A DNA stretch of 64,000 nt. It comes from Octopus vulgaris (Eukaryota). The stretch spans positions 38,812,001 through 38,876,000 of the forward strand of contig OX597840.1 of the NCBI GenBank assembly GCA_951406725.2. Reading direction: 5' to 3'. The notes under the pieces are model-generated. The model was not told the origin of the DNA. It ran no database searches and was given only the letters and a program-made list of their open reading frames with translations. A program made the position numbers and the translations under genes. Below, piece after piece: positions 1 to 64,000 of the stretch (position 1 is its first letter; every line of letters begins with the position of its first letter).

Positions 1-587
1 GAAGCAGCAACTATAACAGAGTATTCAATATAGAGAGATTTTTACGCTTAAAATGACGCGGAATTTTTTAACCAAAGAGCAAAGTTTAATTCAGTGAAAG
101 TTCAATGAGTTTCACGTCGCTATTTTCTTTCTTTCTTTAAAGCGTCGCCTACGTTTGAGCAAACTGACCCAAGGATTCAGTCCAAGGGACATATTATTAG
201 TAAAGTTAACATCGATTAAATATGCAAATTACAAAACGCAGGTATTATTGATGTTACTGTCAGCTAGTATTTATATATATATATATATATATTCTCTAGT
301 TTCACCGCAGAGCTGTGGCCATGCTGACGCACCGCCGTTTTGCTACACTGTTATTACTAAGAGCCTCCTCTAATATGTGGTACTTGGTGAAGCATGGAGT
401 TTGATATAGCTACCCTCATTTGTACATCTTGCCGTGTGGTAGGTTCATATGGGACTCTCGACAGGAAGAGGTCCAGGTTTGATTTTTAAAAAACCTACAT
501 CTACTTTGTGCAAGTTCCTTAGAGCGTTTGGGAGAATATTAAATATTAAAACATACATTCATATATATATATATATATATGAACGTA

Positions 588-649
<62 letters not shown>

Positions 650-778
650 CGTATGTATGTATGTATGTATGTATATATATGCATATATGCACACATATTA
701 TAATTGGCATTTTCTATAACTAACACTCAACAGACTTATGTCATAATTCTGATATTCACAATATTTGCTTTCTTTATC

Positions 779-859
<81 letters not shown>

Positions 860-1116
860 GATGGATAGATATGCAATATTTTACCAAGACGTAAGGTGTT
901 TTCTTCTCTTTCCTTGTTTGTTTCTTTTTTTTCTTTCAATTTCAATCATTCGATCTCTACCAATTACTATTCTTATTATCGAAACTGCTCTAACTTATAA
1001 CCCTTTTCTCTGTTGATGTTAATGGTTGCATTTTTTTATATAGGTCGTGTTTAGTTTTGCTATTGTCGTTGTTGTTGCTGTTGTTGTTGTTGCCATTGCT
1101 ATCATCGTCGTCGTCC

Positions 1117-1148
<32 letters not shown>

Positions 1149-2329
1149 GCTGGCATTCATGCTGTTCTTGTTGTTCTCGTTGATGGTTTATTCAAAAGTA
1201 TTAGAAGGACAGAAGCTATTCGGCACCAAAGGTATTATAAGAAGCAGAATGAGATTATTGATCCTAAAAGTAGAAAGAGCAGCATGGCTGCTTTTAGCAT
1301 TGTCTTGATGGATTAATGTCATGTCTGAAAGAGATTGGTAATTCCAGCATTGTCGATGCTCTCTGTAGACTCAAGGGAAATTTTACGATTCGCCTAACTT
1401 ACTGGAATCTTATGTTTCTCGGTTTTCTTACAAGTTTTTTGTTTTTTTTTAATATTTTGTTCATCTTTTATTGTATTTTTGTTGCGTATTTGCTTGTCGA
1501 ATGATGGCGGATTTGTTAGAGAATTCTAGAGAACAAGGTTATGTATATTCTGGTACTCTATCTTTTATCCTTCGCTAATTTTATTTCAAATCCCCAACGA
1601 ATTAGTCATGAGTACGCATGGACTATTCATGAAAGGCTTGGGACAACCAGTTAAAGACATTAACAGTTCGCACGATGGCACCTACACCCAACCAATATGC
1701 TCTGCCATTGGCGTGTGTTCTTCATTCCCATAATATCCTGTTCTAGCGCTCAGGATTTTCTTTTGTAATATTGGTTTCAGATTTTGGTACAATGCCAGCA
1801 ACTCTGTGAAATAGTGCACGTTGATGATAACGACACTATTGAACAACTGGTATCTCTGTGTCAACTACTAAAAGATGAAAGATGAATGCTTGTGAATCGG
1901 AGATCGTGTCGACAAGTGATGGTGGGTGCGAGTCTAATGCGAGTGAAGGTGATTCAGAAAACAATTATAATAATAATATTTTATTATAAATGATCTTAAC
2001 GTTGCTTTTAATTTACATAAAATATTCTTCACATTCTTCTGTTGTTGTTTTTTTGCCATTTATTTACGAGTATCATCAATTTTTATGGGTGAAATATTTT
2101 TCTGGGAACGAAGTACGATTTATAACAGTGCTGGGAATTTCTTGCTCTGCTTTACACGTTTGCGTTTTACGAGCGGTTTCCAGGATGAATTAACTCGCAT
2201 AACGAGACGCCACTGTGTAAGTATGTATGCATGTATATATGTATGCATGCATGTATGTATGTATGCATGCATGTATGTATGTATGCATGCATGTATGTAT
2301 GTATGTATGCATGCATGCATGTATTTATG

Positions 2330-2362
<33 letters not shown>

Positions 2363-3462
2363 GTATGTATGCATGTATATGTGTATGTATAATTGTAATC
2401 GATGGACTTCCACTTAGTGTGCGATGTGAATAATCACACACAAAATATCGATAGATCCAGGGCCGCGGAGTCCGACTGAATTCGAAACCGCGTGACTACA
2501 CAGTACTCATCTTAACCACACAGTTTGGATCATTACAAAGTTACTGTGAGTAGCTTCCAACAAAAGAGTATCGATATATAGAGGAGGAAATGGATCGATT
2601 GGCACTCTAAGAAGAGAAAAAAACTATTGTATCAGGTGTCGATATTTGCTCCAACATCCGTAAGGAAATACGGTTGACATATAATCTTGCAAGGAAGGGT
2701 CTTATACGGTTTTATGGAAAGATATTATCGCTTAAAAAACACGACGACCACTAGAAAATATGTGAGACACCATGGCTGTTTTATCGAGATAGCTATAGCT
2801 TTTCATTTTACAGGGAGATGATGTGGTTTAATACGATTTACACTTATGAGGGAATACTGTATCGAATACAACAAGATGCCATCTTCATTCTAATACTAAA
2901 ATGGTGGACAGCCACACGCACTAAGCGTTTGAATTCCATTTCCTTTTGGTTTCCATTTCACATCATTTACTCGACTAATGGAAATGGAAACCACTGAAAA
3001 GGGGAAAAGAGACAAAAACCCTATTCTTTTCTCTCCAACGGTTAATGGACCCGGTCATGCTTTCCGAGGATATTACAGAGTCGAAGAGAAAATTTTCAAA
3101 ACTTTTCAATATTTATTATATTTCGTGCGCTATTGTTGTGGTCCAAGCAAATATCGGATAACAATGCAAAGAGAGGATTAATCATACCTACATACGTATA
3201 CATATACATACATACATATATACATACATACATACATAATACATATTTACATGCATACATACATATATATATATACATATGTGTGTGTGTGAGTATTTGT
3301 ATATATGAATATGTATGCATATATATATATATATATATATATAAATATATTTATATATGAACATATATATATATATATACATATATATATACATACATAT
3401 ATATATACATATATGTACATGCATACACACATACGCATATACATTCATATGAGTGTGCATAT

Positions 3463-3523
<61 letters not shown>

Positions 3524-3849
3524 CACACATGCACACACACAGATAGAAATAAAGATAGATAGATAGAGAGATACACAGAAATGGATTTCGGATGACTGTA
3601 AACAACGAAATATAATTTTTATAGGTACATCTTCTATAAGTTAGCTGAAAGATTGCATGTTCATCGTAGCCGTGTTACATTGTAATATATGCCACGCGTT
3701 TATATACAAGCGTGCACTTCACATTCATCGTAAGTTCGTTTAGAAACACTAACATAAAGAAAGTCTCAATTTCTGCCGAATTGTGTTTTATCAAAACTCT
3801 ATGTTGTGCAAGTTGTGTTTATTATTCACAATCGTATATTGTTAGATAA

Positions 3850-4030
3850 TATTTAACTTAGAATAACAAAGATCGACCCAGGCCATGTCTAAGTTAACCC
3901 CATATCCTGATACTATATTTTAAGTCATTTTAAGTCGGCTTTTGTGGTATCATGGCCCATTCAAGTAGGGAGATGTTGCTGAAAGAGATACATCCAGGTA
4001 TAGGTGGCTAATCAGGCATCCTTTGAAGAT
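3850..4030 (-). mobile_element. Degenerate 3' end of CR1-group LINE (same family as 24428-24776)
   Basis: Shares GGCCATGTCTAA, CCTGATA, CCATTCAAGTAG and GGTGGCT blocks with 24428-24776. Confidence 0.55.
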
Positions 4031-4090
4031 ATATATGTATGTATATTACCGTTTATATCAATATATATATACACATATATATAAATATAT

Positions 4091-4124
<34 letters not shown>

Positions 4125-4126
<2 letters not shown>

Positions 4127-4304
4127 GATATAGGATAAAATTTGTTTCGGGAAAAATTTTTTATCAATGGCCAGCGTATCAAAAAATGCTTTTAAAGGTA
4201 AAATTTATACATAATTTACAAAATAAGGGCAGAAGAAAAATTCTAATGCCAGATACGCCGGCGTATCTGGCATTAGAATTTTTCTTCTGCCCTTCTCTTG
4301 TAAA
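4125..4304 (-). mobile_element. Short (TA)n-embedded element with fold-back end (putative Penelope-like remnant)
   Basis: Flanked by (TA)n; contains a perfect 70-bp palindrome at 4225-4294; the minus-strand end TTTTATCCTATAT resembles the ends at 54127 and 57655. Confidence 0.5.
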
Positions 4305-4319
4305 GTATATATATATATA

Positions 4320-4504
4320 GGGGGGGGGAGAGTTTACGAAGAAAACAAAAGACGAAGACAGGTGGTGTACAAAACAAACAGATGTATTAGTATAACGCTC
4401 AGGGATAGAAAAAGTCTTTTACGTTTCAAGCCTACGCTCTTCGACAGAGAGGAACACAGAAAAAATCAAGGAGAGAAAAAAATGCGTGTAGTGGCTAACA
4501 ATCT

Positions 4505-4508
<4 letters not shown>
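4320..4508 (-). mobile_element. Interspersed repeat with variant hammerhead motif (putative Penelope-like pLTR)
   Basis: Homologous to 29960-30112 and 47255-47400; minus strand reads CTGTCGA-A-GAGCGTAGGCTT-GAAA-CG-TA-AAAGA; flanked by (TA)n. Confidence 0.55.
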
Positions 4509-4543
<35 letters not shown>

Positions 4544-4544
4544 G

Positions 4545-4698
4545 TCGTGAAAGAGTACAACAGGGTTCACCCACACACCCCGACGGATCCTCATAGAGTT
4601 TAGGTGATTTTGCTCAATAAACACTCACAATGCCCGGTCTGGGAATCGAAACCGCGTTGTTACAACCGCGAGTCCACTGCCCTAACTACTGCGCCTCC
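4545..4698 (-). mobile_element. SINE family C, 5' part
   Basis: Matches the head of 14270-14652 (CCCGGTCTGGGAATCGAAACCGCG). Confidence 0.8.
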
Positions 4699-5156
4699 TT
4701 GGCTGTGATTCTGTATAAAGACTAAAAAATTCGTCAGATAAATATGGCTTTTGACCGGATCGGCCAATGAACTATGTATAATTTATTTGCTGTGACTCTA
4801 AATAAAACACAGAGGGACATATGGAGAGTGGAAATGGAATTCTTGTTGAATTCTGAGAAATAAGGAAATCTGAGAAATAATTGTAGCTGGTTAAGATGAA
4901 CAGCAAAAAATAAACAGTGACGTATTGGTACCCGGCAGAAGAATATGGAATTGGTTGGGAATTTGAGAGAATAAACGGAAAACTGTTTGTGTTCCGATAA
5001 CAAAAAATCTAAAACCCAGGGTGAAGAATTTAAAATTAAGGAACTACATCTATGTATATGTAAATATTTTGGTATCTATTTATATATCTTTGCATCTATC
5101 TATCTACCTATCTAATGTATCTACTAAGCGAGCTATCTCACACGCGCGCTGTTTAT

Positions 5157-5772
<616 letters not shown>

Positions 5773-7476
5773 CTTTCTTTTATTAGCCACACAGGGCTGA
5801 ATACAGAGGGGACAAATACAAATGCAGAGCTTTTCTTTTCGAGGGTGGAAAAAAATAAAAATGTAAGATTGCGATCAAAAGGGATCGAGAGGAGGAAAAA
5901 AAAGGAAAAAAAGAAAATCGTGTATCACAGAAATAATGGTGTAAACATTGATATAACAAGATTGGGTTCATCCGTGGGAAGAAAAGCCTACAGAAAAGAC
6001 CACGGGAACCCCAGTCAGGGAGGAAATAAACACATGAGGTCAAAAATGCTCTCTTTCTTTCTTTTTTACGATCTACAGGATCATGCTCAAAATGGTTTCG
6101 TTACTAGCACGCACCATCTTTGCAACATTCACCCATCTTTTATTGAATCTTTCGCGAGACAAAACTTCCCTCTCCATTCTCACCTTCCTTTTCAAGTGGT
6201 ACTTGAAAAAGTTGATGAGCGAATGGCCAGAGAGGTAAGTGTTTGTCTCTAATCCTTTCGCTCGAGTCCACCACACACATTCTTTCACCATGGCCACCAG
6301 TACGATGAAAACTGCCTTGCCTTCCCGGTTGAGGGAAGGGGGCGGAGCAATTCTCACGATAGACTCGGCCGATAGGCGGATTCGTCCCACACGTGACAGC
6401 AGCCGTTCGGCATAAGCCCACAGGTCGGAAATGGTTGGACATTGCACGAGTGCGTGCAGAACGGTTTCGTCGCTCTGACCGCATCTCGGGCAAGTCGGTC
6501 CAGTGTGTCTGGAACCGTGTCTGTAGAGCTTATCCCGAACAGGTAATGCTTCTCGATAGCACTGCCAGGCCAGGGATCTTTGGTGATTGTTCATAGGTCC
6601 CGGCCCGAAAGTTGTCCTGAACAGGCGGGTCAGGTGTTCCTCGTCGACGCCCAGACTCTGCCCGAGTTCGTCGTCGCATCTCCCCTCCACTAATCCTCTA
6701 TAGAATGCCTTTGTTGTGATGGAGTCGCACAAGTTCGATCCCGGACGGCAGAGTTGCTTGAGAGCAACGCGACACTCACGGTGCCATTCGCCTAGCCTCG
6801 GTCTCTGCTTGATCCATGACTGTAGTTCGTCCAAGGAGACGAGCTGCGGGAAAGCGCGCCGCACAAAAGGCGACCACCCCTGTTCACCGTTGTCTATGAA
6901 GCGCCGGAGATGTCGCAGTCTCAGCGCATGTCTGCGCATCATCAACCACGGCATGCCCAGCCCTCCATTTAGCGGGTGTTGGCAGCAAATGGATCGCCTG
7001 ACCATCGGAACGTTTCCCTTCCACAAGAAGCGGAAGAGTATGCGTTCCAGTTTGGTGATGGTAGGGTCGGGACAAGGCACGACGGTCAGACGGTACTCGA
7101 TGACGGATGCGATGTACGCGTTCGCCACCTCCGCCCGACCTTTTAGGGATAGCTTTCTCTCAGTCCATTTCTGGGTGAGAGTAGCCACCCTGAGTCGTTA
7201 TCTCGCCCCAGTTCTTCTCCATTTGGAGGTCCGGACCGAACCAGACCCCGAGCAATTTAACCGGTCCGTCCGTCCAGCGTCCCACGATGGAGACGCTGTT
7301 GGACGGCATGGGCTTGCTTCTCCAGGTGCCGAGCCGCAAGCCCACTGACTTTTCCCGGTTAATTTTTGCTCCCGTTACCGCTTCGTATTCTTTCAGTGTC
7401 TCGCCGACCAGCTCGATGTGCTCGTAGCTCGACACTATGACGGTGACGTCATCCGCGTATGCAGACACGCGTATGC
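5773..7476 (-). mobile_element. 5'-truncated Tx1/L1-clade non-LTR retrotransposon (ORF2 RT C-terminal part, zinc knuckle, 3' UTR)
   Basis: ORF 7160-7624 has SAYADD and GAKINREKS; after a frameshift near 7190, ORF 6073-7188 has LSLKGR, RFLWKG, GGLGMP and CPRC-x-ETVLHALVQC; ~300 bp T-rich 3' UTR with AATAAA at 5779-5784. Confidence 0.92.
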
Positions 7477-7532
<56 letters not shown>

Positions 7533-7549
7533 GGATGGATGGATGGATG

Positions 7550-7620
<71 letters not shown>
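7477..7620. repeat. (GATA)n/(GGAT)n microsatellite
   Basis: Same motif as the array on the other side of the LINE. Confidence 0.97.
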
Positions 7621-7621
<1 letters not shown>

Positions 7622-8395
7622 CATATATCGATAGGTATATACATTCTACTCTGTCTTTCTCTCGCCACATATAATTCCTACACACACATGTATATATATA
7701 TGCGCGTATGACTGTACGTATGTGTATGTCCGTTGTATGTATGAGTGTGTGTGCGTGTATGCGGGCGTTCGCATGTGAATTTGCTTGTATGTGTTTGTAT
7801 GTGTGTTCCATCTTCATGTCTGCGTCCCCAATACGGTCCCCGATAATAAATACGTTATCTATAGGTACACATCTGAATACAACAGTGGTGTGAAACTCGT
7901 TCTGGTAAGGGGAAAAAATCAGTTTAACTAAGATATATAGATATTTAAATAACATATACAGATATTTGTTAAACAGAAACCTGCATCATACGGCTGCCAT
8001 TTACATTGTCTTGCAATGATCTCTAAACATGACATATAACGTACCCAATACTTGAAGTATTGCTTCGTTTGGTTTTTTTTTTTTTTGTCCTATCTTTTGC
8101 TCATCATCGTTTACAGAGTATTAAGACAGAAAACGAAAGAAAATGTAAACAAGATTGATAATACGAAAGAAATAAACTATACATGGGAATGGTGTAATGA
8201 TGTCTTTTATATTCATTCCAAAAAGAAAAGAAACGAGCAAGAATAAAAGAAGCGCAAACCTAATGCTTTTCTACATTTTGCGATGCTAAAACATAGACAT
8301 TCATGACGCACCATGTATGTGTGTACATATCGAAAGACACACATGTAGCTACACACCTCTGTATAAGTACGTGTATGTATATGTACAATCATATA

Positions 8396-8447
<52 letters not shown>

Positions 8448-9492
8448 AAAATATGTATATGTATATATGTATATATGTGTACGTATGTATGTCTATATAT
8501 ACATACATTCATATATATATATATATATATATACATATAATTGGTTACATATGTATATGTATATATAAAAATATTCACATACACAGAAAAATAAATATGC
8601 ATATAAATGTAAAAATATATGCATTGATATGTCTATATGTACACTCATACATACACACACACACATATATATATATGTATATATATATATATCTATATCT
8701 ATATATATATATATAAGCGCACACATATATATTTATATATATATATACACGCGCACACACACATATATTTATATATACATGTATATATATACACGCACAC
8801 ACACACACACAAACACATATATAAATACAAATTTACTCGTGTTTGCATTTGCATACATGCATACCTATATATATTTAAGATAATATGCATATGTGTGTAC
8901 ATGTGTATGTATGCATGTATGTACGTACATATACTTTTGTGTATGCACGTATGTGTTGTTTGTATGTAGGTATCTATGTATGCAATACTATGTATAAACT
9001 ATGTATGTATATTTATTTGTATGTATGTACGTACGCATATGTGTATTCACGAACACACCGTAGTATACATTTAAAGATCCCAAACCTTCAACAAAAAGGA
9101 AAAAGAGAATGTATGTAGAATCCTACATCGATAGTCTTAAACACTCATACACACAATTCTATACACACACGCGCGCTGTTATATACACATAACAAACAGT
9201 ACAAGAACAACCAAACAAACACAATCACCCTCTTCTTAAACTTACAACGCATATTTTCCTTCACACTATTATCTAACCATCCATTTTGAAGCGAAACGGA
9301 ATTACGAAAATGTCAAGAAGGAAATTTATATTCAAAGGAAAATAATTGTCTAGCTGGTTTCATGTTTGTATTTAATATTTTTTTCTATTTTAATTCTCTT
9401 TATTTTATATTTTTGGGTTTTATTTCATTTATATTTATAATTTATTTGTTTTTTCTTTGTGTATATTTGAGTATATATATATATGTATTCCT

Positions 9493-9523
<31 letters not shown>

Positions 9524-9633
9524 CTATTTATTTATCTACACACACACACACATATATACATATATGTACATGTATATATATATGTATGTATGTATGTATA
9601 TATTCATACGTACACACAGGCATGCTTATGTAC

Positions 9634-9699
<66 letters not shown>

Positions 9700-9764
9700 A
9701 TATATGGAAAGAAAAAAAATGATGAGATAAAGAATATCAGTGATGTGTTTGAAGGCGACGTGGA

Positions 9765-10020
9765 CGATGGCGGCGGCGGCGGTGGTGGTGGTGATGGTGG
9801 TGGTGGTGGTGGTGGTGGTGGTGGGGGTGGAGGGGGGTGCTGGTGCTGGTGCCGTTGTTGACGAGACGACGGCGCTGTTGACGGCGAGAGATATGACGAC
9901 GATGATGATGATGACGGGGGCGAGGGCAAAAACGATGATTATCATCACCATGGTAATGATACTAATGATGACTCTGACCATCATGATGATAATGATGACG
10001 ATGTTGATGAGGATTAGGAT
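9765..10020. repeat. Compound (GGT)n/(GAT)n trinucleotide low-complexity tract
   Basis: Runs of GGC/GGT/GAT; gives spurious poly-G/P/V/M ORFs. Confidence 0.85.
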
Positions 10021-10764
10021 GAACTTCTTTATTCCCAAGTGACGATCTGTTACATGTAATTCCAAAGTACATCGATATTCTAGTAGTTTCATTATTCATG
10101 CATGTTTTCTTGGCCAGGATTATTAACTCTCCCTCGCTATCTCTCTCTCTCTCTCAATCTATATTTCTCTATCTTCCTCGCTTTCTTCCTCACACAGTCA
10201 CCAACTTCCTCTCTGTCACTCTCTTCCACACCTTACACATTTACGCTAAAATGGTTAATGTTTTATAAACATCAACCATTCACACAGTGAAGCTGACTTA
10301 TAGGTATCGATATAGTCTTTAACAATTAAAGAATTATTTGTTCCAAATTTTACACACCAGTTTCAATTGGTGCTTAATTTATATAATGCATATGTTGTGT
10401 TTACGTCTCCTGTCACAATGTCGGGTAGGTTGTTCTTAAAGAACGTCATTTAAGAGTTGTGTGATAAATTTTATCGTGGGTTATTTCTTGTATACAGCAC
10501 CTCTTGTATGGAGTTTTTTTTTATGTCTACTACTGTCTTTAGTACAGCGTTGGTCCTAAACTGTTTATTGAAATAAGTATGTTGGTACATTGAACGGAGA
10601 ATCAAGTTGCGTTGCTTGGTTATTTAGCTGCGCCGAACGAGGCATCCAGCAGCGTTGCACGCAAGATTATTGTGCGTTGCATTTAACATCTAAGTGCAAC
10701 GTGGATTTTCAGTCTTTAGATTTAAGGTTTTGGATCATACCTACAAATGCCTAAGTATGTTCTT

Positions 10765-10905
10765 TTCTACCCAAGGCACAAGGCCCAAGATTTTGGAACA
10801 GGGTGCAGTCGATTAGATCGAATCCAGTACAGAACTGGTACTTAATTTATCAACCCAGAAATGATGAAAGGCAAAGTCGACCACGGCGGAATTTGAACTC
10901 AGAAC
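10765..10905 (-). mobile_element. SINE family A fragment with tail type 2
   Basis: GATGAAAGGCAAAGTCGACC core plus GGCACAAGGCCC tail. Confidence 0.75.
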
Positions 10906-11149
10906 ATAGAGATATGAAAATGCTTAAGTATATTGTATAGCCTATTTATCATGGTGCTATTACATAAATATTCTTGTGTCGGTGAGTTAACAGACTTTAA
11001 CGGCATTTGGTCCTTATTTACGTTACATCTTATCCTTTCAGGATAAGTTCCTCTTAGGTACCAGGGTCGATGAAATCGATTAGCCCTTTGCAATAAATTT
11101 CATTCCTCGTGCTTACAATAAATTAGAGTATTACGTGAATATGTTTATG

Positions 11150-11290
11150 ATGGCGAACCTGCAGAATAATTTGCAACGCCGGGCAAAAAGCTTGGCAGCA
11201 TTTTGATCGTCTTTAAGCTGGGGGTTCAAATTACACCGAGGTCAACTTTGCCTTTGGCCCTTTGAGGTTTTTTAAAATAAGTACAGGGAA
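11150..11290 (+). mobile_element. SINE family A, degenerate head and core
   Basis: GGCGAACCTGCAGAAT...GGTTCAAATT...GAGGTCAACTTTGCCTTT...AATAAGTAC. Confidence 0.65.
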
Positions 11291-11578
11291 CGATTTTGGC
11301 CTATAGGAAAGACAAGATGAACAAGAAATGGTAAGCAATAGTTTGAATGTTTTTTCTCGTTTATTTTTTTCGTAATTATCGCTGTGGTACTGCAAAATTA
11401 TTGGTACTGTTTGCGCATCCCTATCCCATTTCCGGCTAATTTTCATTGGATGATCATTGAGCTTTAACATATATATCTGCTACTTTTATTACAATGGTGA
11501 TATTTTAATATACGATTAAGTACAAATCTGTACAACTTGAGTATTGACAATATTTTTGTTCACATTGTATTGCAATGT

Positions 11579-11999
11579 GGGGCAGGAGTGGCTGTGTGGT
11601 AAGTAGCTTGCTAACCAACCACATGGTTCGGGGTTCAGTCCCACAGCGTGGCATCTTGAGCAAGTGTCTTCTGCCATTGCCCCGGGCCAACCAAAGCCTT
11701 GTGAGTGGGTTTGGTAGACGGAAACTAAAAGAAGCCTGTCGTATATATGTATATATATATAAATATGTATGTGTGTAGTGTTTGTGTGTCCGTGTTTGTC
11801 CCCCTAGCATGGCTTGACAACCGATGCAGGTGTGTTTACGTCCCCGTCACTTAGCGGTTCGGCACCAGAGACCGATAGAATAAGTACTGGGCTTACAAAC
11901 GAATAAGTCCCGGGGTCGAGTTGCTCGATTAAAAACGGTGCTCCATCATGGCCGCAGTCAAATGACTGAAGCAAGTAAAAGAGTAAAAGAGTAAAAGAG
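11579..11999 (+). mobile_element. SINE family B (tRNA head, CORE-like block, internal microsatellite)
   Basis: A-box TGGCTGTGTGG, B-box GGTTCAGTCCC, CTTGAGCAAGT block, internal (TA)/(TG), (GTAAAAGA)n tail; many copies in the window. Confidence 0.92.
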
Positions 12000-12849
12000 C
12001 AATGTTCTTATCGTATTTTTGTGCGTAAATATTAGGAACCGTAGCTGTATCTATGTTGTCCGGTCGTGAAAATACAACCCCGGGGACTTTCGTACGCAGC
12101 TTGGTTTCACAAGCAATCGATTAATACATCCTCACTTTCAACTAAAGATGATAGTTAGAGAAAAGCTATTTATAAAAATGTAAACAGGAATACGTCTAGT
12201 TATAAACTTATTTACATAATGGTACGAAGTTGATGCCTGGAGAATAATTCCTGGTCTTCCAACAGAACGTGGTATACACGGACACAAAAATATGTTATAC
12301 CATTCTATCAAACCACGTACACGACTGTTCAATCTTATATAAGTCTATTGTGTTATATAAGGACATATGTACATCAATTCATCATATATATATATATACA
12401 CTCACAATGTCGATATTAAGCCTCTTGCAGTGATTATGCTTCAACACACACGAACTCACATAAAGAATCTTGCAAACCAAATTCCAAAACGAAATATTTG
12501 TGTGTGCGTATGTGTGTGTGTCTGTCTGTAAATATATATTTTTATGTAAGTTATATATTTGTATATATATACACATACATACACATGAACACAAATATAT
12601 GTATCTGTGTGGATGTGCGTGTGTGTGTGTGCGTGTGTTTGTGCGTGTGTATCAGTATTTTAATAAGAGAAAATGAAATGAACAGGCTTTATCCTTGATT
12701 CACCACAAGTATTTCTGCGCACTCTTCGTTTATTATTGCATTAGTTTGATCCAACAATAGTTTTATCCATGCACCGCTCATTCCATATTGCCATATTCAT
12801 TATTTCTTTTTATATATATTCTACGGAAACTTGCGTATTTTCAGGAATA

Positions 12850-13980
12850 ATAGAAGAACGATCTGAAAGCATCTGGTAACCGAGACCTGAATAATTTTGC
12901 GTACCATCTGCAGCAGAAAGAGTGAACAAACAGAGGCTTCCTAGTTAGGTTTTGCACTTTTGTCTGCAATTCTTTCTGAATAACCACCGCTGCTAAATCT
13001 TCATTCCACTTATCTTGTTGAAGGTTGTGTTAGACATAGCATACGTTGATGGTATGCTTTGAGCAACTTTCCAAGTCTGATGATAAACATAGGTAACTGT
13101 TTATCGTTGGCGTCTTAAAACTGGTAAAAAGGATTGTATTGTGTAGATGTAGATACGCAATACCTAAAATTAATTCTGTAGATCACTGCTGAATTATATT
13201 CGATTAGAGAACGTTGCCTCAGATGTTGACTTCATCGTTAAAGGAAACAATTTCAAGAAAGATGATAACGGGTGAAATAAACATAAAGACAGTGTATTTA
13301 ATACAAAGCATGGTAACCTTAGTAGAATTAACTTTGATCAGAGCCCTTATGATAAAGTTGAAGCTCTTCTAAATCTCCTAACGATACACGTGGTGCCCCT
13401 TGTTTATGTGGCGAAACGTTAGAGTCATGATGGTCATGTCCAGGGCACCTGCGATTAAAGGCTTCTTGGCGCTAAAAATTAATAACACTGACGGATACCT
13501 GGAACAAAGTATTCCAAAGTGTACTGTGTCTAATTTGAGAGTCGATGGAAGGAACAACTTATATTATTAGTCCTTTGATAGAGGTTGAAGTGAGGATAAT
13601 CTTGGCTCTAAAAGGTTAATGAATCTGAAAAGACATTTCAGAGAATCTCGTTGTGATTTCCAACGCGGAAATACAGCCGTTTGGAATATACTATTAGTCA
13701 CTAATTAAAGATGTACTGCTAGGTCGTGTTTTGACTAAGAACTTCGGAGCTCGAAACAATCATGGCACCTTGCTGTGTGTCACAAAACACCTGCAGTATG
13801 TGGACAACCCTCGATGTCATTTGTAGGATTAACTGGCCCTTGTCCCGTTAAGGTAAGCTTAGGAGAGCTTCGAACACTTAGCATAAACTGTAATTAATCA
13901 GCAGAAGTTTGTGGCAAACGACTGCTGTGTCTTTCTCAGGAGAAAACCAGGAACTTACCGAAGAGCATGATTGCTGAAGC
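12850..13980 (+). pseudogene. Highly decayed RTE-like reverse transcriptase remnant
   Basis: LQYVDN near 13790 resembles LQYADD; no open frame; boundaries approximate. Confidence 0.3.
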
Positions 13981-14016
13981 CTTAGTCATGACACATAAAA
14001 CTGTATTCGATATTAT

Positions 14017-14246
14017 GCTTCTTTATTGCCCACAGGGGGCTAAACATAGAGGGGACAAACAAGGACAGACAAATGGATTAAGTCGATTACATCGACCCCA
14101 GTGCGTAACTTGTACTTAATTTATCGACCCCGAAAGTATGAAAGGCAAAGTCGACCTCGGGAGAATTTGAACTCAGAACGTAACGGCAGGCGAAATACCG
14201 CTAAGCATTTCGCCCGGCGTGCTAACGGTTCTGCCAGCTCGCCGCT
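14017..14246 (-). mobile_element. SINE family A, full-length monomer with 13-bp TSD
   Basis: Head GCGGCGAGCTGGCAGAA, B-box GTTCAAATT, core GCCTTTCATACTTTCGGGGTCGATAAATTAAGTAC (resembles the Meta/MESC domain); TATTCGATATTAT at 14004-14016 and 14247-14259. Confidence 0.92.
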
Positions 14247-14269
14247 TATTCGATATTATATTCGATATT

Positions 14270-14652
14270 GGAAGCACTCCGTCGGTTACGACGATGAGGG
14301 TTCCGGTTGATCCGAATCAACGGAACAGCCTGCTCGTGAAATTAACGTGTAAGTGGCTGAGCACTCCACAGACACGTGTACCCTTAACGTAGTTCTCGGT
14401 GATATTCAGCGTGACACAGAAGGTGACAAGGCCGGCCCTTTGAAATACAGGTACAGCAGAAACAGGAAGTAAGAGTGAGAGAAAGTTGTGGTGAAAGAGT
14501 ACAGCAGGGATCACCACCATCCCCTGCCGGAGCCTCGTGGAGCTTTAGGTGTTTTCGCTCAATAAACTCTCACAACGCCCGGTCTGGGAATCGAAACCGC
14601 GATCCTACGACCGCGAGTCCGCTGCCCTAACCACTGGGCCATTGCGCCTCCA
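14270..14652 (-). mobile_element. SINE family C, full length (tRNA-Arg-like head; possibly octopus OR1-type)
   Basis: Head GGAGGCGCAATGGCCCAGTGGTTAGGGCAGCGGACTCGCGG...GTTTCGATTCC with a TCG anticodon-like loop; flanked by ATTCGATATT at 14260-14269 and 14656-14665. Confidence 0.9.
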
Positions 14653-15832
14653 TTCATTCGATATTATATCCACGGCGGACTAAGCCGGAAATATCAGTAC
14701 TGAAATACAGCTTATATAAAACACACTTTTGAATCTGTGGCATGCTATTGGCATTAAATAACAATATGAAAAATAAGGGGTTGGGTCACATTGGAAAATC
14801 TTCTCCTGGATTAACTATCAGTGAAACAAAAGTAGAATTATTTTATGATAGGAACACCTGTGATCACAAGTCTTCTGGATCAGGTCTGTGAGAGAATCAG
14901 CTGAAGAAATCCAAAAACGCAAACATCTCCTTTACTACTACCAACGCCAACATCACCAGCAATAAGAACATATAACAACAACAACAGCCAAGTAACAACA
15001 TCAAGTGAGAGATAAGCCTCTACCAATATGGCGTCCTAATCTGTCATTATCTGTTCATCCGTATCAACCCTATTAACTTAACTTCACGCTGCTAATTCCT
15101 GGTGCTGGAAGTTGTTTATTTCACAATATTCCATTTCGCTTACCTGTCAATATTTGTTATCCATCCCTAGTAAACTCATTAAAAATGAAAATCAAAACAA
15201 TATATATATATATATATAAGGAAATAAATATATAAAAAAAGACTGTTTGGAAATTGTTTCAATGTTCAATCATATATGAAATACAGAAATGGAATTTGAT
15301 TTTCTTGTTACACGGGCGTCTATTTTCAGATACTTTGGGGACCCACGTAAAGTTTAGCAGAGCAAATAGATTAATACATTGAAACGGGGCAAACTAACAT
15401 ACAAGAATACAATATTAAAAAAATAATAATCGAAAAATAATAATAATAATAATAACAAGGGAAATATGGAGAAATTAATAGGAAAATATCACATGGCGAA
15501 ATATCAACAGAAGCTACTCTAACGTCAAAAAGAATACAGGTATATTGATTAGAGACACACAAAATAACGTGGCTGAAACATCTGGGATGAACGGAACACT
15601 GATGGGTCCAGAGATTTTTCGATCGTATCGCAACGATTTCAATGAAGGATTTCTGTCGAGATAAATCACTTGTATTTATTTGCCGAGTACTAATACACGT
15701 TGCCTTCTACATAAGTAATATATTAGTTTGGTCTCCAGATATCCATATCTTAGAAAAGACAAACCGACACTTTTGTTTCTTTTTTAATGCAAGTATAGGA
15801 TTTACTCGTTTCTGAGTTTATTTCACTATCAA

Positions 15833-15891
<59 letters not shown>

Positions 15892-17353
15892 ATTTGTATA
15901 TGTATGTGCCCTGCCACTGCTTGGCAACCAGTGTTGTTTTGCTTATTTTCCCATAACCGAGCTGTTCGGTAATCGATTCTTATAGCTTGCCAGATTTCAA
16001 AACAAGTGCCTGATTGGATCTGTTCGACAGTGTCACTCAAGGCGGCACACCTGTGTGTCTACAGCCCAATGACTGTCACACGCATACGATAACAAATTTC
16101 ATTTATTCTGATATTTTTATGTGAATAAACTTTCTCTTAAAGAGAAGTTTTCTTTTATTCATGTCATGTAAGAATGAAAATTGTCGAGTCTTTTCTGCCA
16201 AAGATAACCAATGATTCTTCGAATCTTGGAAAACCAAATACGGATTCCTCACAAATTACGTTTGAGAACCACTGCTCAAGAAAATAGCTGTTGAAACGGA
16301 TGTAATCATTGAGCAAGTCTGTTTCAATAGTATTTGCCTCCGATATGCTTAAATATATAAGGCATATGAAGATATGTTGTAATAGATATTTTGATCTCCC
16401 ATTACGCCGATACGGAATCCAAGGACAGCAAAACGGATTTACAATTTGAAATACCATTATATTTTTGTGGGATTTCACATTATCATTTATTCCACTAATG
16501 GAATTGGAATCGGTAAACATGGTGAAGGGATATAGGGAATCAGATCAGTTTGTTTCTTAGAGTTGATAATCCTTCCTAATATTGCAAAATATCTTGAGCG
16601 CATTGGCATGCATTAGGGTATTAAAGATATCAACTAAATATAACCACTGCTAAGGTGTTGTTTCTTAATATACCATAACGCAAATAAGACATTCGATTAT
16701 AATTCCCGATAAATATAGTAGAAGACACCGTGTCCCACATAAGTAGTACACATTAGAAAATGCTATTCGTTATCCTTCCTCTGCACGTCTGTGAATCATC
16801 GATATATACAACAGGGAATCGATAAAAAGATAACCTTAATCGAATGATACAAAAATGGTCTTGATATCCTGTTAAAATTCTCTTCGAGGTGAACGCCTGG
16901 CGCGATGTGTACAATGTGAAGTCGTGTAAGAACTTGGCATTGGTTATAAACAAGAACTTTGTGAGGGAGCGAGGTTATATTAAAATGCAATACATCATCT
17001 GCTCCAAGGGAACCTTTTACTGTATCCAGTTTATAGAAATATCGTGAAATATGCTTCCAGTTTATGGATAGATAATCCGATACGACGATGCTCTTCGTTT
17101 TATAACGTCAGCTTAATAAGCCGTGGAGTCATAATTTATCTCCCCCTGACACAGGTACGACGAGCAATACAAATGCCATGGCATTTGCTATTCATGCGAT
17201 ATTTCGGATATAAAAATGTTATGAGATGCGAATCAGTTTACAGAATTATTAAGCTGCAATGAATTGTAACTGCTGGACGTAGCAACTAGATATCACTCAC
17301 GATATACCCTGCGCATTTAAATAAAACACGAATGTAAAAATAAAATCACAATA

Positions 17354-17760
17354 GGCGCAGGAGTGGCTGTGTGGTAAGTAGCTTGCTAACCAACCACGTG
17401 GTTCCGGGTTCAGTCCCATTGCGCGGAAACTTGGGCAAGTGTCTTCTACTATAGCCTCGGGCCGACCAAAGCCTTGTGAGTGGATTTGGTAGATGGAAAC
17501 TGAAAGAAGCCCGTCGTATATATGTATATATATATATTCGTGTGTGTGTCTGTTTTTGTACCCCTAGCATTGCTTGACAACCGATGCTGGTGAGTTTATG
17601 TCCCCGTTACTTAGCGGTTCGGCAAAAGAGACCGATAGAATAAGTAATGGGCTTACAAAAGAATAAGTCCCGGGGTCGAGTTGATCGATTAAAGGCGGTG
17701 CTCAAGCATGGCCGCAGTCAAATGACTGAAACAAGTAAAAGAGTAAAAGAGTAAAGAGAG
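17354..17760 (+). mobile_element. SINE family B, full length
   Basis: Near-identical to 11579-11999. Confidence 0.93.
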
Positions 17761-17837
17761 TAATACCCCTGTTTGTTGTTTACACACCTTTCTTCGTTTT
17801 TTTTCTTTTGTAAATATATGCACACACATACACACAC

Positions 17838-17892
<55 letters not shown>

Positions 17893-17896
17893 TATA

Positions 17897-18282
17897 CCTT
17901 TCTAGACTTGGCACAAGGACCGAAATGTTGGCGGAGGGGCCCGGTTGATCAGATTGACCCCAGTACGCAGCTGGTATTTAATTTATCGACCCCGAAAGGA
18001 TAAAAGGCAAAGTCGACCTCAGCGACATTCGAACTCATAACGTAAAATCAGACGAAATACCTATTTCTTTACTACCCACAAGATGCTAAACACAGAGGCG
18101 ACAAACAAGGACACACAAACCGAGTAAGTCGATTATATCGACCCCAGTGCGTAACTGGTACTTAATTTATCGAGCCAAAAAGGATGAAAGGCAAAGTCGA
18201 CCTCGGCGGAATTTATACTCAGAACGTGACGGCAGACGTAATACCGCTAAGCATTTCGCCCGGCATGCAAACGTTTCTGCAA
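17897..18282 (-). mobile_element. SINE family A dimer (head-core-tail1 / core-tail2)
   Basis: Two core copies joined at GACGAAATAC|CTATTTCTTT (~18060). Confidence 0.85.
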
Positions 18283-19152
18283 TTCTGTGTCGCGCAGAAT
18301 CTCTCTGACAATTACGCTAAGAAATCTATGTAGCGCTCACGACTTCTACGAGGAGGTTGTTCCGTTGATCGGATAAACCAGAACCTTCGACGTCGAGAAC
18401 CAATGGAGCACCAGTTTCAGAAGCTGACTCTTAATATTCAAATCTAAGACGCACATATTAAACATATATCCATTTTTATAAACTTAATGATATGATAACG
18501 TTCAGTTCGTTGGAAATATAACATATATACATATTTTATTTATTTATATTTTATTATTATTATTATTATCATTTTTTTTTTGAAGAGCAATCCAATTTCT
18601 CGCCCCGTCTAATTCCGAAATGCTCTTCGCAAACCTCTTTAACTTATTAGATGAACTTTGTCTCATTTTACCAATCCATCGATAGCATATTTATAATGAC
18701 ACTATAATTTTTAAATTTTTCTGCGCAGAAGAAACAAGAAAAACCATATTAATAAACAAATAAGTAAATAAAGTAATAATAAATAAATGTATAACCAACA
18801 AAAAGAAAAGTAATAAAATTTCGAAAAAATCAACAAAAATTTTGATAAAACTGTTGTTTGTGTTGTTGTTGGTGTTAGATGCAATAATGGCGATGATGGT
18901 GATTATGATTTTGGTGATGTGGAGGAGGAGGAGTAGGATGAAGATATGAGGAATGTCTGACCCCGGTGACATACAGCTTAATGAGATGTATGCTGTACCT
19001 GATGGAGAATTAGAAATTAGTCAATGAGTAATGGGTGGACATCCGTGTATCGAGTGTACGCCCGAGTGTGGGTACGTGTGTGTTTCTATACTTATACACA
19101 CAACCATGTGTCTATAAATGTGCATGCGTGTATATATGTATGTTTATACATT

Positions 19153-19211
<59 letters not shown>

Positions 19212-19230
19212 CTATCTATCTATCTATCTA

Positions 19231-19272
<42 letters not shown>

Positions 19273-19344
19273 GAGATGGATTGTTGCCAAATTAATGTAC
19301 GAGTCCCAGTAAAGAGAAGAATGTTGCTGCAATTTAGCCCCAGG

Positions 19345-19500
19345 GGTTTCATTCAGTTTCCATCTTCCAAATCCACTCACAAGGCTTTCGACTGGTGAGG
19401 CTGTAGTAGAAGACACATGCACAAGGTGACACCCAGTGGACTGAACCCGAAACTGTGTTATTTGCAAGCTAGCTACTTACCACACAGCCACTCTTATGCC
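19345..19500 (-). mobile_element. SINE family B, diverged 5' half
   Basis: CAAATCCACTCACAAGGCTTT...CTACTTACCACACAGCCACT. Confidence 0.8.
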
Positions 19501-19539
<39 letters not shown>

Positions 19540-19693
19540 AGGTACATATGTATGTATGTGTGTATGCATGTATATGTACATATACGTGTGGGCTTGCCTT
19601 CTTCTGCGTGCATCTGATTGTAAATGTATACGTAATAGTGGAAAATTTATATATGCACACATACACAGACACACACATACATATATATATATC

Positions 19694-19750
<57 letters not shown>

Positions 19751-19803
19751 TCGGGGTGAGTACTTGATAATTATAAGCACCTGTATATACCGTTTGGTGG
19801 TGT

Positions 19804-19853
<50 letters not shown>

Positions 19854-20109
19854 TAGATATACATATGTATACATGCGCATATACATACATATGAATATGT
19901 AAACTCGAAATGAGTAAAGTATATACAAACTGAATGTGGCAAAACTAATTTTGAAATTGATGCATTCATTAACTAAACGTAATTCCAATACCTTGCGTAT
20001 TCACACAATTTTAACTGTTAATACCATATTTGAATATATTTTTCTTTTATTTACGATATTACTTTGTATACGTATTTGTTGGATTTTTTAAAATTTTCTT
20101 TTATTTTTA

Positions 20110-20242
<133 letters not shown>

Positions 20243-20446
20243 TTCTTTTCGGTTCCTGGTTGATTTAGTGCTGAATTCTGTTTATATTAGCTTCCTAATT
20301 TGACTATTTTTCTGGTGATCTATTGCAGTTATACAGCATGAATATGGAAGACTAATACTCTTTCTCTCTCTCTATCCTCCACCATATATATATATATATA
20401 TATACGTATAAGTATTCCATATCTATACGTATGTGCGTGTACTTGT

Positions 20447-20537
<91 letters not shown>

Positions 20538-20563
20538 CATTGAAATACTTAGAAGAGGATGTA

Positions 20564-20982
20564 TACTCTTTTACCCTTTTACTCTTTTACTTGTTTCAGT
20601 CATTTGACTGTGGCCATGCTGGAGCACCGCCTTTAGTCGAGCAAATCGACCCCGGGACTTATTCTTTGTAAGCCCAGTACTTATTCTGTCGGTCTCTTAT
20701 GCCGAACCGCTAAGTGACGGGGACGTAAACACACACCAACATCGGTTGTCAAGCAATGCTAGGGGGACAAACACAGACACACATACACACACGTACATAT
20801 ATATATATATACATATATACGACAGACTTCTTTCAGTTTCCGTCTACCAAATCCACTCACAAGGCATTGGTCGGCCCGGGGCTATAGCAGAAGACACTTG
20901 CCCAAGATGCCACGCAGTGGGATCGAACTCAGAACCATGTGGTTGGTTAGCAAGCTACTTACCACACAGCCACTCCTATGCC
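20564..20982 (-). mobile_element. SINE family B, full length
   Basis: Reverse complement of the family B consensus. Confidence 0.93.
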
Positions 20983-21202
20983 GTTCAATCATATAAAACG
21001 ATTCTCGTATTTCGAGCAAACTGCCAACAACTATGGAAGGGTCGTTCCTTATGCTGTTTGTTTTGCGTGTCATTCGTTATTCGAAAGAATAACTCATGTT
21101 CCACGTACCCGTGCTTCGTACGTTTTCCTTGTACAAGTTTCATGACGTCCTGTGCCCCCATATGCACGTATTTATGTATGTAAATATACATATGTATATA
21201 TG

Positions 21203-21252
<50 letters not shown>

Positions 21253-21291
21253 CTTATATTATATACATATGTATATCTATCTGTCTATCTA

Positions 21292-21327
<36 letters not shown>

Positions 21328-21328
<1 letters not shown>

Positions 21329-21691
21329 TTTATTTTAAGCAGCAGAAAATTCAACAAAATCTGTTACTCTGAGTTTCTCGTTGCCGTTCATCAGACAGTT
21401 TTTGCTAGAATGGAACTGATATATCAATTCAATCTATACTCTTACAAACGCTACACCTTTAAAAAGAAATGGACTTGTTTGATTGGCCCTTTAGAAAAAA
21501 CGGTCAATCTTCGAGCGATAAACAAAAAGGTCAAAAATATATGTATATATATATAAAAAAACTTATAAAAACTTATAAAAATTATAAAAATTATAAAATC
21601 CGAGGAAAAAACCTATTGACGTTAATGAAGACAGTGCAAATTAATGCATAGAAATTAAACCTGTTATAAATACTGCAATACTGTTTACTCC

Positions 21692-21693
<2 letters not shown>
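21328..21693 (-). mobile_element. Hammerhead-bearing non-coding insertion in (TA)n (solo pLTR-like Penelope-type element)
   Basis: 366 bp of unique sequence between TA runs; hammerhead ~33 nt from the 3' end followed by AATAAA; absent from the adjacent duplicated site. Confidence 0.7.
21361..21398 (-). ncRNA. Minimal type I hammerhead ribozyme motif
   Basis: Minus strand CTGT-CTGATGA-ACGGCAACGA-GAAA-CTCAGAG-TA^ACAG: stem I CTGT/ACAG, canonical core, near-palindromic stem III, GUA site. Confidence 0.75.
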
Positions 21694-21741
<48 letters not shown>

Positions 21742-22082
21742 TATCTATATATTTATTTATAGATATATGACCACGTATATATGTATGCACATATACATAT
21801 GTATATATGCATATATATATATATTGTTTATATTATATACATATGTATATCTATCTGTCTATCTACTCATATATATATATATATATATATATAAATATAT
21901 GCATATCTATATTTATTTATAGATATATGTCCACGTATATATGTATATGCGTGTGTGTGTATGTATCTATGCTTATATATACATATGTGTGTGTTTGCGT
22001 GTGTGTTTGTTGGAGTGTGTTTATGAGTGTGTATGTATATGCATATATATATGTATATATATGTATATATGTATATTTATAT

Positions 22083-22118
<36 letters not shown>

Positions 22119-22671
22119 TTCTATATACATATATATATATGTATACATTATACATGAATACGTATATTCTTATAAGTTATAAAATACGTGTATATAACTG
22201 AAAAAAGTCCCATAATTCTATAAGAAGTGAGAGGAAAACACGAGTAGGAACCCGTTTGGAAAATAAGTCTAATATATTTGATGAGTTGTTCATCAGCAAA
22301 TGTCAAATGGCAAATAGCTTTGAAATATTGGTTTGTTACACTTGTCTGATTTGAGATAATCATTAATATATATTGTATTTCCTTGTCAGAAAACTTGTCT
22401 TCGGACAAAAAAGGTACAAAGAACTACACAGAATGAATTAAACAATGCCGAATGATCTACAGTACTGCAGAGAAGGGAAATATATACAAAAAGAAGTTAA
22501 AGATAATAAGAATAATAAATGGCCGGACAAACAAGCCGAGATTGGGAAGAGCCATGAGTCATGGCGGCGTGGCTTCTTCGCGTCTTCCAAGACAGGAGTT
22601 ATAACATCAACACCTACTGTCTTCACTGGGTATTTATGTTTGTGTGAATATAAATATATATTAATATGTAC

Positions 22672-22810
<139 letters not shown>

Positions 22811-22915
22811 TACTTATATTTATATAGATGCATGTATGTGTATATATATCTATATATGTGTGTGGATATATATATGTATATGTATATATATATACTCAGA
22901 CACACACACATGTGT

Positions 22916-22955
<40 letters not shown>

Positions 22956-23332
22956 GGGTGTATGTGTGTGTATGTGTATGCATACACGAACACATAGAGA
23001 CACACATAATTCTTATTAGGACCAAAAAAGCCAAAAGCCAAAATTTTTCCACAACGTCATCATGAAATATCAAGAAGGATAATTTGGTTGAACAGCATTT
23101 TGGAAATTGCTTTCATCTGTTGCATTCATGAGGAATTTACATAGATGGCATGATATGTCCTTTTCCGGTTCCTTGGGAATTGCTATGGATGATCAAAAGA
23201 TGTAAAAACCTTTTTCACACCAATCGGTTAAATTGATTGACATCCCATTGATGAAAATTCGTGATCTCCTCTCATTGTTGTTGGGATATTAGTGATAGAG
23301 GCTGCTGAATGTTGGTTTCTATGTAGGAACAA

Positions 23333-23389
<57 letters not shown>

Positions 23390-23479
23390 TATACATAGCC
23401 TTGTGTTCAAAAAGAAACTGTTGTCAGACGTATATATGCGCATGTACACACATGACGTAACACTTTCTATGTACGTGCA

Positions 23480-23492
23480 TCTATCTATATAC

Positions 23493-23576
<84 letters not shown>

Positions 23577-23599
23577 ATATCTATCTATCTATCTATCTA

Positions 23600-23602
<3 letters not shown>
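23480..23602. repeat. (TCTA)n microsatellite
   Basis: Tandem tetramers. Confidence 0.95.
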
Positions 23603-23649
<47 letters not shown>

Positions 23650-23762
23650 AAGAGAAAGAGTGAGATGAATAGATGAATAGATGGATGTAGACATCTATAT
23701 AAATTTATATAAAATATATATATATATATATATACACTCATACATACTTATATACATATATA

Positions 23763-23804
<42 letters not shown>

Positions 23805-23824
23805 TATATAGATTCATACATACA

Positions 23825-23899
<75 letters not shown>

Positions 23900-23910
23900 G
23901 TACATACAGT

Positions 23911-24153
23911 GTAGGTGCAATGGCCCAGTGATTAGGGCAGTGGACCCGCTGTCATAGGATATCGGTTTCGATTCCCAGACCGGGCGTTATTAGTGTTTAT
24001 TGAGCGAAAATACATAAAGCACCGCGAAGCTCCGGCAGGGGTTGGTGACGATCTCTCCTGTGGTATTTCACCACAAATTTCTCTCTCTCTCTCTTTCTTC
24101 CTGTTTCTGCCGTACCTGTATTTGAAAGGGTCAGCCTTGTCACAATCTGTGAC
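23911..24153 (+). mobile_element. SINE family C, 5' two-thirds
   Basis: GGTGCAATGGCCCAGTG...TTTCGATTCCCAGACCGGGCGTT...GTACCTGTATTT. Confidence 0.85.
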
Positions 24154-24154
24154 A

Positions 24155-24322
24155 TGGCTGGCCCTTTCTAATACAGGTACTACTCATTTCTGCCAGCTGA
24201 GCGGACTGGGGCAAGGTAAAATATGATGTCTTGCTCAAGGACACAATGCGTTGCCTGGAATTGAACTCACGACTTTACGATTATGAGCCTATTGCTCAAA
24301 CCACTAAGCCACGCGCCTTCAC
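24155..24322 (-). mobile_element. SINE family D (tRNA head plus CORE-like block), 5' part
   Basis: Minus strand TGAAGGCGCGTGGCTTAGTGGTT...GTGAGTTCAATTCC...TGTGTCCTTGAGCAAGACA. Confidence 0.75.
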
Positions 24323-24387
24323 TATAGATAGATAGAGAAGCTTATATGCATGTATGTATGTATATGTATATAAATATATGTATATAA

Positions 24388-24427
<40 letters not shown>

Positions 24428-24428
<1 letters not shown>

Positions 24429-24776
24429 CTTAGGTAAACTTAGATAAACTTAGATGTGCTTCGACCAATGATTGTTCCAGGCCATGTCTAACTTAATAAC
24501 ACCACCTGATAGGATTATTCGAATCCTCTGTTTAAGTCAAGTTTTGCTTATGGTCCATTCAAGTAGTGAGTTTTTGTTGGGTGAGTTGTATCCAATTATG
24601 GGTGGCTTATCTGGTATTCTTTGAAGGAATCTATCCAGACTCCGTTTAAAGTTAATGGGATCCTGTTCCTCTTTGATCTCTTTCGGAACAATGTTAAATA
24701 GGGCAGGGCCTGTTGGGGAAAAGAAATTATGTTGCAGTGTACATGTATGCTGTGATCTTGAATTGGGCAGGGGACG
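24428..24776 (-). mobile_element. 3' end of CR1-group LINE
   Basis: ORF C-terminus [33 protein letters not shown]; short 3' UTR ending in TAAGTTTAYC tandem repeats. Confidence 0.75.
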
Positions 24777-24866
<90 letters not shown>

Positions 24867-25447
24867 CATATATACATATATATATATATATGCATGCATT
24901 TACATATATATATATGTATATATATATGTGTGTGTGTGTGTGTGCGTGTATACACACATCCTATTTATAGACATACCATTACACAACCCATGTCCTCCTC
25001 CGCCACACACGTAAGTAACAATAGATACGAGACAACGAATAGAAATATATTGGCGAGAGAGCTGCAGTGTCATTTCTTTTCAGTTAATGATAGAAGACCA
25101 ATGGTCATCAGAGATACGAGTTACGCTCTGGCGAGTTTAATGCCTTTTAGGATTTGCCGTATACAAAAGTTTTCTTTGGCTGCTCTTTTTGCTTTTATTT
25201 TTCTTGTTTTATTGCAAAGATTTTCAGCACGTGACACGAGAATATTGGGACATCATAAAATAGATATCTGATGCAATAACAATGTACAGATATTTGGATA
25301 TGTGCGTGTGTGAAGAAATCTAATGTATTTTTATACATCATTGTTTTCTATGTAGATAAAAGTCTTCAAAATTTAGCTGCAACAGTCAGTTTATACACAA
25401 TATTTATATACATAACGGTGATATATAAACATATCTATGTCCATATA

Positions 25448-25850
25448 TACTCTTTCACTTTTTACTCTTTTTACTTATTTCAGACATTTGACTGCGGCCA
25501 TGCTGGAGCACCGCCTTTAATCGAGCAACTCGACCCCGGGACTTATTCTTTTGTAAGCCCAGTACTTATTCTATCGGTCCCTTTTGCCGAACCACCAAGT
25601 AACGGGGACATAAACACACAAGCATCGGTTGTCAAGCAATGCTAGGGGGACAAACACAGACACACATACATATATATATATATATATACATATATACGAC
25701 GGGCTTCTTTCAGTTTCCATCTACCAAATCCACTCACAAGGCTTTGGTCGGCCCGAAGCTATAGTAGAAGACACTTGCCCAAGGTGCCACGCAGTGGGAC
25801 TGAACCCGGAACCATGTGGTTGGTAAACAAGCTACTTACCACACAACCAC
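25448..25850 (-). mobile_element. SINE family B
   Basis: Matches family B. Confidence 0.93.
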
Positions 25851-25897
25851 GGTTATATATGAGCATAGCCATTTATGAACACTTCTATTTATATGTC

Positions 25898-26285
25898 TAA
25901 AATATATACATAGAATATTTGATATATACATATATACACAAGGGCACTACATGAGTACCTATATCGCTAATGATAGAAGTAAAAAAATACTTCTGTACCA
26001 CCGAATAGTCTCAAATATGCTACAGATATGATAGGAAAAAATTCAGTGAACAATAATAACATCTTACCTCTACTGGGTCTGAAGAAGCTGGCCAACGTGG
26101 TACCGGTTTCGAAATTTAGTGCCAAATTATTTTTGATTTCTATTTTTTAGCGATTTAGGTGCTGATGTAGTGCCCTTGTGTATATATGTACACATCTAGA
26201 ATTGTATGTATATATTTTATATATATAATTCGCTTGCCACTCGTGATGGTATTTTAATAATACCATCCCTATATTTATTTATATA
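25898..26285 (+). mobile_element. Fold-back element with degenerate hammerhead-like core
   Basis: Inverted arms 25927-25970 / 26147-26190; CTGAAGA (26079)-AGCTGG..CCGGTT-GAAA (26111). Confidence 0.5.
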
Positions 26286-26324
26286 TAGATATATTTTATA
26301 TAACTATATATATATATAAGCATA

Positions 26325-26452
26325 TACTCTTTACTCTTTTTTTACTCTTTTTACTTGTTTCAGTCATTTGACTGCGGCCATGCTGGAGCACCGCCTTTAG
26401 TCGAGCAAACTGACCCCGGGACTCATTCTTTGTAAGCCCAGTACTTATTCTA
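26325..26452 (-). mobile_element. SINE family B, 3' fragment
   Basis: Tail and 3' body only. Confidence 0.85.
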
Positions 26453-26524
26453 TACATATATGCCATTGTGACCAGCGATGTGTAGCAACATCTAATAGCC
26501 TGGTCGGTCACGGCGATCACGGTG

Positions 26525-26580
<56 letters not shown>

Positions 26581-28567
26581 CTATATATATACATATACAC
26601 AGACACACACATATTATTGTGTGTACGTGTGTTTTTGTGTGTGTATTTCACTGATGATATGCGGACATTCATCGTATGGGAGACACTTTGTTGTGCTCAA
26701 AATATTCAAACTTCAAGATTCCGATGATTTTACAGGGAATCATACCCCAAGCTAAAGAAAGGCCATGAGAGAGAGACCCAGTTGAGGTTTTATAGAGGCA
26801 ATTGAGAAGATAAAACAAATTAGACACCTGAAATATATTAAATATATTAAACATCAAACGCAAAGTATTTACATATGTATATATTCAAAATGAGGGGAAT
26901 CAAACGCTGAAATCTTCCAGATGATGAATTTTTATGTATAAATATATAAATATTAATATTAATGGTTCCAACTAACATATAACAAACGGCAGAGAAAATT
27001 AAATTGTTGAAAGGAAGGTGTTTTAAACCCAACCGCTGTTTCTCGAGGCTCGACGATGCATAATTATTTTGGTAGATTTATTACATCACAATATACTGTC
27101 GACAGTCTTAAGACGAAGCAACATAACATGTATATATGTAGATGTATACGTATCAAGAGAAATAAAGGACTAGTTTGTCAAAGAAAATATGGATGTGTAT
27201 ATAGGTTTATAACCTATTATTACTTGAAAATATTCAACTTCCGAAAGTAATAGGTAGTTGCTATTTGTTTGTCACCCCTGCGTAAATACTATATGTATTA
27301 GTTTGCATGTGTGTAGTTAGTAAGTTAGTCAGTTAGTTATCTAGTAACTTTGTTAATTAGTTAGTTAATTAGTTCGATTGTTCGTTCGTTTTTTTCTCTT
27401 TGTAACTTGATCCACATAAAGCCTCAACAAGATCTTCCGACCTATCTAAGTTTTCTGCTCACTGTTCTAGTCTCATTCTAAACTCTCCAGGTTCTGCGCC
27501 CCCTTTTGGTTTGAATACCGAATATTTGGTTATGTGTATATTGTTTGATTTCTGATTTGGTTAAAAAAAAATGTAAACGAAATCTGTCAGTGGTCCTTCG
27601 TCACGTGCTTTCCTAGCGCCCTGATTCTCATTTCACCTCAGACTGTCACTTTAGTGTCACCCTACAATCGATGTCTCGTTCGTGTCGGGGGACGTGTCCG
27701 AAACAGTTCCAGAGTCTGCCTCATATCTCATCCCCGATCCTGTTTAATGCCCGTTGTAAATAAACAAATTGAACCGTAACTTTTGCCTGTTATTTTATTT
27801 TATCGATTACCGAGATATAGATTCGTCCGGGAAGCTATAAGAACTATCATACAGAAATGCATTTTACCGAGTGCCGTACCACTGTGCCAAACTACAGCCG
27901 TTTGAAGTAAATATTAAAATATAACCTCCCATTCATTCCTATCTACAGACGAATATTTCAAAAGGTCAATCACTGAGCATTCTCACATATTTGAATATTT
28001 GATTAAATCAGCGAGAGAGAAAGCGTGTTTCCTTGGAAACACGCTTAATCAAATGCTTCAAAAGGTCAGAACCCTTTTGATTTCCTCACGTTTCATTAAA
28101 TGTATCCATAAGATTGGACGCAGCATTTACATATCACAGCTTTTCACAGCAAAGAACGCTTTCCCAGAAATATGTCTCACTTGCATTCCGTATTTATGCA
28201 TAACTTTCCATTGACTCACACATACGCAAACGCTCACAAACTTACGGATAGACACCCACCACATATAACTGAAATTCAGGCAACACAGTTTCAAATCAGC
28301 ATGAATTAAAACATAATACATAAGACATTTTACAGACGAGAAAGTAGATTTCGAACGCAGTATAGTTTGACAATAACAGACAGATTGGGTAATTTATAAT
28401 TCGGTAAAAATAGGAAGTTACCCGGAGACGAATACGGGAGCCGATCCTGTACCCTTCAGGTACTGGCGTAGTAATTTACCATTAAGTTGAACAATTCCCA
28501 TCAATCTTTAATGCTAAATAATAATAGATTTCTGGAACGCCACATTTCTTTATAAACAATATTAAGA

Positions 28568-28965
28568 TAAAGCCGCGAGCTGGCGGAATCGTTTGCGCGT
28601 TAGGCAAAATGCTTAGCGGTATTTTGTCTACCGCTACGTTCTGTGTTCAAATTCCGCCGAAGTCGACTTTGCCTTTCATCATTTCGGGTTCGATTAAATA
28701 AGTACCAGTAACGCATTGGGGTCGATAAACTCGATTTAATCCGTTTGTCTGTCCTTGTTTGTCCTTTCTGTGTTTAGCCCCTTGTGGGTAGTAAAGAAAC
28801 AGGTATTTCGCCCGTCTCTATATTCTGAGTTCAATTTCTGCTGAGGTCCATTTTACCCTTAATCCTTTCGGGGCCTGTAAAATAAGTACCAGTGAAACTA
28901 GTTACCCCCCACCTAAAAAAAAAAAAAAAAAAAAATCCAGGCCTAGTGCTTATAGTAGAAAAGAA
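28568..28965 (+). mobile_element. SINE family A dimer (head-core-tail1 / core-tail2)
   Basis: Junction GTAAAGAAACA|GGTATTTCG at ~28801; second core is followed by tail 2. Confidence 0.85.
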
Positions 28966-29599
28966 TATTGAGATATTGTTATATTGAAATAACCAAATTT
29001 TAAATCTATATCTTTTGTTGATTACCTTGAGGTCAAAAAATGCCCAGAATACTTATGAGCAACAATATACAACATATTTTCTTTAAAATATTGAATTACA
29101 TTATCTAATTATAAATTTTGCCTAATTAAATAATAAATGGAGTCCTTGATTCTCGTAGGACAAGCAATTTACTAGAAGCCATATTGCAGTCGCAATTATT
29201 TAGCCCTACTACAAATTACTCTTTCGAGTAGATTTTTAAATATATGTGTTTGTTTACTCACAAACATTTATAAAAGAGAAAGCACGTAGCTTAATGGTTA
29301 AGTGGCTGTGCTCACCATTATCTAAGGAAAGGGAACATAGGACCCGATTCATTCTTTAATTACTCATTATATCATAAAAATGAAAGGGTCACACACTGTG
29401 AAGCTGTAACCAAATTCTCATTTCTATATTCCATTAAGAAATACGCTATCAAATATAGTATTCCGTATGTTAGTACATGGATATGTAAAAAATCTATCAT
29501 ATCACAATATTTTGCAGGGTAAGCAGTAATATTGCCCTACATGCATATTCACCAAAGTACGATCAGCCTTATATGCTAGTAACGTTCAAATAATTATTA

Positions 29600-29900
29600 T
29601 TCGAGGTATACGTCGCATGCAGTGGTAAAGACATGTCCTCCATCTCCCGCTAGACTACCCCACCAGGTTTTATACTCATTCGATACAGCAATTTCGGGAT
29701 GGAAGAGGCCATGTGGTAGCCACCGCATCAGAGAGGTTGACTTAATTGGGAAATATCTCGAGAGACTCACCGTTGTCTTGGAGGATGCAGGGGGGCTGGT
29801 ACGGGACTGGCAGCGATGGAGATCACTGGTGGATATGGTCGCTTCTACGCATAATGATATCGCTTGGATCGCTAATGTGGCATGACCCCAGTTTCATCAT
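29600..29900 (+). mobile_element. RTE-clade LINE 3' ORF remnant
   Basis: RRMQW*RHVL, RLPHQVLY, GWKRPCG and DWQRWRSLV resemble RTE C-termini. Confidence 0.6.
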
Positions 29901-29959
29901 GCAAGAGCGGGAAGCAAGGAAGATAAATTACTGAACTTAACAAGTCCTCTTCCTTGAGT

Positions 29960-30112
29960 CATATATGTTGCCTAATACAAAGATGTATTAGATTAACGCT
30001 CGTGTGGTGTAAAAGTCGTTAACATTTCGAGCCTACGCTCTTCCACAGAAAGAAACACAGAAAGAAACAAGGACAGAAAATAAAGAATGTGTAATGGCTG
30101 ACGATCTATCAT
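29960..30112 (-). mobile_element. Copy of the 4320-4508 repeat with variant hammerhead
   Basis: GATGTATTAG...TTTCGAGCCTACGCTCTTCCACAGAAAG...GATCTATCAT. Confidence 0.6.
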
Positions 30113-30633
30113 AGATAGACAGATATATAGATAGAAGACGGTTATGCATGCAGCTTTCGTCGACCAAATTCACTCTCAAGTAAAAAAAGTCGCCCCGCAC
30201 TTATTTTCCAGTTTGAAACGTAGTAATTGTGATACCTATAAAGCTAATGGTTGAAACGAATGGCAGGAGCTGACAGTGGATATCTGGAGTGTTTCAGGGT
30301 TCTGCGATGTAAGGCAACACATGATATTTAGTTATGGCACACGCTGGAGCAAGGCAGTTGTATGATATAAGGTAATAACTAACTGTAGAAAGTACCTCTT
30401 TGAAGCTGGGAAGTTGAAGTTTTGCGAATTCATTCATAGCCTGTATTCCAGAACTTTCACATCGTGGGTGATGGCCATATGCAGTGAACTATTATTAGCA
30501 AAAATCACTAATATATACACATACCAACCAAACGTATATAGGTGTGTATAACATATGTGTCTTCGTATATATGCATATACACACACATAAATATATAATA
30601 TATTATGTATTATGCTATAGATTTTATATATAC

Positions 30634-30694
<61 letters not shown>

Positions 30695-30723
30695 ATCTTC
30701 ATATTTCTAGATTATATGAATGG

Positions 30724-31027
<304 letters not shown>

Positions 31028-31120
31028 GTGAATGTATGTATTATACTCTCAAAACTCACCTACACACACCCGCACATGTCTCTATAAGAGAGGGTGCGAA
31101 TACGTCTGTTCAAAATCGAT

Positions 31121-31308
31121 GAGTTGCTAAAGGTGATAGCAACGTAGATCGAACATTAAAAATCAAACGTAACAATAACAAAGACATTGGAATGTTACGT
31201 TCGAAATATTGAATTAAATAAGTCTAAGGTAACATTTTTAATATCTTTGTTATTGTTCTATATAGTTTTTAATGTTGTATCTACTCTGCCATCACCTTCT
31301 GTATAACT
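31121..31308. mobile_element. MITE-like imperfect inverted repeat
   Basis: About 80-bp arms: AAGGTGATAGCA..AACATTAAAAA..AACAATAACAAAGA..AATGTTAC versus GTAACATT..TCTTTGTTATTGTT..TTTTTAATGTT..TGCCATCACCTT. Confidence 0.6.
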
Positions 31309-32231
31309 CTCACTTTTTCTACGTACTTCTCAATAATTGAGATGAACTTGACATACATATGTACATAAATACCTAAATATGTGTGTGTGTATGTGTACTA
31401 TACACGTATGTATATTTATATATCTGCACTTGTGTATATAATATGTGTGTGTGTTCGTGTGCGTGCGTGAGTGACCAGACAGACGTGGTTCTCAGAGTTG
31501 CTCTACGATGTCTGTTATACAACCCACAGGTATTCAATTTTACTTTGAATGCTATTCAGCCACATTCACTCTTTTCAATATTTTTGCAAAACTAGAATTA
31601 TCCGTAAGTACACAATATTTTTTATCTACTAAATATTCTATATTGAAATGCAAACAAATTTTCTCGTTTATTGTTACATAAAATAAAATAAAAAACGAAC
31701 TTACAGAATATTCAATAATCAATTGAATAGCAAACAAATGATTTCGTTTACATTTTTTTTTAACCAAATCAGAAATCAAACAATATACACATAACCAAAT
31801 ATTCGGTATTCAAACCACAAACAAATGTTCTTTTTTTTTTTTACTCTTGCACAAAGAACAGCTTAAAAAAAACAAAAAAAAAACAGAACGACTTTCAAAT
31901 TGCAATCTCACATAAAATGCCTTCGTCTGTTTTGACACGAAAAGAAGTGAAACATTTACTGGAAATAAATAGGAAAAAAAAAAAGGAAAATAAATAGGAA
32001 TAATGATGAACATATCGCATGTCTGTAATGATAATAACGGAGACTGGCATGGCTAGACGCCGAGGAATTTGAAAGGTGGAGAATTTCGCTTTGCAACTGC
32101 CTGGTTTCGAATTTCGTTCCACCGCCGCCAATTTGTGCTTTTGCATTCGTCAATAACTCTACGTCGATGAAGACATTGTGAAAGATTTACGTAAGTTATG
32201 ATAGGGGGAAACTGCGCGAAGGGTGTTATAC

Positions 32232-32317
<86 letters not shown>

Positions 32318-33082
32318 TCATATATATGTATATATATATATGTTTACGTAAAGCTTGTATGGTAATAGACCTTATTTGAGGTATTTTCTCCTCTGCACTA
32401 ATTTTTCTGTCAGCTTTCCACTCTCACAACACCAACAGCAACAATTACATTGTTCCCTGCTCTATCCTGAGCTTTAAAGGATCTTCTGACAGAACTTGAT
32501 GGCACTTCTTTCTTAAAATCTAGCAAAAAAAAATTACCCTTTCCTCTTCAATCAGTAAATCATGTAAAGTATTCCACTATGGAAAACGTCATTATCTTAA
32601 TCATCATCAACATCTCAACATCTGCAACTAGTATGCTATGACTGCTGGCGTTGCTATTGCCATCCAACACAAACATTATTTCTCTTTTTTCTCTCCTCAT
32701 CCGCACAATCTGATAATTCTGTCTACTGAAGACACACGTCTAACAAATTTGGGAGACGTTAATCGTGAAATCGTTAAACCGACCTAATTCTCAACCGATA
32801 CTTATTTTATCGACCTCGAATGAATGAAAGGCAAAGCCGGCCACTGTGTGATTTGAAATCGGAACGTAAAGATGGACGGAATGTGGAGATGCATGTCGTC
32901 CCCCATCCCACCCCTCGGCCTGCAACCCACTGCTAGTACCACGATTCAACTAAACTGACTTACCTGGAAACCATGGCGCCACGCTCAGTCCTCTATATCC
33001 ACATACATAGGGCAATATTGCCTCCACTAAATCAACTCAGAAACAATAATAAATAATAAGTTGAATGGAGAACATCCACATA

Positions 33083-33245
33083 GGCGCAGGAGTGGCTGTG
33101 TGGTAAGTAGCTTGCTTACCAACCACATGGTTCCAGGTTCAGTCCCACTGCGTGGCACCTTGGGCAAGTGTCTTCTACTATAGCCTCGGGCCCACCAAAG
33201 CCTTGTGAGTGGATTTGGTAGACGGAAACTGAAAAAAGACCGTCG

Positions 33246-33299
<54 letters not shown>

Positions 33300-33515
33300 C
33301 ATGTGTGTCTGTGTGTCTGGGTTTGTCCCCCTAGCATTGCTTGACAACCGATGCTGGTATGTTTATGTCCCCGTAACTTAGCGGTTCGGCAAAAGAGACC
33401 GATAGAATAAGTACTGGGCTTACAAAGAATAACTCGAGTTGCTCGATTAGAGGTGGTGCTCCAGCATGGCCGCAGTTAAATAACAGAAACAAGTAAAAGA
33501 GAGTAAAGAGAGAGA
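33083..33515 (+). mobile_element. SINE family B, full length
   Basis: Matches family B. Confidence 0.93.
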
Positions 33516-33978
33516 TATAAAAAAGATACCCCCCAAATTTTCGCCATTCACTCCGTGACAGACTAGATTGTTACATCACCTTCACACATCATGAGATTCG
33601 ATGTATGATTAAGAAATACACCACAAAGCAGTGACGGCGGTGCTACAATTTATGCCCTTCTTAGCAAATTGTTTTATCGCAATACTACACAGTGGCTGTG
33701 TCAGCTACAAAATCCTCGTCAGCACTGTTATATCGCACGTTCGGATGACCTCTACTCAACTCCCTACGTCTAGACTTTTCCTTCTATATCTACGTATGGG
33801 GCTAGCCTACTTATATCGTGTGGGGGCGTCCACACAGCACAAATATAAAAATTAACAACGTTCCTCTCATCCCTAAGGACGCATGTGCAATCAGTACCCC
33901 CAATACTACTTGTTGCTATGGCAATACCGATCCGGTACTTTCGCGGAAGCTACAAAACTGAACATGCATTTACTTACA

Positions 33979-34138
33979 ACCCTGCGAGGGATATTCCAAG
34001 TGCATCAGGATGCCTAATCAGAACGAATAATGAGCGAAACCTTTATTGCATGTCCAGTTACTTAATACAATGAAGTGCCCCCTAATTATCTGTTCTTGTT
34101 AAACATCTAAATGCACTCGGAATATCCAGTGCAGGGTT
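33979..34138. mobile_element. MITE-like imperfect inverted repeat
   Basis: GATATTCCAAGTGCAT..AGAACGAATAA versus TTATCTGTTCT..ATGCACTCGGAATATC, extended by ACCCTGC/GCAGGGT. Confidence 0.55.
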
Positions 34139-34504
34139 TCAATAAACCATAATGAGCGAATGTACGCAGAAACTAATAATATGAAATTGTGATTTTCGTA
34201 ATTTCTCGTAGGTTTACCCTGGATTTCATAACTACTAAAGCTGGAATATAAGGCAGTTACTTAAACACTGTACTGAGAGAAAAATGGACTGTGACTATAT
34301 ATACCTGACGCGCTAAACTTAACTGTAGCAGTCGACTATATGTTTGGATGCAAACTTAACTCTACACATACAAACATATGCATACATACATACATACATA
34401 CATACATACATACATACATACATACATACATACATACATACATACGTAGGTACATACATGCATACATACATACATACAAACATACACGCATACATACATA
34501 CATT

Positions 34505-34706
34505 TTTTATTGGATGGCCGTTGACTCTCAAGAGTTCCTCCGCCCTTTGACGGTTTTTTTTACATCCCACAGGGTGTCCAATAAACACCCTTCTCACCAA
34601 GCAAGCTTAGTGGGGTTGCCGGTAGAGTCGTCGAGGGCCCGACAATGCAACAGGTTGTACTGGGTCACATGTTACCAGTAACACTCGAAAGTGACCTGAC
34701 ATTAAC
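34505..34706 (+). mobile_element. GC-rich fragment embedded in (CATA)n, probable retroelement 3' end
   Basis: Higher GC than its flanks, terminal hairpin GGTCAC..GTGACC, followed by a (CATA)n tail. Confidence 0.45.
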
Positions 34707-35624
34707 ATACATACATACATGCTTTCGTGTATAGATACATATATACGTACAAATACTCAAACATACATGCATAAATTTAGATTGATAGATAGATCAAGAG
34801 ATAGGGCGAAAAAGAAAGAGTCAGACAGACAGACAGACACATAGATTGATAATTGGCAGACGGACAGACAGGCAGACAAACAGATATATAGATTGATACA
34901 TATATACATACATACATACATTCATACATTCATACATACATACATACATACATACATACATACATACATACATACATAGCTATAGGTATATGCACACGTA
35001 TATATGTACGCGCGTGTTTGGCTGTATGTGTGCATGAATTTGTAAAAACATTAAACCGGCCAATATTTATAAGTATGAAATCTGAAGTCAGATTAACGTT
35101 ACAATGAATATATCGCTCTTAAATAACAATTTTTGACATTATATTTCAATTAAACCATTTCCATGTCTTGCTTCCGATCATATATTGTCTAGTCTCTGTA
35201 TTGCTGATATATAATTACACTCGATGGAATCATCAGTTTTGAAATATGTATTGGCAACTCTCCTCTAATGATATGTGCGCCAGTAATGGGAGACAATCTA
35301 TCCTGGTCTGTCCTCTCCTGTCAAGCCACGTCTGTGTGTCTGCATATTTCTGTGGCTTCAAATGAAAGATGAAGCCATTCTGTCTGTGTATATAAGTGTG
35401 TACATTTCTACGTGTGTGTATCATATGTGCATATCCTTATACAAATACATATATACACATACACAAACACAGGCACGCATACACATACACAGGTACACAC
35501 ACTCGTACCTAACTGTCTTGACCAGACACACATGTTCTGTATTACACCGTTAGTCACACTGAGATTTTTGGCATTGCTGTAGTGTTTGAGTTACATCACC
35601 AAAATGGCGAGGTGCGCGGGCTAT

Positions 35625-36393
35625 TACCTATTTCTTTACTACCCACAAGGGGCTAAACAAAGAGGGGAAAAACGGATTAAGTCGATTACATCGACCTCAG
35701 TTCATAACTGGTACTTTATCGAACCCGAAAGGATGAAAGGCAAAGTCGACCTCGGCGGAATTTGAACTCAGAACGTAACGACAGACGAAATACCTATTTC
35801 TTTACTACCCACAAGAGGCTAAACACAGAGGGCACAAACACGGGCAGACAAACGGATTAAGTCGATTATATCGACCTCAGTTCATAACTGGTACTTTATA
35901 TATTGACCCCGAAAAGATGAAAGGCAAAGTCGACCTCGGCGGAATTTGAACTCTGCACAATACGACAGACGAAATACCTATTTCTTTACTACCCACAAGA
36001 GGCTAAACACAGAGGGGACAAACAAGGACAGACGAACGGATTAAGTCGATTATATCGGCTCCAGTGCGTAACTGGTACTTAATATATTGACCCCGAATGG
36101 ATGAAAGGCAAAGTCGACCTCGGCGGAATTTGAACTCACAACGTAACGACAGACGAAATACCTATTTCTTTACTACCCACAAGAGGCTAAACACACAGGG
36201 GACAAACACGGACAGAGAAACGGATTAAGTCGATTATATCGGCTCCAGTGCTTAACTGGTATTTAATATATTGACCCCGAAAGGATGAAAGGCAAAGTCG
36301 ACCTCGGTGGAATTTGAACTCAGAACGTAACGGCAGACGAAATACGGCTAAGAATTTTGCCCGGCGTGCTAACGATTCTCCCAGCTCGCCGCC
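35625..36393 (-). mobile_element. SINE family A tetramer: one head plus four core-tail units
   Basis: Units start TACCTATTTC at 35625, 35791, 35975 and 36159 (spacing 166/184/184 bp); single head at 36343-36393. Confidence 0.92.
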
Positions 36394-36899
36394 TTTGCGC
36401 AGGCTAACATTAACCTTTAACGAAAGGCCAATCTGTTTCAGCGTTGCCAGTTTGCAATTCAGTGAATTAAACTAACAAGAAAAAGGAGTGCTTTGTTCAA
36501 CAACACATCGTGCCGCCACACCTCTGTGTATTAATATTGCCTCCGTCGCTAATGTACATTTCTTTATCAATTTCACTGGCTAAAATTAACACCAGTGCCT
36601 GTTCTGGCATTGTTATTCCATATTTCGCTGACGAAGAAATGAATCGCTGTTATTTTTAGCGGTCGAGCGTCCACTATTGGCAAGACCAAGGAAGATCGAA
36701 ATCACTTGTTCTGTGGTCTCGGTGCTGAAGATGGCGAGGTTTCACTTCCCTGCTGGCGATATATAGAAGCGTGCATTTTGTACCAAAAGCTATTATCAGA
36801 TTCATGTTTAAGTAAGGATAAATATTACCTCTCGGTATTAATATTCTCTGTCGCTTAGGTATATCTTAAGCAGATGCAACTCTGGCTTCGCTCGATGTG

Positions 36900-37400
36900 T
36901 TGCTTCCTTGTTTCATACTGGTGTAAAATCTCCCTTGTTCATCTCCAATAACGATGCAGGAAAGACATTACAGTTCATGCCTAGAGTTGCCTGTTGTCAG
37001 TTGAGCAATGTGGAGGCAATACAGAAGCAATTCGTTCCAAGCGTCTAACATCATTCCCCGAAGACTTGGACCTTACGTATCGAATGAAGTTGTTACCCAA
37101 CAGAATCAATCCATGCATTTCATCTGCTGGGCCAATTTCCTACTAGACTGACATAGATCCACTTGCATGAGCTTGCTTAATTGACCCTCATTGAACTGAG
37201 CACATTATCCCGAAAACAGTGAAGTCGATATTTAATTCTCTGGCAAAAAATTCGGAACAGATTTTTCAGTAATAGCGCTTTCCCAGAATATAGCATAATC
37301 ATCTCAAATGGTTTTGATAGCATTGCAACCTTTTCGGAAAAGGAACAGAAGTATGCTAATTTTTTTTCGAAATGACACTTCATATTCTTTTTGTCTGAGA
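36900..37400 (-). pseudogene. Decayed mariner-type transposase N-terminus
   Basis: Minus-strand translation ILLFLFRKGCNAIKTI*DDYAIFWESAITEKSV resembles the mariner HTH region. Confidence 0.55.
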
Positions 37401-37567
37401 AAGGATACAATTTGTTCGAATTATAAAAACGGTAAACAATATCCGTGGTGGAAAATTAAAGTTAAACGTAAAAGGAACATCAACATTTTAAAAATTTACG
37501 ATAAAATCAATTTTCGTATTAATTAAAACAACATTTGAAGCAAAAGAACGAGTCTATCTGACAACTT

Positions 37568-37649
<82 letters not shown>

Positions 37650-37658
37650 CATGTATAC

Positions 37659-37691
<33 letters not shown>

Positions 37692-37716
37692 ATATATATA
37701 TATATATATAAAATGT

Positions 37717-37762
<46 letters not shown>

Positions 37763-37841
37763 TATATATAAATATGTATAAATATCTATATATATATATA
37801 TATATAAATATATATATAAATATGTATAAATATCTATATAT

Positions 37842-37889
<48 letters not shown>

Positions 37890-38804
37890 AATATAAATGT
37901 ATATATATGTATATGTATGCATGTATGTGAATATATATAAGCATATATAAGTATGAATTAAATCAATTACTGATCTTATCAGTGGCCAGCAAGTAATTAA
38001 AACCATACAGGTAAAATATAATTTAGATATAATTATGATTATATCTAATTATCTCTCTCCCTCTCTCTCCCCCGCTCTCTCTCCCTCTCTCTCCCTTTCT
38101 TCCTCTCTCTCTCTATATATATATACACAAATGCATTTTCACTGTACAATGACGCGAGATGATTACAAACTACTGTTGTGCCAGAACAGCTAATGTCTGT
38201 TGCTAGCGTAAGCCTTTTTACTGATCCTAGATGTGAACACGTCACACACTTTCCCACGAATTATACGTTTACGATTACATAACTAAAACTTTTCTTCCGC
38301 CATTTTAATAGGTTACAATTTGATAAGAAATAAATTTCGCTGATGCGTCTCGTCTTTCTACAAAACATGTAACAATGTTTCGAAAACACAAGTTCCGAGG
38401 TTACATCTTATTTGAAGCTAGTTTCAATAACTATGGGAATTTCAAATATATTCACAAAATAAATTAGGCTTCAAACGTGTAGAATTGATATATCTGTACT
38501 TGTGACATGGGACAAATATACGTCATATATCTTCGTGACCATCGTCTTCATGTGGCTGTTGGCGTCGTTGTCTCTTGTATTAGCTAAGTCATTCTTTCCT
38601 TGCCTTACTATAATATCCAACTTCGCAAAAATACTTCCCTCTACAAAGTTTCTCCGCTGTTACCAAGTTTATTGACGAAAAACATGGTTGTTGAACAGTA
38701 ATCTTACATATTTGTTTAATTTAGTTAACAGAAGCAACACTCCTAAACGTGTGCATTCGTACCCATACTTACATTTACACACACAGAGACACACATTCAC
38801 ACAC

Positions 38805-38805
38805 A

Positions 38806-38904
<99 letters not shown>

Positions 38905-38920
38905 ATATATCTATCTATCT
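38805..38920. repeat. (TCTA)n microsatellite
   Basis: Tandem tetramers. Confidence 0.95.
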
Positions 38921-38930
38921 ATGTATATGC

Positions 38931-38961
<31 letters not shown>

Positions 38962-38969
38962 CATATATG

Positions 38970-39015
<46 letters not shown>

Positions 39016-40281
39016 TATACATATATATGTATGCATGGATATATATATACATACATATAGATATATAAACAAACACAAATACACATACAAACATACATAT
39101 ATATATATATAACATACATATTTATGCATTTATCTATCTATATATGTCTCTGTGTTTCTCCCTCCCTGTCTTTCCCTTCTTCTCTTCCTCTTCATCTCCC
39201 TCTCTCTCTGTCTACATATATATGCGTGCATGTATGTACGTATGGATGGATGGATGGATGGATGGATGGAGATATAAATGTATACATACACGTGTACATA
39301 TACATGTATATACACACGTATATGTTTACGACTTTTGTGCTTATGCGTGAGTTTTTGTGTGTCTGTGTGTGTGTGTATATGTGTCTTGATAGTGGTATTT
39401 TGCTACACATGTACCATTCGAGTTATATACAAACATTTTTAACCTGTATGTTCAAGAATTTTTACCAATTAAATTTCTCACTTCTTCAACTTTCCAAACA
39501 TTAAATGTACTTTGACATTTTTATTCGACATCATGCTCAATTAATTCGTAGACGTTTTGCTGAAGGAATACTTCTGTTGTGGAATTAATTTGGTTAAACA
39601 TGCAGACTTTGCGCGAATATCTGTAAGTATATTTATTTAAGTCAGATATCAGGTCTCTGATATCTATATAGTTTTTAGCTATGTCGAACGTGATTTAGCT
39701 TCCCATAGAAACAAAGCTAAGACACTCAGAGTACCGCTGCGTGACACAGATCCACTGCAGCATCTGCTGTACATGTACATTAAGTATCAGCGTTGTAGCT
39801 TAATTCCACTGTTTACAGCGGTGCTTGGAAGGAAGGTGTGTAGTGTGTGATCATCCCATTCGCCATAATAGAGAAACTTGAGAAAAGAATCTGCATCAAA
39901 CTTTTTCAAAAGCTTCGTGATGCATGCTTAGAATGCTACGCAAATTTTTCAAAATATTGACGCACGTATCTCCCTCAATCTTCACGTTTTGACTTTACAA
40001 AGAAGAGAATGCATTCATAGTGTGCAGTCGTAGATGCATAGAAGTACAGGCAGAAAAAGCCACATGTGAGAGTAGGGTTTCCCATCGTACACTAACCTGA
40101 TGAAACTGTGCGGTAAGCTAAGCAACAAAGGAAAACAACTATAGCACCAAACAACATCTAGTGGAAGAATCACTTGATTTTGAAAGTATTGACACAGTTG
40201 CGATGGACATCGTTTTAAGCTTTTATACATCATCGTCGTCGTCGTTGTCATCATCATCATCAGCAGCAGCAGCAGCATCAT

Positions 40282-40322
<41 letters not shown>

Positions 40323-40910
40323 ACAGCAACAACATTTTACAAAGCTTTCCTTGACCCTCGTTTGGGGTAGATGGGTCGAGACAGCTAGAAAAGCTACATA
40401 TTTAAAGGTACTTTTCTCCAAGCTGTTTGACCGCACTATGTTCCACCCCGGGAGCGTTCTAACTTGTAGAAGCTCTCCTTAACATTAACCTCTTCATTGA
40501 GTGTACAAGGTGTGTGTCTGTGTGTGTGTGTGTGTGTGCTTGCATTTGTGTCCGTGCATGTGTGTGTTTGTTTGCATTTGTGTGTATGTGTACGTTCGTG
40601 TATCTGTATAGATTATTGTAAAACGCACAGAGACATACACAAATTATACACAGACACACAAACATACACAAATACCCACATGTATATTAATAGAGAGAAG
40701 TTAGAGAGTGGCATAAGAGCCGATAGATTCCTGGTTTGGCACTTTTCCTGAAACATTTCCTGAGTGTCAAATCACAAATATCTCGACAAAAGCGTCACCT
40801 TCCAGTTTCAGTACATTCATAAAAAGTATATATTCCTCTTTTGAACTCGTTTCCTAGTTGAAAAACCACGACTATAACAACCCAGATACGCGTGTAATTA
40901 TGTATGTATA

Positions 40911-41105
40911 GATATGGGTATGGTGAGTGTATATATAGATATGTGTATGGTGAGTGTATGTATAGATATGTGTATGGTGAGTGTATATATAGATATGTGT
41001 ATGGAGAGTGTTATACTTATGTGTATGGTGAGTGTATATATAGATATGTGTATGGTGAGTGTATATATAGATATATGTATATATAGACATGTGTATGGTG
41101 AGGGT
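40911..41105. repeat. 27-bp minisatellite, about 7 copies
   Basis: GATATGTGTATGGTGAGTGTATATATA-type units start at 40911, 40938, 40965, 40992. Confidence 0.9.
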
Positions 41106-41414
41106 GTGTATGAATGTGTGAGTGTGTGTTTGTATGAGACTACATGCACACGTTCACACGCATAAATTTTAATGTTCGTATTTTTCCTAAGTCACCTGTA
41201 TCTCACTAAACTGGTACAGTCCAAAACTACAGCATTACCAAACCGTTGCAATACCACCATTGAAGTGCCTACTACATATTTTTCATAAATTTTCGTTTAT
41301 TACATATTCGCAGTTATGGGCCCCTTCTTCCTTGACCAGAATTTAGCGTTAAAAACTACTTTTCCTTTCGTCCATGTGTGTATTATTGGTTTTGAAGATT
41401 GGAACAGGACCAGT

Positions 41415-41602
41415 AACTTCGAAGGAAACGGTAAATCAATTACATCAATCAGGTTGCTTCAATGGTAATTATTTTATCGATCCCGAAACAATGAAGGGCC
41501 AAAGTCGACTTGGGTGGAATTTAAACCCACAGCGAAATGACTGACAAAATGCCGCTGGACATTCCGATCGGCGCGTTACCGACTCTTCTAGTTCTCCGCC
41601 TT
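41415..41602 (-). mobile_element. SINE family A, degenerate
   Basis: TTTTATCGATCCCGAAA..AAAGTCGACT..TCCGCCTT. Confidence 0.7.
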
Positions 41603-41740
41603 AATCAATAAATGTAATACTGGTTTCAAACTTTGACACAAGGCCAGCATTATTTTGTCTCAGTCAATTAAATCAATCCCAGTATATTATTTACGTTATT
41701 TATATTTGACGGATATTTGTCCTCATCTAGTTTGTTGTTA

Positions 41741-41786
41741 AAACAACGTTTCGGCTGACATACCCTCCAGCCTTCATCGGATGTCT
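41741..41786 (-). ncRNA. Degenerate minimal hammerhead motif
   Basis: Minus strand CCGATGA-A-GGCTG-loop-CAGCC-GAAA-CG-TT; core U4 mutated and stem I imperfect. Confidence 0.5.
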
Positions 41787-42915
41787 TGGGGTAATTAATA
41801 TATACCTACACACCATACATATATATGTATATGATTGACTTTCTGTAAATATATATGTGTGTGTGTGTAGAATATGTATGTGTGTGAGGGTGTGTGTATA
41901 TGCATATTCCTTAATATATTTATGTATATGTCAATGTATTCAATTATATACCCGTGCACACTGACATGCACACACACATACACACACATACACACACATA
42001 CACACACATACACACAATCATACGTACACACACATACATAAATCACCAGAATTTCGAAAATCAGATAGACATGAATAAAAGTCATTTTTAAAGCTGGCAA
42101 AGAATCAAAGAAGTTTTTACTACTTTTTGTAGATATATCTGCTTCGAGTTCCACTTTTGGAAAACATTTATACATATGAACGCACTCACACACGCACACT
42201 CGAAGTTATATATAAATATGTGTGTGTGTGTGTGTATGTTAGTTGGTGAATATATGTCTGAATGCATGTATAACTAAGCACACTCAACATAATTATTTTT
42301 TGTCTCTTTAAAATTTCATTCACATATCATGGCCCAGGTTGAAACGACAATTGACGACGGTTTCCAAACTTGACGCGAAGTGAATGCGAACCCGGATACA
42401 CGTAACTATTAAACACACTACAATAGTACACGAACCGTTTGCTAATTTATCCTCCATCTAATTTTGTTTATTTGAAACACTTCTGTCAAAAATCATTGAC
42501 TAATTAGCATGATCATTTGGCAAATATTCGATGCGCAAGTGATACTGATAAAAAAGGGTCCTTCGATTCAAAAACAAAATGGAAGCTACATTTAAATTCC
42601 AAAATATAATTTCACTTTAAAATTCGGTGAATAGCATACATATAGGTAATTATAAACTCGCCTAGAAACTGATTACCGTTAATATAACTGATTTTCTTCT
42701 TTATATAAAACTTGTTTTTTTGATTGAATTTATATATTTAATTGGAATTCTATTTGCAACAAGCATCATTAAACAAACACATTTACGTGTCGTTTATTTT
42801 TACCGAACCGTTTGTATTCCCGCTGTTTAAACCTGATGATGATATATCTTACTGATGAACAAAAACGGAAATAGAATATAACATGACTCTATATAAACAT
42901 GTCATCCACAAATTC

Positions 42916-42978
<63 letters not shown>

Positions 42979-43013
42979 CATATATATATATATATAGTTT
43001 ATATATGTATGTA

Positions 43014-43075
<62 letters not shown>

Positions 43076-43215
43076 TGTATGAATATATATGTGTCTGTGT
43101 GTAAATATTTATGTGTGCTAGTGAGTGTGTGCTTGTACGCATGGCGCATATATACATATGGCTACCTGTGTATAAATGAATTTGTGTAAATATATATGTG
43201 TGTGTGTGTATATAC

Positions 43216-43290
<75 letters not shown>

Positions 43291-43382
43291 TATAAATACA
43301 TATATAATATATATTCATACATACATAAATATATGTGTATCTTTATAATGCAGATGTCATCATACAGGCATATATACACCTT

Positions 43383-43420
<38 letters not shown>

Positions 43421-43775
43421 CACAGATATATATATATAGTCATAAGTGAACGCGTAAACTCCCGGTTATACATATACCATTATATATAATTATATGCATA
43501 TGCACATATATTTACTCGCATATGTAAACACACGCACAAGTAAACGACTTTATTAATGTATTTACATATACACATACGAGTCAGTGCGCGGACATATGTA
43601 AATAAGCCAGGAATTAATTTGGAAAATAGCAAGTCATTCTCCAATTAAATGTAATCCAAGTTTTCTCACCAAATTCACACGTCGCACAACCTATATAAAC
43701 ACAGAGTAAAACAGAAAAAACACATTCCACACACAAATGCTAAAAACATATATATACACATATATATATACATAA

Positions 43776-43824
<49 letters not shown>

Positions 43825-44017
43825 CACAAATACATTCAGATATACATATATATATGTATATATATATGCATGTGTGTATAAACATTGATTTTATCAGTTT
43901 TGTTTGAATGTTTTATATTGACAAAAATTGGTTTAAAATGAAACGAAAGCGGAACATTATTTTAACTCTATTTCAATATACAAATAACTGATTTAAATAA
44001 CAAGGGGGGATTTCATG

Positions 44018-44123
<106 letters not shown>

Positions 44124-44268
44124 GTGAATATATACATACATGTACGTATGTATGATTTTCTGATCAGAATATATAAAATTAATGAAATTTTTGTTAAAAG
44201 GAAAAAATCACCATGTTGTTAGTTGAGAGATAATTATTTATATTTGTGAGTGTGTGTGTGTGTGCATA

Positions 44269-44336
<68 letters not shown>

Positions 44337-44903
44337 TATGTAAGTATACATATTCATACATATTAATAGATATAGTCTGATAAAGATGAGCGTTAAAACA
44401 GAGAGGGAGACGCTGCAAAGGAGAGATTGAGAGACAGATACGAATCAATCCAAAGCGAAATTGGTCAGCTTTTTTTTTTAATTGTGTAATTTACGTAATT
44501 TTGTTTGAAATGCATTTGTTCAATTCTTTAATTATATAAATATTGAATATGGATTATAACACGAAATTAGGTGAGCAGGCAAAGAAAGAAATGTGTGGAG
44601 TACATTTGAATGCGTTTCTGAAAATATACTTTTCGAAAATCCGTAAATATACAAACTGTCTACAGATTATTTTGGTCGTTGCTCTTACATTATTGAGCAC
44701 ACCAGGCGTGCATAATCTACAAATTTGTAAACTGCATGCACGTATATTTCTGACGTAAATTCTTACAACACCAATAGTACCTGCGTGTTAATTTTAATTA
44801 ATTAAGAAGAAGAAAGGTAAATATTATCTGAGAATATTAAAGTAAAACAGAAAAATGTAAAGGTCACCTCTTACATATCTTTATTATTATTATTATTGTT
44901 ATT

Positions 44904-44936
<33 letters not shown>

Positions 44937-44945
44937 ATTATTATT

Positions 44946-45182
44946 CTATGTTTGACTTTTGCTTTACATTTGCACAAGCTGGCTCCAAGTATCACCCAGA
45001 GACCTCAAGAGACAACAAGTTGGAAGTTCATGTTGGTGTTATGCCTAGGGTGCCGTATATTTGGTTTTGTATTTAGTGTTGTACTAGAGAATGCCTAAAA
45101 AGCCATACGGAAATTATGTTTGTTTTAAAACTTGAGATTACATAGAAAGTATTTTGCGTAGTATATAAGCAGTTCCCCTGGA
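44946..45182 (-). mobile_element. Dong/R4-type retrotransposon 3' end (family 2)
   Basis: Minus translation GTAYILRKILSM*, then a ~200 bp UTR ending in (AAT)n. Confidence 0.75.
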
Positions 45183-45217
45183 CACTATCTTTTTAATTTA
45201 TTATTATTATTATTATT

Positions 45218-45275
45218 CTATGTTTGACTTTTGCTTTATATTTGTACAAGTTCGCTCGAAGTCTCCCCCAGAGAC
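45218..45275 (-). mobile_element. Tiny 5'-truncated copy of the family 2 3' end
   Basis: Repeats CTATGTTTGACTTTTGCTTTA..CCAGAGAC of 44946-45003; between TTA runs. Confidence 0.75.
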
Positions 45276-45277
45276 TA

Positions 45278-45345
<68 letters not shown>

Positions 45346-45986
45346 TCTTTTGTCACAAGTCATGTTAGAGCGCCTGTAGTTTTGCATGCTTAGCGTGCTT
45401 GCTACATGCAGCCTGCGGCGCCATGCTATGCATTCTTTACAGCTATCCAATACTTGCCTGATTATTCTGAACGTGCCAAGAAGGCAAACCTTTTGTAGCA
45501 GTTCTACTGTGAAGGCTATACCAATTACTTTGATATTCCTCTTGATCACTTCTGATTGTGTTTCCAAGGACACAACAATAATAGGCACTATATACCCATC
45601 TTTATTTTCTATACCCGTTGTATTTCATACTTAAGAAAGTTGTACTTGTCTATTTTTTTGCCTTCCTGCTTGACTATACGTGACTCAAAGGGGTATTCAG
45701 CCTCAACTATATAGAATATGCGCTGCACTTTGTCCACCACCACTAGGTTCGATCTGTTATGTTCTAGCACCTGATCTGTTTGGATTGGGAAATCCCAGAG
45801 GATTTTGTTAGTATCCAACTCTGCCACTTTCTGTGGTTTGTCCTCACACTACGATTTGCCTCTCATTAAGCCCCACTTTTCGCACAGTTTCAAATGTAGC
45901 ACTTACGCTACCTAACCATGTCTTCAGAACTTGCAGCGATGTTATACAAGTGTAGGGCATTGCCTTGTGATATGAGCAATGGTGTC
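45346..45986 (-). mobile_element. Dong/R4-type (restriction-like endonuclease) retrotransposon 3' remnant (family 1)
   Basis: TIAHITRQC, RHG*VA*VLHLKLC, ILWDFPIQTD..HNR, KIDKY, LQKVCLLGT..IIRQVL; ends in (AAT)n. Confidence 0.85.
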
Positions 45987-45999
45987 ATATATATATATA

Positions 46000-46404
46000 T
46001 TTACTCTTTTACTTGTTTCATTCCTTTGACTGTGGCCATGCTGGAGCACCGCCTTTAGTCGAGCAACTCGACCCCGGGGCTTATTCTTTGTAAGCCCAGT
46101 ACTTATTCTATCGGTCTCTTTTGCCAAACCGCTAAGTGACGAGGACGTAATCACACCAGCATCGGTTGTCAAGCAATGCTAGGGCGACAAACACAGACAC
46201 ACAAACACACACGCACACACATATATACATATATATACATATATACGACAGGCTTCTTTCAGTTTCCGTCTATCAAATCCACTCACAAGGCTTTGGTCGG
46301 CCCGAGGCTATAGTAGAAGACACTTGCCCAAGGTGCCACGCAGTGGGACTGAACCCGTGACCATGTGGTTTGTAAACAAGCTACTTACCACACAGCCACT
46401 CCTA
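46000..46404 (-). mobile_element. SINE family B
   Basis: Matches family B. Confidence 0.93.
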
Positions 46405-46405
46405 T

Positions 46406-46480
<75 letters not shown>

Positions 46481-47181
46481 ATATATTGATATATATATAT
46501 ATATTTATATATTTTGATATATATATATATATATATATATAGTTGAAGACTATTGACATGGGCGATAAAAAACTTAATAGCGTCTCTTTACAAATCTTAT
46601 TCCCATAGTTTTTGCATCGTTTTGTTTAAGCACTGGCATTTCAATCTCTCCGCCGCCAGTATGCAGGAAGCGGTAATTGATTCGTGTGAATCCCGTCAAG
46701 AAAACCCACTACTGTGTAAAAGCCGCAATGTAAATATTTCAAATAAAGTAATCAATAAAAAGAGAAAAACAAAAAACAACAACTAGACCATTATCGCTCA
46801 TTTAGGAATTGTTCAAATCAATAACGTGAAACGAATTCCATAAACATGTGACTCGGAATAGATAATAAATAAAAACCCATTCGTTCCTTCAAATTATCGC
46901 CAATTGACACATTTTTACAGTGAATTTTAAAGTTGTATGGACGTATTTAGGATATTTATCAATATTAATAATGTATACCTGCAAGAGAAAATAAATAGTA
47001 TACGCTTACGCATGGCTGTGTGGTTAGGGGATTTAGCAGTCATATTGCTTCGGATTCAATCCCAATAAAAGGGCGACATGGTTATGTGATTGCTACCAAA
47101 GATTTAAGTCAACCAATATCTTGTGAGTGAATCTGGAAGCTGTGTGAAAGCCTGCATTATATATGTATGTGTGTGTCTGTT

Positions 47182-47254
<73 letters not shown>

Positions 47255-47260
<6 letters not shown>

Positions 47261-47400
47261 ATTCACACACACAAAAAAACAAAAGACGAAGACAGGTGAT
47301 GTTTCGAGCTTACGCTCTTCAACAGAAAGGAACACAGAAAGAAACAAGGAGAGAAAATATTTAAAAAAATTGTAGTGGCTAGCGATCTATCATGGCGAAG
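47255..47400 (-). mobile_element. Internally deleted copy of the 4320-4508 repeat
   Basis: AAAAGACGAAGACAGGTG joined directly to GTTTCGAGCTTACGCTCTTCAACAG. Confidence 0.65.
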
Positions 47401-47417
47401 ATATATATATATTTATA

Positions 47418-47704
47418 TGGAGGCACATGGCTTAGTGGTTAGATCAGCGGAATCGTGGTTTCGAATTTCAGACCGGGCAATATGTGTGTTTATGAGCGAA
47501 ACACCTAAGCTCCACGCGGCTCCGGCAGAAGGTAATGGCGAACTTCTGCTGACTCTTTTGCCAAAACTTTCTCTCACTCTTTCCTCCTGCACATTGCAGT
47601 TCAGTAGCGACGGACCGGCGTCCAGTCCAGGTTGGGAACCTATACGCCAAGGAAACCGGGAAACCGACTCTTATGAGCCTGGCATTGCTCGAGAAGGAAC
47701 AAAC
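47418..47704 (+). mobile_element. SINE with family C head/body and a different tail (possibly OR2-type)
   Basis: Shares GAGCGAAACACCTAAGCTCCACG..CTTTCTCTCACTCT with 14270-14652, then GGACCGGCGTCCAGTCCAGG..GAAACCGGGAAAC tail. Confidence 0.8.
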
Positions 47705-47939
47705 ATTTATATATATATATATACATATATATGTATATATATATGTAAGTATTGTGTATGTGTGTGTGTGTCTTTGAATTAATATGTGAAAGCGCATGGC
47801 TTCATGGTGAGTGTATTCGGCTCACTTTCGTTAGGTGGCGGGTTCGATATCGGGAGGCGCTTTCCCTCTCGCTGCTGTTGTCTATTCACCTGTTACAAAT
47901 GAGTTTTTGTTGAATTTCAATGATCAAATTTGTCACATA

Positions 47940-48103
47940 GGCGCAGGAGTGGCTGTATGGTAAGTAGCTTGTTTACCAACCACATGGTCCGGGTTCAGTC
48001 CCACTGCGTGGCATCTTAGGCAGGTGCCTTCTACTGTAGCATCGGGCCGACCAATGCCTTGTGAGTGGATTTGGTAGACGGAAACTGAAAGAAGCCCTAC
48101 GTA

Positions 48104-48142
<39 letters not shown>

Positions 48143-48361
48143 CTGTGTATGTTTGTATGTCTGTGTTTGTCCCCCTAGCATTGCTTGACAACCGATGCTG
48201 GTGTGTTTACGTCCCCGTCACTTAGCGGTTCGGCAAAAGAGACCGATAGAATAAGTACTGGGCTTACAAAAGAATAAGTCCCGGGGTCGAGTTGCTCTAT
48301 TAAAGGCGGTGCCCCAGCATGGCCGCAGTCAAATGACTGAAACAAGTAAAAGAGTAAAGAG
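47940..48361 (+). mobile_element. SINE family B, full length
   Basis: Matches family B. Confidence 0.93.
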
Positions 48362-48379
48362 TATTCTGTATCGGGCCGA

Positions 48380-48512
48380 ATCTTCCTGAGAATTGCTTTA
48401 AGAGTACGCGTAACTGTGGAGGGCTCGACCACTTGCAAGTTAATTTCCTGAGCAGGCTGTTCCGTTGACCGTTCCAACTGTAATAATCATCGTCGAAGCC
48501 GACGGAGTGCCA
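48380..48512 (+). mobile_element. SINE family C 3' fragment
   Basis: GTTAATTTCCTGAGCAGGCTGTTCCGTTGA..CCGACGGAGTGC. Confidence 0.75.
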
Positions 48513-48797
48513 CTTTTATGTCCACCTCCACACCATATTGCTTGACAACCGGTGTTCTTTCCTATATGTAGCTAAATTAGCTGAGTTACGTCCTCGTAAC
48601 CGAGCTATTCAGCATTAGAGAGCACTCCAATGTATACGACGTTTAAACAATAAGTATAGGGAATATTAGCCTGATGAAACGCTTCAAGGCATTGCACCAG
48701 CATGGCCGAATTCCATTGTCAAAAATCAGAAACAGAATGAAAATATTTTCAAAAATTATTAAGAAAATATGAAGAAAATATTTTTTTTTAATTATTA

Positions 48798-49190
48798 GGC
48801 GCAGGAGTATCTGTGCGGTAAGTAGTTTTGTTTGCCAACCACATGGTTTCGGTTTCCGTCCCACTGCGTGGCACCTTGGTCAAGTGTCTCCTACTATAGT
48901 CTCGGGCCGACCAAAGCCTTGTGAGTGGATTTGGTAGACGGAAACTGAAAGTGGAGCGTCGTATATATGTATGTGTGGTTATATGTTTGTGTTTCTGTGT
49001 TTGTCCCCCCTCCCAACATCGCTTGACAACCGATGCTGGTGTGTTTCGACCCCGTAACATAGCGGTTCGGCAAAAGAGACGGATAGAATAAGAACTCGGC
49101 TTACAAAGAATAAACCTTGGAGTAGATTTTCTCGACTAATGGCGGTGCTCCAGCATGGCCGCAGTGAAACGACTGAAACATGTAAAAAAG
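48798..49190 (+). mobile_element. SINE family B, diverged
   Basis: Matches family B with more substitutions. Confidence 0.9.
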
Positions 49191-50433
49191 CAAAAATAAT
49201 AAGTAAATAATATCTCCAAATACCCCGCCTATATCTGGCCTTAAGCAACGTTCAATATAAATATTCAACAATTATTCATCAATGAAATATTCATTGCCGT
49301 TGTGTCTCTTGTACAACTAATAAAATTTCGGGGATAGTAAATCATTGTTAATCTTTTTTGCTCACTTGTTAAAAACATTTCAATCTCTCTCTGACAATTC
49401 CATTTTGTTCAACACCAACGTATAAATAAAACACGTAAACGTTATCTATGTTCTTTCGCTACTTTAACCATTAGACACTTTATTCAGTTATGGCATCCGT
49501 TATTCGATGCGACCCACTGCATTTTTATTACACTTTCATACTGCTATTTATTTCATTAACCGCGTAAATATTGGAATAACAAACACTATCTACTGATGCT
49601 TAACCTTTTTAAATGTGAGATTGACCGAACTAGCGTTGCAGGGACATTTACACAAATATAACGATATTGTACACGGTATGTTGCTATTTGCATTGGGAAA
49701 ATATGTAAAAGCTTTCGAAAGAAATATGTCGTCCATGATTTCATTGACATGGTGTGGTGCACTTGTATAGAGCTAACGAAAATGAGTTATGCGATATTTA
49801 AGTGCCTTAGCATCGCGGACATAGGTAAATAATTTTTAGCTTTTAGCCAGACATTGTTCCATTTTTTCCCCAACACAACAGATTATATGTCACGGCTCAC
49901 ATGACACTTATTTCAGGACAGGTGAAATATACGTTCTGGGAAACTAATTACTTTCACTTTTAGAGAAAAAAAAAACCCGGAAAAATGGGGCTAGTAATTT
50001 GAAACACTGATCTAATTCACATAAAATAGCGCAGCTGCTGAATACAATAATTGCAAATTCGGCACGAATCTACGCCATTTAACATTTACTGTATTATAAA
50101 AGAAAACGTGAATTATTCAGGTTTTGGTCTGGTATTTTGTTCCTGTGAGAGCGTGTCTAATTCATTTATTTTACATATCAATCGCTGAACAATGCAATGT
50201 TCGTAATAGGATTCCACCGTGCCAGTCATTGACTGAACGTAATTCTCAAAGCAAAAGAGTAAAGGGAGTGTATATAACTCGCTACAAAAAATAATCGCAA
50301 GGGAGATTAATTTCGGCAAAAATAAAATGGTAGAAAACAACCGTTATTCCACTTACCTTTCCTCAATTGTTACAAATATTACAAATATCAATTAGTGAAA
50401 AGCATGTACACATATTACCGCATCCATACACAC

Positions 50434-50486
<53 letters not shown>

Positions 50487-51422
50487 CCATCATCATCATC
50501 ATCGTCTTCATTATTATCATCTGCATCATCCTCATCATTTAGCGTCCGTTGTCAATGCTGGTATGTTTTGGCAGGTTTGACAAGGGCCGATAAATTGAAG
50601 GGCAGCAGCAGACACCACTCTGATTTGGGTTGGTTTCAACGGCTGCATGCCCTTCTTCAGGCCAGCCAAGAGTGTAATGGGTGCTTTTTTATGCCACAGG
50701 TACGGGTTTCAGTTGCGTGGCACCAGTATCTGTCAGAACTACGCTTCCCCTTGGTTTGCAGAGTCTTTTTCTAAAGCACGGCATATTGTCAAAGGTCCCA
50801 GTAATTTGATGTTGCCTCTGTGAGGCTGAACGCTCCAAAGGTGCTTTTTACCTGTCAGTTATGCGACACCAGCGTGAGCCATATTGCCTTCATGCGGCCT
50901 AACACTCGAAAAGTGCTTCGTCTGGATACTTATTGATCAGACCACGCATATATCTGTGTATGTGTGTGTATGTATGTGCGTGCGCTTGTGGTGCTTGTTT
51001 GTGTGAATGTGTGTGTGTGTGTGTATGTGCATGTGTTAAGAGCGATTGAGAGAGAGAGAGAGAGAGAAAGAAAATGTGACAGAAAGAGAGAGTACTATAT
51101 ATAATAAATGGATGTGTGGTTTGACACCTATGGTCAGTTCGACAAAGATTAGAAGGCAGAAATTGGAAAGCTCAAATCAGCCTCCTTGTAAAAATATAAG
51201 AAAGGAATAATTTACGAAAAAAGGAAAAACAAAATTGAATTATTCTTCACCTCAAAGTTAAAACATTTCTTATAATTGACAGTGCATGGCGAGGCGTATA
51301 TCCAATCCCTATTCATAATTATGTATATAATTATCAAATATTTTCTAAAATTTTCCTATGAGGTTTTTATTTCCGAGCTGACCACGTGGTAAAATCGTTA
51401 AAGATTTTTATTCTTTATTATA

Positions 51423-51497
<75 letters not shown>

Positions 51498-51519
51498 TTT
51501 TAATTTATTATATAGAAGG

Positions 51520-51570
51520 AGCTTCTACAGGACTAGTACTGTTTCATTCAAGAGAAATCTTCAGGAAGCT
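51520..51570 (-). ncRNA. Type I hammerhead ribozyme motif (left arm)
   Basis: Exact reverse complement of 57496-57546. Confidence 0.78.
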
Positions 51571-51966
51571 ATTTAACAAGAATTGTATTAGCATTTATAC
51601 ATTTAGGCAGGTTTAAAGGAGTGGTGGTGGGGGACTTTTTTGGGGGTAGGCATAGCGCAAAATATCATACTTGGGGGAGTGGTCAAGGAGTCAGTGGTAA
51701 GTTAGATGAAAGAATAGATAAATAAAAAAGTAAAAAAATAAAAAAATAAAAAAGTAAAAAAATAAAAAAGTAAAAAAATATATAAAATAAAAAAATAAAA
51801 AAATAAAATAATAAAAAAATAAAAAAATAAAAAAATAAAAAATAAAATAAAAAATATATATAAAAAATATATATATTAAAAGGGGGGAATAGAGTTATAG
51901 GTAAATAAGGAGATTCTCACTTATACCTATACACATATGTATACGTATCTACACACATATATATAT

Positions 51967-52013
<47 letters not shown>

Positions 52014-52463
52014 TACACACACATATACATACATACATATCTACATACACACATACATACACCCGCCCACATATACAAATTTATACACATGCACATGCAT
52101 ATACCTGTCTACACATACACACACGTATATATGCATACACTCACTCCCATGCGTGCACGCATACACACATGTATATATATACCCACGACCACACATACAT
52201 ATATACACAGAAAAATATATATTCATACGCACATACACTCATGCACACACAACACACCTGGTTCCCTATATACACATATTTACACCTATATATACATACA
52301 CCCACATACACATATGTACATATATATATATATATACACACATATATATACATATACACATATACACGCATACATATATATACATGTGTGCACACACATA
52401 CATATACACACATACATACACATACACATACACATGTGTACCTATACATACCTACACATACAC

Positions 52464-52522
<59 letters not shown>

Positions 52523-52847
52523 CCAATACAGGCCCATTCCCTAATTTTAATTTTATATCTTCATTTATTACTTTTGTTATCTTTGATCGCTAGAGCTAAG
52601 GGTCCTGGCTATGGCAGCATGTCCATTTGTCTGTCTACTAGAAGGCAAGTACTCATTCCCGCACGCACACTCATTAGCACGTACATTCACCCATTCGTAC
52701 ACTCATACACATACACGTACGCACGCGTTATATTCATACATACAAACATCTACATACGTTCACGTATATACACATACGTACTCGTACCTACAGATTCGTG
52801 TCTACACTTTAGGAGGCTAGTCTATACATATACACCAATAAATATAC

Positions 52848-52880
<33 letters not shown>

Positions 52881-53511
52881 TACACACACACACATATATA
52901 CTCCTACATACAGATACATACCTATATATATATATATATATATACATACATACATATATATACACATATATACATATATATATATATACATATACATACA
53001 TACACATACACACATATATATATATACATACACACACATACATACACATATATATACATACACAAACATATATACACACATATATATATATATATACACA
53101 CATACACACACATACATACATATACACACAAACACATACATACGTATACATACAATACTTACATGCATTTATACGCATACACACACCCATTTATATATAT
53201 ACATATATATATATATATATACATATATATATACACACTCACACATACATATACAAATATACGCACACACATACATACATACACGTATACACATACACGC
53301 ACATACACATATACATGCGTACCCATACACGTGCACACACGCACGCGCATCCATATATATACACACACACACATATATACACGTGTGCAAGCATACATAC
53401 ATACTCATACACGCACACATACTTACATATACATATATGCACACACCTACACACATATATACATACACATATACATGCATACATACATATATGCATACAT
53501 ACACACACGCA

Positions 53512-53561
<50 letters not shown>

Positions 53562-53717
53562 CACATACACATACACACACATATACATATACATACACAT
53601 ACACATACATACATATATATACACATATATACACATATACACATACATATATACACATATACATACATATACATACACACACACATACATATATACATAT
53701 ACACTGATACACATACC

Positions 53718-53775
<58 letters not shown>

Positions 53776-53820
53776 TATACACAAGCATATACTTATATCT
53801 CTACATACTCACATATAAAC

Positions 53821-53851
<31 letters not shown>

Positions 53852-53868
53852 TACACATACATTTACAT

Positions 53869-53912
<44 letters not shown>

Positions 53913-55157
53913 CCATATATATATATATACATACACATATATATACACACACACACACACATACATATACACATATACATGTATACATACGCAATAATGA
54001 TACACATATATACACATACACACACACGCACACATACATATACACACACACATATACAAATACATACATACACACATACACACACACACATATATATACA
54101 TACATGTACACATATACATACATATATATCAACAAGGGAGGGTAAAGTTAATTAGTTATTAATCAATTTCACCAAGTATTCAGTATGTAAGGGGACCATT
54201 ATTATTTTGAGTAAACAATGTTAGAGGGAAAAAATTCTCTAAGTAGTGGAAGAGGCTAAAAAACTTTATTGGCTGCTATTTCTAGAAAGTTTAGTAAGTG
54301 GCAAAGTAATTTATTTTATTTTACTAAGCCCTAATTATATAATATTTTATACATACATACACATACATAAACACATACATTTACACATACACATGCATAT
54401 ACATATATACACATATACATACAAACACATATACATATATACACACGCACACATGTATATATGTATATGTTTATATATATACGTGTGTATATATGTATAT
54501 GTGTTTGTATGTATATGTGTATATATGTATATGCATGTGTATGTGTAAATGTATGTGTTTATGTATGTGTATGTATGTATAAAATATTATATAATTAGGG
54601 CTTAGTAAAATAAAATAAATTACTTTGCCACTTACTAAACTTTCTAGAAATAGCAGCCAATAAAGTTTTTTAGCCTCTTCCACTACTTAGAGAATTTTTT
54701 CCCTCTAACATTGTTTACTCAAAATAATAATGGTCCCCTTACATACTGAATACTTGGTGAAATTGATTAATAACTAATTAACTTTACCCTCCCTTGTTGA
54801 TATATATGTATGTATATGTGTACATGTATGTATATATATGTGTGTGTGTGTATGTGTGTATGTATGTATTTGTATATGTGTGTGTGTATATGTATGTGTG
54901 CGCGTGTGTGTGTATGTATGTGTATGTATATTTGTATATGTATATGCATGTATATATATATATGTGTGTGTATATGTGTATTATGTATGTATTTATATGG
55001 ATATGATATTTATATATATATGTATGTATATGCATCTATCTGTGTGTGTGTATGTGTATATATGTGTATCATTATTGCGTATGTATACATGTATATGTGT
55101 ATATGTATGTGTGTGTGTGTGTGTATATATATGTGTATATATATATATATATGGGTG

Positions 55158-55188
<31 letters not shown>

Positions 55189-55307
55189 ATATATATATAT
55201 ATATATGTATGTGTATGTAAATGTATGTGTATGTGTGTGTATATATATATATATATATATGTTTATATGTGAGTATGTAGAGATATAAGTATATGCTTGT
55301 GTATATA

Positions 55308-55353
<46 letters not shown>

Positions 55354-55521
55354 GGTATGTGTATCAGTGTATATGTATATATGTATGTGTGTGTGTATGT
55401 ATATGTATGTATATGTGTATATATGTATGTGTATATGTGTATATATGTGTATATATATGTATGTATGTGTATGTGTATGTATATGTATATGTGTGTGTAT
55501 GTGTATGTGTATATATATATA

Positions 55522-55556
<35 letters not shown>

Positions 55557-56191
55557 GAGTGCGTGTGTGTATGTATGCATATATGTATGTATGCATGTAT
55601 ATGTGTATGTATATATGTATGTAGGTGCGTGCATATATGTATATGTAAGTATGTGTGCGTGTATGAGTATGTATGTATGCTTGCACACGTGTATATATGT
55701 GTGTGTGTGTATATATATGGATGCGCGTGCGTGTGTGCACGTGTATGGGTACGCATGTATATGTGTATGTGCGTGTATGTGTATACGTGTATGTATGTAT
55801 GTGTGTGCGTATATTTGTATATGTATGTGTGAGTGTGTATATATATATGTATATATATATATATATATGTATATATATAAATGGGTGTGTGTATGCGTAT
55901 AAATGCATGTAAGTATTGTATGTATACGTATGTATGTGTTTGTGTGTATATGTATGTATGTGTGTGTATGTGTGTATATATATATATATATGTGTGTATA
56001 TATGTTTGTGTATGTATATATATGTGTATGTATGTGTGTGTATGTATATATATATATGTGTGTATGTGTATGTATGTATATGTATAAATATATATATATG
56101 TATATATGTGTATATATATGTATGTATATATATATATATATATATAGGTATGTATCTGTATGTAGGAGTATATATGTGTGTGTGTGTATGT

Positions 56192-56223
<32 letters not shown>

Positions 56224-56542
56224 TTATTGGTGTATTTGTATAGACTAGCCTCCTAAAGTGTAGACACGAATCTGTAGGTACGAGTACGTATGTGTATACA
56301 CGTGAACGTATGTAGATGTTTGTATGTATGAATATAACGCGTGCGTACGTGTATGTGTATGAGTGTACGAATGGGTGAATGTACGTGCTAATGAGTGTGC
56401 GTGCGGGAATGAGTACTTGCCTTCTAGTATACAGACAAATGGACATGCTGCCATAGCCAGGACCCTTAGCTCTAGCGATCAAAGATAACAAAAGTAATAA
56501 ATGAAGATATAAAATTAAAATTAGGGAATGGGCCTGTATTGG

Positions 56543-56591
<49 letters not shown>

Positions 56592-57049
56592 GTGTATGTG
56601 TAGGTATGTATAGGTACACATGTGTATGTGTATGTGTATGTATGTGTGTATATGTATGTGTGTGCACACATGTATATATATGTATGCGTGTATATGTGTA
56701 TATGTATATATATGTGTGTATATATATATATATATATGTACATATGTGTATGTGGGTGTATGTATATATAGGTGTAAATATGTGTATATAGGGAACCAGG
56801 TGTGTTGTGTGTGCATGAGTGTATGTGCGTATGAATATATATTTTTCTGTGTATATATGTATGTGTGGTCGTGGGTATATATATACATGTGTGTATGCGT
56901 GCACGCATGGGAGTGAGTGTATGCATATATACGTGTGTGTATGTGTAGACAGGTATATGCATGTGCATGTGTATAAATTTGTATATGTGGGCGGGTGTAC
57001 GTATGTGTGTATGTAGATATGTATGTATGTATATGTGTGTGTATGTATA

Positions 57050-57108
<59 letters not shown>

Positions 57109-57495
57109 ATATATATATGTGTGTAGATACGTATACATATGTGTATAGGTATAAGTGAGAATCTCCTTATTTACCTATAACTCTATTCCCCCCTTTTATA
57201 TATATATATTTTTTATATATTTTTTATTTTTTTATTTTATTTTTTTATTTTTTTATTTTTTTATTTTTTTATTTTTTTATTTTATATTTTTTTTACTTTT
57301 TTATTTTTTTACTTTTTTATTTTTTTATTTTTTTACTTTTTTATTTATCTATTCTTTCATCTAACTTACCACTGACTCCTTGACCACTCCCCCAAGTATG
57401 ATATTTTGCGCTATGCCTACCCCCAAAAAAGTCCCCCACCACCACTCCTTTAAACCTGCCTAAATGTATAAATGCTAATACAATTCTTGTTAAAT

Positions 57496-57546
57496 AGCTT
57501 CCTGAAGATTTCTCTTGAATGAAACAGTACTAGTCCTGTAGAAGCT
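57496..57546 (+). ncRNA. Type I hammerhead ribozyme motif (right arm)
   Basis: AGCTTC-CTGAAGA-TTTCTCTTGAAT-GAAA-CAG-TACTAGTC-CTG-TA^GAAGCT: 6-bp stem I, CUGANGA/GAAA core, stem III with palindromic ACTAGT loop, predicted cleavage after 57540. Confidence 0.8.
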
Positions 57547-57654
57547 CCTTCTATATAATAAATTAATTTTACTCTGCTATGTATTGAGTACCTTACTTAC
57601 TGTGGTTAACCCCGAATCAACCCGGGACCTACATATATATATATATATATATAT

Positions 57655-57850
57655 CAATAATAATATAGGGTAAAATTAATTAATTAATTAAGAATTAAGA
57701 ATTCCACCAAGTAGTATTCGGCATGTTAAAAGGGCCATTTTCGGTAAACTTAATACAATGAATATAATTATAATTAGGGTCCAGCATATCATCGGTATGT
57801 GGTAAAGCAATTTTTTTTTTGCTGAACACTATTATAATTATATTCATAAA
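57655..57850 (-). mobile_element. Short (TA)n-embedded element with fold-back end
   Basis: AGGGTAAAATTAATT..CACCAAGTA..CCATT is homologous to 54127-54200; imperfect hairpin 57759-57787 / 57820-57847. Confidence 0.55.
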
Positions 57851-57858
57851 TATAAAAG

Positions 57859-57918
<60 letters not shown>

Positions 57919-58823
57919 CAAAGAAGGAAAGAAAATGGAGAGAGAGTGATTGATATATTTGACAGTCATGGTGTAGTTTTCTGTACAGTTTTCGTGTACC
58001 GTATTTTATATGCAGATTTCGGAATCAGTAAAGTTTTGAGTTTGGCCGAAGGATCTATAATATCTTCTACTGTCTTCATCGCTAGCGTTATGTGATTGAT
58101 CACTGGCCGGTTGGCTTAACGTTCGCATCTTAAATTCAAATTGCAGGAACGGTGACGATGATTTAGTAGCTTTTCTTCACTAATGCTCAGTAGATCCTCC
58201 ATGATGTATTGAATTTTCTTTATTTAAATCCTTGGGCTTCGTAAACGGATTACCTAATTGTTTATTCATCTTTTTTCGTAATCACTCAAAGCAGTAAATT
58301 TCGTTTTAAAAATTATTCTTTTGGTAATCATAATTTTATAAAATTTACCATCAATTACTTCTTTAATTAACATCCAATTTATACGAATAATTTTTCATTT
58401 AGATAATTCCAAACACGTAAAGGAATGGAAGTTGCTATTTTGTAGTATTATAATAAAAATAGATGACTTCACATGACATGTAGGTTCACATTCATTATTT
58501 GAATTTAAAGAACTCTGTCGAGGCTTTGATATTTGCTGATCTCACTGGAGCAATATTGTCGCTTGAAGGCATCAAGAAGCACGTAGTATAATTATTGGGT
58601 ATTTTATGAATGCCAAGTAATTGTGAACGAGAGAGACATCATTGGTTTTCCGGAAACTTTGCTTCCTAAATCTTCTCCGGTTTTATGATTTTTAAGGACC
58701 AGGCTTCGTCACCTAGGGCAACACATTGTAAATTGAGCAAGCGCTAAATTTACTTAATTAAATGAAACGCCTCGATTAGCATAAGTGCAGGAACTCGTGT
58801 ATATTAGCATAAATGCTTCAAGT

Positions 58824-59204
58824 TTATTACTTCCGCATTAGCGAAGCCGGAAAGTATTGCTTTCCATCATGCTTGTTCGTTTGTTTGTTCGTTATCCGTG
58901 GACACGTTATCTCCAGAACTGCTGGATGAATTCTCATGAAATTTACAGAGATGTTTGGTCTCGTGACTGGCACGAAACGATTATATTTTGGGATCGATCC
59001 AATACAGGAGAAGGGTTCTGGATTATTTTTCTTTTTCGTTTTTTAGATTAATTTTTGCGAGCGGTCGGGTTCAATTTTATTATTCTCGTTTGTGAAAGCA
59101 GTCGAGTATATGTCAGATATTCTCATATAAAAAAACCTTTCTGGCTAATTGTTGAGAGGACGTCGATGTTACCTCGGTGGAGGTTTGTTCTCTCCCAGTG
59201 CTTT
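58824..59204 (+). mobile_element. Helentron/HINE-like non-autonomous element
   Basis: 5' TTATTACTTCCGC with short hairpin, (GTTY)n microsatellite, ATGAAATTT block, 3' inverted GGTGGAGGT and AGTGCTTT end; recognised by architecture only. Confidence 0.5.
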
Positions 59205-59548
59205 TATTAATATTGTATTGTGCAAGGCAAGTGTAAATTTGTCTGGCAGTCATGTGCATTTAATGTTTCTTCTCGTAAATGAGTGACAGTCACATGAGGT
59301 TCGGACCATCAATGCTGTAATTTTCTTTGTAAATTATTCCATGGGCATAAATAAATGAAAATTACTGTGGGTGGGGCTGTGATACAGTGTAAAAGATAAA
59401 TTCACACAAGGAATACTTTCCTAAGTGATCAATAAATTAAGAATAATTTATCGATGGTAGAAACGATACAGAGAAGACCACAGTCTAACAAAAATGCGTT
59501 TATGATAATGTAGCACTGGTGACTTTAAACTCTTAAACACAATATCCT

Positions 59549-59720
59549 TTCCTTCTCTAGGTAGAAGGCCGACATTTTGGGGGAGGGTGAAAGTCGATTA
59601 GATCAACCCCATTATGCAGCTGGTGTTTAATTTATTGACCCGAAAAGGATGAAAGGCAGAATCGAACTCAGAATATAAAAACATTTCGCCCGGTGTGCTA
59701 ACTTTTCTGCAAGCTTGCCG
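59549..59720 (-). mobile_element. SINE family A with tail 2, degenerate
   Basis: TTTTGGGGAGGG..GTCGATTAGATC..GGATGAAAGGCA..CATTTCGCCCGG. Confidence 0.75.
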
Positions 59721-61099
59721 ACTTCACAAACGCAATATTACAAAGATTTTCGCATTGTAAGCGAGAAAGCCTTTCCATGGTCGTTCTACCCGCCACAGAT
59801 GAAAACCCATCGTCATAATGACACTTTAGGCAATGGAGGTTTAGATACTCAATAAAAAGTTTGTCATGGATTCCAAAGCCTTTAGTCATAGGTGTACTTA
59901 ATTATATTTAGCAAAGCACTATGAATATCTTTTATCTCACGTGAGACGTCAAGAAATTAAAAGACGAGTGCTAAATAAAGTTAATAAAAATATGTTATCG
60001 ATCTGAATATGACAGATTCGAATCTAAAATCTCCAATACTGTTGAATCAAGATTGTAACCGATTAACGAAAAATGACAAATTTAGTTGAGCTGTGGTTTA
60101 GAAATCAGTTACTGATATCAGGGTATTGTAGCAGTTGTGGCATCTTCATTGAACCATTGGCATTGGTTCTTCTGTTTTTCCTGTTATTTTTAGTCTTGTT
60201 ATTATTTTGGAAATCGTTGCTGATTTTTGATCCTCGTATCAAATCAGATCAATGATCAAAATAGCTCAGCTGTGCCCACGCAGCCATTTGTTATTCAGGA
60301 GATCATATGATCAATGGAATCTTCTTTTTTCAGAGGTGGTGGAGTGTGATATGAGCAATGATGTATCTTCCCTTTATAGCTGCTCATGTGACTCCATAAA
60401 ATCGCGTATGTTCGATAGGTTTATAATTTTAGAGTTTTAAGTGTCAGGTTTATCTCAACTTCTCTGACAGCGATTACGACAGAAATTAATTCCCCAATAC
60501 CGATATTAATTTCACTCAGATGTAGATTAACCAAATTATTTGCTTTCTAAAGGAATACAACTTGACACAAGTTATCAATTAGCTGTATTAATACTATTAA
60601 TGCAACAGAACCAACAAATAGAGGATATGACATCAAGTTTTATAAAAATCAAAAAGGGTTGAGGCCTGATATTTTCAATGACTATTGGACATTTCTTTTT
60701 TTTATATTACTCTAACGGCGAGGAGAATGTATATTTGGCGCGTAGGCAATTGTTGATTCTAAATATGAAAATCCACTTCCTCCATATTGCTGTTCAGAAG
60801 AGAGAGACTTGTGTGACTTATTGCACAATACTTCTAAGTGTACAACATCTCCATGACTACAATAACTTATACACAACTAGAAATAACCAACAATGTTCTT
60901 CCCCGACAGCGAGGTTTTAAAGAATCACGCTGCCATTTAAATATTTTTATGAATTTTCAAAGACTCTCAAATAACCGCACGCAGTTTCATCTATTTTGGA
61001 TTATACCATATGATATGAGCGTAGATTTTTGGGGTTTGGACCACTGAGCTTTCCATTTATACATGCAGCTGTGCATTTCAAGGGCTAATTCTTTCTCTT

Positions 61100-62200
61100 A
61101 TAGTCTCAACGATATTACCCACTGTTCAGTACAATATAGTGCTTACCATCCCAGGGCTTTCGAACCATCGGCATACTCCGTCCGCCAAGGAGCCTGACGT
61201 AGATAACGTGGATCTAAATTTCAATGACAAGTCTGAGTTTTCCCTGGGGCTACAATGATATTTCAATACGTGGGCGTATAATTCTTCGCTATTGCATCGA
61301 ATCCCGTAATTCATGATTGTAAACCAAATATCTAAACCAATCATTCGACATCGCACCAATGTCCTGTAAGGTTAAGACAAACTCGTATCTTACAGGAAAA
61401 TTTTATTGTCCGTCAAATGAAGAAATTTGAGCGAATTAGGTTTATATGTCAGTGGTGGCTTTTTAAAATAGCATCACAATAGACGTAAATCGAAAAGAAA
61501 TTAAGTTACAAATTAAAATAGTTCGCAAGCCATTATAATCACATTTCGTTCTTCTTCGGCATACTCACCATGTAATGAAAATATCTCCAAAAGAAGAAAT
61601 TTACTGATTAGTTCCTCGTTTCCTTTCGATAGCATCACCATTAGAAAGTAATTGCTTTTCAGGTAATTTATTCAAATTTTATTTATTTATTCACTGCCAT
61701 TGTTAGTATAATTGTTTCGTTATTATTATTGGTTTTCAAAACATTCATTTTTATGTATTTCTATAGCATTACCGTGTTGTTTTATCTCGTAAACTACATT
61801 AGGTTGACCCCTGTGTTGCATATAAAACGATTGCAGCGTGGAAGACACATAATTCCTAAGCAAAAATACACAAGAACAGACTTTAAATTTCACTAAAGCA
61901 CTCATTAATTGGTGTCAAGAATTTCCGTCGCACCAAAAGTATCCTGGTCATTGATGTAATTCCGCTGTAGAAGTGTGTCAAAGACGAGGCTACGGTTGGA
62001 ACGACGCAAAGTATACTTCATCAGCAAGAAGCATCCTGATCTCTTGAATCTAGCCAAATACCTCTGTTTGCAATTACAGCGAACAAAATTTTTTCTGATC
62101 AGTGCATATATCTGCCACCTGGTAACAATTCTCTCTTTCCACCGTATTCTGCGAGATCTGAAACGAATATCTCTGACTTATTATTAATACGTCTAAGCCA
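61100..62200 (-). pseudogene. Possible very decayed mariner-like transposase
   Basis: Scattered weak motifs (ARFKRSG..DE, RMIGLDIWF, VCRWFESPGMV); no open frame. Confidence 0.3.
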
Positions 62201-62720
62201 TGTTCACCTTTACAGCAAATGCGGATTTCATGGAAAGAATTAACTTAGGCACAGCCCAAACATTTTGTCACAGTTGATGGATCATCTGCGCCGATTGTTC
62301 TGAAACCAGTAAACTTTTTTTTGCGGGTACCGCAATTGGGAAGCATTCAATCTTATCCTTATAGGTACGAAATTGAAAAGTACCGTTGGTCGATAGCTGA
62401 TGAAGAATTATGGACTTCCTGATTGTTTCACGTTTCCTTTTACATTATGTTATGTCGGTTGATTGTATATATTTTTTTCATATATCAAGAAATGGAACGC
62501 AACCGAATTCCTACACACATACATATATATATATACACACACACACACATATGGTGATTTAAACAGGAGAAATAGAACCCAAAATATGAGTATATGTAAA
62601 TGTTTATCAATAGTTAGCGGAAGCAAGACAATGAGTCAAGGTCTGAGAGATTCCTGCGGTCACTTGATAAGCACGAGACAATCGAACATTGAGTGACTCT
62701 GTTGCTTCTGCCATAAATTA

Positions 62721-62782
<62 letters not shown>

Positions 62783-63028
62783 GCATATGTATGTGTGTGT
62801 GTGTGAATGTATGAATTTATGTATGTATGCATTTATGTTTCAGTATGTATGTGTACGTTTATTTAAATGGTGGTTGTGAATACTTTTGGATAGACACACA
62901 CTACCGCATACATACAGGTATATAAATATTAGAGAATATTATTAGAGAGAGAGTTTATGTGTGTGTGTGTGCGTGTGCGAACGTGGAAGAGTGAGTTATT
63001 TTGTCTTCAATTGTATTAGCATCAATAC

Positions 63029-63140
<112 letters not shown>

Positions 63141-64000
63141 GATAGGATCATTATTTCCTTGTGTAGTTTATTAAATCTTTGCATTTCGTTTCCATTTTTC
63201 AAAATGATTTCTTTGCATATATCATAGAACACTATGACTGTAAAGTGTTAACCTTTACATTAAATTCCCTCCTTCTTTTATGACACAATTAAATTAACAT
63301 TTGTACTTTGCATTTTAAAATACTCAATTTGCTCGCGTTACAACAAAATTCTGCTTCGAAATTTGTGTACACATAAGTGTTCTTCCCTTTGAAATGTTTT
63401 GTGAGTGAATTTTCTGTGATGCATGCGATACATCGAATTAGATTTTAACAAAGTCAGTTCATAATTGAAGCTGCTATTGACCTTAATTGTGTAATCATTC
63501 TTATAATTTTTCTCTAGTTATTCTAGAAGAATGTTTCTTGTCAGTAATATTAAATTAGCCGATAAATTGCCTAACGAATTTCATTGCGTCTCCTTATGTT
63601 CCGGATTCAAAACCTTCAAATTTTATCAAAATATGTATGCTTCTCCGTTATAAGTTTATCTAACTCTCTCAGCATTGAGTAAGTATTTTGGCTGCGTATT
63701 TTTGCGCTGCTTCATTTACAGACAACTAGAAGTACGCAAATTCTGATTTCGAGACCAGCTCGACGCTCCTCTCCTCCGCTGCTCCATTTACCTAAATACT
63801 TGGGAGACAATCGCCACCCACCGCCCCAAATAAGTGATATGCTATCCTCGAGAGAATTGACCTGATGGTAAATGGGCGGCTAGAGGCAAAGATGGAACAT
63901 GGAAGACACAGAAAGCTACTCGCTTTTCCTCGTTCCCTGCAAACTTTTCCTTGAGATATATGCCTCCACCTCTTGTATTCTCTCCTCAGCCTCAATAGCC

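Follow-up and report, generated by a model that had tools for sequence, protein, structure and literature searches.

In the 64,000-nucleotide stretch of Octopus vulgaris DNA analysed here (hereafter the window), two repeat arms face each other around a short spacer and form a palindrome of about 6 kb, with (TA)n beyond both ends and, close to the outer end of either arm, a type I hammerhead motif. The features of the locus are collected in Table 1.

Table 1. Features of the palindromic locus (positions in the window)
Feature	Position	Strand	Description
Left target side	51425..51499		(CA)17(TA)18, then T run
Left arm	51500..54447	-	inverted, without tail, 3' end outward (left); from arm alignment
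Mirror hammerhead	51520..51570	-	sequence identical to right-arm motif
Spacer	54448..54481		34 nt unpaired, TA/CA repeats
Right arm	54482..57566	+	direct copy; from arm alignment
Unique block A	54576..54800	+	mirror 54129-54353
140-bp stretch	54903..55042	+	right arm only; from arm alignment
Unique block B	56240..56545	+	mirror 52520-52825; arms differ at 2 positions
T-rich tract	57200..57344	+	mirror 51709-51869; upstream of terminal block
Splice-acceptor-like motif, weak	57475..57497	+	branch-like CTAAT, AG 57496-57497, at 5' end of helix I
Type I hammerhead	57496..57546	+	core CUGAAGA...GAAA; predicted cut after 57540 (GUA)
Competing hairpin	57537..57555	+	predicted 8 bp; covers cut site, competes with helix I
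AATAAA and AT palindrome	57557..57562; 57560..57569	+	overlapping, palindrome 10 bp; tail-less copies end here
Tail	57567..57632 (end 57629/32)	+	right arm only; 63-66 nt
Right target side	57633..57652		(AT)10

The two arms were compared by global alignment of 51500-54447 with the reverse complement of 54482-57566. This alignment confirmed, in the assembled sequence, the two arms of about 3 kb and the 34-nt spacer described in an earlier note on this DNA, as well as the few substitutions, microsatellite-length changes and indel of about 140 bp that the note had seen between them: 14 mismatches were counted in approximately 2,907 aligned columns, or nine after exclusion of five microsatellite register shifts, together with 16 gap events, nearly all within simple repeats with the exception of the 140-bp stretch. 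Three substitutions lie in unique sequence (52635, 52766 and 52829), and the 420 bp flanking the spacer on either side are identical between the arms. RNA editing was rejected as the cause of these differences, A/G and T/C changes each making up three of the nine clear substitutions in the sense orientation. The spacer, likely a fold-back loop, pairs at chance level (DNA fold z -0.26). Outside the arms, blastn gave zero matches between the left and right flanks, and a local alignment of the two reached a score of 85, with shuffles giving up to 84.5, indicating that the flanks are not mirror images. Besides, at all eight sites that vary within the repeat family described below, both arms carry the identical allele, including one that accounts for about 8% of the depth of run X1, and this agreement points to a single source.

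It is very unlikely that the palindrome is an assembly artefact, produced either by a fold-back chimeric long read joined to another locus via a repeat copy or by a haplotype mis-join. Such an origin would fit the identity of the arms over the 420 bp nearest the spacer, the high-copy repeat that makes up the arm ends, the assembly trouble known to be caused by complex insertions of Penelope-like elements (PLEs; PMC8557442), and the fact that no read or contig was seen to cross the centre or either junction, the junction bins at 57633-57686 having zero depth in a mapping that skipped repeats. However, the mirror ends exactly at a family-wide end point, the flanks are non-homologous, unlike those of alleles, and the substitutions in unique sequence and the 140 bp of extra sequence are atypical of read errors, while a random copy joined by mistake would be expected to match the minority allele in only about 1-8% of cases.

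Regarding the outer ends, the right-only tail and the (TA)n at both ends, also reported in the earlier note, were both recovered. The tail belongs to the repeat family, being covered in three of the four mapped runs, and it ends in a small hairpin whose loop is AC-rich; as in PLE insertions, it is found at one end only, and tail-less ends also occur in other copies. Loose ends at 57563-57567 that run into (TA)n were found in three of four runs (12 contigs in X1, three in X9 and one in X11), and the left arm terminates at this same end point. Outward from the left end, T8 is followed by (TA)18(CA)17. An AT-rich target of the kind used by PLEs is present at both ends and is also entered by the loose ends of other copies; a target-site duplication cannot be told apart inside such a flanking microsatellite. 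The insertion ends lie 26 nt and 89-92 nt downstream of the predicted cut site, and since the inserted DNA extends 26-92 nt beyond that site, the RNA template was likely uncleaved, in line with the reverse transcription start known to lie downstream of an uncleaved hammerhead (PMC11167929).

These two end points bear on another, unlikely, scenario, in which both target strands would be nicked and each would prime its own cDNA on a separate full-length RNA, starting at the tail end in one case and at about 57565 in the other, their 5' ends being joined afterwards. The anole PLE protein, predicted to be dimeric, nicks and extends both strands from two start sites that bracket the tail (PMC11167929), the 57563-57567 position is the end point of many copies, and the 140-bp difference between the arms would be explained from birth. 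Yet for two independent cDNAs to stop no more than 34 nt apart after 3 kb of synthesis, a fixed 5' end would be required, and the minority allele common to both arms also speaks against this scenario.

The type I hammerhead near each outer end, followed by AATAAA, was found where the earlier note had placed it, and it lies in the terminal repeat, as in PLE insertions. A descriptor requiring helices of at least 6, 3 and 4 bp, whose thresholds were set after the motif had been seen, retrieved the two mirror sites from the window, whereas 200 shuffled sequences yielded no site. The stem III region, said to be palindromic, is indeed self-complementary, but the palindrome is imperfect (14 of 16 positions). 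The terms "minimal" and "intact", in turn, did not hold: helices I, II and III count 6, 3 and 4 bp and position 10.1-11.1 is a U·U instead of the usual G-C, unlike in the min-HHR of PLEs (PMC4209133), defined by a long helix II, a short helix I, a helix III that is reduced or missing, and G10.1-C11.1. What the motif shares with the min-HHR is the type I topology, the conserved core and a self-complementary helix III region permitting a dimer (predicted at -29.4 kcal/mol), and it differs by its helix lengths, the 8-nt loop on helix III and the U·U. Three of the eight listed family variant sites fall within the 51-nt motif, all at tolerant positions, namely N7, loop 3 and helix II, where a C-G pair becomes a U-G wobble.

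Other searches for the ribozyme were negative. Rfam hammerhead families gave no match to the terminal 231 bp at E values up to 10 (the two matches obtained were both unrelated), and no hammerhead appeared among the 150 of 390 window-wide Rfam matches listed; Rfam microRNA matches in the window were discarded as microsatellite noise. Pattern scans retrieved zero loci in metagenome contigs and zero in viral contigs, no hammerhead core is present in block A or the right flank, and alignment of the element's end with a second hammerhead element of the window (21320-21695) scored 129 against a shuffle maximum of 130, which is not significant. In terms of folding energy, the motif has no advantage over shuffles (z -0.17). 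Helix I has a predicted probability of 0.72-1.0 in the isolated motif and of at most 0.02 in longer context, whereas the competing hairpin reaches pair probabilities of 0.80-0.98 in RNAs of 97-288 nt; folding thus predicts that it displaces helix I in longer RNA. In the full read-through hairpin, the ribozyme would moreover be paired to its own mirror copy. Together with insertion ends located well past the cut site, these predictions weaken the case for the self-cleaved 3' end that had been proposed for the transcripts. An X11 contig ending at 57538 was rejected as a cleavage end, given that contig ends are graph branches and that another contig spans the site.

Between the terminal block and the spacer, the body of the arms is dominated by microsatellites: alternating purine-pyrimidine runs make up 62% of the right arm compared to 13% of the remaining window, and 36% is the highest share reached by any 3-kb interval within the first 51 kb. 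The absence of coding capacity claimed earlier was borne out, Pfam giving zero matches to the 11 longest frames within the arms and next to them and two long frames being composed of I/Y/T/H at 76% and 89%. A telomerase-like reverse transcriptase with GIY-YIG endonuclease, expected of an autonomous PLE, was thus not found among these frames; such an ORF could sit upstream in longer copies. Block A is a diverged relative of a repeat in the right flank (alignment score 106.5 against a shuffle mean of 66.8 and maximum of 93). Neither block A nor block B has a further copy inside the window, and a short block A pattern hit 78 metagenome loci, none with extended similarity (zero blastn matches).

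The terminal 290 bp form a multi-copy family in three of four sequencing runs, which may reflect the dispersed copies expected of a PLE; the fourth run, X21, is nearly devoid of them. Run X1, possibly the source sample itself and one in which summed contig depth does not equal copy number, contains 2,354 contig records on these 290 bp (814 at 99% identity or more, 968 at 95-99%, 505 at 90-95% and 67 below 90%); X9 contains 250 and X11 seven. In X21, the only raw-read run and one of the same species label, eight of 12.9 million reads match, all from one rearranged variant on 57489-57596, so that hardly any trace of the family is seen in the portion of that sample that was read. Depth declines at both edges of the mapped stretch were rejected as a truncation or a third end, edge and repeat filters causing such declines. 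Several loose ends in X1 and X11 resemble what we take to be library adapters and were ignored. Among the 20 runs sharing words with the element none is on record as RNA (14 assignments are guesses), a result that says nothing on expression. No published description of a hammerhead-ended family of this kind was found; an O. vulgaris repeat library on Zenodo may contain it.

Whether the body belongs to the family was approached through the sequence words of the searched set, of which fractions of 0.59, 0.40 and 0.39 are present in the three contig runs. The terminal block and flank supply at most 28% of these words, and the higher shares thus indicate that part of the upstream arm is present in these runs as well, bearing in mind that microsatellite words may inflate the shares and that block A was not among the words tested. 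Three small runs of the same species label contained 0.01-0.04 of the words and were not counted as evidence. The microsatellite-rich body therefore likely travels together with the family. It is decidedly unlikely that the palindrome is a one-off, in which either a short hammerhead element would have captured 2.7 kb of neighbouring host DNA by read-through or ordinary genomic DNA would have been copied by a local inverted duplication, with a body foreign to the family. The diverged piece of another repeat in block A, the resemblance of the body to microsatellite-rich host DNA, the lack of other copies of blocks A or B in the window and the documented capture of DNA between pLTRs (PMC3846280) would agree with such an event; however, the word shares exceed what the terminal block supplies, and the dominant X11 contig, though different from the window copy, continues upstream of 57345.

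A more serious possibility, though one that we consider doubtful, is that the family is a conventional protein-coding PLE carrying kilobases of non-coding sequence, which would be either an intron that was retained and enlarged or a 3' spacer that was captured, and that both arms are truncated before the ORF. The insertion mechanism would then be the same and the label "non-autonomous element" would be wrong. Recently active PLE insertions of O. vulgaris average 5.4 kb (1,829,278 bp for 336 insertions; PMC13282606, Table 1), which leaves room for kilobases of non-coding DNA, and Adineta vaga Pen1 has spacers of 0.9-1.5 kb. In the same line, an acceptor-like AG stands at the 5' end of helix I, where an intron ends in D. 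virilis (PMC4209133), and four X9 and X11 contigs, from two runs guessed to be RNA, depart from the window sequence at 57496 with a common 10-nt upstream motif. Nevertheless, acceptor-like motifs of this kind occur about twice per kb per strand, the 10-nt motif is not above chance in the window, the three listed departing X11 contigs differ at four positions in 37-68 nt and could represent a sister family, no ORF begins downstream of the acceptor-like motif in the window copy, and both arms would have to end before the ORF after 3 kb.

Comparison with known systems places the locus among PLE insertions, in which an inverted 5'-truncated copy, a tail at one side and a (TA)n bias have been described (PMC8557442) and whose palindromic junctions were interpreted as self-priming, captured spacers of 0.9-1.5 kb being described as well (PMC3846280). 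As in the units of endonuclease-positive PLEs (PMC8557442, PMC3846280), the copies are head-to-head, the inverted one adjoining the 5' end with 3' ends facing outward, and they combine a one-ended tail, a 3'-near hammerhead, a (TA)n target and a near-symmetric junction. In contrast to those units, the 3-kb arms contain no ORF and no direct tandem pLTR, the tail measures 63-66 nt instead of 30-40, and the body consists for 62% of alternating purine-pyrimidine repeats. Kilobase-sized non-coding DNA upstream of the terminal repeat is likewise found in A. vaga Pen1 and Pen3a (PMC3846280), but Pen1 spacers vary among copies and lie behind an ORF, whereas the present body is ORF-less and apparently common to several runs. 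The non-autonomous Chlamydomonas MRC1 (PMC8557442) is also ORF-less with PLE-type ends and mobilised in trans, as would be the case here, no autonomous partner ORF having been found; it belongs to the Chlamys group, in which canonical hammerheads are mostly missing and head-to-tail arrays are frequent. Opposite-strand hammerhead pairs 100-700 bp apart were reported previously (PMC4209133). The earlier label "retrozyme-like" proved inappropriate: animal non-LTR retrozymes (PMC7229834; bioRxiv 10.64898/2026.07.22.740005) are similarly non-coding, carry type I hammerheads and are proposed to be pLTR-derived, but they form head-to-tail tandems of about 300 bp that give circular RNAs, an arrangement not found in this 3-kb, head-to-head element, where a single ribozyme per strand, 6 kb apart, would allow no monomer release.

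Taken together, these data suggest that the palindrome probably consists of two head-to-head ORF-less copies of a repeat whose hammerhead end is multi-copy, both arising when a Penelope-like reverse transcriptase/endonuclease made a single insertion into a (TA)n site. PLEs make up 6.83% of the O. vulgaris genome (PMC13282606). The Penelope-like origin and the fold-back synthesis invoked earlier thus both find support, the former in the head-to-head copies, one-sided tail, (TA)n and 3'-near hammerhead (PMC8557442, PMC3846280, PMC4209133), the latter in a centre symmetric to within 34 nt. In this model, the endonuclease would nick a (TA)n microsatellite and reverse transcription would begin at the tail end (around 57630), copying about 3.1 kb of an RNA not cleaved by the hammerhead. 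Self-complementarity of its TA/CA repeats would then let the cDNA fold back on itself, with the 34 nt remaining as a loop, and back-copying would make the left arm, the right arm being likely the copy synthesised first. Joining of the left arm to the (TA)n target would take place at the AT-rich palindrome, which would leave this arm without the tail. Later drift by slippage and few substitutions would account for the arm differences, over up to about 0.4-0.7 Myr if the arms were identical at birth.

Since head-to-head copies, one-sided tail, (TA)n and hammerhead are the published PLE signature, the arrangement is an established one, and what is unusual is only the long (3-kb) microsatellite-rich body. 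Most likely, the insertion led to a dead end and the locus itself performs no function; it is a large and clear case of a by-product already known from Penelope-like retrotransposition. Were many such palindromic copies available, their mapped centres could separate fold-back from two-primer PLE synthesis. If the 3-kb body is a fixed mobile unit, it would be one way for octopus genomes to acquire complex microsatellite blocks as well as long inverted repeats. A bolder and only tentative suggestion, which we regard as rather improbable, is that the family is a young, kilobase-sized, ORF-less octopod Penelope parasite with a body made mostly of TA/CA microsatellite. Ready-made microsatellite blocks would then be spread into (TA)n sites, and the easy fold-back of self-complementary repeats would give rise to palindromes of several kilobases and to long double-stranded RNA, in an animal noted for heavy A-to-I editing.

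The inverted repeat described in the earlier note is borne out when the left arm is aligned with the right one in reverse complement: over about 2,907 columns, the arms show 14 mismatches, or 9 once five simple-repeat register shifts are set aside, and 16 gaps, the largest being a 140-bp stretch present in the right arm only. The right arm runs on into a tail of 63-66 nt that the left arm lacks; the end of the left arm adjoins T8 and then (TA)18(CA)17, and comparison of the two flanks revealed no mirroring of one by the other. Alternating purine-pyrimidine repeats make up 62% of the arm versus 13% of the rest of the window. The proposed lack of coding capacity holds as well, since none of the 11 long frames tested matches Pfam. 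With 0.0036 per Myr as the rate, a value given in PMC13282606, the divergence between the arms would correspond to an age of at most about 0.4-0.7 Myr.

Positions of the palindrome, its parts and other features in the window
Feature	Position	Strand	Size
Palindrome	51500-57632		
Left arm	51500-54447		
Spacer			34 nt
Right arm	54482-57566		
Stretch in right arm only	54903-55042		140 bp
Block A	54576-54800	+	
Mirror of block A	54129-54353		
Hammerhead motif	57496-57546		
GUA of the motif	57538-57540		
Competing hairpin	57537-57555		8 bp
Right-flank repeat	57652-57860		
LINE fragment	6073-7197	-	374 codons
Second PLE-type end	21320-21695	-	
Its hammerhead motif	21361-21398	-	
Flanking stretch, two copies	21237-21325; 21811-21899		~90 bp
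Tandem array	35670-36345		3.7 x 184 bp
Hammerhead core letters	50611-50660	-	

Insertions of Penelope-like elements (PLEs) are described as having (TA)n targets, a 5'-truncated copy in inverted orientation at the 5' end and, on one side, a tail of 30-40 bp (PMC8557442). A PLE protein has been shown to nick both strands of AT-rich DNA and to begin reverse transcription at two sites downstream of a hammerhead whose cleavage is dispensable (PMC11167929). Palindromic junctions have been interpreted as self-priming, and host DNA capture by PLEs has been reported (PMC3846280). Here, the insertion ends lie 26 and 89-92 nt beyond the predicted cut site and, both being beyond it, the RNA template was likely uncleaved. 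After 3 kb, the 5' ends of the two arms are at most 34 nt apart, which favours fold-back because it accounts for this proximity without extra assumptions: the first cDNA would fold back and be copied as the second arm, self-complementary TA/CA repeats easing the process. Fold-back is thus considered the probable, if not assured, mechanism, in preference to synthesis from two primers, which appears unlikely, one-off capture, which appears quite unlikely, and an assembly artefact, the least probable of these.

The hammerhead motif combines helix I AGCUUC/GAAGCU with the core sequences CUGAAGA and GAAA. Helix II has 3 bp, with a closing U·U in the place usually taken by G-C, and helix III has 4 bp, its 16 nt being self-complementary at 14 of 16 positions. 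The motif had been termed minimal, yet it differs from the minimal hammerheads of PMC4209133, where opposite-strand hammerhead pairs are already reported, and an Rfam search did not recognise it. A strict descriptor, with thresholds chosen after the fact, retrieved only the two mirror copies in the window and none in 200 shuffles. In folding predictions, helices I and III form in the isolated motif RNA with probabilities of 0.67-1.0; in RNAs of at least 97 nt, the competing hairpin captures the 3' strand and helix I drops to 0.02 or less. Three of the eight variant sites listed from other copies fall within the motif (core position N7, a base of loop 3 and a helix II change that preserves a wobble pair), which lends modest support to selection on the fold. 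As to the suggested dsRNA hairpin with a self-cleaved 3' end, a transcript spanning both arms would indeed give a 3-kb hairpin, but its sole sense-strand ribozyme would be paired to the mirror copy, so that only transcripts that begin within an arm would be expected to have a self-cleaved end.

Four sequencing runs (contigs of X1, X9 and X11, and raw reads of X21) were placed on positions 57345-57860. Matching contig records, whose summed depth is not a copy number, amount to 2,354 in X1, possibly the source sample of the studied sequence, 250 in X9 and 7 in X11, with identities from below 90% to 100%. In these three runs, the end forms a family whose other copies run directly into (TA)n at 57563-57567, also the end point of the left arm, and each of the runs covers the tail. 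At all 8 variant sites the two arms agree in base, one such base being held by ~8% of X1 depth, which points to a single source lineage for them. By contrast, X21, of the same species label, yielded just 8 matching reads out of 12.9 million, all of one rearranged variant, leaving the family copy number uncalibrated; filtering, or a sample of another species with this label, could explain the scarcity. The portion of X21 that was read showed neither the flank repeat nor other parts of the family. All 8 reads, on 57489-57596, share two substitutions and a joint between opposite strands (57528/57582), which suggests a small derivative of the ribozyme end, rearranged as an inverted or tandem form.

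Among the matches listed, 20 of 24 runs (7 studies) contain 0.32-0.59 of the words of 56230-57800. Since the terminal block and flank represent at most 28% of these words, and X11 is almost without flank, the upstream arm would supply about a fifth of the words or more. Elsewhere in the window, only 28 of the 1,085 upstream words are found again, although this is a weak control where data sets are much larger. Judging from these word shares, for a query that lies outside block A, the body would belong to the family. Block A aligns as a diverged relative of the right-flank repeat, suggesting that the body originated from host DNA that was captured. Both the right-flank repeat, covered by many X1 contigs, and the mirror of block A represent diverged copies of one repeat also located beside (TA)n.

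The arms could alternatively derive from a coding PLE with a long non-coding part, truncated before the ORF, a conceivable though not the expected origin that would leave the insertion mechanism unaffected. Such an element is plausible because recently active O. vulgaris PLE insertions average 5.4 kb (PMC13282606). An acceptor-like AG also occurs at the helix I start, in the same place as the D. virilis intron end, and four contigs from X9 and X11, runs guessed to be RNA, depart from the sequence at 57496, the helix I 5' end. Acceptor-like motifs are, however, common, and those of the contigs that are listed are diverged, so that a sister family accounts for them equally well; they would come from a spliced form or else from a sister family, which could be the coding partner. 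The four contigs have a common 10-nt upstream motif. The "retrozyme-like" label is abandoned, as retrozymes are ~300-bp head-to-tail tandems (PMC7229834; bioRxiv 10.64898/2026.07.22.740005), unlike the palindrome. Literature listings, the O. vulgaris repeat library being outside that search, showed no paper on a PLE family with hammerheads in octopus or other cephalopods, nor on a microsatellite-dispersing non-autonomous PLE in molluscs. A curation guide treats inverted PLE terminal repeats and short 3' extensions as routine (PMC8969392). A microsatellite-carrying non-autonomous PLE that seeds large palindromes is proposed as a rather doubtful reading.

Elsewhere in the window, the second PLE-type end bears a hammerhead motif with a 4-bp helix I, the core CUGAUGA, A·A at 10.1-11.1 and a helix III that is palindromic; AATAAA and (TA)n come next. 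This end lies between the two copies of the flanking stretch; its alignment with the palindrome's element end showed no significant similarity. The hammerhead core letters at 50611-50660 come with a possible helix II, helix I not being found under the descriptor, and are probably due to chance. The unit of the tandem array resembles an octopus SINE. Finally, the LINE fragment, a reverse-transcriptase 3' part (zf-RVT), has 18 matches, among them relatives that are named as Argonauta hians, Octopus sinensis and O. bimaculoides and that make an octopod the likely host; relatives also occur in metagenome contigs, one of which is labelled bacterial.
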